The translations under genes and the position numbers were made by a program. From positions 1 through 48,227 of the forward strand of contig PXCI01000001.1 in NCBI GenBank assembly GCA_003566675.1: DNA of 48,227 nt, read 5' to 3'. The notes beneath the pieces are model-generated. The model worked only from the letters and a program-made list of their open reading frames with translations, was not told the DNA's origin and ran no database searches. Each line of letters starts with the position of its first letter. Within the stretch, counting starts at the first letter, position 1. Shown in pieces: positions 1 through 48,227 of the stretch. The DNA comes from Clostridia bacterium. GTDB taxonomy: Bacteria > Bacillota > Sulfobacillia > SLMV01.

Positions 1-1118
1 AGGATCACGGCCCCACCGCAATCCTCGATGCCCCTCATGATGTCCTCCGTACTGGGATTCATCGTGGGTCCACCGGAGACAACCTCGGCCGCTCCCAGGT
101 CCAAAAACGCCTGGCGCAGTCCCTCGCCCGCCGCGATGGGAACGATGGCAAAGGCGCCATTGTGCCCCTGCTTCGGATTCGGACGCCCCTGAGTTGAAGG
201 AGACGATGCCTGCTGAAACTCCATGTTCTGAATGTGAAGATCCAGGAGATCTCCCGCCTCCAGGCAAATCGAGAGCACCGCCAGGGGGTCGTCGGTGTGC
301 ACGTGGACCTTGACCATGTCCTCCTCGTCGATCACGATCAGGCTGTCTCCGAGGGCATCGAGGGCCTGTCCGTCCACCTGGGCGGTCTGTTTCATGAGCA
401 GGACCACGTCAAAGGGATACTCCAGGACGGCGTCCCCGGTGACCGGTGCCGCGCGGGCTCCCTCCCGGGCCTTCGCGGGAGCCGTCTTCTCGGTGATTCC
501 CTGCAGTGCCCCCTGCAAGATGCAAATCCAGCCCTTTCCGCCGGCATCCACGACGCCGGCATCACGGAGCACATCGAGCATCTCGGGGGTGCGCTCCAGG
601 GTGAGTTCTGCCTGCACGAGGGCGGCCTCCAGAACCCCCACAAGATCCTCACCCTCCGCGGCAGCCTCCGAAGCGGCCCCGGCCGCCTTCCGGGCGACCG
701 TGAGGATGGTGCCCTCAACGGGTCTCATGACCGCACTGTAGGCGGCGCGAACCCCGGATTCCAGGGCCTCCGCAAGCGCAGCCGGATCCGCCTCCGATTC
801 TCCACCCAGCCGGGCCGAGAGGCCGCGGAAGAGCTGGGACAGGATGACGCCCGAATTTCCCCGGGCGCCCATCAGGGAGCCCACCGAGAGGGCATTGACC
901 AGGGTTCCCAGGGAAGCCTCCGGGTCCGATATGTGATCCATGGCCGACTCCAGGGTCATCAGCATGTTGATGCCCGTGTCTCCATCGGGCACGGGATAGA
1001 CATTCAGAGCGTTGATCTCATCGACGTTCTCCTTCAGGCAGGACACCGCAGCTGTCAGCATGCGGTGAAAAAGGGGTCCGGTCAACACATCCACTGTCCC
1101 ACGGGCTCGTTCAGTCAT
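1..1118 (-). CDS. fakA: DAK2 domain fatty acid kinase subunit A (YloV/FakA), 3' end runs off the window
   Basis: Minus-strand translation gives INALNVYPVPDGDTGINMLMT and MGARGNSGVILSQ, the DAK2/YloV signatures. ATG at 1118 overlaps the asp23 stop. Canonical rpmB/yloU/yloV synteny. Not in the ORF track because it has no stop in the window. Confidence 0.93.
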   Translation of the reverse strand, partial: MTERARGTVDVLTGPLFHRMLTAAVSCLKENVDEINALNVYPVPDGDTGINMLMTLESAMDHISDPEASLGTLVNALSVGSLMGARGNSGVILSQLFRGLSARLGGESEADPAALAEALESGVRAAYSAVMRPVEGTILTVARKAAGAASEAAAEGEDLVGVLEAALVQAELTLERTPEMLDVLRDAGVVDAGGKGWICILQGALQGITEKTAPAKAREGARAAPVTGDAVLEYPFDVVLLMKQTAQVDGQALDALGDSLIVIDEEDMVKVHVHTDDPLAVLSICLEAGDLLDLHIQNMEFQQASSPSTQGRPNPKQGHNGAFAIVPIAAGEGLRQAFLDLGAAEVVSGGPTMNPSTEDIMRGIEDCGGAVI

Positions 1119-1482
1119 TGAGGGCCGTCACCTTCACTCCCCGCACATTCACGTTGACCTTTTCGACGGGGAATCCGCTGCAGTGAATCAGGGTGTAGCG
1201 AACTCTCTCCCGGATGTTGCGCGCAACCTCGCCGATATTGACCCCGTAACCGATCACGATGTTGACCGTGACCACCAGGGACTCACCATCATGGGACGAA
1301 GCAACCGTAACCCCCCGGGTGAGGCTGTCGTGGCGCAAGACCCCAGCGATCCCGTCCTGTATGTTCCGGGCAGCCATGCCGGCCACCCCGTAGCATTCCG
1401 TCGTGGCGATCCCGGCCAGGTTGGCCAGGACCGCGTCCTGAACCTCGATAACTCCAGTGTCCGTCTCAATGGATCGAGCCAT
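1111..1482 (-). CDS. Asp23/Gls24 family envelope stress response protein (YloU)
   Basis: AGIATTECYGVAGMA and VNVNVRGVKV motifs; purine-rich RBS before ATG 1482; lies between rpmB and fakA. Confidence 0.92.
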   Translation of the reverse strand: MARSIETDTGVIEVQDAVLANLAGIATTECYGVAGMAARNIQDGIAGVLRHDSLTRGVTVASSHDGESLVVTVNIVIGYGVNIGEVARNIRERVRYTLIHCSGFPVEKVNVNVRGVKVTALND

Positions 1483-1606
1483 ATCTCCATTCCTCTCGTA
1501 GCTGCAAAAAAACGGGGCCCTCGACTCTGAGCGCTCGCGTTGATAGAATACACATTGTAAACTTAGTATATCCTCGAACAAAAAACAACGGCTGGAGGCG
1601 ACACCC

Positions 1607-1798
1607 ATGGCCAAGCGATGCGATGTATGTGGCAAGGGTAAGATGACGGGACACAATGTAAGTCACGCGATTAACCGCACCAAGAGGGTGTTCAAACCTA
1701 ATATCCAGCGCATCACCGTGCAGACCGACGATGGCAAGGAGAAGATGAACGTTTGCACGCGATGCCTCAGATCAGGAAAAGTCACGAAGGCTATCTGA
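1607..1798 (+). CDS. rpmB: 50S ribosomal protein L28 (Zn-ribbon C+ form)
   Basis: [10 protein letters not shown]...GHNVSHA...[11 protein letters not shown]...[11 protein letters not shown]; GGAGG RBS. Confidence 0.98.
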
Positions 1799-1817
1799 GA
1801 GAGCTTCTGACAGCAGT

Positions 1818-1848
1818 GGAGCGCGTCCGCTTCCGGCGGACGCACTCC
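1818..1848. terminator. GC-rich hairpin between convergent rpmB and spoVM, probable bidirectional terminator
   Basis: GGAGcGCGTCCGC-ttccg-GCGGACGCaCTCC stem-loop; no clear U tract. Confidence 0.55.
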
Positions 1849-1856
1849 TCGGCCGC

Positions 1857-1934
1857 CTATTTTCCAAACAGACCAAACACGAACTGCAGGATTCTCCCGA
1901 GAAACAGTGGCACCTTGATGACTCGAATTCTCAT
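1857..1934 (-). CDS. spoVM: Stage V sporulation protein M homolog (25 aa, MRIRVIKVPLFLGRILQFVFGLFGK)
   Basis: Translated by hand. GGAGG RBS 7 nt upstream. Ungapped alignment to B. subtilis SpoVM as recalled (MKFYTIKLPKFLGGIVRAMLGSFRKD) gives 11/25 identities including I6, K7, P9 and FLG. Same position as B. subtilis spoVM (downstream of rpe, convergent with rpmB). Confidence 0.88.
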   Translation of the reverse strand: MRIRVIKVPLFLGRILQFVFGLFGK

Positions 1935-1970
1935 CATTCTCCCTCCCGGACCGATCTCCGACGTGGGGCG

Positions 1971-2144
1971 CTAGTATTTGTCCTTGATGAACAGCCCCCC
2001 CACGATCAACCCCACACCCAAAAGAAAGAACCAGAACCACGGCGGCATGACAATGGCGAGCAAGGTACATCCCGCCAAAATAAGGATGAGACTCGCCCAG
2101 TCTTTGAAATGGCTGATCCTTTTGAGGCCCCTTCTGCGATACAT
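1971..2144 (-). CDS. 57-aa two-helix membrane protein directly upstream of spoVM
   Basis: MYRRRGLKRISHFKDWASLILILAGCTLLAIVMPPWFWFFLLGVGLIVGGLFIKDKY; strong GGAGGGGG RBS; basic N-terminus and two hydrophobic segments split by PP. Below the ORF-track size cutoff. Confidence 0.8.
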   Translation of the reverse strand: MYRRRGLKRISHFKDWASLILILAGCTLLAIVMPPWFWFFLLGVGLIVGGLFIKDKY

Positions 2145-2169
2145 GCAGGTTCCCCCTCCACGGACAGTT

Positions 2170-2200
2170 TAGTATATGGGTTGAGGGAGGCATTTTGTGC
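2170..2200 (-). promoter_or_regulatory. Putative sigmaK/sigmaE-type (mother-cell) promoter for the 57-aa ORF and spoVM
   Basis: Minus strand reads gCACA-N17-CATATACTA, matching the CATAnnnT(A) -10 element of sigmaE/sigmaK. Confidence 0.5.
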
Positions 2201-2348
2201 CTTATTTGGTGGGGTGCCTGGACATGGACGTATCTGGCAGCGGATCCGTAGCGCCCTGACGCACCAGTGAAAGTCAGCTCGGCCCAGGGCTGTTTTTGAG
2301 AGGCATCCGGAGGGTCACTATTCGTCAGCGTGATGACTAAAATGGGCC

Positions 2349-2768
2349 TCAAGACCAAGATGTGAACATATATGTCATCGATACATGGGGCCGCTTTCCA
2401 TAACGTCCCCTGCTGAACCCAATAACTCCTCGGCAACCTTTACTGATTGGCCCGCCGTGATCCGAACCCAGGGGAAGAAACATCAACACGTTGCCAACGG
2501 CAAAATACGCCGATCCATGCCCCAAGATGTCAGCAAAGGGACGGAGATTCACATGTACGTAGATGGGCCGTCGTTGCATCATACCTGCAGGAGATAGCGT
2601 AAGGGTCAGGATAGCATGAATGGAACCGAGCAGCAGGCCCTCGAGAAAGGCCCGTGCGGGTGCTTCGGAAAGAGACAAACCTGCCCCGTGATAGCGCCAG
2701 ATCATCAAGCTGGTATAGGTGACAACCAGGAGTACCGTCGCGTCGGAGATGAACTGCCCGACTCCCAA
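2349..2768 (-). pseudogene. VanZ-like membrane protein, apparently truncated or frameshifted after the GNxxMFxPLG motif
   Basis: VNLRPF...GNVLMFLPLG are VanZ-family motifs. The in-frame continuation loses hydrophobicity, and an IDDIYVHIL-like segment appears in another frame. Occupies the usual thiN position. Confidence 0.5.
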
Positions 2769-2818
2769 CCGGCCACCCCCCGCCTTCCCACGACCCACCC
2801 GACACCGACAGCTGCCCA

Positions 2819-3490
2819 TCATCCCCGCAGGAAAGCCACAGTCGCCGCCGGATCCTCGGAGGAAAACAGGCAGGACCCAGAAACCAGCAAGCTGGCCCCG
2901 GCCTCACGGAGCTCCTGGGCATTGGAAAGATCCACGCCACCGTCAACGGCAATACGGATCCCTGTTCCGGCCACCATCTCGCAGGCCTGCCGGACCCGCT
3001 GCACGGTCTGCGGGATAAAACGTGCCCCGGAGAACCCCGGATTCACTCCCATGATCACGACCAGGTCCAGCACATCCATCAGGAGGGGAAGGTCAGCCAG
3101 GGACCGCGACGGGTTGTAGGCGATGCCGGAAAGACAACCCCGCCGCCGAATCTCGTCGAGGTGACGATGGCAGTGAGGAGACGTTTCCCGGTGAAAAATG
3201 AGCAGGTTCGCCCCGGCGTCGGCGAAAAGGGGAATCATCGCCCCGGGGTTGTCCACCATCAAATGGACCTCCGTGGGAAGATGTGTCTGGGAAGACAGGG
3301 CCTCGACCAGTCCGGGTCCAAAGCTCAGGTTGGGGACGAAGTGGCCGTCCATAATGTCCACGTGCAGAAGATCCGCCCCTGCCTCCTCCGCCAGCCCCAC
3401 GCCATCAGCAAGCTGGGCGGGGTTTGCCGATAGAATCGAGGGTGCGATCAACACCCTGCCGGGATCCTCCCACCCGGGTATTTTTGGCAT
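2819..3490 (-). CDS. rpe: Ribulose-phosphate 3-epimerase
   Basis: IAPSILSA, LHVDIMDGHFVPN, VNPGFSG and VDGGV motifs. Confidence 0.97.
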   Translation of the reverse strand: MPKIPGWEDPGRVLIAPSILSANPAQLADGVGLAEEAGADLLHVDIMDGHFVPNLSFGPGLVEALSSQTHLPTEVHLMVDNPGAMIPLFADAGANLLIFHRETSPHCHRHLDEIRRRGCLSGIAYNPSRSLADLPLLMDVLDLVVIMGVNPGFSGARFIPQTVQRVRQACEMVAGTGIRIAVDGGVDLSNAQELREAGASLLVSGSCLFSSEDPAATVAFLRG

Positions 3491-3506
3491 AGCTCCTACC
3501 TCCCTC

Positions 3507-5444
3507 TCAGCGGCGGAAGGTGATCACGCGCACCGCTGAATTGTTGACGTAGACAAAGGCCCGGGCACCGGACCCATACCAGTAGAGGGTCAGATCGAAC
3601 TCCGATCCCCCCTCAACGAGATCATCGAAGACCACCCGGCGGCTGACACTGTCCATGAGTTCCACCGTCACCCGCTGCAGCTCGGGAGTGTCCTCCAATT
3701 CCACGGTGATAGTATCTTCGATCGCATCGCGATCATTGCCCCTGCTGACGATCAGGGTGACGATGTCTCCAGTGTTGACCTCGACACCGACCTCGGGCTC
3801 GTGGTCAAAGACCACCTCCTCCGGAAAATCCGCCACCTCCCGGACGACCCTCGCCTCGAGTCCCAGGTCTGTCAACTCCGACAGCACCACGGGCAGGCTC
3901 TTGCCGATGTATCCCTGCATTGCAAAGGGACGGGGTTCCGGCCCCCTGCTGATCTGCAGATCGATCACCGTACCTCGTTGGACCTTGTCACCAGGAGGGG
4001 GAAACTGGTCGATGACATATCCCCCCGGGACCTCTTCGTGATACTCCTCGGAAAACTCAGAGTCGAGACCGACATTCTGCAGTGCCACCTGCGCATCGAG
4101 CCTGGGAATTCCGACAACATCGGGAATGCCTCCCTCCACCCACTGGGGCCCCTGGCTTATGGTCAGCTCAATCGTCCCCCCGCGGCGCACCTGCTCGCCG
4201 GGCAGGGGACGCTGGGAGATGACGTGGTTTGCCGGGATGTCATCATCGTGTTTCGATGCCACAATTTCCGCGTGAAGCCCGTGTTCCTCGAGAACCGCCT
4301 CGGCCGTGGGCAATTGCTCACCCACCACCTCGGGCACATCCACAATGGGAACGGTATACCAATCCCAGACCCAGTAGGCGCCGTAGGCGAGGACGCCCAC
4401 GGCCACCATCGAAAAGACCAGCCCGAGGATAATCGGCCACCATCGCCGGCGGCGCGGCTGATCATCATCCTCGGGGAACGCCTCCTCGGAGTTACGGGGC
4501 TCCTCACGTCGCCTGGATCTCTTGGTCACCACCGTCTTACTCCCCCTCGAACGCATAGGAAAACTGTCCATGATCCGCGTATCGTCGTTAAGGAACCCTT
4601 CTCTTTGGGCCTTAGGACTTCCTCCACGCTGCACGGTCAGAAGGTCCTCAAGCATGTGATCAGAATCGGGATAGCGCCGGCCGGGATCCTTGGCCATGGC
4701 ACATAGGATCACATCGTCCAGCCCCGAGGGAATGTCCTTTCGGACCTCCGAGGGCAGCGGAGGATTCTGGTGCAGGTGTTCCAGGGCAATGGCCACGGCA
4801 CTGTCCCCCTCAAAGGGGACCTTTCCTGTGAGCATCTCATACAGGACGACCCCAACGCTGTATAGATCCGAACGGGCATCGGTGTGTCGGCCCCTCGCCT
4901 GCTCCGGTGACATGTAGCGGACCGACCCCATGATCTTGTTACTGGATACGACCGTGCCGGTTCCCTGGGCGCGGGCAATACCAAAATCGGCCACCTTGAC
5001 GGCGCCGTTGGAATCAATGATGACGTTGTCGGGCTTGATGTCGCGGTGCACCACTCCGCTCTCGTGGGCGCACTCCAGTGCCTTGAGAATCTGACAGGTG
5101 ATATCGACGGCGGTGTCCGGATGCAGGGGACCCTCCAGGGTGATCAGGTCCTTCAGACTCCGCCCAGAAATGTATTCCATTATGATATAATAAAGACCCT
5201 GTTCTGGTTCTTCTCCCACATCAAAGATGTTGACAATATTCGGGTGTGACAGCCGGGCTGCGGCCCTCGCCTCCCGGCGGAAATGGCTCAGAAATTCCTC
5301 GTCATGCGCAAAGCGCTCTCGCAGAACCTTGATCGCGACCTCGCGTTCCAGGTAGGAACACTTGGCCTTGTAGACCACGGACATACCGCCACTTCCGAGG
5401 CGCTCGATGATCTCGTAGCGTCCGCCCAGAACCCTTCCAATCAC
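3507..5444 (-). CDS. prkC: PASTA-domain Ser/Thr kinase (Stk1/PrkC/PknB)
   Basis: GSGGMS, VAIK, HRDIKPDN, DFGIA and YMSPEQARG kinase motifs; one TM helix; three PASTA repeats. Confidence 0.97.
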   Translation of the reverse strand: MIGRVLGGRYEIIERLGSGGMSVVYKAKCSYLEREVAIKVLRERFAHDEEFLSHFRREARAAARLSHPNIVNIFDVGEEPEQGLYYIIMEYISGRSLKDLITLEGPLHPDTAVDITCQILKALECAHESGVVHRDIKPDNVIIDSNGAVKVADFGIARAQGTGTVVSSNKIMGSVRYMSPEQARGRHTDARSDLYSVGVVLYEMLTGKVPFEGDSAVAIALEHLHQNPPLPSEVRKDIPSGLDDVILCAMAKDPGRRYPDSDHMLEDLLTVQRGGSPKAQREGFLNDDTRIMDSFPMRSRGSKTVVTKRSRRREEPRNSEEAFPEDDDQPRRRRWWPIILGLVFSMVAVGVLAYGAYWVWDWYTVPIVDVPEVVGEQLPTAEAVLEEHGLHAEIVASKHDDDIPANHVISQRPLPGEQVRRGGTIELTISQGPQWVEGGIPDVVGIPRLDAQVALQNVGLDSEFSEEYHEEVPGGYVIDQFPPPGDKVQRGTVIDLQISRGPEPRPFAMQGYIGKSLPVVLSELTDLGLEARVVREVADFPEEVVFDHEPEVGVEVNTGDIVTLIVSRGNDRDAIEDTITVELEDTPELQRVTVELMDSVSRRVVFDDLVEGGSEFDLTLYWYGSGARAFVYVNNSAVRVITFRR

Positions 5445-5466
5445 GTGCGTCTCACCTCCCCTTGTT

Positions 5467-6516
5467 TCAGGTCACGGCGTCCTCCGCCCCCAAATGACGT
5501 CTAAGCTGTCCACAGGCTGCATCGATCTCCAGCCCAAGGGGCCTGCGTATGGTCACACTGAGACCCACCATACTCAAAACATCCCGGAACTTACGCACCG
5601 CCTCGAGGGGTGACGGCTCGTAATCTACGCCAGGAACGGGGTTGAAGGGAATCAGGTTGATGTGACAGGTCATGTCCCTCAAAAGGACCCCCAGCTCCCG
5701 CGCCAACTCGGGATGATCGTTGACTCCCTTCATCATAGCATACTCGAAACTAACTCTTCTGCCCGAATGTTCGGCATACAATTCACAGGCCGGAATCAGC
5801 TCGCTGAGGGGGTGCTTCTTGTTGACCGGTACGAGGCGGTCTCGCAAGTAGTCGTTGGGAGCGTGCAGCGACACGGCCAGGGTAATGGGCATGTCCTCTT
5901 CTGCCAGCTGCAGGATCCGCGGGGTGATCCCCACGGTGGACAGGGTCATCCTCCGGTAGCTGATCCCGGGGCCCTCCTCGGAGTGAAGAAGCCGGAGGGA
6001 CTTGTGGCTGTGCTCGTAGTTGTTCAGGGGCTCCCCCATGCCCATCATGACCACGTGAGAGATTCGCTCCCCGGTCTCGTCCAGTCGCCTCTGGGCGAGA
6101 AACCACTGGCCCAGGATCTCGGGGCGCGACAGGTTCCTCAGCAGCCCCCCGGCGCCCGTGGCGCAAAAGGGACACCCCATCACACATCCGACCTGGGTAG
6201 AAAGGCAGAGGGAGACTCCGTGCTCATACCTCATGATCACCGTCTCGACCACCTCGCCGTCGCGCAGGGTGAAGGCGAATTTCTCCGTGCCCTCCTCCCC
6301 GGTCCGGTGCTGCAGGACCTTCATATCACAGACCCGGAACCGCTCGTCCAGTTGGCTGCGAAGATCGAGGGGCAAATTGGTCATCTGTTCGAAATCGTCA
6401 ACCCGCTGCCGGTACATCCAATCCATGAGCTGATCCGTCCGGTAGGCCTGCAAATTGAGGCCCCGAGTAATCTGGGCAAGCTCCTCTGAGGTCCTTCCAA
6501 TCAGCACTGTCTTCAC
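5467..6516 (-). CDS. rlmN: 23S rRNA (adenine2503-C2)-methyltransferase, radical SAM
   Basis: CVMGCPFC, MGMGEP, SLHA and DAACGQL motifs. Confidence 0.96.
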   Translation of the reverse strand: MKTVLIGRTSEELAQITRGLNLQAYRTDQLMDWMYRQRVDDFEQMTNLPLDLRSQLDERFRVCDMKVLQHRTGEEGTEKFAFTLRDGEVVETVIMRYEHGVSLCLSTQVGCVMGCPFCATGAGGLLRNLSRPEILGQWFLAQRRLDETGERISHVVMMGMGEPLNNYEHSHKSLRLLHSEEGPGISYRRMTLSTVGITPRILQLAEEDMPITLAVSLHAPNDYLRDRLVPVNKKHPLSELIPACELYAEHSGRRVSFEYAMMKGVNDHPELARELGVLLRDMTCHINLIPFNPVPGVDYEPSPLEAVRKFRDVLSMVGLSVTIRRPLGLEIDAACGQLRRHLGAEDAVT

Positions 6517-7853
6517 TGTGATCCCTCCCGCATACGCTGCAATCTGGCGATGAAAAATCCGTCGCTGCCGTGAACATGGGGAAGCATCTGGAGCATCCCC
6601 GCTGAAGCCTGGGCAACAGGGTCAAACAGGTGCGGCAGGTCCCCGGGAGCATAGTCCGCCTGCTCCTGCAGAAATCCCTCCACCACCAGGGAATTCTCCG
6701 CCCGGGCGATGGAACAGGTGCAATAGATGAGCACCCCACCGGGCTTCACCCGGGAGGAAACCGCATCCAGGATCTCGCGCTGAAGCACCGGCATGTCCCG
6801 CAGGATCTTCGGTCCCTTCTGCCATCGGGCCTCGGGATGACGCCCGAGGATTCCCAGGCCGCTGCACGGGGCATCGACGAGCACCGCGTCAAAGGTGCCG
6901 AGATCCCCTGGCAGGTCCCTGGCATCGGCACAGAGGGTCTTCACGATCGTCAGGTGCAGTCGGTCGCAGTCCCGCTCCAGGGCGTCCAACTTGAACCGGT
7001 GTCGATCCACAGCCACGATCTCCCCGCAATCGTTCATCTGTTCGGCAAGGTAGGTCGTCTTGCCGCCCCTGCCCGCGCAGGCATCCAACACCCGCATGCC
7101 GGGCCTCACGCCCACCGCAAGGGCGCCCATCTGGGAGCTCTCGCTCTGCACCGAGACCCGACCCTCGCGGTACTCGGGCAATTCAAAGGGCGACCCACCC
7201 CCCGAATAATGCAGCCCATCGGGTGCCATTTCACACCCGTTGACCTCCATCCCGCGAGCTCTGAGCTGTCCTGTCATCTCCGCGGGAGCGTCCCCGAGGC
7301 GATTAACTCGCAGTTGAACCGTCGCCGGCTCATTGTTGGCGCGACACAGCCGGAGAGTCTCATCAAAACCCATCTCCTCGATCCACGTCTTGACAACCCA
7401 CAGGGGATGGCTCTCGGTGACGGAGATCCAGCCAGCGGGGTCTGCATCCCGGTCGGGATAGGAGATCGACTCGCGGCGCCGGACCAGGTTGCGCAGCACC
7501 CCATTGACCAGGCCCGCGGCCCGGACCGGGCCCACCCTGCGGAGAAGTCGGACCGACTGGTCGCAGGCAGCATGGGAGGGCACCCGCATGTGCATGATCT
7601 GGTAGGCGCCCAGGCGCAGGGTGTTTCGGACCGACTGGTCGAGCTCCTCCAGGGGGTATTTCGAAAGCTGGGCCAGGACGTGGTCGAGTTGAAGGCGCCG
7701 GCGCAGCGTCCCATTGACGAGCTCCGTCGCAAACCTGCGATCCCGCTCATCCAGTTTCGACGCTGCCAACCGTCGAGGGAGAAGTTCGGCGGCCCAGTCT
7801 CCCTCTTCCACCCGATTTAAGATGTCCAGGGCAATCTCTCTCGGCTGATCCAT
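6513..7853 (-). CDS. rsmB: 16S rRNA (cytosine967-C5)-methyltransferase
   Basis: NusB-like N-terminus; DACAGRGGKT, DAPCSG, TCS and DGFFIA motifs. Confidence 0.96.
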   Translation of the reverse strand: MDQPREIALDILNRVEEGDWAAELLPRRLAASKLDERDRRFATELVNGTLRRRLQLDHVLAQLSKYPLEELDQSVRNTLRLGAYQIMHMRVPSHAACDQSVRLLRRVGPVRAAGLVNGVLRNLVRRRESISYPDRDADPAGWISVTESHPLWVVKTWIEEMGFDETLRLCRANNEPATVQLRVNRLGDAPAEMTGQLRARGMEVNGCEMAPDGLHYSGGGSPFELPEYREGRVSVQSESSQMGALAVGVRPGMRVLDACAGRGGKTTYLAEQMNDCGEIVAVDRHRFKLDALERDCDRLHLTIVKTLCADARDLPGDLGTFDAVLVDAPCSGLGILGRHPEARWQKGPKILRDMPVLQREILDAVSSRVKPGGVLIYCTCSIARAENSLVVEGFLQEQADYAPGDLPHLFDPVAQASAGMLQMLPHVHGSDGFFIARLQRMREGSQ

Positions 7854-7904
7854 GAGATAACCTGCTTTCCCCTACTACTATGGTACCCTGCTGTGCCATG
7901 ACAT

Positions 7905-8564
7905 TCATCGCCATCGACGAATCCGGGTGCCGATGAAGTAGGCTCCGGGCGCCTGGGGGAACAGCAAAAACCCCAGCCCGAAGAGCCCCGGCCTGCGATC
8001 ATACACCGGTGCGATCCCCGTGATGACGACATCATCGATGTCTCCCGTGGTCGTCAGCCTTCTCTGCGCCAGGATGCCCACGTAGGGCGAAATCAACATC
8101 AGAAACAGTCCACCGACAATCAGCGTGTAAAGATCCAGTCTTCCGCCCGCCACAAAGGCGACCACGAAGAGCAGGGCGATCAGGATGTTGCCCGCAGCCC
8201 GGCTGGTGCCGCATCGTCCGTGTATGGCCAGGTGGGTCTCTTTCGCCCTGAGCCTGGTGATCGCTTCACGCAGGGCCATCTCCAGGGACACCCTGTCGGA
8301 CCATCCCCGGATCAGAAACCCATCCGGGCGGGCCAGGCCCGAGAGGTTTCTCGCACCGTACCGGCTTTCCAGCACGTTAATGGTCGCATGCTCCAGTGCG
8401 TGGTTCTGGCGAAGAGGCCGATTAAAGGCGATCGTGAGCAGCTGCAACGGCAAATAGATCAGGTCCGACAGGCCCCGGATCATCAGCTTCAACGGCAGTA
8501 TGAACAGGTAGACAAAAACCACCGGCACCAGCAGCCAGAGAAACACGAGAGCCAGGAAACCCAT
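7905..8564 (-). CDS. DUF6391-like membrane protein
   Basis: RQNHALEHAT and LAIHGRCGT conserved motifs plus TM helices; starts right after the peptidase stop. Confidence 0.75.
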   Translation of the reverse strand: MGFLALVFLWLLVPVVFVYLFILPLKLMIRGLSDLIYLPLQLLTIAFNRPLRQNHALEHATINVLESRYGARNLSGLARPDGFLIRGWSDRVSLEMALREAITRLRAKETHLAIHGRCGTSRAAGNILIALLFVVAFVAGGRLDLYTLIVGGLFLMLISPYVGILAQRRLTTTGDIDDVVITGIAPVYDRRPGLFGLGFLLFPQAPGAYFIGTRIRRWR

Positions 8565-9260
8565 CTAGCGCCGACGCCCCTGCAGTGTGAACAGGTAGAT
8601 GAACTGCATCAGGGCCATCAGGGCCGCGGCCAGGTAGGTCAGCGCCGCAGCATTTAGAACCTGCCTGACTCCCCCGGCTTCCCGGGACGTGATGTATCCA
8701 CCGTCGATGAGGGCCGCCATGGCCCGGGCTGAGGCGTTGTACTCGACGGGCAATGTGATGATCTGAAAGACCAGGGCAGAGCCGAACAGGATCAGCCCAA
8801 TCGACATCAGCAGCTCGCCCGTCGTTCCGGCAAAGATGAGCCCGATGAAAAACAGGGGGAAAGCCAGGGTCGATCCAAACCGCGAGACCGGGATGATCGC
8901 ATTCCTCATCCCAAGCCAGATATAGCCCGTGGCATGCTGCATGGCATGGCCCGCCTCGTGGGCGGCGATTCCCAGGGCCGCCAGCGTCCGTCCATCGTGA
9001 ACATCCGGGGACAGCCGCACGGTCTGGTCCCGGGGATCGTAGTGGTCGCTCAACGCCCCCCGGCGACTGTACTCAATATTCACACCCCCAAGACCCACCT
9101 CACTGAGCATGGCCCGGGCCACCTCGGCTCCCGAGATCCCCCGGGAAGAGCGGACCCGGGAGAACCGCCGATAGGCTCCCTGTACCCGGGACTGGGCCCA
9201 GGTGGCCAGGATCAGTGCCGGCAGGATGAGGATAAAATAGAGCGGGTCAAAGTAGAACAT
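8565..9260 (-). CDS. Membrane zinc metallopeptidase (YugP / Zn_peptidase_2 family)
   Basis: LSDHYDP, AAHEAGHAMQH, TLPVEYNAS and AAALTY motifs. Confidence 0.93.
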   Translation of the reverse strand: MFYFDPLYFILILPALILATWAQSRVQGAYRRFSRVRSSRGISGAEVARAMLSEVGLGGVNIEYSRRGALSDHYDPRDQTVRLSPDVHDGRTLAALGIAAHEAGHAMQHATGYIWLGMRNAIIPVSRFGSTLAFPLFFIGLIFAGTTGELLMSIGLILFGSALVFQIITLPVEYNASARAMAALIDGGYITSREAGGVRQVLNAAALTYLAAALMALMQFIYLFTLQGRRR

Positions 9261-10068
9261 GATCCACCTCCTCAGGTTCAGCCATGATCCTCTTCAACGT
9301 GGCGGTCAGCTTCTCAACGTCGACATCGGTATCGTGGCACGGCCCGTGGGGCCGCTGGTTAACAACACCGATGACCGCAAAACCCCCTACGTCCCGGATC
9401 CCCTCGGTCAGCTCCCTTTCACAGGCAACGGCAACGATGACCTCCGGGCGCGTCTCCTCGACGATCCGGCGTGCCTGCGTCCCCCCCGTGGAAACATGCA
9501 CCGGCAGGTCAATCCCGTCGGTGGCCTCCAGGATCTTGGCGAGGGGACATCGGCCGCAGCGGCGGCAGCGGTTTACATCCTGGCTGACCTTGTGGATGCA
9601 CTCCGCCAGCTGCATGCACCTTGGGATCAGGACCAGGATCCCTGACGGGTCGACGTTCACGACCGTCCTGCTGGTCAGGGCGTTGGTGACGGCAATGAAA
9701 GAGCCCTGGACATCATCCCTCGACCGGCCCAGGATCCTTCCGGCCAAGACCGCCAGGGGCAGTATCAACAATAGGACGCTCTGCATAACTCTCCTGAACG
9801 AGGCCGAGACCCCCCGCTCGGTCCAGATCAGCCAGACAATCGATGTCAGGCCGAGACCGATCAGGAGAATGAACAGGGCGATCCCCAGCTCGAGGATCAG
9901 GACCAGGCCGGCCTTGACCTCGGTCGTGTGTCGAACAAGAACGTATAGTAGGGCACTTCCCATACCAACCACGAGAATCGCTGCTGCAAGGGCCATCTTT
10001 ACGAACAGCCGCTTGGGACGCCCTGTCAGGCTCATGGACCGGGTGCTACCCGTGACCGTTTCACCCAT
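9247..10068 (-). CDS. DUF116 domain protein (N-terminal TM helices, Cys-rich C-terminus)
   Basis: PRCMQxxxC...CRRCGRC...TGGTQAR...VACEREL...GPCHDT; GAGGAGG RBS before ATG 10068. Confidence 0.85.
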   Translation of the reverse strand: MGETVTGSTRSMSLTGRPKRLFVKMALAAAILVVGMGSALLYVLVRHTTEVKAGLVLILELGIALFILLIGLGLTSIVWLIWTERGVSASFRRVMQSVLLLILPLAVLAGRILGRSRDDVQGSFIAVTNALTSRTVVNVDPSGILVLIPRCMQLAECIHKVSQDVNRCRRCGRCPLAKILEATDGIDLPVHVSTGGTQARRIVEETRPEVIVAVACERELTEGIRDVGGFAVIGVVNQRPHGPCHDTDVDVEKLTATLKRIMAEPEEVDHVLL

Positions 10069-11506
10069 GGACTTCCTCCTCAGCACCCCCCAGAATCTCC
10101 CCCGGTTTCATATCATATCCGTTGACAAACTCCTCGACCGAAATCGGCCGTCGACCCGGCACCTGGATCCGACGGAGGACACAGGTGCCATCCCCCGTGC
10201 CCACCTGGATGCCCTCAGGCGCGACGGTCAGAACCTCTCCTGCGCCCCCGGATCCATCATCCTCTGAGGCCAGCAGGATCTTGATCCGATCCCCTCTCCA
10301 CCTCGTCCAGGCTCCCGGCCTGGGTGCAAAGGCCCGGACCTTGTTGACAACGTCCCGGGCGGTCCGGCTCCAGTCAATCTCGGTCTCACCTCGGCTGATC
10401 TTCGGGGCGTAGGTGGCACGATCATCGTCCTGCGGCTCAGATTCGATCCCTCCCCGGGCCAGGGCATCCATGACCTCCAGGACCATATCTCCTCCCAGGG
10501 CGGCCAGGCGATCGTGTAGTGTTCCGGCATCGTCCTCATCGAGCACGGGCAGGGCGCACTGCAGCAGAATGGGGCCGCTGTCCATCCCCTCGTCCATGCT
10601 GATAATAGTGACGCCGGTCTCGGTCTCTCCAGCCATCAGCAGGCGCTGGATCGGAGCGGCACCGCGGTAGCGGGGCAAAAGGGACGCGTGAACGTTGATG
10701 CAGCCCAACCTCGGCAGGTCGAGGGTCTCTCTATTAAGAATCTGCCCGTAAGCAGCGGTGACGATCAGGTCCGGCTCCAGCCAGGTCAGATGACGCACGA
10801 GATCGGCATCATCGGCAGAGGATTCGGGCTGCAGCACGGGTACCCTCGACTCCAACGCCAGCATCTTCACCGGGGACGGCGCAGGCCTCTGCCCCCTTCC
10901 CCGGGGGCGGTCCGGCGCAGTCACAGCACCGACAACGGCACAGTTCGCGTCAACCATCTCATGAAGCACTATGGCGGCAAATTCGGGGGTCCCCATGAAC
11001 ACGACCCGGAGACGGGTCCTGGGATCCATCCGCACGATTTCCTCGCTCCGATCGATGAACAGGTTTCCGTCCAGGTGATCGATCTCGTGACACAGAACTC
11101 GCGCGGCCCACCCCTCAACATTGACAAAGACCCGTTCTCCCTCGCGGTCCTGGGCGGTCACGGTCACCTCGATGGGACGGGCGACCTCACCCATGTAGCC
11201 GGGAACACTCAGGCACCCCTCGAAACCCTTCTCCGACCCCGCCCGGTGCGTGATCTCCGGGTTCACCAATTCCATCAGGCCCTCTCCATAGTCGACGACC
11301 ACGATTCTCTGGGGCACGCCCACCTGCACCGCGGCCAGGCCGACTCCCCTCTGGTGATACATGGTGGTAGCCATCTTGTCTAACAGCTTCCCGAGACTGC
11401 GGTTGAAGCGGGTGACCGGCTGGGACTCTCCCTCGAGAACCGGGTCCCCGACCGTCACGACCTTCATCCGCTTGCTTGGTGGTGATACCTGGCCCGTAAC
11501 CTGCAT
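10061..11506 (-). CDS. fmt: Fused peptide deformylase (N-terminal) + methionyl-tRNA formyltransferase (C-terminal)
   Basis: PDF motifs GVGLAAVQVG, EGCLS and HEIDHLDG run in frame (…IDRSEEIVRMDPRTRLRVVFMGTPEFA…) into Fmt motifs FMGTPEFA, NVHASLLPRYRGAAP and MDEGMDSG. Confidence 0.93.
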   Translation of the reverse strand: MQVTGQVSPPSKRMKVVTVGDPVLEGESQPVTRFNRSLGKLLDKMATTMYHQRGVGLAAVQVGVPQRIVVVDYGEGLMELVNPEITHRAGSEKGFEGCLSVPGYMGEVARPIEVTVTAQDREGERVFVNVEGWAARVLCHEIDHLDGNLFIDRSEEIVRMDPRTRLRVVFMGTPEFAAIVLHEMVDANCAVVGAVTAPDRPRGRGQRPAPSPVKMLALESRVPVLQPESSADDADLVRHLTWLEPDLIVTAAYGQILNRETLDLPRLGCINVHASLLPRYRGAAPIQRLLMAGETETGVTIISMDEGMDSGPILLQCALPVLDEDDAGTLHDRLAALGGDMVLEVMDALARGGIESEPQDDDRATYAPKISRGETEIDWSRTARDVVNKVRAFAPRPGAWTRWRGDRIKILLASEDDGSGGAGEVLTVAPEGIQVGTGDGTCVLRRIQVPGRRPISVEEFVNGYDMKPGEILGGAEEEVHG

Positions 11507-11544
11507 CTTCTCACATCACCCTCACAACCTTCTACTGGACAGGA

Positions 11545-13806
11545 TCACAGCATCTGCGCCGGGTTCACATCGACAATGATGCGGGGATCCTCCCGCCCCA
11601 TACGCATATTGTGCATCACTTCCCTGAGCCCATCAAGGGAGCGACTCAGATCCGGCGTCTTGAGCAGCAGGTGCCAGCGGTACTGGCCCCGCAATCGATC
11701 AAGGGGTGCGGGTGCGGGCCCCATGAACCGGACCTGCCCCTCCGGCTGAACACTGCCCTGCAGGCGGCGACGCACCTCCTGGGCCCACATCTCGACCATG
11801 GGTTCCGTCTCCCCCGACAGGACCAGGCGGACCAGGTCGACAAAGGGAGGATACTGGGCCCGCTGCCGATCGGCCAGCTCCCGGGCGTAAAAGCCCTCAA
11901 GATCTCCCTCCGCAGCGCAGGTGATCGCCGGGTGGTCGGGGCTGGTGGTCTGTATAATCACCTGGCCCGGCCTCCGTCCCCTGCCCGCCCTCCCCGCAAC
12001 CTGGGTCAGAATCTGAAAGGTCCGCTCCGAGCTGCGAAAATCGGGAAAATGAAGGGCGGTGTCAGCATCGACAACGCCGACCAGGGTCACGGCCCTGATA
12101 TCCCAACCCTTGGCGATCATCTGCGTCCCAACGAGAATGTCCAGGTCTCCCCGGGAGAACTGTTCATAGATCTGGCTCCTGGCATCCTTGCGCCGGGCCG
12201 TGTCCGTATCCAGGCGCGCGATCCGGGCGCCTGGGAAGGCCGACCTTGCAGCCGCCTCCACCTTCTGGGTGCCAACTCCCCGGCGGACCACCCGCCCCCT
12301 GCATTCGGGACAGACCCGCGGCACCTCCATCCGGTCGTTGCAGTAGTGGCAGCGCAGTGTCCCGCCATCCCGGTGATAGGTCATCGTCACATTGCAGTCG
12401 CTGCACTTGAAAGTGTGCCCACAGTCGGTACAAACGAGAAAGGAAGAATAACCCCGCTGATTCAAAAATAAAATCGACTGCTCTCCCCGGTCCAGTCTCA
12501 TCTCCAGGGCCTCGTGAAGGGGCCGACTGAAGATACTGTGATGCCCCTGCTTCCATTCCTGGCGCATGTCAACCACGTCAACTGCGGGCATCGGCCGGGC
12601 ATCGATGCGCTCCGGCAGCTGCAGCATCCCGCACGACCCCGCCTCGGTTGCGTAATAGGACTCCAGGCACGGCGTGGCAGAACCCAGGATCACCGTCGCG
12701 CCGGCCATGTCCGCCCGCTTCAGGGCGACATCCCTGGCGTGGTAGCGGGGAGCCGTCTCCTGCTTGTAGGTGCTCTCGTGCTCCTCATCAACGATGATGG
12801 CCCCCAGGTCCGCGATGGGAGCGAAGACCGCTGACCTGGGGCCCAGGGCAACCCGGGCCTCCCCGGAAAACAACCTGTGCCATTCGCCGGCCCGCTCTCC
12901 CCCGGAGAGGGCGCTGTGCAGGACGGCCACCCCATCCCCAAGGCGACCCTTGACCCGGGCGACCATCTGGGGCGTCAGGGAGATCTCCGGCACCATCAGG
13001 ATCGCTCCGCGGCCCCGGGCCAATACCCTTTCGATCACGCGAAGGTAGATCTCGGTCTTGCCGCTGCTGGTGACCCCATACAGCAGAAAGCTTCCCCCAT
13101 CGCCCGCGACGGCCGGGAGGAGTTTCTCCAGGGCTCTGGACTGATCCGAGGTCAGGGAATCGGGGGCGTCATGGCGGTACCTCTGATCGTAGGGACGGGC
13201 TCCGTCGCGAACATCGACCCAACGCAGAAAACCCCGGTTCACCAGGGCATCCACCGTGGACGTGCTCACCCCCGCAAGCTGGGCGAGGCGGGTTCGCTGC
13301 ACGGGCTGTTTCAGATGCGCGGCCTCCATCAACGCCGCAGCCTGCTTTTTGGCCTGGGCCAGCTCCTTGAGGGCCACACGGAGATCCTCAACGGCCAATG
13401 TGAGCCGGCGAACCGTCGGGGGGCCGGTGCGGTCGCGAAAACCGGGCGGCAACATGGACCGCAGCACCTGTACCGGGCTACACAGGTATTCAGACGCCAC
13501 CCATTCCGCCAGTTCGAGATCATCCTCTGACAGGTATCTCGCGTCGGAGACGAGATCGCGGATTTTACGAACGCGGCCCGAATCCGAATCGGCCTCGGCC
13601 CTGAGGTCAACCACAAACCCCCGCACGACCCGCGGCCCGAAGGGGACCCTCACCATGTGGCCCCTCTGCAGTCGGCCCCGCAGGGCAGCGGGAATCTCAT
13701 AGTCAAAAACCTGGGATCGGGAGACCACCTCATCACCGCCCAGGACCGCATCCACAATAATGCTGGCGAATTTTATCTCGGACGTTCCGTCATCTGCATC
13801 CCTCAC
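11545..13806 (-). CDS. priA: Primosomal protein N' (start uncertain, 13806-13845)
   Basis: GVTSSGKT, DEEH, four CxxC pairs and QVAGRAGR. Confidence 0.96.
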   Translation of the reverse strand: MRDADDGTSEIKFASIIVDAVLGGDEVVSRSQVFDYEIPAALRGRLQRGHMVRVPFGPRVVRGFVVDLRAEADSDSGRVRKIRDLVSDARYLSEDDLELAEWVASEYLCSPVQVLRSMLPPGFRDRTGPPTVRRLTLAVEDLRVALKELAQAKKQAAALMEAAHLKQPVQRTRLAQLAGVSTSTVDALVNRGFLRWVDVRDGARPYDQRYRHDAPDSLTSDQSRALEKLLPAVAGDGGSFLLYGVTSSGKTEIYLRVIERVLARGRGAILMVPEISLTPQMVARVKGRLGDGVAVLHSALSGGERAGEWHRLFSGEARVALGPRSAVFAPIADLGAIIVDEEHESTYKQETAPRYHARDVALKRADMAGATVILGSATPCLESYYATEAGSCGMLQLPERIDARPMPAVDVVDMRQEWKQGHHSIFSRPLHEALEMRLDRGEQSILFLNQRGYSSFLVCTDCGHTFKCSDCNVTMTYHRDGGTLRCHYCNDRMEVPRVCPECRGRVVRRGVGTQKVEAAARSAFPGARIARLDTDTARRKDARSQIYEQFSRGDLDILVGTQMIAKGWDIRAVTLVGVVDADTALHFPDFRSSERTFQILTQVAGRAGRGRRPGQVIIQTTSPDHPAITCAAEGDLEGFYARELADRQRAQYPPFVDLVRLVLSGETEPMVEMWAQEVRRRLQGSVQPEGQVRFMGPAPAPLDRLRGQYRWHLLLKTPDLSRSLDGLREVMHNMRMGREDPRIIVDVNPAQML

Positions 13807-15016
13807 CGGTCTTGTGCACCACCCTCTGGACGATGAGACGAGCAAGGGATCGCTTGTGCATCATGGGCAACGACTCCGTGCCACTGCGATCCATGAGCAC
13901 CACGCGGTTCAGATCCGACCCGAATCCTCCGCGCTCCCCTCCAATCCTATTCAGGGCGATCATGTCCATGCCCTTGCGGATGAGTTTGTCCTGCGCCTTG
14001 CCGCAGGCCTCCTCCTCGGACCCCGTCTCCGCGGCGAAACCCAGGATAAAGGGCTCCTCCCGCTCCTGGCTCAGGGTCGAGATGATGTCGGGTGTAAATG
14101 TGAGGGGAGGCAAACCCTCCCCGGTCTTTTTAATCTTGTCGTTGCAGTAGTGGGCCGGCCGGTACTCCGACACCGCCGCCGACATCAGCAAGATGTCGAT
14201 CTCCGGCCATAACTTTAGGCATCTGTCCAGCATTTCCTCGGTGGAGACCACCGAATGACGGCGAACACCCCGGGGACATGGCAGGTTCACAGGTCCAGAG
14301 ACCAGGTCCACGGCGGCTCCCCTCTCCCGGGCAGCCCGTGCCAGGGCATAGCCCATCTTCCCGCTGGACGGATTGGATAAGAAGCGGGCCGGATCAAAGT
14401 ACTCCCTCGTGGGACCGGCGGTCACCAGGACCCTCCTGCCTGCAAGGGCGGTGTCGGCGTATGCCAGGGAAGCGACCTCCTCCTCGAGGAGCTCGGGAGA
14501 GGGCAATCTTCCCCTACCCTCAGCACCGGATGCCAGGCGCCCGACGTCGGGTTCCACCAGCACAAAGCCGAACGCCTCCAACTGGCGACGGTTTCTCTGG
14601 GTCGCGGGATTTTCCCACATCCTGTGGTTCATGGCCGGGGCCATGAGCTTCGGGCCGTCAAAGGCCACGATCAGGGTGCTCAGAAAGTCATCGGCAATGC
14701 CGGCCGCAGCCTTGGCCATGATGTTAGCCGTGGCCGGTATGACGACGAGGATGTCGCATCGCTCTGCCAGTTCGACGTGCTCAACGTTCCAACGTTTCGG
14801 CTCATCAAACAGATCCAGGTGAACCGGGTTGGCCGAGATGGTCCTGAAGGTCAAAGGTGTGACCAACCGGGTGGCGGCCTCCGTCATGACGACGTGGACC
14901 TCGGCCCCCCTCTTTCGGAGCCGGCTGACAACATCCACAGCCTTGTATGCCGCGATTCCGCCGGTCACGCCGAAGAGAATCCTCTTGCCACGAAGATCTC
15001 CCAGCTGTTCACTCAC
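13790..15016 (-). CDS. coaBC: Bifunctional phosphopantothenoylcysteine decarboxylase/synthase
   Basis: GVTGGIAAYK, PATAN, APAMN and TAGPTRE...SNPSSGKMG; GGAGG RBS before GTG 15016. Confidence 0.97.
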   Translation of the reverse strand: MSEQLGDLRGKRILFGVTGGIAAYKAVDVVSRLRKRGAEVHVVMTEAATRLVTPLTFRTISANPVHLDLFDEPKRWNVEHVELAERCDILVVIPATANIMAKAAAGIADDFLSTLIVAFDGPKLMAPAMNHRMWENPATQRNRRQLEAFGFVLVEPDVGRLASGAEGRGRLPSPELLEEEVASLAYADTALAGRRVLVTAGPTREYFDPARFLSNPSSGKMGYALARAARERGAAVDLVSGPVNLPCPRGVRRHSVVSTEEMLDRCLKLWPEIDILLMSAAVSEYRPAHYCNDKIKKTGEGLPPLTFTPDIISTLSQEREEPFILGFAAETGSEEEACGKAQDKLIRKGMDMIALNRIGGERGGFGSDLNRVVLMDRSGTESLPMMHKRSLARLIVQRVVHKTGEGCR

Positions 15017-15040
15017 GGTCTTACCTCCCCACAAACCCAA

Positions 15041-15295
15041 TCACATCTTCTCTGGTTCCTCAGGCAGCCGGACCCTCCCACCTACCTCCCGGGAAACACT
15101 GCTCGTATACCTGAGTCGTCCCTCCCGGAACTCCTTCAGGGCAATCGTTACCGGTTTGGACACAACGGACTCGGTCAGGGGCTTCTCACCGTCATGCAGC
15201 TGCCGAGCACGACGGGCCACCGCGATTGTCAGGGCGTATTTATTCTCTCCCAGCGCCATCAGTTCGTCATAGGATATCTGCCCGGATAAGAGCAA
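15041..15295 (-). CDS. rpoZ: RNA polymerase omega subunit
   Basis: NKYALTIAVARRARQL...KPVTIALKE; position upstream of coaBC. Confidence 0.93.
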   Translation of the reverse strand: MLLSGQISYDELMALGENKYALTIAVARRARQLHDGEKPLTESVVSKPVTIALKEFREGRLRYTSSVSREVGGRVRLPEEPEKM

Positions 15296-15321
15296 AACAC
15301 CCACCTCCTCATAAATGCCAA

Positions 15322-15585
15322 CTATTCACTCACGCCTGTCTGCCGACCGTGAAGACGCCCGGCAACCGTCTCCGGCTGAACGGCCGAAAGGATCACGTGC
15401 CCACTGTCGGTCACGATCACCGCCCGGGTCCGCCTGCCGTACGTGGCATCGATGAGCAGCCCGTCCTCCCGGGCCTCCGAAATCGCCCGCTTGATCGGGG
15501 CGGATTCCGGGCTGACAATTGCGATCACGCGGTTCGCCGAAACCATGTTTCCGAACCCAATGTTCACCAACACGATGCAGCTCAT
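15322..15585 (-). CDS. remA: Extracellular matrix regulator RemA (DUF370)
   Basis: LVNIGFGN...SPESAPIKR...[29 protein letters not shown]. Confidence 0.95.
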
Positions 15586-15608
15586 ACGATCACTCCTATC
15601 CTTGCTGT

Positions 15609-16499
15609 CTATTCTATGTTGCGCACCTGCTCGCGAATATCTTCGAGAAGATTCTTCATGTTGATTGCCACCTGGTTCAGCTCGGCATCGGATACCTTCG
15701 CCGCCACCGTGTTCGTCTCTCGCACCATCTCTCCCGCCAGAAACTCCAATTTCCGTCCCGAGGCACCGGAGTCGGCCAATACATCGCCGAACTGCTCCAC
15801 ATGACTGCGAAGGCGAGCTGTCTCCTCCCGGATGCTGGCCCTCTGAACCGCAATGGCGACCTCATTGCGTAGATCCAGATCATCCATGGAAATCCCCTCA
15901 TCATCCAGCAGCTGACGAACGCGCCGGGCGATGGCCTCAAAGCGACGGCTCTCAACCTCGCCAACGGATTCCTCGATCCTCCCCAGCTTCGCCCCGAAGT
16001 CCTCCAACAGGTCCCCCAGGATCCTGCCGAGCGCCCTGCCCTCGCGCAATCGCATCCCGGCGACCTGGTCGATGACCTCCGTCAGGGCATCGTCAAACAT
16101 ACCCCTCAGAGCATCAAGGTCGGGAGGGTTGTCCTCCACCTCCACCACGCCCGGCAATGAGACCAGGTCACGAAGCGCGAGTTCAAAGGGCAGAGCATGA
16201 GCCTCACTGAGTTCCTTCAGAAATCTATAATAGTCTCCCGCCAGTGCAGTGTCAACGCGGGGGCGCCGGCTTCCGCTGCCTCTGACCTCCAGATTCACCG
16301 TGAGGTCAACGCGGCCCCTGCGAATCTTCTCTTCGACCGCCCCCCGGATCTCGTTCTCCCAGGTCTGGGGAATCTGCCGGGAGAGACTGACAGATATATC
16401 CAGGTAGCGGTGATTGAGGGTTCTCATCTCCATCACCAGGTTCAAATTGGCAGCAGTCTTCTCCAGCCGGCCGAAACCGGTCATACTGTTCAGTGACAC
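15609..16499 (-). CDS. yicC: YicC/YloC family endoribonuclease
   Basis: SMTGFGR, NHRYLD, RGRVD, GRKLEFL...RETNT and IREQVRNIE motifs. Confidence 0.95.
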
Positions 16500-16500
16500 A

Positions 16501-18135
16501 TCATCGCCTCCCTATAGAGACCAGAATGGCGCCCAGGATCAGGGCACCGATGTAGGACACCATCCCCAGCGCAGGGTAGCCCAGCAGGTACGGTGGACGG
16601 TCGAACTGGATGATCAGGGAGCCCCCGATGATCAATGCGGCAATCAACACAGCCAGGGAGATCCTCTGGGCGATCTTCTCAAGCCCTCCCAGGAAGGACT
16701 CCAGTCCGACGTGCTGGAACTTGATCGAAAACTCTCCCCGGTCGGCGCGATCGACGAGGGAACCCAATTGTCCGGTCCAGTGGGAAAATCGGCGGAGGAG
16801 GCGCCGGATTCCCACCGTGGCCGATGAGCGCAGGTCAGTCCAGTCCCACTTCCTGAACAGGACGGACCGGAGGCGAGGCCGGATCTCGTCGGCTAACCTG
16901 AGGTCCGGATAGATCATGCGGGCCGAGGACTCCGCCGCCACCAGGGCCCGGACCAGGCTGATGTAGGATGCGGGCATGGTAATCCGATGCCGCCGCAGGA
17001 TCTGCATCATGAAAATCAGGACCTGTCCCAGGTTAAACCCCTGCAGGTCCTTGGCATAATTGTGCTCCACCAGTTCCATTAACTCGTGGCGCAGTTCCTG
17101 GACGTTGATGTCACCGCGGGGTTGTCCAATCTCGAGCAGGATCTCCACGAGAAAGGCGTAGTCCCGTTCCATGAGCGCCAGGAACAGGTCGACAAGGTCA
17201 TTGATGCTGCCCTCATCGATCAGGCCCACCATGCCGTAATCGAGGATCGCCAACTTATCCAGGCCGACCACCAGCAGGTTCCCCGGGTGGGGATCTACGT
17301 GATAGGCGCCCAGTTCAAAAACCTGGTGCATGGACATGTCCACGGCCACCCGGGCCAGTTGCCGGCGCCGATCGGGAGGGAAGAAGCTAAGGTCGTCCAC
17401 CCGACGCCCTCGGATGTGCGACAGGGTCAGGACCCGGTCGCCGGAGACCTCCCGGAACACCTGGGGAATCACGATGTTCGGGTCATCGGCAAAACCGGTG
17501 CGAAAGACCTCAACATTGTCCGCCTCGCGTTCGAAGTCCAGTTCTCCCCGCAGTCCACGTCCGAATTCCCGGACCATCCCTGGCAATCCATAGGGCTTTG
17601 CCTCCGAGACGTGTTCGTCGATCAGACCCGCCAGCAGAGCCACGATCTCCATATCCTGCTCGATCGTGCGCGCAATGCCGGGACGCTGGATCTTGACCAC
17701 AACCTTGGTGTCACGGTATACCGCGGTGTGCACCTGGGCTATGGAAGCCGAGGCGAGGGGCTTCTCGCTGAACTCGCTGAAGATCTCATCCGGCGGCGCG
17801 CCCAGTTCATCGGTCACCACCTGCCGGATCTCCTCAAGGGGCACCGGGGCCACGTTCTCCTGGAGGTTCTTCAGCTCATCAATGAAGGCCGGGGGCACGA
17901 GATCATAACGGGTGCTCATCATCTGTCCTGCCTTGACGTACGTGGGACCCAGTTCTTCAAGGGCCAGCCGTGTCTGTCGGGCCAGCTCCTCCCCGGATGT
18001 AGCCACTCCCCTGCGCCGAAAGGACAGGTTAAAGGGCAGCGGCAGCCTCTCCAGGAGCGGGCCGTAGCCGTAGCGCACAAGGATTCTCAGGACATCATGA
18101 AACCGCCTGGCATGTCGTAGTGCAAAGTAGCTCAT
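16501..18135 (-). CDS. AarF/UbiB (ABC1) family atypical kinase with two C-terminal TM helices (start could be 18171)
   Basis: LGPTYVKAGQ (KxGQ), ASASIAQVH, VKIQRP, HVDPHPGN and LDYGM motifs. Confidence 0.92.
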   Translation of the reverse strand: MSYFALRHARRFHDVLRILVRYGYGPLLERLPLPFNLSFRRRGVATSGEELARQTRLALEELGPTYVKAGQMMSTRYDLVPPAFIDELKNLQENVAPVPLEEIRQVVTDELGAPPDEIFSEFSEKPLASASIAQVHTAVYRDTKVVVKIQRPGIARTIEQDMEIVALLAGLIDEHVSEAKPYGLPGMVREFGRGLRGELDFEREADNVEVFRTGFADDPNIVIPQVFREVSGDRVLTLSHIRGRRVDDLSFFPPDRRRQLARVAVDMSMHQVFELGAYHVDPHPGNLLVVGLDKLAILDYGMVGLIDEGSINDLVDLFLALMERDYAFLVEILLEIGQPRGDINVQELRHELMELVEHNYAKDLQGFNLGQVLIFMMQILRRHRITMPASYISLVRALVAAESSARMIYPDLRLADEIRPRLRSVLFRKWDWTDLRSSATVGIRRLLRRFSHWTGQLGSLVDRADRGEFSIKFQHVGLESFLGGLEKIAQRISLAVLIAALIIGGSLIIQFDRPPYLLGYPALGMVSYIGALILGAILVSIGRR

Positions 18136-18149
18136 CCAACCACCAAATC

Positions 18150-19043
18150 CTATTCCGTGTTCTCCTCGCACTTATCATCAGGGGGAAGCAGGGTCGCCCG
18201 CGGTACGATTACGCTGCCGCGGAAACTCTCGCGCACCGGTCCGGTGAGGTGAAGCTCCTCCGCACCATCCCAGCTCACCGAGAGGCGCCCGCCCGGCATC
18301 GTCACCTCCACCGGAGACTCGCACCGGCCACGCCTGATCGCCCAGATCGCAGCGGCACACGCTCCGGTGCCGCAGGACAGGGTGATCCCGGAGCCCCGCT
18401 CCCACACACGCGCCTGAATGTGATGTCGATCAACGACCGTCACCAGCTCCACATTGGTTTTCATCGGAAAGAGGGCATGTTCCTCCAACAGGGGCCCCAG
18501 GGTTTCCAGATCTACCGCGTAGGGATCTCGCACGAAGATCACGCAGTTGGGGTTGCCCACTCGAACGCCGTAGACGGGAATCGTGTGTCCCTCCAGCCTC
18601 AGGGAGACGCCCGCACCCAGGAGACGGGGATTGCCCGCCATGGGTATTTCGCCCCGCAGGAATCCCGGTGGGGGCATGGTAACGTCCACGCTGCACACAT
18701 CGTCGCACTCCGAAACCTCCAGCGTCACCTCGCCCGCCCGGGTGCTGACGGTGAAGGTGGAGCCAGAGGCAAGTCCATGATCCCAGGCGTACAGGCCCAG
18801 GCACCGAACCCCGTTACCGCACATATCCCCCTCGCTGCCGTCAGCATTGAAGATCCTCATCTCGAAGTCGGCTTCCTCCGAGGGCAGAATCAGGATGAGA
18901 CCATCCGATCCGACGCCCCGGTGGCGATCGGCAAGAATTGACGACAGGATCGACCAGTCAATCCGGGGCAGTCTCTTGCTGACCCCGTCCAAATATATGT
19001 AGTCGTTACCCGCCGCTTCCATTTTGACAAAGGAAAGACGCAC
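18150..19043 (-). CDS. dapF: Diaminopimelate epimerase
   Basis: KMEAAGNDY, NADGSEGDMCGNG and VWERGSGITLSCGTG with both catalytic Cys. Confidence 0.96.
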   Translation of the reverse strand: MRLSFVKMEAAGNDYIYLDGVSKRLPRIDWSILSSILADRHRGVGSDGLILILPSEEADFEMRIFNADGSEGDMCGNGVRCLGLYAWDHGLASGSTFTVSTRAGEVTLEVSECDDVCSVDVTMPPPGFLRGEIPMAGNPRLLGAGVSLRLEGHTIPVYGVRVGNPNCVIFVRDPYAVDLETLGPLLEEHALFPMKTNVELVTVVDRHHIQARVWERGSGITLSCGTGACAAAIWAIRRGRCESPVEVTMPGGRLSVSWDGAEELHLTGPVRESFRGSVIVPRATLLPPDDKCEENTE

Positions 19044-19109
19044 ACTGCACCTCCTCACATCTAAGTTTGTCGTACGCAGCGGCTGTTCATTTGAGCCAAT
19101 TCTACCATC

Positions 19110-21821
19110 TCAGGTCTCAACAACCAACCGTCTACCGGTGATACCCAGCAAAACTCGCTCTGCAACGGGACCTACCACGGCCGCCCCTGCACAGATCAAA
19201 AGCGCCGTGACATCCAGGGGCACCAGGCGCATGATCCCCGCCAGGGCCGGAACATACAGGACTGCCAGCAGGATGCCAAAAGATGACAGCACCGCAACAG
19301 CCAACCCGGGATTTGTGGCCAGGATGGTCCCGGTCGTGCCGCCCATGTAGTGGGTCTCGCAGGCGTGGATGAGCTGGGAGAGCACAATGGTCACCAGCGC
19401 AACGGTCCGGGCCTGTTCCAGGGGACTGCCCGCGGCGATAAACAAGGCGTAGTTCGCCATACTAACGAGTCCGATCAAAAGACCACGGCCCATGATCCTG
19501 CTGCCCAGCGCCCCGCTGAAGACACTCGCCCTCACGTTCCGAGGGGGGGCGTTCATCAGGCTGGCATCCGAGGGTTCCATCCCAAGGGCCATGGCCGGCA
19601 GTCCATCCGTCACCAGGTTCACCAGCAATATCTGCGTGGGCAAAAGGGGATGGGGCAGGTTGACCAGGGTCGCCGCCAGCATAAGCAGAAGTTCGCCGAT
19701 GTTGCACGAGAGCAGGTAATAAATGAACTTCCGAATGTTGCGAAACACGCCCCGTCCCTCGCGAATGGCTGCCACGATGCTGGCGAAATTGTCATCCAGC
19801 AAGATCAGGTCCGCGACCTTCCGGGTCACGTCCGTCCCCGTCAATCCCATTGCCACGCCGATGTGGGCCTCCTTCAACGCCGGGGCGTCGTTGACGCCAT
19901 CACCGGTCATCACCACGACATGCCCGGCATCCCTGAGTGCGCGTACGATCCGCAGCTTCTGCCCGGGTGTCACCCGGGCAAAAACCCGGTGTTTTCTGAC
20001 CATATAACGAAGCTCCGCCCGGTCCGCACGATCCAGGTCGTCCCCGGTTGCGACCGAACCATTCTCCCCGATCATGCCCAGCCTTTGGGCCACGGCCCGT
20101 GCCGTCAGCGGGTGATCCCCGGTGATCATGATGGTGTGAACCCCCGCAGCGGCGCACTCCCGCAGCGCTTCCCGGCCCTCGGGCCGCGGCGGGTCCAACA
20201 ATGCCAGAAAACCCACCAACGTCAGATTCTTGTGCTGCTCGTCGGTGACCCCCTCCCGCAGCTGCCTCGATGACAGGGTCCTTTCTGCCAGGGCCAACAA
20301 TCGATAGCCCCGACCGCTGAGATCCTCCACCACCCCCAACAGGCGCTGCCGCTCTGATCCGGTCAGGGGGCTCACGCCCTTTCTCTGCAATGCCCAGGTC
20401 GAGCTGCACATCTGCATGACGGTCTCCGGGGCACCCTTGACGAGCAGTGATGGAATCTTCTGCCCTTTTTCAACCCTTGTTCCCCACACGGACATGCACC
20501 TGCGCGAGGAAGCAAAGGGAACGGACCCGGCGCGGTTAAAGCTCATAGATGACAGCAGCCTCGCAGGCCCAACCTCGAGCATTTCCTCGGCGGCCTCGAC
20601 CAGGGCGAGATCCGTTGGGTCCCCTGGACGCTCAAAGCCCTCTCCCCCGGTTCCCATCTCGACATCGGAACACCACGCCCCGTATAAAAGGCTCCGCCAG
20701 AACGATTCCGGCCTTCTCCGGCCCGATGCTCCGACGGGCATGTTGCGCCCGCCAATGGAGATGATCTCGAGTTCGAGGTGGTTCGCCGTCAGCGTTCCCG
20801 TTTTGTCAGAACAGATCACGGTCGCACAACCGAGGGTCTCCACGGAGTGGAGATTCCGAACCACCGCTTTCTGGGACGCCATCCTCTGCACCCCCATGGC
20901 CAACGCTACGGTAACCACAGCGGGCAGTCCCTCTGGGATGGCCGCCACAGCCAGGCTGACCCCGGCCAGGAACATATCGTAGGGGGGTTTGCCCCGAAGC
21001 ACTCCCAGGATCACGATCAGAGCCGAGATCAGCAGGCACCCGACGAGCAGAACGTGACCGAGTCGCTCGAGGTTTCGCTGAAGTGGAGGTTGATCGTCCT
21101 CCGCCTCCTCCTCAAGCATGCTGGCGATGGCTCCGAGTTCTGTGTCCAAACCCGTGGCCACCACCACCACCGTCAAGCCCCCGTTCACCACCCCGGTGCC
21201 GTGATAGACCATGTTGCGCCGATCCGTAAGATGGGCATCCTCTGACACTACAGTTTGCCCCTTCCCGACCGGAACCGATTCTCCCGTCAGGATGGCCTCA
21301 TCGCATGCCCCCTCACCGTTTCCGAGCAGCCGGGCGTCGGCTGGCACCTGGTCGCCTGGTGCCAATACGACAATGTCACCTGGTACCAGTTCGCTGCTGT
21401 CCACGAACTTCAGAACACCATCACGGCGGACCTTCACCTTCTGGGACGCCATCTTTGCGAGGGACATCAGGGCCGCTTCCGCCTTGTATTCCTGGAGAAA
21501 ACCCAGGATGGCATTGACCACCACGATCGCAAGGATCACGATTGCCTCGACATGCTCTCCCAGGAAGAAGGCGATGGCGGTTGCCCCGAGCAGCACCAGG
21601 ACCATGAAGTCCTCCCACTGCCGGGCAAAGATCCCCCACAGATCCGGACGATCCCGGGACGGGAGCTCGTTGCAGCCAAAATGGTATCGCCGGTTGCGCA
21701 CGTCATCCTTGCTCAAGCCCTGTTCCGGGTCAACCTCCCAGAACTCGAGAACCTCCTCCTGATCCATCGCGTGGAACTGGGGTGCAGGGGACTTCAGATC
21801 ACTCACTCCCTCGCCGGGCAA
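19110..21821 (-). CDS. yloB: Cation (Ca2+)-translocating P-type IIA ATPase, YloB-like (start uncertain)
   Basis: LTGES, AIPEGL, CSDKTGTLT, KGAPE, ITGD, TGDGVNDAPAL and NLVTDGLP motifs. Confidence 0.95.
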   Translation of the reverse strand: MPGEGVSDLKSPAPQFHAMDQEEVLEFWEVDPEQGLSKDDVRNRRYHFGCNELPSRDRPDLWGIFARQWEDFMVLVLLGATAIAFFLGEHVEAIVILAIVVVNAILGFLQEYKAEAALMSLAKMASQKVKVRRDGVLKFVDSSELVPGDIVVLAPGDQVPADARLLGNGEGACDEAILTGESVPVGKGQTVVSEDAHLTDRRNMVYHGTGVVNGGLTVVVVATGLDTELGAIASMLEEEAEDDQPPLQRNLERLGHVLLVGCLLISALIVILGVLRGKPPYDMFLAGVSLAVAAIPEGLPAVVTVALAMGVQRMASQKAVVRNLHSVETLGCATVICSDKTGTLTANHLELEIISIGGRNMPVGASGRRRPESFWRSLLYGAWCSDVEMGTGGEGFERPGDPTDLALVEAAEEMLEVGPARLLSSMSFNRAGSVPFASSRRCMSVWGTRVEKGQKIPSLLVKGAPETVMQMCSSTWALQRKGVSPLTGSERQRLLGVVEDLSGRGYRLLALAERTLSSRQLREGVTDEQHKNLTLVGFLALLDPPRPEGREALRECAAAGVHTIMITGDHPLTARAVAQRLGMIGENGSVATGDDLDRADRAELRYMVRKHRVFARVTPGQKLRIVRALRDAGHVVVMTGDGVNDAPALKEAHIGVAMGLTGTDVTRKVADLILLDDNFASIVAAIREGRGVFRNIRKFIYYLLSCNIGELLLMLAATLVNLPHPLLPTQILLVNLVTDGLPAMALGMEPSDASLMNAPPRNVRASVFSGALGSRIMGRGLLIGLVSMANYALFIAAGSPLEQARTVALVTIVLSQLIHACETHYMGGTTGTILATNPGLAVAVLSSFGILLAVLYVPALAGIMRLVPLDVTALLICAGAAVVGPVAERVLLGITGRRLVVET

Positions 21822-21920
21822 ACAGCATAGGTCTGCGCCAATACCTATTCAGACCGGATCCATGCTATGAATGACCCAGGCTCCAGCGCCCATCAGCCTG
21901 TCCCTCAGGGGCAAAGAGCA

Positions 21921-22036
21921 TCACTGGTGATTCAGCGCCTCGCGAATGATGACCGCCTGGCTCTGGCGTGTTTCGAACGCATGCAATCTGAGGGCCTCAT
22001 ACTGGTCTTTGTCAATCGGATACGAATGGGATTCAT
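21921..22036 (-). pseudogene. Frameshifted ribbon-helix-helix (CopG/Arc-like) small DNA-binding protein
   Basis: Adding one A at TTG ACA AAG gives MNPIRIRLTKDQYEALRLHAFETRQSQAVIIREALNHQ: alternating beta strand, helix, then an SxxxIIREAL helix. Confidence 0.55.
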
Positions 22037-22322
22037 GTCCCCTGCTGCATATGCTGTACTATCTGAGCATAATCCGGCTGTTGACTGTTTGAAGTTATCT
22101 ACAACCAAAACAGGCGTTCTAGCGTTCTACTTTCATCGGTGCACTACTTTCCAAAGAAAAACAGGACAGGATTGGATGCTTTATATCTAGAAAGAATTGG
22201 TCAAGATAGACTACAGTCTCTAACACGAGAAAGGAAGTCGTTTGAGGAATGAAAGCGAAAAGATCGAAAGGCGCCATGGATTATAACCGGAGTAATGGCT
22301 AATTCGGTGAAAGGAGTGGCTA

Positions 22323-22826
22323 ATGGTACGACGTTTGCGCATAATTGGAATATGCTGCTGGATCATATTGATGTCGTTGATGTTTAGTGGGTGTGGTTCT
22401 TCTGCAGTCTCGTCTTTACCTGACAACGAAGAAATTAAAGCAGCTCAGGACGAAGTACCGTTTACTATCCTTCTCCCCAGGTACCTTCCTGACGGATACA
22501 CTTTCTCCCAAATACAGGTGGTGGGCCCCCCGCCCGGAATACAACAGAAAAACCCAAGGTATACAGCTTCACTAGTCTTCGGCAACGGTGATGAGGGTTA
22601 TCTAGAAATCACCGAATCGAATTTCGCAATACAGATCAGCGATTACACTGATGTCATCGAGCTGTCCGAAACGACTACGGCCGAGTTGAAGGTTTGGGAA
22701 CTCCCTGACGGCAGAACGATGCTCGCATTAGCTTTCAGCAGCAATGAGGTCGGCATCATGGTCAGTGCAGCAGAGTTATCCCAATCAGAAATAATAAAGG
22801 TGGCTGAGTCCCTGTTGAAAGACTAA
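22323..22826 (+). CDS. Lipoprotein with DUF4367-like domain
   Basis: Signal peptide with FSGC lipobox; PFTILLPRYLPDGY and C-terminal LSQSEIIKVAESL patterns; AAGGAG RBS; visibly more AT-rich than the flanks. Confidence 0.75.
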   Translation: MVRRLRIIGICCWIILMSLMFSGCGSSAVSSLPDNEEIKAAQDEVPFTILLPRYLPDGYTFSQIQVVGPPPGIQQKNPRYTASLVFGNGDEGYLEITESNFAIQISDYTDVIELSETTTAELKVWELPDGRTMLALAFSSNEVGIMVSAAELSQSEIIKVAESLLKD

Positions 22827-22895
22827 GGGTACTGGAGGGTCAGACCAACTGGTGCGCAACTGCCGACTCCCCGCCAAAGACGAGGAGATTCTCGC

Positions 22896-23125
22896 ATGTC
22901 AGGAAGGATACTTCTGTTCAAACTGCACGGCTCCCTGAACTGGCCAGTATCAACTGATGGCTCAGTTTCAATCTATGAAAACTGTCGGCCGGTATTTCGC
23001 AAGGGCGGTAACGCTGCTGTTGTGCCACCAGTTCCTCGGAAGAGAGCCCCGGAATGGTTGTTGCCTGCCTGCAACCAAGCCCAGGAACGTCTCGCCGGAT
23101 CGGAGGTCTGGTTGCTATATGCAGG
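22896..23125 (+). pseudogene. Internal fragment of a SIR2-like (SIR2_2) domain
   Basis: LFKLHGSLNW...AVVPPVPRK...AQERLAGSEVW matches the KLHGSxxW / IxPP / AxxxL pattern of SIR2-like proteins; the N-terminal GAGxS and TxNYD parts are absent. Confidence 0.6.
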
Positions 23126-23215
23126 CTGCTGTAGCCAGGAATCACATCCTCGACCTCCGGAAAGGCTGCCCCCCAACTGGAAGACCAGGTGGTGGAGAGC
23201 GGCGTTGAGCTCCAC
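23113..23215 (-). pseudogene. Possible frameshifted fragment of PxpB/KipI (5-oxoprolinase subunit B)
   Basis: VELNAALHHLVFQL in one frame and AFPEVEDVIPGYSSLHI in another resemble the PxpB N-terminal N..V..L...L and VVPxYxSL motifs. Confidence 0.35.
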
Positions 23216-23347
23216 GAGCCGGCATCGGCTACCTGCACCATTTTTGCTTCCTGGATTGCCGTGCGTATATCGATGGTAACCCGGCCAGCGCCGCACCTCG
23301 CGGTTCGGGGTTCCATGGGCCGGCGGATCGATCAAGAGTCGTTCTGT

Positions 23348-23374
23348 GCTGGCTCCCCGGGCTGGGGAGCCAGC
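23348..23374. terminator. 11-bp GC-rich hairpin downstream of the NHL gene
   Basis: GCTGGCTCCCC-gggct-GGGGAGCCAGC; no U tract. Confidence 0.45.
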
Positions 23375-23574
23375 CGTGCTCCAAAATGCTGCCACGCCAT
23401 CCCTCAATTAATCCCGAAACCGAGGTTCTCCGTCAGGGATGCCGAAAGACACGGTTCTGCCCGCCTCCTCCCACTGCCCCGTTCCCAACCGTACCCCATT
23501 CATGGACGGGTCATAGCAATGCGTCCCAGGAAAGGCACTGGCATCCTCGAATTCTGGGGCAGTCAACGTACGTG

Positions 23575-24990
23575 CTACGGTGCCTCAACCCTAAACACCA
23601 TCATCTTCCAGTGAATCAGGCCTTCGTCCCGTCGTTCCACCAGGTACAAATCGCCATCCGAGCCGCCCACCGCAATCGCACGGGGATGAGCATATGCACC
23701 GTGACGCTCCATGGTCCAATTGTAGCGCATGCTCAGGAGTTCACCGGCGCTGCTGAACACCTGCACCCGGTTGTTGCCGGTGTCGGTCACGTAAACGCGG
23801 TCCTCACCGTCAACCGCCACCCCCAGGGGGCCGTCAAACGCACCGTCTCCGTCGCCCGAGGTGCCCCACTTGTGCAGGAACTCACCGCTGCTGCTGAACA
23901 CCTGCACCCGGTCGTTACCAGCATCGACCACGAAGACGCGGCCGTCTCCATCGACCGCCACGCCCAGGGGGCCATCGAACTCACCGTCTCCGTCACCCGA
24001 GGTGCCCCACTTGTGCAGGAACTCACCGCTGCTGCTGAACACCTGCACCCGGTTGTTGCCAACCTCGGTCACGTAGACGCGACCTTCACGATCGATGGCT
24101 ATGCCGCTTGGGACATCAAACGCACCATCGCCGGAGCCGGCGGTACCCCACTTGTGCAGGAACTCGCCGCTGCTAGTGAAGACCTGGACCCGGTTGTTGC
24201 CAACCTCGGTCACGTAGATCCGGCCCTCGCGGTCTATGGCTATTGCTGAGGGATTGTGGAACTCACCGTCCCCGCTGCCGTGACCCGGTGGCCTTGGCTC
24301 CAGGCCCCACCAGGCCTCGTCCTGACTTCCTGCATAGGCCAAGATCCCATGATCCCCGTACATGGTGCCGTACGCCAGGTACACATCCCCCTGGGGACTT
24401 ACCGCGATACCTGCAGGGAATCTCACGACATCACCCATGGTCCGCTCTTCGACTAGGACGATCTTCAGGGGCCACGGACCTGTTGTGGGAGCAGGTGCCG
24501 CGGGTGGCGGCGGTTCCCATGGTTCCACGGTCATGGCTCCCAGGGACAAACTCTCTTTATTGAAGTGCCCCTGTACACTGGTCCTTCGTGTCAGGTTAGC
24601 TGAGGCAGACGGAGAGTGGATCACGAACTCAGCATCAAACCGACGCTGGTCGTCCCAGGTCATGCCCCCGTGAACACCATCGATCCCCACCGCGACCCGA
24701 TACTGCCCCTCTTCAACAAAGAACGTGGATGTCCCGGAATCATTGAACCCGTGGGGTGCCTTCAGATCCACGGTGATCTCCACCTCACCGGAGCCCCGAG
24801 TGACCTCGAAATAGAAATACTCGGCCCTTGGTGACGTAGAGCTGATCATCTCACCAGGCTGCTCCTGAAAGCGGAGTTCAAGACTGCGATCAGGTCTTCC
24901 TCCCATCACACAACCCGGAGCCACTACGATCAGGGCAATCAACCATGCAACTGCAATACGTGACCAACCACAACGTGCAGTCCGCATCAT
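23575..24990 (-). CDS. Lipoprotein with C-terminal NHL-repeat six-bladed beta-propeller
   Basis: GGAGAGG RBS before ATG 24990; hydrophobic signal ending APGC; Pro-rich linker; repeats of FxxPxGIAxDxxGRxYVxxxGNNRVQVF. Confidence 0.9.
   Translation of the reverse strand: MMRTARCGWSRIAVAWLIALIVVAPGCVMGGRPDRSLELRFQEQPGEMISSTSPRAEYFYFEVTRGSGEVEITVDLKAPHGFNDSGTSTFFVEEGQYRVAVGIDGVHGGMTWDDQRRFDAEFVIHSPSASANLTRRTSVQGHFNKESLSLGAMTVEPWEPPPPAAPAPTTGPWPLKIVLVEERTMGDVVRFPAGIAVSPQGDVYLAYGTMYGDHGILAYAGSQDEAWWGLEPRPPGHGSGDGEFHNPSAIAIDREGRIYVTEVGNNRVQVFTSSGEFLHKWGTAGSGDGAFDVPSGIAIDREGRVYVTEVGNNRVQVFSSSGEFLHKWGTSGDGDGEFDGPLGVAVDGDGRVFVVDAGNDRVQVFSSSGEFLHKWGTSGDGDGAFDGPLGVAVDGEDRVYVTDTGNNRVQVFSSAGELLSMRYNWTMERHGAYAHPRAIAVGGSDGDLYLVERRDEGLIHWKMMVFRVEAP
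23735..24275. repeat. Four tandem 141-bp coding repeats (47-aa NHL units)
   Basis: GAAcACCTGcACCCGGT recurs at 23755, 23896, 24037 and 24178, an exact 141-bp period. Confidence 0.92.
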
Positions 24991-25725
24991 ACCAATACCT
25001 CTCCAATCCTTCTCAACGCACGTGGCATGGGGCAACCTGGCTCCTGGATCGGGACTCGATGTCTGACTCGAGGCGTTCCGGCACTTCAACGCGTACACCG
25101 GGGTGTGGTGAGCATCCTTGGGAACCGCCACAGGGTCTCCTGTGCGAAACTGGTCCACCCCGGTCTGCAAACAGGGAGCATCATCACTTCTGCAGACTGA
25201 GTGAGAGGTTCGACATCTCTCGGGTCACCGGTCCTGATCGTGTGGCTGCGACACGTTCGAACGGAGAACTTCATCTAGCCGCGTTGCCTGCCTCGGAAGT
25301 CGTTGAGACTGTCTTCTCCTTGTAGAGGCGTAACCCCTTTAATGAGAGCCTCGTCGAACGTCACGGACCCGGCATGAAGTCTGAGCAAGGGGCAAACAAT
25401 GCTGGCGATGACATGTCACGTCAGTAAGAACAGGCAATAGGGCTCAGGCATTGTATCATAGATCAGGTTTCGCAAGTGGTGTTGACCCTACCGTGGCCAT
25501 GCATCCGCGATCGGCTGGTCCATCGGGCCCACAAGATCAGAAGGAAGGTGGCGAATACCAGCACCGATCCACTGCACACTACAACAGCGACTGACGAAGA
25601 AGACAACGGATGACGTCGCCAGGTTTGGACGCTCGGCAGAATGCTGGACGAACTCCATCGAAACAAGGGTCGCTCTTCAATTGGAATGGGTGGACGAGGT
25701 GGTCGGAATAGCCACAACTTGTGCG

Positions 25726-26052
25726 TCAGAGCATCTCATCCAGCTCATCTGCTTCCATGTCCTGGATCACCTTTTGCGACTTCCATGCCCCTATTCAGCA
25801 CCGCATTATTTTCTGGCAGGCTGCCTCACCGACGAGGATATTGCCCATGCACTCATAGGATTTTGAGTCTTTGCTTTTGTAGTGGGTACGGAGGGAGGGT
25901 TTTCCCGCAGGTCGCACATTTCGCTATTCCGGCCAGTAACAGCTGGGAGTATCTCCGCCGTGGATGCACCTTCTGCTTCTCGGTGAGTTTTTTGTGGGCC
26001 TCGTCAAACAGAGGCCCACGGACCGGCTTGGTTGGATATTTGAACCGGACAT
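25726..26052 (-). pseudogene. Relic of a large serine recombinase (end of recombinase domain + zinc ribbon)
   Basis: PLFDEAHKKL...YSQLLLAGIAKCATCGKTL then, after a 4-bp CCTC duplication, RTHYKSKDSKSYECMGNILVGEAAC. This fits the LLxGxxxCxxCG...YxC...C motif of serine integrases. Confidence 0.75.
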
Positions 26053-26150
26053 ATTCACGGAGGCAGTGAGATCATGATAAGAGGCGCAGTATTCACACTC
26101 TTAGGGAACCGGGGGCTTGAGCAAATGGAAAACGGAAGTTCCCAATAGAC

Positions 26151-26196
26151 CTCAAAGTCGCCCCCAGAATGATACGCCTTCTGGGGGAACTCTGAG
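26151..26196. other. Extended imperfect inverted repeat between acr3 and the recombinase relic
   Basis: CTCAaAGTcgCCCCCAGAA-N9-TTCTGGGGGaACTcTGAG; could be the acr3 terminator or a recombination-site remnant. Confidence 0.45.
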
Positions 26197-26325
26197 ACCC
26201 CGAGGCCTGCCCCCGGAAGATCCGCCCAGGTGGCGGCTATCTAGACCCTGATACCACAGGTGATCCCTGGATTAGCCTCCGCGTGCTGACCTCGATCAGA
26301 TCGGCCTCTCGTTCGCTCCAGAGCT

Positions 26326-27402
26326 TTACCTGGCAAACTCACCGGTTCTACCGTTGGGAAACCAGTGCCTGGTACGATTCGCAATACTCACCAGGGTGAG
26401 CATCACCGGAACTTCAACCAGAACCCCCACGACGGTGGCCAGGGCAGCACCGGACTGTATGCCGAACAGAGATACGGCCATGGCCACGGCAAGCTCAAAG
26501 AAGTTGCTAGAGCCAATCATGGCCCCCGGAGCTGCGATGCTGTGCCTGATCTTCCAGAGTCGGGCCCACGTGTAGGCGATGGAGAAAACCAGGAAACTCT
26601 GGATGACCAGCGGCACCGCGATCAGGGCGATGTGCAGGGGATTGCCAAGAATCACGCTTCCCTGGAAGGAAAACAGGATGATAAGGGTGAGCAGCAACCC
26701 ACCCGTGGTCACGTTGCCAAACCGGGGAAGAAATTGCTCTTCAAACCACGCTTCCCCCCGACTGTTAATCAGGACCTTGCGGGAGATGTAGCCGGCGACC
26801 AGGGGGATCACCACGTACAGGAACACCGAGGCCACCACAGTACCCCAGGGAATGATGATGGCACCGATGCCCAGAAGCACAACCACGATGGGAGCATAGG
26901 CGAAAAGCAGCACCACGTTATCCAGGGCCACCTGCACCAGGGTGTAGCCCGGATCACCATCGCTCAGGTAACTCCACACAAAGACCATGGCCGTGCAGGG
27001 AGCAGCTCCCAGCAAGATAGCACCTGCCACGTACTGGGTTCCCAACTCTGCCGGGATCAGGCCGGAGAAAATCACCCTTATGAACAGGTAGCTGAGGCCA
27101 AACATGGTGAAAGGCTTTATCATCCAGTTCATGACCGAAACGAGAAAGAGCGCCTGGGGATGATTCTTCACTTCCCGGATGCTCTCCAGATCGACCTTGA
27201 GCATCATGGGATAGATCATCATCCAGATGAGCACCGCCACCGGTATATTCACCTGGTGAATCTCCCAGATGCTCAGGATATCTGGAATAATGGGCAGGAA
27301 TTGTCCAATCCCCACGCCTATTACGATACAAAGGGCGACCCACAGACTGAGGTATTTTTCGAAAAACCCAAGACCACTCTCCTGTTGCTCTGTTCGTTCC
27401 AC
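26326..27402 (-). CDS. acr3: ACR3 family arsenite efflux transporter
   Basis: FFEKYLSLWV, MIYPMM, NWMIKPF, APCTAMVFVW, SNFFELAVA and VGVLVEVPVM motifs. Confidence 0.96.
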   Translation of the reverse strand: MERTEQQESGLGFFEKYLSLWVALCIVIGVGIGQFLPIIPDILSIWEIHQVNIPVAVLIWMMIYPMMLKVDLESIREVKNHPQALFLVSVMNWMIKPFTMFGLSYLFIRVIFSGLIPAELGTQYVAGAILLGAAPCTAMVFVWSYLSDGDPGYTLVQVALDNVVLLFAYAPIVVVLLGIGAIIIPWGTVVASVFLYVVIPLVAGYISRKVLINSRGEAWFEEQFLPRFGNVTTGGLLLTLIILFSFQGSVILGNPLHIALIAVPLVIQSFLVFSIAYTWARLWKIRHSIAAPGAMIGSSNFFELAVAMAVSLFGIQSGAALATVVGVLVEVPVMLTLVSIANRTRHWFPNGRTGEFAR

Positions 27403-27457
27403 GTTACCGCTCCTTCCTCATTCATATCTTTACCCACTAGGCCAGCACAGACAATAC

Positions 27458-27514
27458 ACTATATTGCTATATGCTTATGTACTGACTTTAGTGCACCGTC
27501 CTGCCGTCCGTCAA
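27458..27514 (-). promoter_or_regulatory. sigmaA promoter of acr3 followed by an AT-rich imperfect palindrome (ArsR/SmtB-type operator candidate)
   Basis: TTGACG-N18-TAAAGT, then ACATAAGCATATAGCAATATAGT. Confidence 0.5.
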
Positions 27515-27833
27515 GACCATCCACAACAGCATGCGCGACAAGGATGCCGTTCACCACAGGTTCATTATTGCCCACAGATGGATTGCCCACAATTACGGGA
27601 GACACATCATGGTAAGAATTGGCATAATAAGGAGTGTTTGAGAGCCCGGGCCATTTAGATGTCTTTATGGGATGGGTGAACGTAATCACGGGGAAACTTC
27701 CGGTTGCGCAGACGGAAACCCTCGGGGCGCTCCACCTGTCCCCCGTCCCGTGCCTCGGTGCCAACAGAATCTCAACGGCGTCCTGCCCACACGTCATCCA
27801 TGAGAAGGAGGGTATGATGCCAGATCGGATGAC

Positions 27834-27923
27834 ATGAGCGAACTCATCGGGATAGTTAGCCAGGCACTTGTCGCTCTATTGTTTGTGTGGTTTGCTCTGA
27901 CCATGCTGGCCAGTCGCTGTTGA
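27834..27923 (+). CDS. 29-aa hydrophobic peptide, or the 5' part of a decayed membrane-protein gene
   Basis: MSELIGIVSQALVALLFVWFALTMLASRC; ATGA overlap with a mini-ORF (27814-27837) that has an AAGGAGGG RBS. Confidence 0.3.
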   Translation: MSELIGIVSQALVALLFVWFALTMLASRC

Positions 27924-28264
27924 GGTCCCTGCTTCATGAGGCAGTGCCGGGGTCGCAAGCTCAACACGTGATCTTCATATCGGTGTCGGCGTTGCCCTTC
28001 GTCGTCCCCACCATTCTACCCTCACTTCTGGGGTGGATGACCCGCGAGAAGCTAGGGTGGCAACACACAGCGCCCCATCCCACCCTATTCTCAGGCTTGC
28101 AGTCACTCTGCACCCTATTGTTGTCTCGCCAGAGATCCAAGCTGCCAAAAAGGGGAATCGCCGGAGATGGATCCCGCTCGGACTGCAAAGAGAGTCACCC
28201 TCAATCAAAGCCAGTAGCCGTCACTTCATATCATCCGGCAGGGTCCGCCAGGGCAACTTCCCTT

Positions 28265-28732
28265 TCAGAGAGGTCGCTTGATGATCATCTCATCGTCAAG
28301 CCAGGTCCCCGTTGGCTCAAAACCCATCTTAACGCAAAAGGCCTCGGGACCATCGGGCCCTGGGTCGCAGCTGGTGACCAGCTCCTGTGCGCCGGGGCGA
28401 GTCCGGACATAGTCCATGAGTAGGTCCAGGGCCTCGGATCCGTAACCTGCGCGCTGATGCCTCACATCCACCATCAGGCGCCATAGGAAGAACTCGGCCT
28501 CTTCCTCACTGCGATCCTCGCCCAGCATGATCAGACCGACGGGGAGTTCACCCGCGTAGATAGCCCGCAGGTACGCGCTCACCTCGTAGTGGCCCTCGAC
28601 CACGGAAACGGCATTGGGTGCCACGGGTCCCCGGGGATCCAAGTTGCACAGGTAGGCCAGGTTCGCAGCGGTGATCGGTCGCAGGCTCACTTGCTGACGT
28701 AAAAGGGCTTCGGAACCGGGAACCCACCTCAT
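28265..28732 (-). CDS. GNAT N-acetyltransferase (spermidine/diamine acetyltransferase-like)
   Basis: RAIYAGELPVGLIM, LWRLMVDVRHQRAGYG (motif A) and FCVKMGF; GAGGAGG RBS. Confidence 0.9.
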   Translation of the reverse strand: MRWVPGSEALLRQQVSLRPITAANLAYLCNLDPRGPVAPNAVSVVEGHYEVSAYLRAIYAGELPVGLIMLGEDRSEEEAEFFLWRLMVDVRHQRAGYGSEALDLLMDYVRTRPGAQELVTSCDPGPDGPEAFCVKMGFEPTGTWLDDEMIIKRPL

Positions 28733-28754
28733 GATGACCTCCTCGCCTGCCATT

Positions 28755-29135
28755 TCACCTGTGGGGACAAAAACCCATGGTCTCGAAAAAACCGACAGGG
28801 CCTTCCGAGCCGGGCAGGCACTGAAGGCTCAGGATCCGATGGCCGGGGAACGCCCCCAGCACGAGCTCCAGCATCCTGCACCCGTACCCCCGGCGCTGGT
28901 GGTGCGCGTCCACGAGAAGGCGCCGGATGATGAGATCCCTGGGTCCCGGCTGCACCCAGACGAACCCAACGGGATCATCGCCGGCGTAGGCTGCCCGGAC
29001 CCAGGATTGAAGAACCGTTGATGCTGCTGGAAATTCGCTCACAGGTCGAACTGCTTCCACGTGAGGAAGTCCACTCTCTGGTGGTCCATCGAAGAACAAC
29101 ACCGATCCCGGGACGCCTTCCGGAATGCTTGCCAC
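28755..29135 (-). CDS. Second GNAT paralog with atypical or truncated N-terminus
   Basis: RAAYAGDDPVGFV, IRRLLVDAHHQRRGYG and FFETMGF; no convincing RBS. Confidence 0.7.
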   Translation of the reverse strand: MASIPEGVPGSVLFFDGPPESGLPHVEAVRPVSEFPAASTVLQSWVRAAYAGDDPVGFVWVQPGPRDLIIRRLLVDAHHQRRGYGCRMLELVLGAFPGHRILSLQCLPGSEGPVGFFETMGFCPHR

Positions 29136-29420
29136 CGGAAGCCGGGATGCAGATGCCCACTACAACCATAAATATGATACTACTCGAAAATTTATGACAA
29201 CAACGCCAGCATGAACGACATGAAACTCCATATTTCCCATATTATCCATATACTTGTGGATCCTGGCACCTCGATTTCTGCATTCCACCGAGATCAATAT
29301 GGGGCCCAGGGACCGTCCACGGTGCCAGAGACATCCCGCCTCGCTCCTGGGGTCGAAAGTGCCCGCCAGGGTCATGGTCTGCCCGGGCAAATATGGATAT
29401 AATGCGATTGGAGGTGCCCG

Positions 29421-29720
29421 TTGATTTCCTTGAAATTGATGCTGATCGCAATCGGTGTCTTTAACGTCGCTGACTACTTCTTCACCCTGCGGGCCCTGGA
29501 AGCGGGTTTCACGGAGGGAAACCCTTTCATGGATGCAATTATCTACACGTCCTGGTTCCCGGCGATCAAACTGCTCCTGATCCCATGCGGCCTGCTGGCG
29601 ATCTGGCTGGTTGAAGATCGCCTTAAACCCTTCTCGAAACACATCATCCTCGTCGCACTGCTCGTCTATGCGGGACTGATGGTGTATCATGGAAGAGTAG
29701 TTCTTCCGTATCTCCTGTAG
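29421..29720 (+). CDS. DUF5658-like small membrane protein
   Basis: NVADYFFT...GFTEGNPFM motif, three TM helices, GGAGG RBS before TTG. Confidence 0.75.
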   Translation: MISLKLMLIAIGVFNVADYFFTLRALEAGFTEGNPFMDAIIYTSWFPAIKLLLIPCGLLAIWLVEDRLKPFSKHIILVALLVYAGLMVYHGRVVLPYLL

Positions 29721-29775
29721 TGTTTCAACGCCAGATGAAGGATGCTTCCGGAACTGATCTTGGGGAGGTGCAGAC

Positions 29776-30405
29776 ATGCAAAGACGGATCATCAGGGTGC
29801 GCGGGAAGGCAACGGCCAGCGCCCAGCCGGACTGGGTGGTGATCTCGCTGGAGGTGGGAAGCCGACACCGGGATTTTGGACGGTGCACGGGTGAACTGGC
29901 CCATCTCACTGAAACCCTTCGCCAAGACATGGAGAGGGTTGGCGTAGACAGGGATCAGCTGAAGACGGGGCAGCTCTCCGTCTCGACAAGTTTTGATTAC
30001 CAGGACCGGAAACGCGTGTTCGTCGGCTACGAGGCCCGTCACAGCCTGACCCTCGAATTTGATCTCCAGATGGAATCCCTTAACCGAATTCTGAAGATGT
30101 TGGGCCAGACGAAGAGCCGTTCAAAGTTCACGGTCAGATTCTCGGTGAAAGATCCAGAACCCGTCCGCGATCAGGCCCTGGAAGAGGCCGTTAAGAAAGC
30201 CCGGGAAAAGGCCCGTCTCCTGGCCGAAGCCTCGGGGGTTTCCCTCGGTGAACTGCTGGAGATTGATCTCAGCTGGTCCGATATCTACATCCACTCCTCC
30301 TCAGAGATGATCGTAGACTCCCACGCAACGACGCCAGGCTACGACATCACCCCTGAAGACGTCGACTTCGAGGAATCCGTCAATCTCGTGTGGCAGATCG
30401 TCTGA
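29776..30405 (+). CDS. SIMPL (DUF541) domain protein
   Basis: IRVRGKATASAQPD, FVGYEA, ALEEAVKKAREKARLLAEASGVSLG; GGAGG RBS; no signal peptide. Confidence 0.9.
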   Translation: MQRRIIRVRGKATASAQPDWVVISLEVGSRHRDFGRCTGELAHLTETLRQDMERVGVDRDQLKTGQLSVSTSFDYQDRKRVFVGYEARHSLTLEFDLQMESLNRILKMLGQTKSRSKFTVRFSVKDPEPVRDQALEEAVKKAREKARLLAEASGVSLGELLEIDLSWSDIYIHSSSEMIVDSHATTPGYDITPEDVDFEESVNLVWQIV

Positions 30406-30447
30406 CCCTCCAATGGCACCAGGTGCCGAGCAAGGGCTCTCGAAGGG

Positions 30448-31044
30448 CTACTCCCATGATCCTCCGAGAAGCCCGTGAGCGAATAGCCTGGCCATATCCA
30501 AGCGGATCGCCTGGTTGTCACGGGATAGAAATCCGGGGCTGTTGATGGTCTGGGTGAACATGTTGATGTACATCAAGATCGCCTCCGTGGAAATGCCCGG
30601 ATCCAGGTGCCCCTCCTCTCTCCCCTGCTCGATCACCTTCATCAGCATGGGAAGGGTCCTGGTTTCGTAGTACTTCTCGATCAGTTCTCCCACGGCGGGA
30701 TCGTCGAGGGGTATCATCTCCAGCAGGGTCGTGTGATCCCTGTCCACCTCCATGTTGCCAGCGACCATCGCCTCGACCTTCCTGGGAAAGGCAAGGTCCT
30801 GGTCCACCAGGTCTTCAAACCTGCTGAACTGCCGCTCCATGAATCTCGTCACCACGGCCCGGACCAGACCGTCCTTGCTGCCGAAGTAGTTGTATAGGGT
30901 CACCGGAGAAACGCCGGCCCGTTCGGCGATCTCCTCCATGGTCACCCGGTCCCTGCCATGCCTGGAGAAGAGCTCCGTGGCAGCCTCCAGGATCCCCTCC
31001 TTCTTGCGCCTGCGGCGGCGTTCGAATCCATCGATTTCGGTCAT
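30448..31044 (-). CDS. TetR/AcrR family transcriptional regulator
   Basis: ILEAATELF...TMEEIAERAGVSPVTLYNYFGSK helix-turn-helix. Confidence 0.95.
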   Translation of the reverse strand: MTEIDGFERRRRRKKEGILEAATELFSRHGRDRVTMEEIAERAGVSPVTLYNYFGSKDGLVRAVVTRFMERQFSRFEDLVDQDLAFPRKVEAMVAGNMEVDRDHTTLLEMIPLDDPAVGELIEKYYETRTLPMLMKVIEQGREEGHLDPGISTEAILMYINMFTQTINSPGFLSRDNQAIRLDMARLFAHGLLGGSWE

Positions 31045-31091
31045 TGAGCTGTGTCCCCCATTTCAGTTTGCGCCAGGCATTTTATGTAGTA

Positions 31092-31147
31092 TTGAATTTA
31101 TGTCCTTCATAACCTTCATTGACGCCCCACCTTCACCATGATAATTT
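31092..31147 (+). promoter_or_regulatory. Putative TetR operator palindrome next to a sigmaA promoter for the ABC operon
   Basis: TGAAtTTATG-tcctt-CATAAccTTCA imperfect inverted repeat, then TTGACG-N17-TAATTT with extended -10 TG. Confidence 0.5.
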
Positions 31148-31212
31148 GAAGTCACGATATCAGCAACTGTGAGACGTAAGCCGGGATGCAAGTCAAGGAT
31201 CTGGAGGTTGCT

Positions 31213-32121
31213 ATGCTCGCCATTGAAACGTCAGAGCTCACCAAGTATTACGGGCAATCGCGGGGCATCATTGACGTATCGCTCGAGGTCAAAGAGGGAG
31301 AGATCTTCGGCTTCATCGGTCCCAACGGTGCGGGAAAGACCACAGCCATCCGCACGCTCCTGGGCCTGATACGGCCAACCTCCGGGACAGCACAGATGTT
31401 GGGAGAGCCGGTTCCCGTCGCCGGGGGCGAGCTGTATCGGAGCGTAGGCTACGTGCCCTCAGAAGTCAACTACTACCCGGAGATGATGGGACGCAGTCTC
31501 CTGGACTACGCCGCCAGCTTCCACGATGAATACGACAGGAAATGGACCGATAACCTGATCGAGCGCCTTCAGTTCGACCCCGGCCGGCGGATCCGTGCCT
31601 ATTCGCACGGCAACCGAAAGAAACTGGGGATCATCCAGGCCCTGATGCATCATCCCCGGCTGGTAATCCTTGATGAACCCAGCAGTGGGCTGGATCCGTT
31701 GATCCGGTCCCAGTTGTTCGAGATCCTGAAAGAGCTTAACGACGAGGGGGTGACCGTATTCTTCTCCACCCACGTGCTCGAGGAGGTGGACCGGATCTGT
31801 CACCGGGTTGGCATGGTCCGGGAGGGGCGGCTCATTGAAGTGACGCCCATCGATGAGTTGCCGGGGAGGGACATGCGCCTTGTCACCCTGAAGATGACCG
31901 GAGAACAGTCGCCGGAAGATCTTGCCGGTGCGGGGCAGATCACCAGGATGAAAGAGAAACCGGGCTACTACCAGCTCACCACGCAAGTTCCGGTCAACGA
32001 GTTGATGAGGCGGCTCGGGGAACTGGACCTGGAGTCCATCAGGATCACCGACCCCAGCATCGAGGACATCTTCTTCACCATGTATGAGGACGGTCCCAGC
32101 GGAGGCGGCAGCGATGTTTGA
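31213..32121 (+). CDS. ABC transporter ATP-binding protein
   Basis: GPNGAGKT, YSHGN signature, ILDEP and STH; GGAGG RBS. Confidence 0.95.
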   Translation: MLAIETSELTKYYGQSRGIIDVSLEVKEGEIFGFIGPNGAGKTTAIRTLLGLIRPTSGTAQMLGEPVPVAGGELYRSVGYVPSEVNYYPEMMGRSLLDYAASFHDEYDRKWTDNLIERLQFDPGRRIRAYSHGNRKKLGIIQALMHHPRLVILDEPSSGLDPLIRSQLFEILKELNDEGVTVFFSTHVLEEVDRICHRVGMVREGRLIEVTPIDELPGRDMRLVTLKMTGEQSPEDLAGAGQITRMKEKPGYYQLTTQVPVNELMRRLGELDLESIRITDPSIEDIFFTMYEDGPSGGGSDV

Positions 32122-32917
32122 ATGGAACATCTGTCGGGCTGAGATCAGGATGAACATGCGCAGCTACATCACCTGGACCGCCATCATGCTCGCCGTTGTG
32201 TTCATCTACCTGGGCTCCTACGCCTGGATCGAAGAACTCTCCTTTGACGAACTCATGGAGGGCTATCCGGACATGTTCACCACCGGCCTGGGCATCTCGC
32301 CCGACGCCTTCGGCGATGTGAACCGGTACTGGGGCTCAATGTTGGGGTTCCTCGGGATGCTGATCAGCAGCATCTACGCCATGATGCTCGCAGGCGGCCT
32401 GATCTCCCGGGACCCGGACCTCGGCACGGTGGAATTTCTGTACACCAGGCCCGTGAAGCGGAGCAAGATCATGCTGTCAAAGGTGGCGGTCTTCTTCCTG
32501 TTCATCACCGACCTGTGGCTGATTGTCTATATCGCCAGCATCGCCGTCGGCATGCTCTATGCGGCCCCGGGAGAATTTGACCCCGCAGTTCAGGGTTGGG
32601 TGCACCTGGCGGGATACCTGGCATCCCTGGGTGCAGGGGGTATTGCCTTTGCAGCCGCCCCGTTTTTCGACCGGGTGCAAAGCAGCACCTCCCTGGCCAT
32701 CGGCCTGGGGCTTGGCTTCTTCATGTTCAACATGGTGAGCAACCTGGTGGACTCCCTGGGCTTTCTGAAGTATCTCAGCATTCACCATTACGCCGATGTG
32801 CAGGGAGCCTCGGCGGGAGAACCCTTCACCGTTGGCCTGATCACGCTGCTGGGGATCTTCCTGGCAGGCACCCTGATCGGGGTGCACTTCCTCAACAGAA
32901 AAGAGTTCGATGCCTGA
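32114..32917 (+). CDS. ABC-2 type exporter permease
   Basis: About six TM helices; GTVEFLYTRPVKRSKIMLSK motif; overlaps the ATPase stop. Confidence 0.9.
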   Translation: MFEWNICRAEIRMNMRSYITWTAIMLAVVFIYLGSYAWIEELSFDELMEGYPDMFTTGLGISPDAFGDVNRYWGSMLGFLGMLISSIYAMMLAGGLISRDPDLGTVEFLYTRPVKRSKIMLSKVAVFFLFITDLWLIVYIASIAVGMLYAAPGEFDPAVQGWVHLAGYLASLGAGGIAFAAAPFFDRVQSSTSLAIGLGLGFFMFNMVSNLVDSLGFLKYLSIHHYADVQGASAGEPFTVGLITLLGIFLAGTLIGVHFLNRKEFDA

Positions 32918-32930
32918 CCTGTGCAAAGCC

Positions 32931-32960
32931 GGGGGCGGACGGATGGAATGGACCGCCCCC
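32931..32960 (+). terminator. Hairpin after the ABC permease
   Basis: GGGGGCGG...CCGCCCCC stem; weak U tract. Confidence 0.4.
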
Positions 32961-33123
32961 TCTACCCCACCCTGTGCAGGACAGTCCGTCCATTGATCGA
33001 TCAGATTCAAAGGCATGAGCGGACCCGATCCTGGACCCTGCCAACCGATGAATCCTCGCCCTTGGCAGGCACTGTTTGAACGGAAACTGCGGAGACTGAT
33101 GCGACCCTACCTACAACGAAGGA

Positions 33124-35352
33124 GTGATCGCTTTGAATCCAGTGACCGACGACCCAGGGGGCGCACCCAGGGGGCTTCGAGATGTACTGCGGCTGACACC
33201 ACGCTCCTGGCTGGGTGCAACCTACTGCCTGCTGGCTGTGGGTTCCTTGATGTTCCTGGGTACGCTCGTGGGGCCGATTCCGGCAAGCCCCGTCGGATGG
33301 CTGATCAACCTGGCCTTTGCCGCCCTTATCTGGGTCGCATCGCTCTTGCTGGGCAGCCTGGTGGTGAAGCTCTCAAGCCTGTTTCAAAGAATCCCGGAGC
33401 GCTCCCGGTGGTTGTCCATTAGCGCCTTGTTCCTTGTTTTCATGCTGCTACACAACACGGTCTCGTCCCTGTTCAACGTCCTCGGGTTGATGATCCTCGT
33501 ATGGGTCGTTACCTTTGTTCTCGGTGCGGGTATCGGGGCTTTGTCCGAGGCCAGGACCCCACCCGTGAGACGACGCTATGCCCTGGTTGCGATGATCCTG
33601 GGAGGGGTGGGGATGCTTGCGATCACGGGCTGGGTAATCTGGCCTGGACCTGCCTACCAGCAAGTACAGGTTGAAGGATCAAGCCCTGCACCCCTCCTTG
33701 CTGACGATCCATCCCAGGTGGGCCCCTATGCGGTGAGACAGCTGACCTACGGGAGCGGCACGGACCGTCATCGCCAGGAGTACGGAGCCGATGTGATGAT
33801 TCAAACACCCTCCGTGGATGTCTCCAGCATGGTAGACGGCTACAGGGGGATCGTCGGGTGGTTGCGGACCATGTACTGGGGTTTTGATCTCGGCGCGGTG
33901 CCGTTGAACGCCCGCGTCTGGTATCCGGATGGAGAGGGACCCTATCCGTTGGTGTTGATGGTGCACGGCAATCACAGCATGTATGACTTCTCCGACCCGG
34001 GCTATGCTTACCTCGGCGAGCTGCTGGCGAGCCGGGGGTTCATCGTGGCCTCTTTGGATCAGAACTTCCTCAATGGAAGCGGCGCGTCGGAGATCGTGGG
34101 GAGGCTACGGAACGAAAACGACGCTCGTGCCTATCTGCTGCTGAGGCACCTGGAACTCTGGCACCGGTGGAACCAGGGGGATCACGAGATTTTTGCGGGT
34201 AGAGTGGATACAGGCAGTATTGCCCTGGTGGGACATTCTCGTGGCGGTGAGGCGGTCGCCATTGCGGCTGCTTTCAATGAGCTGCCAGCCCATCCCGGAG
34301 ACGCCAGTATCCGCTTTGATTTTGGTTACGACATCCGGTCCCTGGTGGCAATTGCTCCCTCGGACGGCCAGTATCGACCGAGAAAACAGGGAACCCCCCT
34401 GGAGAACATTGACTACCTGGTCCTACAGGGCTCCGCAGATGGTGACGTGCGCTCCTTTGTCGGTTCCAATCAATATGACCGGGTTTCTTTTACCGATGAG
34501 CCTCAACAATTCAAGGCAGCCGTTTATGTGCACGGCGCCAACCATGGGCAGTTCAACACCCGATGGGGACGGGTGGATGTTGATGCGCTTCTCTGGTTTT
34601 TAGACCGCGGCGCCATCATACCGGCTGCGGAGCAACGACAGGTAGCCACGGTCTTCATCAGCAGCTTCCTGGAAGCCACTCTGCGGGATCAGAGACACTA
34701 CGAGGCTCTCTTCGAGAACCCGCTGGTGGGACAACACTGGCTGCCAGGAGGCGTCTACCTATCCCAGTATCAGAGTTCCGACACCCTGGTGCTGGCCACC
34801 TTCGAAGAGGATCTGGACCTTGAAACCGCTACCGCTTTTGGTGGGCAAATCAGCGGGGACAATCTGACCGTGTGGCGGGAAGAACCCCTGGCCCTGGGCG
34901 GTGGCGCATTGCGGAATACTGTGAGCGTTCACCTGGGCTGGGATCATGATCGCAGCGGTACTGCGATGTACGAAGTACTGCTACCGCAGGGGTTGGTCCT
35001 CGGCAAAGAAGATGCCGTCACTTTCTCCCTGGCCAACAACTCGTCCGGCCTGCCATCCATTGACCTGACCATCGAAATAGGCGATACATCTGGGGAACGA
35101 GCCCGCCTACCCCTCAGCCATATACACCCTCTGCCGCCGCCCTTCTCCTATCGGATGTTCAAGCCCCCGCTGAGAGTTGCCTTTGAGTGGGAGCCGGTGT
35201 TCACAACGTATACCTTTCCCCTTGTTGATTTACTGGCAGAGAACCAGGCCCTTGATCTCGAATCCATACATGAGATTAGGTTCCTCTTTGACCGCTCCCC
35301 GAAAGGACAGGTCATCATTGACAATGTGGGCATTCGACGGGCCGGACACTAG
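33124..35352 (+). CDS. Membrane-anchored alpha/beta hydrolase with C-terminal beta-rich domain
   Basis: About five N-terminal TM helices; VHGNH, GHSRGG nucleophile elbow, QGSADGDV and GANHGQFN (Ser-Asp-His triad). Confidence 0.88.
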   Translation: MIALNPVTDDPGGAPRGLRDVLRLTPRSWLGATYCLLAVGSLMFLGTLVGPIPASPVGWLINLAFAALIWVASLLLGSLVVKLSSLFQRIPERSRWLSISALFLVFMLLHNTVSSLFNVLGLMILVWVVTFVLGAGIGALSEARTPPVRRRYALVAMILGGVGMLAITGWVIWPGPAYQQVQVEGSSPAPLLADDPSQVGPYAVRQLTYGSGTDRHRQEYGADVMIQTPSVDVSSMVDGYRGIVGWLRTMYWGFDLGAVPLNARVWYPDGEGPYPLVLMVHGNHSMYDFSDPGYAYLGELLASRGFIVASLDQNFLNGSGASEIVGRLRNENDARAYLLLRHLELWHRWNQGDHEIFAGRVDTGSIALVGHSRGGEAVAIAAAFNELPAHPGDASIRFDFGYDIRSLVAIAPSDGQYRPRKQGTPLENIDYLVLQGSADGDVRSFVGSNQYDRVSFTDEPQQFKAAVYVHGANHGQFNTRWGRVDVDALLWFLDRGAIIPAAEQRQVATVFISSFLEATLRDQRHYEALFENPLVGQHWLPGGVYLSQYQSSDTLVLATFEEDLDLETATAFGGQISGDNLTVWREEPLALGGGALRNTVSVHLGWDHDRSGTAMYEVLLPQGLVLGKEDAVTFSLANNSSGLPSIDLTIEIGDTSGERARLPLSHIHPLPPPFSYRMFKPPLRVAFEWEPVFTTYTFPLVDLLAENQALDLESIHEIRFLFDRSPKGQVIIDNVGIRRAGH

Positions 35353-35375
35353 CTCCCGATGCCCTTCCCCCAGCT

Positions 35376-35406
35376 GTGGGGCGAGTGTCCCAGGCACTTG
35401 CCCCAC
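35376..35406. terminator. Hairpin between convergent genes, probable bidirectional terminator
   Basis: GTGGGGCGAGTG-tcccagg-CACTTGCCCCAC. Confidence 0.55.
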
Positions 35407-35407
35407 C

Positions 35408-36208
35408 CTAACTACCCGTGGACTCATACCTCCCGACGCCGAAGTGCCAGAACCGCAGGGCAACCAGCATAAACACCACACCCGCAAGGGGTGACAGGGC
35501 CTGGAACCAGGCCGGGCTGCCCCACACATCTTCCCTGCCAAGCACCAGCAGAACCGGGAAGTAGTTCACACAGCCGAGGGGAATGATGTAGAGGAAGAAG
35601 TTCCTGAGCCACCCCCGGTAGATGGAGAGGGGGTACTGGGCAACCACCACACCGCCGTTGGTGAAGGAGTTCATGAACTCCAGTCCCTGCACCGACCAGA
35701 AACTGAGGGTGGCCTGGAAGACCATCAGCCCGATGAAGAGCATCACGCCCCCGCCCACGGAAAGCATCAGGACGATCACCCGAAACAGGGTCCACTCAAT
35801 GCCGAGGGCACCGGCCGACCACACAAGCACCGCCAGCCCCTGGACGAGCCGGCCAATCCGCATCAACTGCAGATCACTGCCCAGGACCTGGAGCACCGTG
35901 CTCCGGGGCCTGAGCAGGAGCCGGTCGAAATCGCCCCGGAGCACCTGGCGGTGAAAGATGTCAAACCCCCGCCCCACGCCCTCTGCAAGGGCAAAAGATG
36001 CGTGGATGACGCCGTAGAAGAGGCCCACCTCCGGAAGGCTCCATCCGCCCAGGTGGCCGAAGCGATCAAAGAGGATCCATATGGCCAGAAACTCGACGAA
36101 CACCACGATGCCGAGACCGAAGCTCATCATGATAAAGGAGGCCCGGTACTGCATCTGGGACTGCACCGACATCTTGATCATCTTGAAATACAAAGCAAGA
36201 GCGTTCAT
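35408..36208 (-). CDS. ABC-2 family permease (DUF990 type)
   Basis: MQYRASF, GGWSLPEV, GDFDRLLLRP and YPLSIY motifs. Confidence 0.92.
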   Translation of the reverse strand: MNALALYFKMIKMSVQSQMQYRASFIMMSFGLGIVVFVEFLAIWILFDRFGHLGGWSLPEVGLFYGVIHASFALAEGVGRGFDIFHRQVLRGDFDRLLLRPRSTVLQVLGSDLQLMRIGRLVQGLAVLVWSAGALGIEWTLFRVIVLMLSVGGGVMLFIGLMVFQATLSFWSVQGLEFMNSFTNGGVVVAQYPLSIYRGWLRNFFLYIIPLGCVNYFPVLLVLGREDVWGSPAWFQALSPLAGVVFMLVALRFWHFGVGRYESTGS

Positions 36209-36212
36209 CGTA

Positions 36213-37013
36213 CTAACCTCCCTGGATGACAACGCGGCGGGCGGCCCGGGCGACCAGTACCTTGCCCAGCATCACGATGGCAACGGTCCAGGCGAGCTGT
36301 TTGAGAAGCATGGGGAATACCATGGCTGGCTGCAGGGTGCCCACATAAAACTGGTTGGGAAGGTCCACCAGGCCGGAAAAGGGGAGAATGTGCAGGATCC
36401 CCTGGGCCCAGTCAGGGAAGAGCGGAAGAGGAACGATCACGCCGGACATCAAGATCACCAGGGCGGGTAAGAGCCGCCTCATCCCATCGCCGGCGACGGT
36501 CCAGAGCGCGGAGATGCTGATGATGTTGGAAATGGCACAGCCCAGGAAGAGTGCACCCAGTGTGGCAATGATCCAGGCGGAGAAAGCGGCTCCCGACGAG
36601 GGAAGTTGCATGGCAAAATCCTCGGGCAGAAGGAGAGTCACGGCGAAAATGGGCAGCCCCCTCAGCAGCGTCGGCGCCGTCCTCAGGGCGATAAGACGAA
36701 AGTACCAGTGATCATACAGCTCCAGGGGACGGCAGAGTTCATAGGCGATGTTGCCGTCCCGGATCATCTGCATCACCTCGGCATCCCCATCCCAGGGCAA
36801 CATACCGAGCATTGCCTGCCCCAGCCATATGTAGGAGACAGTCTGCTCCAGGGTCATCGGCTGTACCTGGGCGCCAGAGAAAAAGAATTCCCGCATGACG
36901 ACGATCATCACCAGGCCGAAGAACAGCTGCGTGAAGGCGCCGGCAGCTGCAGCCATGCGGTACTGCAGCAAAGCGATGAAACGCATCCTGGTTATCGAGA
37001 TGTATGGGTTCAT
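36213..37013 (-). CDS. ABC-2 family permease (DUF990 type)
   Basis: LQYR, IRDGNIAYELCRP, SGVIVPLPLFP and C-terminal VIQGG. Confidence 0.92.
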   Translation of the reverse strand: MNPYISITRMRFIALLQYRMAAAAGAFTQLFFGLVMIVVMREFFFSGAQVQPMTLEQTVSYIWLGQAMLGMLPWDGDAEVMQMIRDGNIAYELCRPLELYDHWYFRLIALRTAPTLLRGLPIFAVTLLLPEDFAMQLPSSGAAFSAWIIATLGALFLGCAISNIISISALWTVAGDGMRRLLPALVILMSGVIVPLPLFPDWAQGILHILPFSGLVDLPNQFYVGTLQPAMVFPMLLKQLAWTVAIVMLGKVLVARAARRVVIQGG

Positions 37014-38005
37014 AGGACCATCTCCCCGTAGATTCTCGCGATCACTTCCTCGATAGGCGATTCCTCAACGGTAATATCCCGGATCTGTCCCAGGCGGGAG
37101 AGCCGCTGGACCAGCTCGGAAATCGAGACCTCGGTCGGGTCATAGCGGAGTTCCAGCTGGTTGTCTCGGAGGCAGACCGTCCTGACGCGGTCCAGGCCAA
37201 TCGCACCTCTCTCGGGCACCTCGAGAAAATCCACCACCAACCGCTTCTCATCCAGAAACGACGCCTTAAGGGTGCGGATGGGTCCGTCAAACAGGAGCTT
37301 CCCCCCGGACAGCAGGAGTACCCTGGAGCACAAGGCCTCGATGTCGTCCATATCGTGGGTGGTAAGGATGACCGTGGTCCCCATCGTCTGATTCAGGGTC
37401 CGGATGAAGTCCCTCACCGCCAGTTTCGAGATCGCGTCGAGTCCGATGGTGGGCTCATCGAGAAAGAGAATCGGCGGCCTGTGTAGCATGGACGCAGCTA
37501 GCTCACACTTGATCCTCTGCCCCAGGCTCAACTGTCTCACGGGCGTCTCCAACAAGGGCTCGAGGGACAGACCCTCAACCAGTTCATCGCGGGTTCTCCG
37601 GTACCTGTCCTCCGGGACCCGGTAGATGTCCCGCAGCAGCTCGAAGGAATCCATGACTGGGACGTCCCACCACAGCTGTGTCCGCTGGCCGAACACCACT
37701 CCCAGGCTGGCCACATGCTCCACCCTGGATCGCCAGGGGACCCTGCCCAGGATCTCGCACCTCCCAGCATCGGGAACAAGGATGCCGCTCATGATCTTGA
37801 CCGTGGTTGATTTTCCCGCACCGTTGGGGCCGATGTACCCGACCAGTTCTCCGGCGCCAATCTGAAAGGAGACTCCGTCCAGCGCACACACCGTGTGATA
37901 CTCGCGATGCAACACACTGCGAAAGGCGTGGTACAGGCCACCCTTTCTCCTCGCCACCTGGAAACTCTTGAAAAGGCCCTCCACAAGGATCTGCACCTGG
38001 GACAC
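37010..38005 (-). CDS. ABC transporter ATP-binding protein (DrrA-like)
   Basis: GPNGAGKST, GVVFGQRTQLWWD, LSLGQ and FLDEPTIGLD motifs. Confidence 0.95.
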   Translation of the reverse strand: MSQVQILVEGLFKSFQVARRKGGLYHAFRSVLHREYHTVCALDGVSFQIGAGELVGYIGPNGAGKSTTVKIMSGILVPDAGRCEILGRVPWRSRVEHVASLGVVFGQRTQLWWDVPVMDSFELLRDIYRVPEDRYRRTRDELVEGLSLEPLLETPVRQLSLGQRIKCELAASMLHRPPILFLDEPTIGLDAISKLAVRDFIRTLNQTMGTTVILTTHDMDDIEALCSRVLLLSGGKLLFDGPIRTLKASFLDEKRLVVDFLEVPERGAIGLDRVRTVCLRDNQLELRYDPTEVSISELVQRLSRLGQIRDITVEESPIEEVIARIYGEMVL

Positions 38006-38040
38006 CCTCTCTCGCCTGAGTTATCGTTCACCGGGTCGCT

Positions 38041-38193
38041 TCAGAAGGTCAAAGGAACGCGCCGCTCTCGTGGAGCAAATAGGGCCTGCAATCTTGGGTC
38101 TGTATCTCGGGGAAGGACAGCTGTCCGATCCGATGGGACACAGCATCGGTCACCCGAGAATTCTACCATCTCTTCCCGGGAGCATGCAACCAT
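38041..38193 (-). CDS. 50-aa ORF upstream of the ABC exporter (leader peptide or relic)
   Basis: MVACSREEMVEFSGDRCCVPSDRTAVLPRDTDPRLQALFAPRERRVPLTF with GGAGGTGAG RBS; overlaps a TTGCAT-N18-TAGAAT promoter candidate. Confidence 0.3.
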   Translation of the reverse strand: MVACSREEMVEFSGDRCCVPSDRTAVLPRDTDPRLQALFAPRERRVPLTF

Positions 38194-38258
38194 CTCACCT
38201 CCGCCCAGCAGGGGTCAATGCTACCAGGGGATCCTCCTTGCCCTGGACGGATAGCCCG

Positions 38259-38308
38259 CTCTTCGCAGGGGAGCCGGGACGTGGTACGATCAGGTGCGAG
38301 AGCGCTTT
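38259..38308 (+). promoter_or_regulatory. Duplicated promoter module, copy 1
   Basis: TTCGCA-N17-TACGAT with TGn extension; 43/50 identical to 39111-39160. Confidence 0.7.
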
Positions 38309-38419
38309 CGCTCATGATAGGTCCCCGACCCACGGCAGGCACCGGGATTCTGTCCCTCGAAAGATCAATCATGATAACAGTCGATACATTGCCTGCACAC
38401 TCAAAGGGAGGCCCATCCG

Positions 38420-38995
38420 ATGAGAATGCTACTGGCTACCAGTAACCCTGGCAAGTTGAACCTGTTCGGCAGGGCCTTCGCTGACCGTGGCTTCGAAGTC
38501 CAGGCACAGGAAACAGCGGGAGTGCGAGAAGACGCCCCAACCCCTGAGGGTAATGCTGTGCTCAAGGCCCGGGCAGTGTGGCAGCCGGGCTGGTTTGTGT
38601 TTGCCGATGATGCCGGGCTTCAGATTGACGCCCTGAGTGGCGAGCCAGGCGTGCAGACCAGGCGCTGGAACGGTCGGTTTGACGACGCAGTTGATGACCA
38701 CCAGTGGCTTCAATACCTGCTCAGACGATTGGAAGGGGTGCCCCTGGAGCAGCGCACGGCCAGGTTCACATCAGGTTGGGCACTGCTGGGGCCCGGAGGT
38801 GAGGAAGGGGTGCGCCGGCTGTTAACCCCCTTTTCTATCGCTCTGGAGCCCGTCCGAGCCATGAAAGCTGGTTTTCCCCTGTCGGCGGTCGCCGTGCATC
38901 GTCAGTCCCACGACGTGACCGGGCAGGTGCAGCGGGAGCTGGCTGCCTGGGCGTTCTTCATAGACCTCTGCGACTTTTATTCGGAGGGGAGTTGA
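38420..38995 (+). CDS. Ham1/ITPase-like non-canonical NTP pyrophosphatase, divergent
   Basis: LLATSNPGK, EGNAVLKA and ADDAGLQIDALSGEPGV motifs; lacks FGYDP and SHR. Confidence 0.85.
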   Translation: MRMLLATSNPGKLNLFGRAFADRGFEVQAQETAGVREDAPTPEGNAVLKARAVWQPGWFVFADDAGLQIDALSGEPGVQTRRWNGRFDDAVDDHQWLQYLLRRLEGVPLEQRTARFTSGWALLGPGGEEGVRRLLTPFSIALEPVRAMKAGFPLSAVAVHRQSHDVTGQVQRELAAWAFFIDLCDFYSEGS

Positions 38996-39110
38996 GACCA
39001 CCAGGCAACCCCACACGTTCTGTTTACAGCCGACACTGTAAATGTGCAACCATGTCACGTCCGCACAAAGGAATGCCCTCCGTCCTTTACGCCCGCCCTC
39101 AAGGTGACGT

Positions 39111-39160
39111 CTCTTCGCAGGGGCGCAGGGATGTGGTACGATCAAATGTGAGAGCCCTTT
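39111..39160 (+). promoter_or_regulatory. Duplicated promoter module, copy 2
   Basis: Same TTCGCA-N17-TACGAT arrangement, upstream of the AKR gene. Confidence 0.7.
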
Positions 39161-39205
39161 ATGTCACCACAAATCCCCATGCAAAGCAGGAAGGGAAAGA
39201 GATAC

Positions 39206-39967
39206 GTGAGCGATACGATGCGAGCGCCCATGATCCAATTGGGAGAGACCGGACCCATCGTCCCCCGGCTGATCTTCGGCACAGAGCACATCATCGACCT
39301 GTCTCCAGAAGAGGGAGGGGCCATACTGGCAGGGGCCTACCGGCAGTTTGGAATCAACCACTGGGACACGGCTCCGATCTACGAGAGCCATCCCCAGGTT
39401 GCCTCGGGTCTGAAACAGGCGGGAAGAGAGAACATCCTCGTCACCAGCAAAACCAGGGCGGAAACGGCCGATGAAGCCCGCCAGGAACTGGCCAGCACCC
39501 TTGCAGAACTCGACATCGACCATCTCGACATCGCCTTTTTACATAATGTGACCACCGACCACCTGCCCCGGCGCTCGGGTGCCCTGGACTACCTGGTGGA
39601 CGCCAGGCAGAAGGGGCTCGTCGGGCATGTGGGGATCTCGTCGCACTCGCCTGCAACCCTCGAAGCATCGGCAGGGATCCCGGAGTTAGAAATCGTGTGC
39701 GGCACCCTCAACAGGGATGGTTCCCGCATCGATGACGGGACCCTGGACGAGATGATCCACGCCCTCAAGACGTGCTATGAAGCAGGCAAGGGAGTCTACG
39801 TGATCAAGATCCTCGGCAGGGGAGACCTGGTCGATGACGTCGAGGGTGCCATCGAGTTCGTGTGCCAGTATCCTTTCATCCACGCCTACAACATCGGCAT
39901 GCGCAACGCCCGCGAGGTAGAAGAGAACCTGGGATTCATCATCAAGCACGCTCCCGAACTCTGCTGA
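39206..39967 (+). CDS. Aldo/keto reductase
   Basis: WDTAPIY, VTSKT, LDIAFLH and GHVGISSH motifs. Confidence 0.92.
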   Translation: MSDTMRAPMIQLGETGPIVPRLIFGTEHIIDLSPEEGGAILAGAYRQFGINHWDTAPIYESHPQVASGLKQAGRENILVTSKTRAETADEARQELASTLAELDIDHLDIAFLHNVTTDHLPRRSGALDYLVDARQKGLVGHVGISSHSPATLEASAGIPELEIVCGTLNRDGSRIDDGTLDEMIHALKTCYEAGKGVYVIKILGRGDLVDDVEGAIEFVCQYPFIHAYNIGMRNAREVEENLGFIIKHAPELC

Positions 39968-40005
39968 GCCACGTTTCAGGTTCGAATTGGAGAGAAGGCA
40001 TTCGA

Positions 40006-41814
40006 ATGGGTTTTGACGGACTCGCCCTCAGGGCATCAGTCTCACAGCTGCAGGCGCTGGTGGGGAGCAAGATCCAGAAAGTGTACGAGACCCGGGGCGG
40101 GCATAGCATCATCCTGCACCTGTATAAAAGGCCAGGAGTGCACCGGATCCTGATCTCAGCCGACCGGGTGGGGGCCCGCCTGCACCTGACGAGGCGCAAG
40201 CTCCGACACCCGGACAGGCCGAGCAACTTCTGCATGAGCCTGCGCAAGCATCTCTCCCCGGGGATCATCACATCCATCGACCAGGTCGGCCTGGACCGGA
40301 TCACCCACATACGGGTGGATTCCCGGGACGACCTTGGCCGAAGGCGATGCCTGAACCTGATCGCCGAAACCATGGGCCGTTTCAGCAACATCATCCTGAC
40401 CGATGAAGACGACGAAGACAAGATCCTCGCCGCCCTACGGTTCTCATCTCCCGACAGGAATGCCCACCGCACGGTGCTGACGGGCCACGCTTACCGTCTT
40501 CCCCCCCAGAAGGAAGCCCTTTCGCTCCTCGACGTATCCTCGGAGGATCTCCTGGCCAAGATCCCTTCTGCCAAGGAGAAGCCCCCTCCAGCCTGGCTCT
40601 GGCTGGTGCAGAACGTATCCGGGCCGGGACCCGATGAGGCGCGACGGATCCTCAGGGCCGCAGGGATCCCGCCCGGCGATCACCCCCCAGCGAGTTCGGA
40701 CCTCATGGACGCCCTTGCAGGCGAGCTGAACGGGTGCGGCCGGGCGATTGCCGAAGAGACCTGGAAACCCTACATGATCCTCCGTGACGATTCGGATCAC
40801 CCTTCCCCCCTCCCCTACCCGGTGAGTTTCGGAGTGATTCCGACAGATGACGGGTCAGCTGGGACGATCCGCACCCTGCCGTCTACGGCCCATCTCCTGG
40901 ACGCCTTCTACGCTCTCAAGGAAGAGCGCGAACGGTTTGACCAGGTGAAAAAGGAGATCAACAAGTCCCTGACGTCAACGGCCAAGAGCACCAGGAGACG
41001 CCTGCAACATCAGCAAAAGGACGTGGCTAGCGCCCGGGACCGGGAAAGGCACAGACGGTTCGGAGAGCTATTGACCACCTACATGCACCTGGTCTCGGGC
41101 GGCACCTCGGAGGTCACTCTCTCCGACTACTATAACGAGGGTAAACCGGTGACGATTCCCCTGGATCCGCAGAAATCCCCGGCCAAGAACGCCGCAAGGT
41201 ACTTCAACCGGTACCGCAAGCTGCAGCGGGCCGAAGTCGTGGGAAAAAAGAGATTGAGGGCAACCCGGGTGGAGCTCCAGTACATCATGAGCCTGCTCGA
41301 CCAGGTCGACCGGGCCGAAACGATCCATGAGCTCCTCGATATCCGGTCAGAAGCGGCCCGGGCGGGCTACGTGAAGGTGGACAAGAAAGAGGCGGGCAAG
41401 GGCAGAAAACCCTCGAGGCGAAGCCCCTACCGCACCTTCCTCACCCCCTCGGGGACGAAGGTACACGTGGGACGAAACAACCGGGGCAACGACCACCTGG
41501 TATCCCAGGTGGCTTCAAAGGATGATCTGTGGATGCACGTCAAGGACATCCCGGGATCGCATCTCATCCTGCCCGGCCCCTGGGACAACGATGAGATGCC
41601 CGAGCTCGAAGTTCTCGAGGAAGCTGCAATCCTGGCCGCCTATCACTCGGCTGCCCGACAGTCCAGCAACGTGCCCGTGGACTATACGCTGGTCAGAAAT
41701 GTGCAAAAACCCCGGGGAGGAAAACCCGGAATGGTCACATATCGCGGCCAGAGGACGCTATATGTGACCCCTCCAGGAAAGCTCACCGGTTACCAGGAAA
41801 TCGTACACCGGTAG
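40006..41814 (+). CDS. rqcH: Ribosome quality control NFACT protein RqcH (YloA/FbpA)
   Basis: MGFDG, FCMSLRKHL, LDRI, ETMGRFSNIIL, NAARYFNRYRK, VGRNNRGND, HVKDIPGSH and KPGMVTY motifs. Confidence 0.95.
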   Translation: MGFDGLALRASVSQLQALVGSKIQKVYETRGGHSIILHLYKRPGVHRILISADRVGARLHLTRRKLRHPDRPSNFCMSLRKHLSPGIITSIDQVGLDRITHIRVDSRDDLGRRRCLNLIAETMGRFSNIILTDEDDEDKILAALRFSSPDRNAHRTVLTGHAYRLPPQKEALSLLDVSSEDLLAKIPSAKEKPPPAWLWLVQNVSGPGPDEARRILRAAGIPPGDHPPASSDLMDALAGELNGCGRAIAEETWKPYMILRDDSDHPSPLPYPVSFGVIPTDDGSAGTIRTLPSTAHLLDAFYALKEERERFDQVKKEINKSLTSTAKSTRRRLQHQQKDVASARDRERHRRFGELLTTYMHLVSGGTSEVTLSDYYNEGKPVTIPLDPQKSPAKNAARYFNRYRKLQRAEVVGKKRLRATRVELQYIMSLLDQVDRAETIHELLDIRSEAARAGYVKVDKKEAGKGRKPSRRSPYRTFLTPSGTKVHVGRNNRGNDHLVSQVASKDDLWMHVKDIPGSHLILPGPWDNDEMPELEVLEEAAILAAYHSAARQSSNVPVDYTLVRNVQKPRGGKPGMVTYRGQRTLYVTPPGKLTGYQEIVHR

Positions 41815-41818
41815 CGCC

Positions 41819-42409
41819 CTACATCCCCAGGTCCTTCGGATAGACCAGGGGTACGCCCTCCCTGCAGAGGGGACAAGTAGGAGGCGAATGGGACGGTATG
41901 TCCATGGTCAACACCGAATGCAGGGGAACCCCGAAGTCCGTGCTTCCTCCCGTCCGGTCCACCAGGACGCTGACTCCCACGATCTCAGCCCTCAACTGGG
42001 AGAAAATCTCCATGACCGAGTTCACCGATCCCCCGGTGGACACCGCGTCCTCCACCACCAGCACCCGGTCCCCGGGCCCGGCCAAGAAACCCCGCCTGAG
42101 GGCCATGTGTCCCTCGGCCTTCTCCACGAAGAGAGCCTCGGCTTCCAGGTGGCGGGCCACCTCGTAGGAGAGAATGATCCCGCCCAGCGCGGGCCCCACA
42201 ACTTTGTTCACCCCGGCGTCCCGGAAGGGATCCGCCATCATGCGGGTCAACCGTCTTGCATGCTCCGGAAACCTCAGGATCTGGGCACACTGCAGAAACT
42301 GGGGGCTGTGTTGGCCCGAGGTCAACCGGAAATGACCATCCAGCAGGACACCGGTGTCCCGGAACAACTGCAGAATCTCGTCGCGCTTCATCGTTTCCGA
42401 GGTGTTCAC
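41819..42409 (-). CDS. pyrE: Orotate phosphoribosyltransferase
   Basis: GHFRLTSGQHS and VLVVEDAVSTGGS; last gene of the pyr operon. Confidence 0.96.
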   Translation of the reverse strand: MNTSETMKRDEILQLFRDTGVLLDGHFRLTSGQHSPQFLQCAQILRFPEHARRLTRMMADPFRDAGVNKVVGPALGGIILSYEVARHLEAEALFVEKAEGHMALRRGFLAGPGDRVLVVEDAVSTGGSVNSVMEIFSQLRAEIVGVSVLVDRTGGSTDFGVPLHSVLTMDIPSHSPPTCPLCREGVPLVYPKDLGM

Positions 42410-43110
42410 TGCTCATCATCCTCCCCTTCGATCTCGTTGACCACGCGCCTGACGGCCTCCCGGGGATCCGCGGCTCCCGTAATCGGGCGCCCGATGACCA
42501 GGTAATCCGCTCCCCGCTGAAGGGCTTCACCCGGCGACGTGGCCCGGCGATGATCCCCCATCTCCGACCAGGCCGGCCGGATCCCAGGCGTGACCACCAG
42601 GAAATCGCTCCCGACGACGGATCGGACGGCCTCGATCTCCCGGGGAGAACAGACCACACCGTCTAATCCCTCCATCTCGGCCCTGTGAGCCCAGCGGCTG
42701 ACGGCCTCCTCGACGCTCGCCTGGATCCCCAGGTACTCGGACAGGACCTCCTGGTCCAGGCTGGAAAGCACGGTTACGGCCAGAAGCAACGTGTCCGGAA
42801 GGGCCTCCCGGGCAGCACCCATCATCTCAGGTCCGCCGCTGGCATGGAGGTTGGTCATCCAGACCCCGGCATCGTTGAGGGCCCTGCCCGCTCCTGATAC
42901 GGTATTCGGAATGTCGTGCAGCTTCAGGTCTAAAAATACCCTCCCACCCGAATCGCTGATCTCGTCAATCACCCCGGGACCGGCGGAGCAGAAAAGCTCC
43001 AGCCCCACCTTGAACTGCGAGACCCCCGGCATCAGGGTAGAGACATATCCGAGGGCAACCTCGCTGCTTGGCGTATCAAGGGCAACGATGATTCGATCTT
43101 CTGCTATCAT
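42406..43110 (-). CDS. pyrF: Orotidine-5'-phosphate decarboxylase
   Basis: IVALD, FLDLKLHDIPNTV, VTPGIRP and LVIGRPIT motifs. Confidence 0.97.
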   Translation of the reverse strand: MIAEDRIIVALDTPSSEVALGYVSTLMPGVSQFKVGLELFCSAGPGVIDEISDSGGRVFLDLKLHDIPNTVSGAGRALNDAGVWMTNLHASGGPEMMGAAREALPDTLLLAVTVLSSLDQEVLSEYLGIQASVEEAVSRWAHRAEMEGLDGVVCSPREIEAVRSVVGSDFLVVTPGIRPAWSEMGDHRRATSPGEALQRGADYLVIGRPITGAADPREAVRRVVNEIEGEDDEQ

Positions 43111-44021
43111 GGAGTTCCCCTTTCTATGTGCGCATCGCCGACGGGCCAATCGCGCCCGTCCGCGCGGTACTCGCTCAGCTGTGCCAGGATGGACCCGGGC
43201 AGCGATGGATCCGAAAAGAGCGCGGTACCAAGGCCCACTGCAGACGCCCCGGCCAGCATGAAAGCGATCACGTCCCGGAAGGAACCCGCTCCGCCGAGGC
43301 CTAACACGGGAATTTGCACCGCTTCATAAACCTGCCAGACGCAGCGCAGGGCCACGGGACGAATCGCAGGACCCGAGAGTCCTCCGAAGACATTGCCCAG
43401 GACGGGCCGCTGTGCCTCAACGTCAATCTCCATGCCCGCCAGGGTGTTGATCAGGCTGATCACATCGGCCCCGGCCTCCTCCACCGCCCGGGCCAACCCG
43501 GCGATGTCTGTCACGTTGGGGGTCAGTTTCACCAGGAGAGGCAGGTCCGTCACCGCCCGGACCGACGAGACCAGCTCGGACGCTGTGTCCGGGCAGACGC
43601 CGAAACTCATGCCTCCAGCAGCGACGTTGGGACAGCTGATGTTCAGTTCGAGGGCTGACAGCCCCTCGATGCCATCCAGTTCCCTGGCCACAGCGACGTA
43701 CTCGGACACGGTCTTTCCAACCACATTGACAATGGCGGCCGTGTCGCAACGCAAAAGAGGCGGCAGGTGAACCTCGATGACCTCCTGCACTCCCGGGTTC
43801 TCCAGACCGATGGCATTGAGCATGCCCGAGGAGGTCTCAACAATCCTCGGGGGAGGATTGCCCGACCACGGCTGCAGGGATGTGCCCTTGACGATCACCG
43901 CGCCGAAGGTCTCGGGGGGCAGCATATCCCCATAGTCTGATCCAAATCCGAAGGTGCCCGAGAGGGCGACCAGGGGGTTCTTCAGGGACAATGGACCCAA
44001 CTGCACACGCAGATCAATCAT
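43107..44021 (-). CDS. pyrD: Dihydroorotate dehydrogenase B catalytic subunit
   Basis: SGTFGFG, NAIGLENPG, ELNISCPN, VKLTPN and GGLSGPAI motifs. Confidence 0.96.
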   Translation of the reverse strand: MIDLRVQLGPLSLKNPLVALSGTFGFGSDYGDMLPPETFGAVIVKGTSLQPWSGNPPPRIVETSSGMLNAIGLENPGVQEVIEVHLPPLLRCDTAAIVNVVGKTVSEYVAVARELDGIEGLSALELNISCPNVAAGGMSFGVCPDTASELVSSVRAVTDLPLLVKLTPNVTDIAGLARAVEEAGADVISLINTLAGMEIDVEAQRPVLGNVFGGLSGPAIRPVALRCVWQVYEAVQIPVLGLGGAGSFRDVIAFMLAGASAVGLGTALFSDPSLPGSILAQLSEYRADGRDWPVGDAHIERGTP

Positions 44022-44818
44022 CCGAACACCACCTCTTTCAGCGCAAATACCGGGCCTTCCTTGCACACCCTCGCGTATCGCGGGTGACCGTCGGAACCCA
44101 TGACGGCGATGGAACAGCCCCTGCAGGCACCGACGCCGCAGGCCATGTATTCCTCAAAAGAGCCGAAGGCATCCGTCTCAGGGAACATCTGGGCTATCTT
44201 GGCCAGCATGGGCCGAGGGCCGCAGCTGTAGACGGCTGCGATGGGTTCTCCCCTCTGCAGATGACGGGCCAGAACATCCGTGACCAGGCCCTTCTCACCG
44301 GCCGACCCATCATCGGTGGCGATCGACACCACCGCGCCTGCGTTCTCAAAGAGGGCGGTCCCGATCAGGTTCTTCTCGGTCTGGGCTCCCAAGAAAACCT
44401 CCGGGGTTAGCCCCGCCTCGGTCAGCTTGCGAGCCGACAGGATCAGTGGAGCAGCCCCCACACCCCCTGCCACCAGGACGCATCTGCCGTCGCCGCAGGG
44501 CAGGGGGAAACCCTGACCAAGGGGCCCCATGCAGTCAAGAACATCGCCCGGGCCGAGCTGGAACAATTGCGATGACATCCGACCGACGGGCCGGACGAGC
44601 AGGTGCATCCGGTTTGCACCCGGTTCCCAGTCGCTGACACTGAAGGGACGCCGTAGAAGCGGATCCGTCCCCCCAGTGTCCGCAGGCCTGACGTGCACGA
44701 ACTGACCCGGCGCGGGTTCAAATCCCGCCTCGGGTTCAAGGATCAGGTGGGCCGCGTCGCCCTCACGGCGACGCTCATAGACCACCGCACGGAACAGGCC
44801 CTCCGATCCACTCAGCAT
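44018..44818 (-). CDS. pyrK: Dihydroorotate dehydrogenase electron transfer subunit
   Basis: PGQF, LRRPFS, GGVGAAP and MACGVGACRGC...RVCKEGPVF motifs. Confidence 0.95.
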   Translation of the reverse strand: MLSGSEGLFRAVVYERRREGDAAHLILEPEAGFEPAPGQFVHVRPADTGGTDPLLRRPFSVSDWEPGANRMHLLVRPVGRMSSQLFQLGPGDVLDCMGPLGQGFPLPCGDGRCVLVAGGVGAAPLILSARKLTEAGLTPEVFLGAQTEKNLIGTALFENAGAVVSIATDDGSAGEKGLVTDVLARHLQRGEPIAAVYSCGPRPMLAKIAQMFPETDAFGSFEEYMACGVGACRGCSIAVMGSDGHPRYARVCKEGPVFALKEVVFG

Positions 44819-46110
44819 GTCAAAGCACCATCACGAAGAACCGTCTTGCCGCCGACCAGAACCGTCTCAACGGAACCGGTGAGGCTCCATCCCACCAGGG
44901 GCGTGTTGCGGCCCTTCGAAGCGAAATCCGCCGGGTTGACCGCCCGTTCCCGATCGGTTCGTAAAATGGCGATATCAGCAGGTTGTCCGTCCCCCAGGGT
45001 TCCTCCGGGGAGTTTGAAAATGGACGCAGGTGCCCAGGTCAACGCCTCGATCAGCCGTCCAAGGGTGATCTCTCCCCTCATGACCAGCCGATCGTGCAGC
45101 AGGGAAAAGGCCGTCTCCAGTCCGGATATGCCGAACTCCGCATAGAGGTATTCCTGGTCCTTGTCGTCAAAACCGTGGGGAGCATGATCGGTGGCAATCG
45201 CGTCAATCACTCCCTCGTTTAAGGCATCGACCAGGATCTGCCGATCCTCCTCGGTGCGCAGGGGCGGGTTGACCTTGGTGTTGGTATCGTATTCGCTCTC
45301 CCTGACCAGGTCCTCGGTGAGGGTCAGGTGATGGGGCGTGACCTCGCAGGTGACATGCAGGCCCTCGGCCTTCGCCTGCCGGATCATCTCGATTGAGCGG
45401 GCTGCACTGACGTGGGCGATGTGAAGATGCCCCCCAACCATCCGGCACACTTCGAGGTCCCGCGCCACCATGGCACTTTCTGCGGCGCTGGGAATCCCGG
45501 GCAGACCCATGATCGTCGAAATCCGTCCCCAGTTGACCACTCCACTGGCACTGAGGGACGGGTCTTCCTCGTGTACGCAGACGGGGACACCAAACATCCC
45601 GCTGTACTGTAGGGCCAGCTGCATCACCTTTCCGGAGGAGATGGGATGCCCGTCGTCGGAAAAAGCCCTCGCCCCCGCCTCGATCATGATGCCCATCTCG
45701 GTGATGTCCTTGCCCTTCTGGCCCCGGCTGACCGAACCCATCGGGTATACTCGAACGACGCCCTCTCTTTCGGCAACACCCGAGATGAAGCGAACTCCGG
45801 CCTCATCATCGATGACCGGGTCTGTGTTGGCCATACTGACCACTGCCGTGTAGCCACCCCGTGCAGCTGCCCGCGTGCCGCTGGCGATATCCTCTTTGTA
45901 TTCCAGGCCAGGCTGACGCAGGTGGGTGTGAATGTCGATGAAACCTGGCGTCACGATGCATCCTGTGGCATTGATGACCTCTGCCCCATCCACAGACATG
46001 TTGTCACCAATGGCGGCAACCTTGCCTCCCTCAAGGAGCAAGTCCGCGATTCCGTCTCGTGAATTGGCCGGGTCGATAATGCGTCCGTTCTTGATCAGCA
46101 CCCGTTCCAT
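44812..46110 (-). CDS. pyrC: Dihydroorotase
   Basis: DIHTHLRQPG, EVTPHH, KVNPPLR and IATDHAPH motifs. Confidence 0.97.
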   Translation of the reverse strand: MERVLIKNGRIIDPANSRDGIADLLLEGGKVAAIGDNMSVDGAEVINATGCIVTPGFIDIHTHLRQPGLEYKEDIASGTRAAARGGYTAVVSMANTDPVIDDEAGVRFISGVAEREGVVRVYPMGSVSRGQKGKDITEMGIMIEAGARAFSDDGHPISSGKVMQLALQYSGMFGVPVCVHEEDPSLSASGVVNWGRISTIMGLPGIPSAAESAMVARDLEVCRMVGGHLHIAHVSAARSIEMIRQAKAEGLHVTCEVTPHHLTLTEDLVRESEYDTNTKVNPPLRTEEDRQILVDALNEGVIDAIATDHAPHGFDDKDQEYLYAEFGISGLETAFSLLHDRLVMRGEITLGRLIEALTWAPASIFKLPGGTLGDGQPADIAILRTDRERAVNPADFASKGRNTPLVGWSLTGSVETVLVGGKTVLRDGALTC

Positions 46111-46111
46111 G

Positions 46112-47655
<1,544 letters not shown>

Positions 47656-47815
47656 TCACCAAAACCCCTCGCCCGACAGACATGCTGCTGCGGAAAAAAG
47701 AAACGATCGATTGCAAATGACTTGTGGATGGTGTGGGAGATGCTTCGGACCAGAGATGCTGCTGAAGTGTTCACTGCGGTTATTGATCTACCCTGTGGCA
47801 CCAACGCCACCGCCT

Positions 47816-47847
47816 CCTTGTCGACCTCTCTGGATCGAGTTAAAGGA
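47816..47847 (-). promoter_or_regulatory. PyrR-binding stem-loop (attenuator leader)
   Basis: Minus strand CCTTTAA-ctc-GATCCAGAGAGGTC-gacAAGG matches the CUUUAA / ARUCCNGNGAGGYU PyrR consensus. Confidence 0.88.
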
Positions 47848-47867
47848 TATGCTCTCATCCGCGCCCA

Positions 47868-47897
47868 ACTATAGCAGACGGCCTGTACCATTGTCAA
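47868..47897 (-). promoter_or_regulatory. sigmaA promoter of the pyr operon
   Basis: TTGACA-N18-TATAGT with extended -10 TG, just upstream of the PyrR loop. Confidence 0.8.
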
Positions 47898-48227
47898 TCA
47901 GCTCTTCCGATTCAGTTCACCTACTATCATTTTGCACCGGGAGCCCGCTCCGCAATGCGCAGGCGCCGTGGATCAGCGGCTGCCTGGGCACAAACCAACG
48001 GTGACATCAGATCATACCGAGAACCTGGGCTGCATGTTCAAAAAAGAGCCCGACGGAACACTGCTGGCCCTACACGGGGGCGGTACATCGCGCAGGAGAA
48101 CAGGTTACGCGGGAGACTGCACCGGGGCAGAAATCATGAGAACGCTGCGAGATGAACTGAGACATCACTCCGAACCTGTCGTAAAACGACCATCCTGGAA
48201 CGGGTGGATCGCGCCGACTGCACACAG

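What the first reader, a model, noticed from the sequence alone, without database searches (positions are those of the whole stretch)
10061..11506. Peptide deformylase and Met-tRNA formyltransferase fused in one polypeptide
Seen: a continuous 481-aa frame with all three PDF motifs, a short linker (RSEEIVRMDPRTRL) and a complete Fmt. Fmt's usual M-R-I-V-F start has L in place of M and there is no obvious internal RBS. Known: def and fmt are normally separate adjacent genes with opposing activities (adding the formyl group to initiator tRNA, removing it from nascent chains), and E. coli-type PDF docks on the ribosome through its C-terminal helix, which is where the fusion sits. Inference: a writer-eraser fusion that fixes stoichiometry and might tether Fmt near ribosomes. 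I cannot tell from here how widespread such fusions are.
Basis: partly seen in the sequence, partly recalled or inferred. Interest (0 to 1): 0.75.

Follow-up and report, generated by a model that had tools for sequence, protein, structure and literature searches.

The report
Real, lineage-wide deformylase-formyltransferase gene fusion
One gene here really does encode both the enzyme that adds the formyl group to the starting methionine and the enzyme that later removes it, but this kind of fusion is already published and shown to work in another bacterium, so it is a solid but modest finding.

Summary
Window 10061..11506 on the minus strand is one 481-aa open frame. It holds a complete peptide deformylase (PDF), a short linker and a complete Met-tRNA formyltransferase (Fmt).

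It is not an assembly error:
- All 12 of 12 genomes of the same family, and 16 of 29 other families of the class, keep both domains in one stop-free frame.
- Contigs of two other public runs bridge the junction with substitutions only and no gaps.
- 97 of the best 120 protein clusters carry the same three domains.

The kind is already known. A def-fmt fusion was reported in Exiguobacterium and complemented an E. coli def-fmt deletion (PMC12690207, passages read). This scan has also noted the fusion before on other DNA.

What this case adds:
- The linker spacing is fixed at 22 residues in 47 of 81 fused proteins.
- A family-specific 13-residue N-terminal extension is predicted to clasp the Fmt domain.
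- In 15 of 28 fused genomes the fused PDF is the only PDF found.

The E. coli-style C-terminal ribosome helix is not there, and stand-alone Defs of this class also lack it. I file it as a new member of a known kind, of low to moderate interest.

The parts
10061..11506 (-). Whole def-fmt fusion ORF, 481 aa plus stop codon (10061-10063)
   Evidence: Pfam and NCBIfam
11468..11506 (-). N-terminal 13-residue extension (MQVTGQVSPPSKR), conserved as M-x-[VI]-x-G-x-[IV]-x-P-P-x-x-R in P0001-P0017. Predicted as a strand that docks on the Fmt N-domain.
   Evidence: alignment; AF2 strand at residues 2-4; complex run (residues 1-10 against Fmt 223-226 and 239-243)
11039..11467 (-). Peptide deformylase domain (residues 14-156), closest to type-1 PDFs by sequence. 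Motif I at 11324-11347, motif II at 11207-11221, motif III at 11075-11089.
11012..11038 (-). Linker, residues 157-165 (EIVRMDPRT...). The G147-to-F170 spacing is 22 residues, as in 47 of 81 fused homologues. Holds non-conserved M160 and the GGAG/GAGGA stretch just upstream.
10472..11011 (-). Fmt N-terminal (Rossmann, formyl-transfer) domain, residues 166-345. N271 at 10694-10696, H273 at 10688-10690, D309 at 10580-10582, all invariant in 81 homologues.
10115..10402 (-). Fmt C-terminal domain (PF02911; tRNA binding is a recalled role), residues 369-464
   Evidence: Foldseek to 2fmt TMt 0.92
11545..13845 (-). Upstream neighbour priA (primosomal helicase)
9247..10086 (-). Downstream neighbour, a DUF116 protein whose start overlaps the fusion's 3' end by 26 nt. 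Followed by Zn_peptidase_2, DUF6391, rsmB, rlmN, a PASTA kinase and rpe.

Best explanation
This is a genuine, stably inherited gene fusion that makes one bifunctional polypeptide. It has an N-terminal peptide deformylase closest to type-1 PDFs and a C-terminal methionyl-tRNA(fMet) formyltransferase, and both are catalytically competent. The Fmt half formylates Met-tRNAfMet, and it is the only fmt in the genome. The PDF half removes the formyl group from nascent chains. In this family the two halves are joined by a short linker of fixed length. They are predicted to be held in a fixed arrangement by a family-specific N-terminal strand that adds onto the edge of the Fmt Rossmann sheet. The fusion most likely arose when the stop of def was lost in a tightly packed def-fmt pair. 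One relative has def-TAA-ATG-fmt in one frame. Shown here: the continuous frame, intact motifs, conservation across relatives, and the sole-fmt and often sole-PDF status. Inferred: the activity of both halves (by homology and by the published Exiguobacterium complementation), the clasped architecture (prediction only), and the route of origin.
For: The frame and domains are. Catalytic residues are invariant in 81 fused homologues: PDF G54, G56, A58, Q61, E96, C98, L99, S100 and H140; Fmt N271, H273 and D309. H144 is conserved in at least 90%. The genome holds one true fmt, the fused one; the other two hits score 58 bits against a cut-off of 201.5. In the family, 12 of 12 genomes are fused. In the rest of the class, 16 of 29 are fused, 1 has an in-frame stop and 12 are split. 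In 15 of 28 fused genomes the fused gene is the only PF01327 match, and one of these is a closed 2.82-Mb genome, G034. Wider searches show 97 of the best 120 clusters at 90% identity with all three domains. At least 24 of the best 150 representatives at 50% identity are fused. Contigs from other runs bridge the junction: X2 record 9 spans 10000-11600 with 22 substitutions and 0 gaps, and X3 record 13 spans 10000-11475 with 20 substitutions and 0 gaps. The only indel listed lies at 11514, outside the ORF. By my own codon count, the two junction substitutions (11051, 11060) are synonymous. The linker Met is not conserved, and the spacing is 22 residues in 47 of 81. AF2 gives pLDDT 95.9 and pTM 0.91. 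In the complex run with the two halves as separate chains the score is 0.78 against a best control of 0.01. That mark was reached by 116 of 157 solved complexes and 2 of 215 mismatched pairs. The runs agree in 100% of contacts, and the partner's pLDDT is at least 90. The published precedent is the Exiguobacterium alkaliphilum fusion, which complements E. coli delta def-fmt (PMC12690207, passages read).
Against: No expression or protein data exist for this gene, and no RNA run was available. Activity of either half is not measured here. A GGAG/GAGGA stretch precedes in-frame GTG (V158) and ATG (M160), so some separate Fmt could also be made. The clasp and the rigid packing are model predictions. 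The complex job used my own alignment, so its calibration holds only roughly. The genome is a MAG with 6.3% estimated contamination. The second PDF on contig C61 is therefore assigned to this organism only by analogy with 9 other family genomes that hold the same kind of second PDF. The gene tree of the class is poorly resolved, with 17 of 38 inner forks open, so the number and direction of fusion and fission events is unknown.
Confidence: 0.87

Rival explanations
1. Sequencing or assembly artefact: def and fmt are really separate genes, and a lost base or stop codon in this MAG merged them.
For: The window comes from a fragmented MAG of 365 contigs. One relative (G013) has the two genes separated by a single in-frame TAA, so a single error could mimic a fusion.
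Against: The same uninterrupted frame is found in 12 of 12 family genomes at 50-68% identity, and in 97 of the best 120 protein clusters from independent assemblies. Contigs of two other runs bridge the junction without gaps. Linker length is conserved, and the usual fmt start codon and SD are missing. Only 3 of 28 fused genomes have a junction candidate at or below -7 kcal/mol, against 10 of 13 split genomes.
Confidence: 0.02
2. Fusion plus internal initiation: besides the full-length protein, ribosomes start at GTG (V158) or ATG (M160) behind the GGAG/GAGGA stretch. Free Fmt is then also made and the stoichiometry is not fixed at 1:1.
For: GAGGA lies 4-5 nt before the GTG and about 11 nt before the ATG. 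Pairing energies are -8.0 and -6.0 kcal/mol. The sister genome G001 also has GAGGA and two ATGs there.
Against: Such scores fall within the top 7% and 19% of ordinary internal NTG codons in neighbouring genes. The Met and the SD-like stretch are not conserved outside the genus: most family members have L, V or I and no start codon there. The anti-SD string used was a recalled generic one.
Confidence: 0.1
3. The fused PDF half is a degenerate or regulatory module, and the separate second PDF does the real deformylation.
For: The genome, like 9 of the other 11 family genomes, has a second PDF gene. All four Exiguobacterium reference genomes with the fusion also keep a second PDF (PMC12690207).
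Against: The fused PDF keeps every canonical motif. The second PDF departs from motif II, with WDDCLS in place of EGCLS. In 15 of 28 fused genomes, including a closed genome, the fused PDF is the only PF01327 match. The Exiguobacterium fusion restored growth of an E. coli def-fmt deletion.
Confidence: 0.04

Closest known systems
Def-Fmt fusion of Exiguobacterium (E. alkaliphilum gene tested; Mol Biol Evol 2025, PMC12690207; UniRef name 'Multifunctional fusion protein')
   Same: The domain order is the same, PDF then Formyl_trans_N then Formyl_trans_C, in one ORF of about 460-480 aa. It is 42% identical over 466 aligned positions to P0067. A second PDF is present in the genome. All catalytic motifs are kept.
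   Different: The lineage differs: a Thermaerobacter-related class of Bacillota, not Bacillales. The G147-to-F170 spacing is 22 residues against 14-19 in the six Exiguobacterium clusters. The 13-residue N-terminal extension is absent from Exiguobacterium proteins. In many relatives here the fused PDF is the only PDF. No complementation has been done for this gene. Common origin is not shown.
Canonical separate def and fmt genes of the def-fmt(-rsmB) operon (E. coli, B. subtilis)
   Same: The enzymes, gene order and neighbourhood are the same: priA upstream, with rsmB and rlmN downstream. The Fmt half superposes on solved Fmt structures, with 5uai at TMt 0.94 and 2fmt at 0.92. The PDF half matches solved PDFs, with 1lme at E 2.8e-34 and E. 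coli 1bs4 at 2.5e-25.
   Different: There is no stop codon and no fmt start codon between them. L stands where Fmt's Met would be. The long C-terminal helix of E. coli PDF is replaced by a short linker.
Def-Fmt fusions noted earlier in this scan in Patescibacteria/CPR genomes (e1-835593, e1-1142238, e1-1016523 and others)
   Same: The architecture and the verdict are the same: real, recurrent and already known.
   Different: Those notes ascribe the fusion to a one-base deletion in overlapping genes. Here the nearest intermediate seen is an in-frame def-TAA-ATG-fmt (G013), which points to stop-codon loss. I did not examine their loci.

Membership tests
Peptide deformylase (PF01327 / TIGR00079) | Profile score above the curated cut-offs | tested here: met
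   PF01327 scores 159.7 bits (cut-off 22.8). TIGR00079 scores 132.6 bits (cut-off 103.95)..
Peptide deformylase (PF01327 / TIGR00079) | Motifs I (GxGxAAxQ), II (EGCLS) and III (HExxH) with the metal ligands Cys, His, His. Motifs are as given in PMC12690207 section 6. | tested here: met
   G54-G56-A58-A59-Q61, E96-G97-C98-L99-S100 and H140-E141-x-x-H144. These are invariant or at least 90% conserved in 81 homologues.
Peptide deformylase, E. coli-like type 1B with C-terminal ribosome-docking helix | A long C-terminal alpha-helix after motif III. Its role in ribosome docking is recalled, not from a call. | tested here: not met
   The alignment to E. coli 1bs4 stops at chain residue 147 of 168. 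AF2 gives H150-153, E156-159 and H162-165, and then Fmt strand 1 at 167.
Methionyl-tRNA formyltransferase (TIGR00460 equivalog) | Equivalog score above the cut-off, with both PF00551 and PF02911 domains | tested here: met
   292.4 bits against 201.5. PF00551 at 167-345 and PF02911 at 369-464. Foldseek to 5uai gives TMt 0.94.
Methionyl-tRNA formyltransferase (TIGR00460 equivalog) | Catalytic Asn-His-Asp of formyltransferases. The equivalence to E. coli N108, H110 and D146 is recalled. | tested here: met
   N271, H273 and D309 are invariant in 81 sequences, and the SLLPxYRG motif is present.
Published Def-Fmt fusion (Exiguobacterium type) | PDF and Fmt in one uninterrupted ORF, in that order | tested here: met
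Published Def-Fmt fusion (Exiguobacterium type) | Both activities are functional (complementation of E. coli delta def-fmt) | not testable with these tools
   Shown only for E. alkaliphilum (PMC12690207). Figure S1 was not seen.
Published Def-Fmt fusion (Exiguobacterium type) | Same evolutionary origin of the fusion | tested here: inconclusive
   The linker differs in length and sequence (22 against 14-19 residues). Identity is 42%. No tree with named Bacilli Fmt sequences was built.

The most novel reading that the evidence does not exclude
In this family the fusion is more than a read-through. It may have become a rigid, clasped formyl-cycle enzyme. A family-specific N-terminal strand of the PDF adds onto the Fmt Rossmann sheet, and a linker of fixed length locks the other end. 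In many relatives this protein of about 53 kDa, which lacks the C-terminal docking helix, is the only deformylase. If so, co-translational deformylation in this class would have to use a different way of reaching the ribosome exit, for example through the Fmt half or the clasp, or it would occur off the ribosome.
Probability: 0.25. Interest if true: 0.5.

Novelty: new member of a known kind. Interest (0 to 1): 0.27.

Why it matters
The fusion joins the writer and the eraser of the N-terminal formyl mark in one chain. Truncating mutations in the essential def half then also remove fmt, and loss of fmt is known to make def dispensable (PMC12690207 introduction, on fmt inactivation and actinonin). 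This case shows that the architecture is not a curiosity of one genus. It is fixed across a whole family and is frequent in a class of thermophilic and alkaliphilic Bacillota, often as the only PDF. That gives a natural test bed for two questions: how PDF reaches nascent chains without the E. coli-type helix, and whether Def and Fmt interact physically. It does not define a new kind of system.

Tried and rejected
- Expression evidence: no RNA holder was listed for the stretch, so nothing can be said about expression.
- Raw reads: all four runs laid were Logan contigs, so read-level depth across the junction could not be examined. Run X1 has no cover at 11026-11133, which is uninformative.
- Internal start: the SD scan used a recalled generic anti-SD string. 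The result was not distinctive, so internal initiation is neither supported nor excluded.
- Class-level history: the concatenated PDF+Fmt tree of 41 genomes (quick mode) left 17 of 38 inner forks open. It needs 10 changes of state, but starred branches force only 2. I therefore do not claim a number or direction of fusion events. G017 was a long branch represented by Fmt only.
- Regex motif scan: it missed several PDFs. It was replaced by phmmer domain mapping.
- Foldseek against PDB: it returned only Fmt-like chains (TMq at most 0.61) in the rows shown. No fused structure was listed, and PDF-only hits were not among the rows shown.
- Literature: three searches found only PMC12690207 describing the fusion. 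The third search found 0 papers. Supplementary Figure S1 and the tables of that paper were not opened.
- Not done: a tree with named Bacilli Fmt sequences to test an independent origin of the Exiguobacterium fusion; a phylum-wide census; any analysis of model coordinates (none are available to scripts).
Full report
**1. The observation**

The window holds one open reading frame on the minus strand, 10061..11506. It is 481 aa long, starts with ATG and has no internal stop.

Pfam finds three domains:
- Pep_deformylase at residues 15-156 (E 5.4e-47).
- Formyl_trans_N at residues 167-345 (E 5.3e-42).
- Formyl_trans_C at residues 369-464 (E 3e-24).

NCBIfam's equivalog models pass their curated cut-offs. 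These are TIGR00460 fmt at 292.4 bits against 201.5, and TIGR00079 at 132.6 bits against 103.95. The linker RSEEIVRMDPRTRL and the L-R-V-V-F in place of the usual M-R-I-V-F are as described.

The neighbourhood is the usual Bacillota one, all on the minus strand. The order is coaBC, priA, def-fmt, DUF116, Zn_peptidase_2, DUF6391, rsmB, rlmN, a PASTA Ser/Thr kinase and rpe.

**2. Is it real?**

Three lines of evidence say yes.

*Relatives.* I searched 41 genomes, the window's own plus 40 relatives. I then mapped both domains onto stop-to-stop frames of the fetched loci.
- All 12 genomes of the window's family have both domains in one stop-free frame. G011 is cut by its contig end.
- Of the 29 other genomes of the class, one per family, 16 are fused. 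In one of these, G026, an in-frame TGA interrupts the PDF part.
- One genome, G013, has def-TAA-ATG-fmt in a single frame.
- The remaining 12 are split. Nine of these have adjacent genes in different frames, G017 has def elsewhere, and G024 and G035 have the two genes on different contigs.

*Independent assemblies.*
- Among the best 120 protein clusters at 90% identity, 97 carry all three Pfam domains, at 95% down to 36% identity to the query. They include a Thermaerobacter marianensis DSM 12885 protein and several Exiguobacterium clusters.
- Among the best 150 representatives at 50% identity, at least 24 are fused. Twenty of the 23 that I scanned carry PF01327 plus PF00551, and four more were already annotated.
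- The other 123 representatives are 268-352 aa long and were not scanned.

*Public runs.* Only Logan contigs were available, not raw reads.
- A 1994-nt contig of run X2 spans 10000-11600 with 22 substitutions and no gap.
- A 1487-nt contig of run X3 spans 10000-11475 with 20 substitutions and no gap.
- The only indel listed lies at 11514, upstream of the ORF.
- By my own codon count, the two substitutions near the junction (11051, 11060) are synonymous.
- The two runs belong to two study codes of the same year and habitat, so they may be one campaign.

**3. Are both halves intact?**

In an alignment of 81 fused proteins the PDF residues G54, G56, A58, Q61, E96, C98, L99, S100 and H140 are invariant. 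E141, D143 and H144 are at least 90% conserved. In the Fmt half, N271, H273 and D309 are invariant.

By sequence the PDF half is closest to type-1 PDFs:
- 1lme at E 2.8e-34.
- E. coli 1bs4 at E 2.5e-25.
- The listed S. aureus chains only at about 1e-15.

The type labels are recalled. The Fmt half of the model superposes on solved Fmt structures, with 5uai at TMt 0.94 and 2fmt at 0.92.

The genome has no other true fmt. The two other hits score 58 bits against a cut-off of 201.5.

**4. The junction**

*Linker length.* The spacing between G147 of HEIDHLDG and F170 of FMGTP is exactly 22 residues in 47 of 81 fused proteins. These share the pattern LF-x-D-[RK]-[AS]-x-x-[VIL]-x-x-[LMV]-P-P-E-x-x-L-R. 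Other groups have spacings of 14-19 residues (Exiguobacterium), 21 residues, or 26-68 residues rich in Gly, Pro or acidic residues. This fits several separate fusions or later remodelling of the linker.

*Internal start.* The Met in the window's linker (M160) is not conserved. The DNA does hold GGAG/GAGGA upstream of an in-frame GTG (V158) and ATG (M160). Pairing to a generic, recalled anti-SD gives -8.0 and -6.0 kcal/mol. Among 368 internal in-frame NTG codons of 12 neighbouring genes, 7% and 19% reach these values. For comparison:
- 10 of 13 split relatives have an fmt start codon with -7 kcal/mol or better.
- Only 3 of 28 fused genes have any such candidate near the junction.

Extra initiation inside the linker therefore cannot be excluded for this genus, but it is not a conserved feature. 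In any case it cannot release a free PDF.

*C-terminal helix.* E. coli PDF aligns only to query residue 155, which is its residue 147 of 168. AF2 predicts two 4-residue helices and a short strand before the first Fmt strand. Stand-alone Defs of the class end in acidic low-complexity tails of 19-77 residues, where the tail is complete; G035's is cut by a contig end.

**5. Predicted architecture**

With the 81-row alignment AF2 gives pLDDT 95.9 and pTM 0.91. Such a high pTM for a three-domain chain suggests a fixed arrangement.

I folded the halves as separate chains, residues 1-155 against 166-475. The complex job scored 0.78, with a best control of 0.01. That mark was reached by 116 of 157 solved complexes and 2 of 215 mismatched pairs. 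The runs agree in 100% of contacts, and the partner's pLDDT is at least 90. My own alignment was used, so these counts hold only roughly.

The interface is made mainly by residues 1-10 of the protein, against Fmt residues 223-226 and 239-243. These N-terminal residues are a 13-residue extension before the usual PDF start. The extension is conserved as M-x-[VI]-x-G-x-[IV]-x-P-P-x-x-R in P0001-P0017, the family-level relatives, and is absent from or different in the other 64 rows.

This is a prediction, not a measurement.

**6. The second PDF**

The genome holds a second PF01327 gene on contig C61. Ten of the 12 family genomes have one; G003 and G007, both of one genus, do not.

I recovered the second PDFs of nine family genomes, the window's own included; my pattern missed G010's. 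I also recovered those of G022 and G036. All nine family copies and G036's have canonical motifs I and III, but DDC[LF]S in place of EGCLS at motif II: WDDCLS in the family, WDDCFS in G036. G022 has DACFS. That departs from the updated motif II given in PMC12690207 (section 6 read).

Outside the family, 13 of 16 fused genomes have the fused gene as their only PF01327 match. One of them is a closed 2.82-Mb genome. The fused PDF is therefore very probably the working housekeeping enzyme.

**7. History**

The family is a strongly supported clade (SH-aLRT 100) and all of its members are fused. Across the class, fused and split states are interspersed. The tree is poorly resolved, however, with 17 of 38 inner forks open. 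It needs 10 changes of state, and well-supported branches force only 2. One well-supported sister pair, G040 fused with G024 split (SH-aLRT 97), shows at least one recent change. G013, with def-TAA-ATG-fmt in one frame, shows how a single substitution could fuse or split the pair.

**8. What is known**

Three full-text searches found one paper that describes this fusion. It is Mol Biol Evol 2025, msaf311 (PMC12690207), of which I read passages and section 6. The paper reports the following:
- def and fmt appear fused in the four Exiguobacterium reference genomes.
- All four genomes also keep a second PDF.
[quoted passage not shown] This is their Figure S1, which I did not see.

UniRef labels such proteins 'Multifunctional fusion protein'. 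Earlier notes of this scan describe the same fusion in other genomes, mostly Patescibacteria, with the same verdict. I had reached the paper before reading those notes.

**9. Verdict**

It belongs to an already described and experimentally supported kind. This case adds a second, deeper lineage in which the fusion is fixed and is often the sole PDF. It also adds a conserved linker and a predicted N-terminal clasp. Interest is low to moderate.

Noticed in passing
G000 contig C61, locus L002:1447-2097 (minus); not in the window: The genome's second PDF has WDDCLS instead of EGCLS at motif II, with canonical motifs I and III. It sits next to an alanine-racemase-like gene. The same WDDCLS variant is in the 8 other family genomes whose second PDF I recovered; G036 has WDDCFS. 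This may be a distinct accessory PDF subfamily.
   Followed up: partly
L019 (G013:C36:12400-15000): In this relative, def and fmt are in the same frame, separated only by TAA followed directly by the fmt ATG. It looks like a one-substitution intermediate between the split and fused states.
   Followed up: partly
L033 (G026:C61:9000-12000): The fused gene of this relative has an in-frame TGA inside the PDF part, which splits the PDF match into two pieces. It is the genome's only PDF locus. It could be an error, a pseudogene or recoding.
   Followed up: no
Loci L020, L022, L032, L034, L036, L038, L039, L045, L047: Stand-alone Defs of the class end in acidic, Glu-rich low-complexity tails (23-77 aa after HExxHxxG in these nine). 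These tails overlap the GAGG-type Shine-Dalgarno of the downstream fmt, so the tail composition may partly be a by-product of the SD.
   Followed up: no
window 10061-10086: The 3' end of the fusion ORF overlaps by 26 nt the GTG start called for the downstream DUF116 gene, which suggests translational coupling or a later true start.
   Followed up: no
P0125 (457 aa) and P0140 (368 aa), representatives: These proteins show two Formyl_trans_N stretches and no PDF domain. They may be Fmt variants with a duplicated or split N-domain.
   Followed up: no
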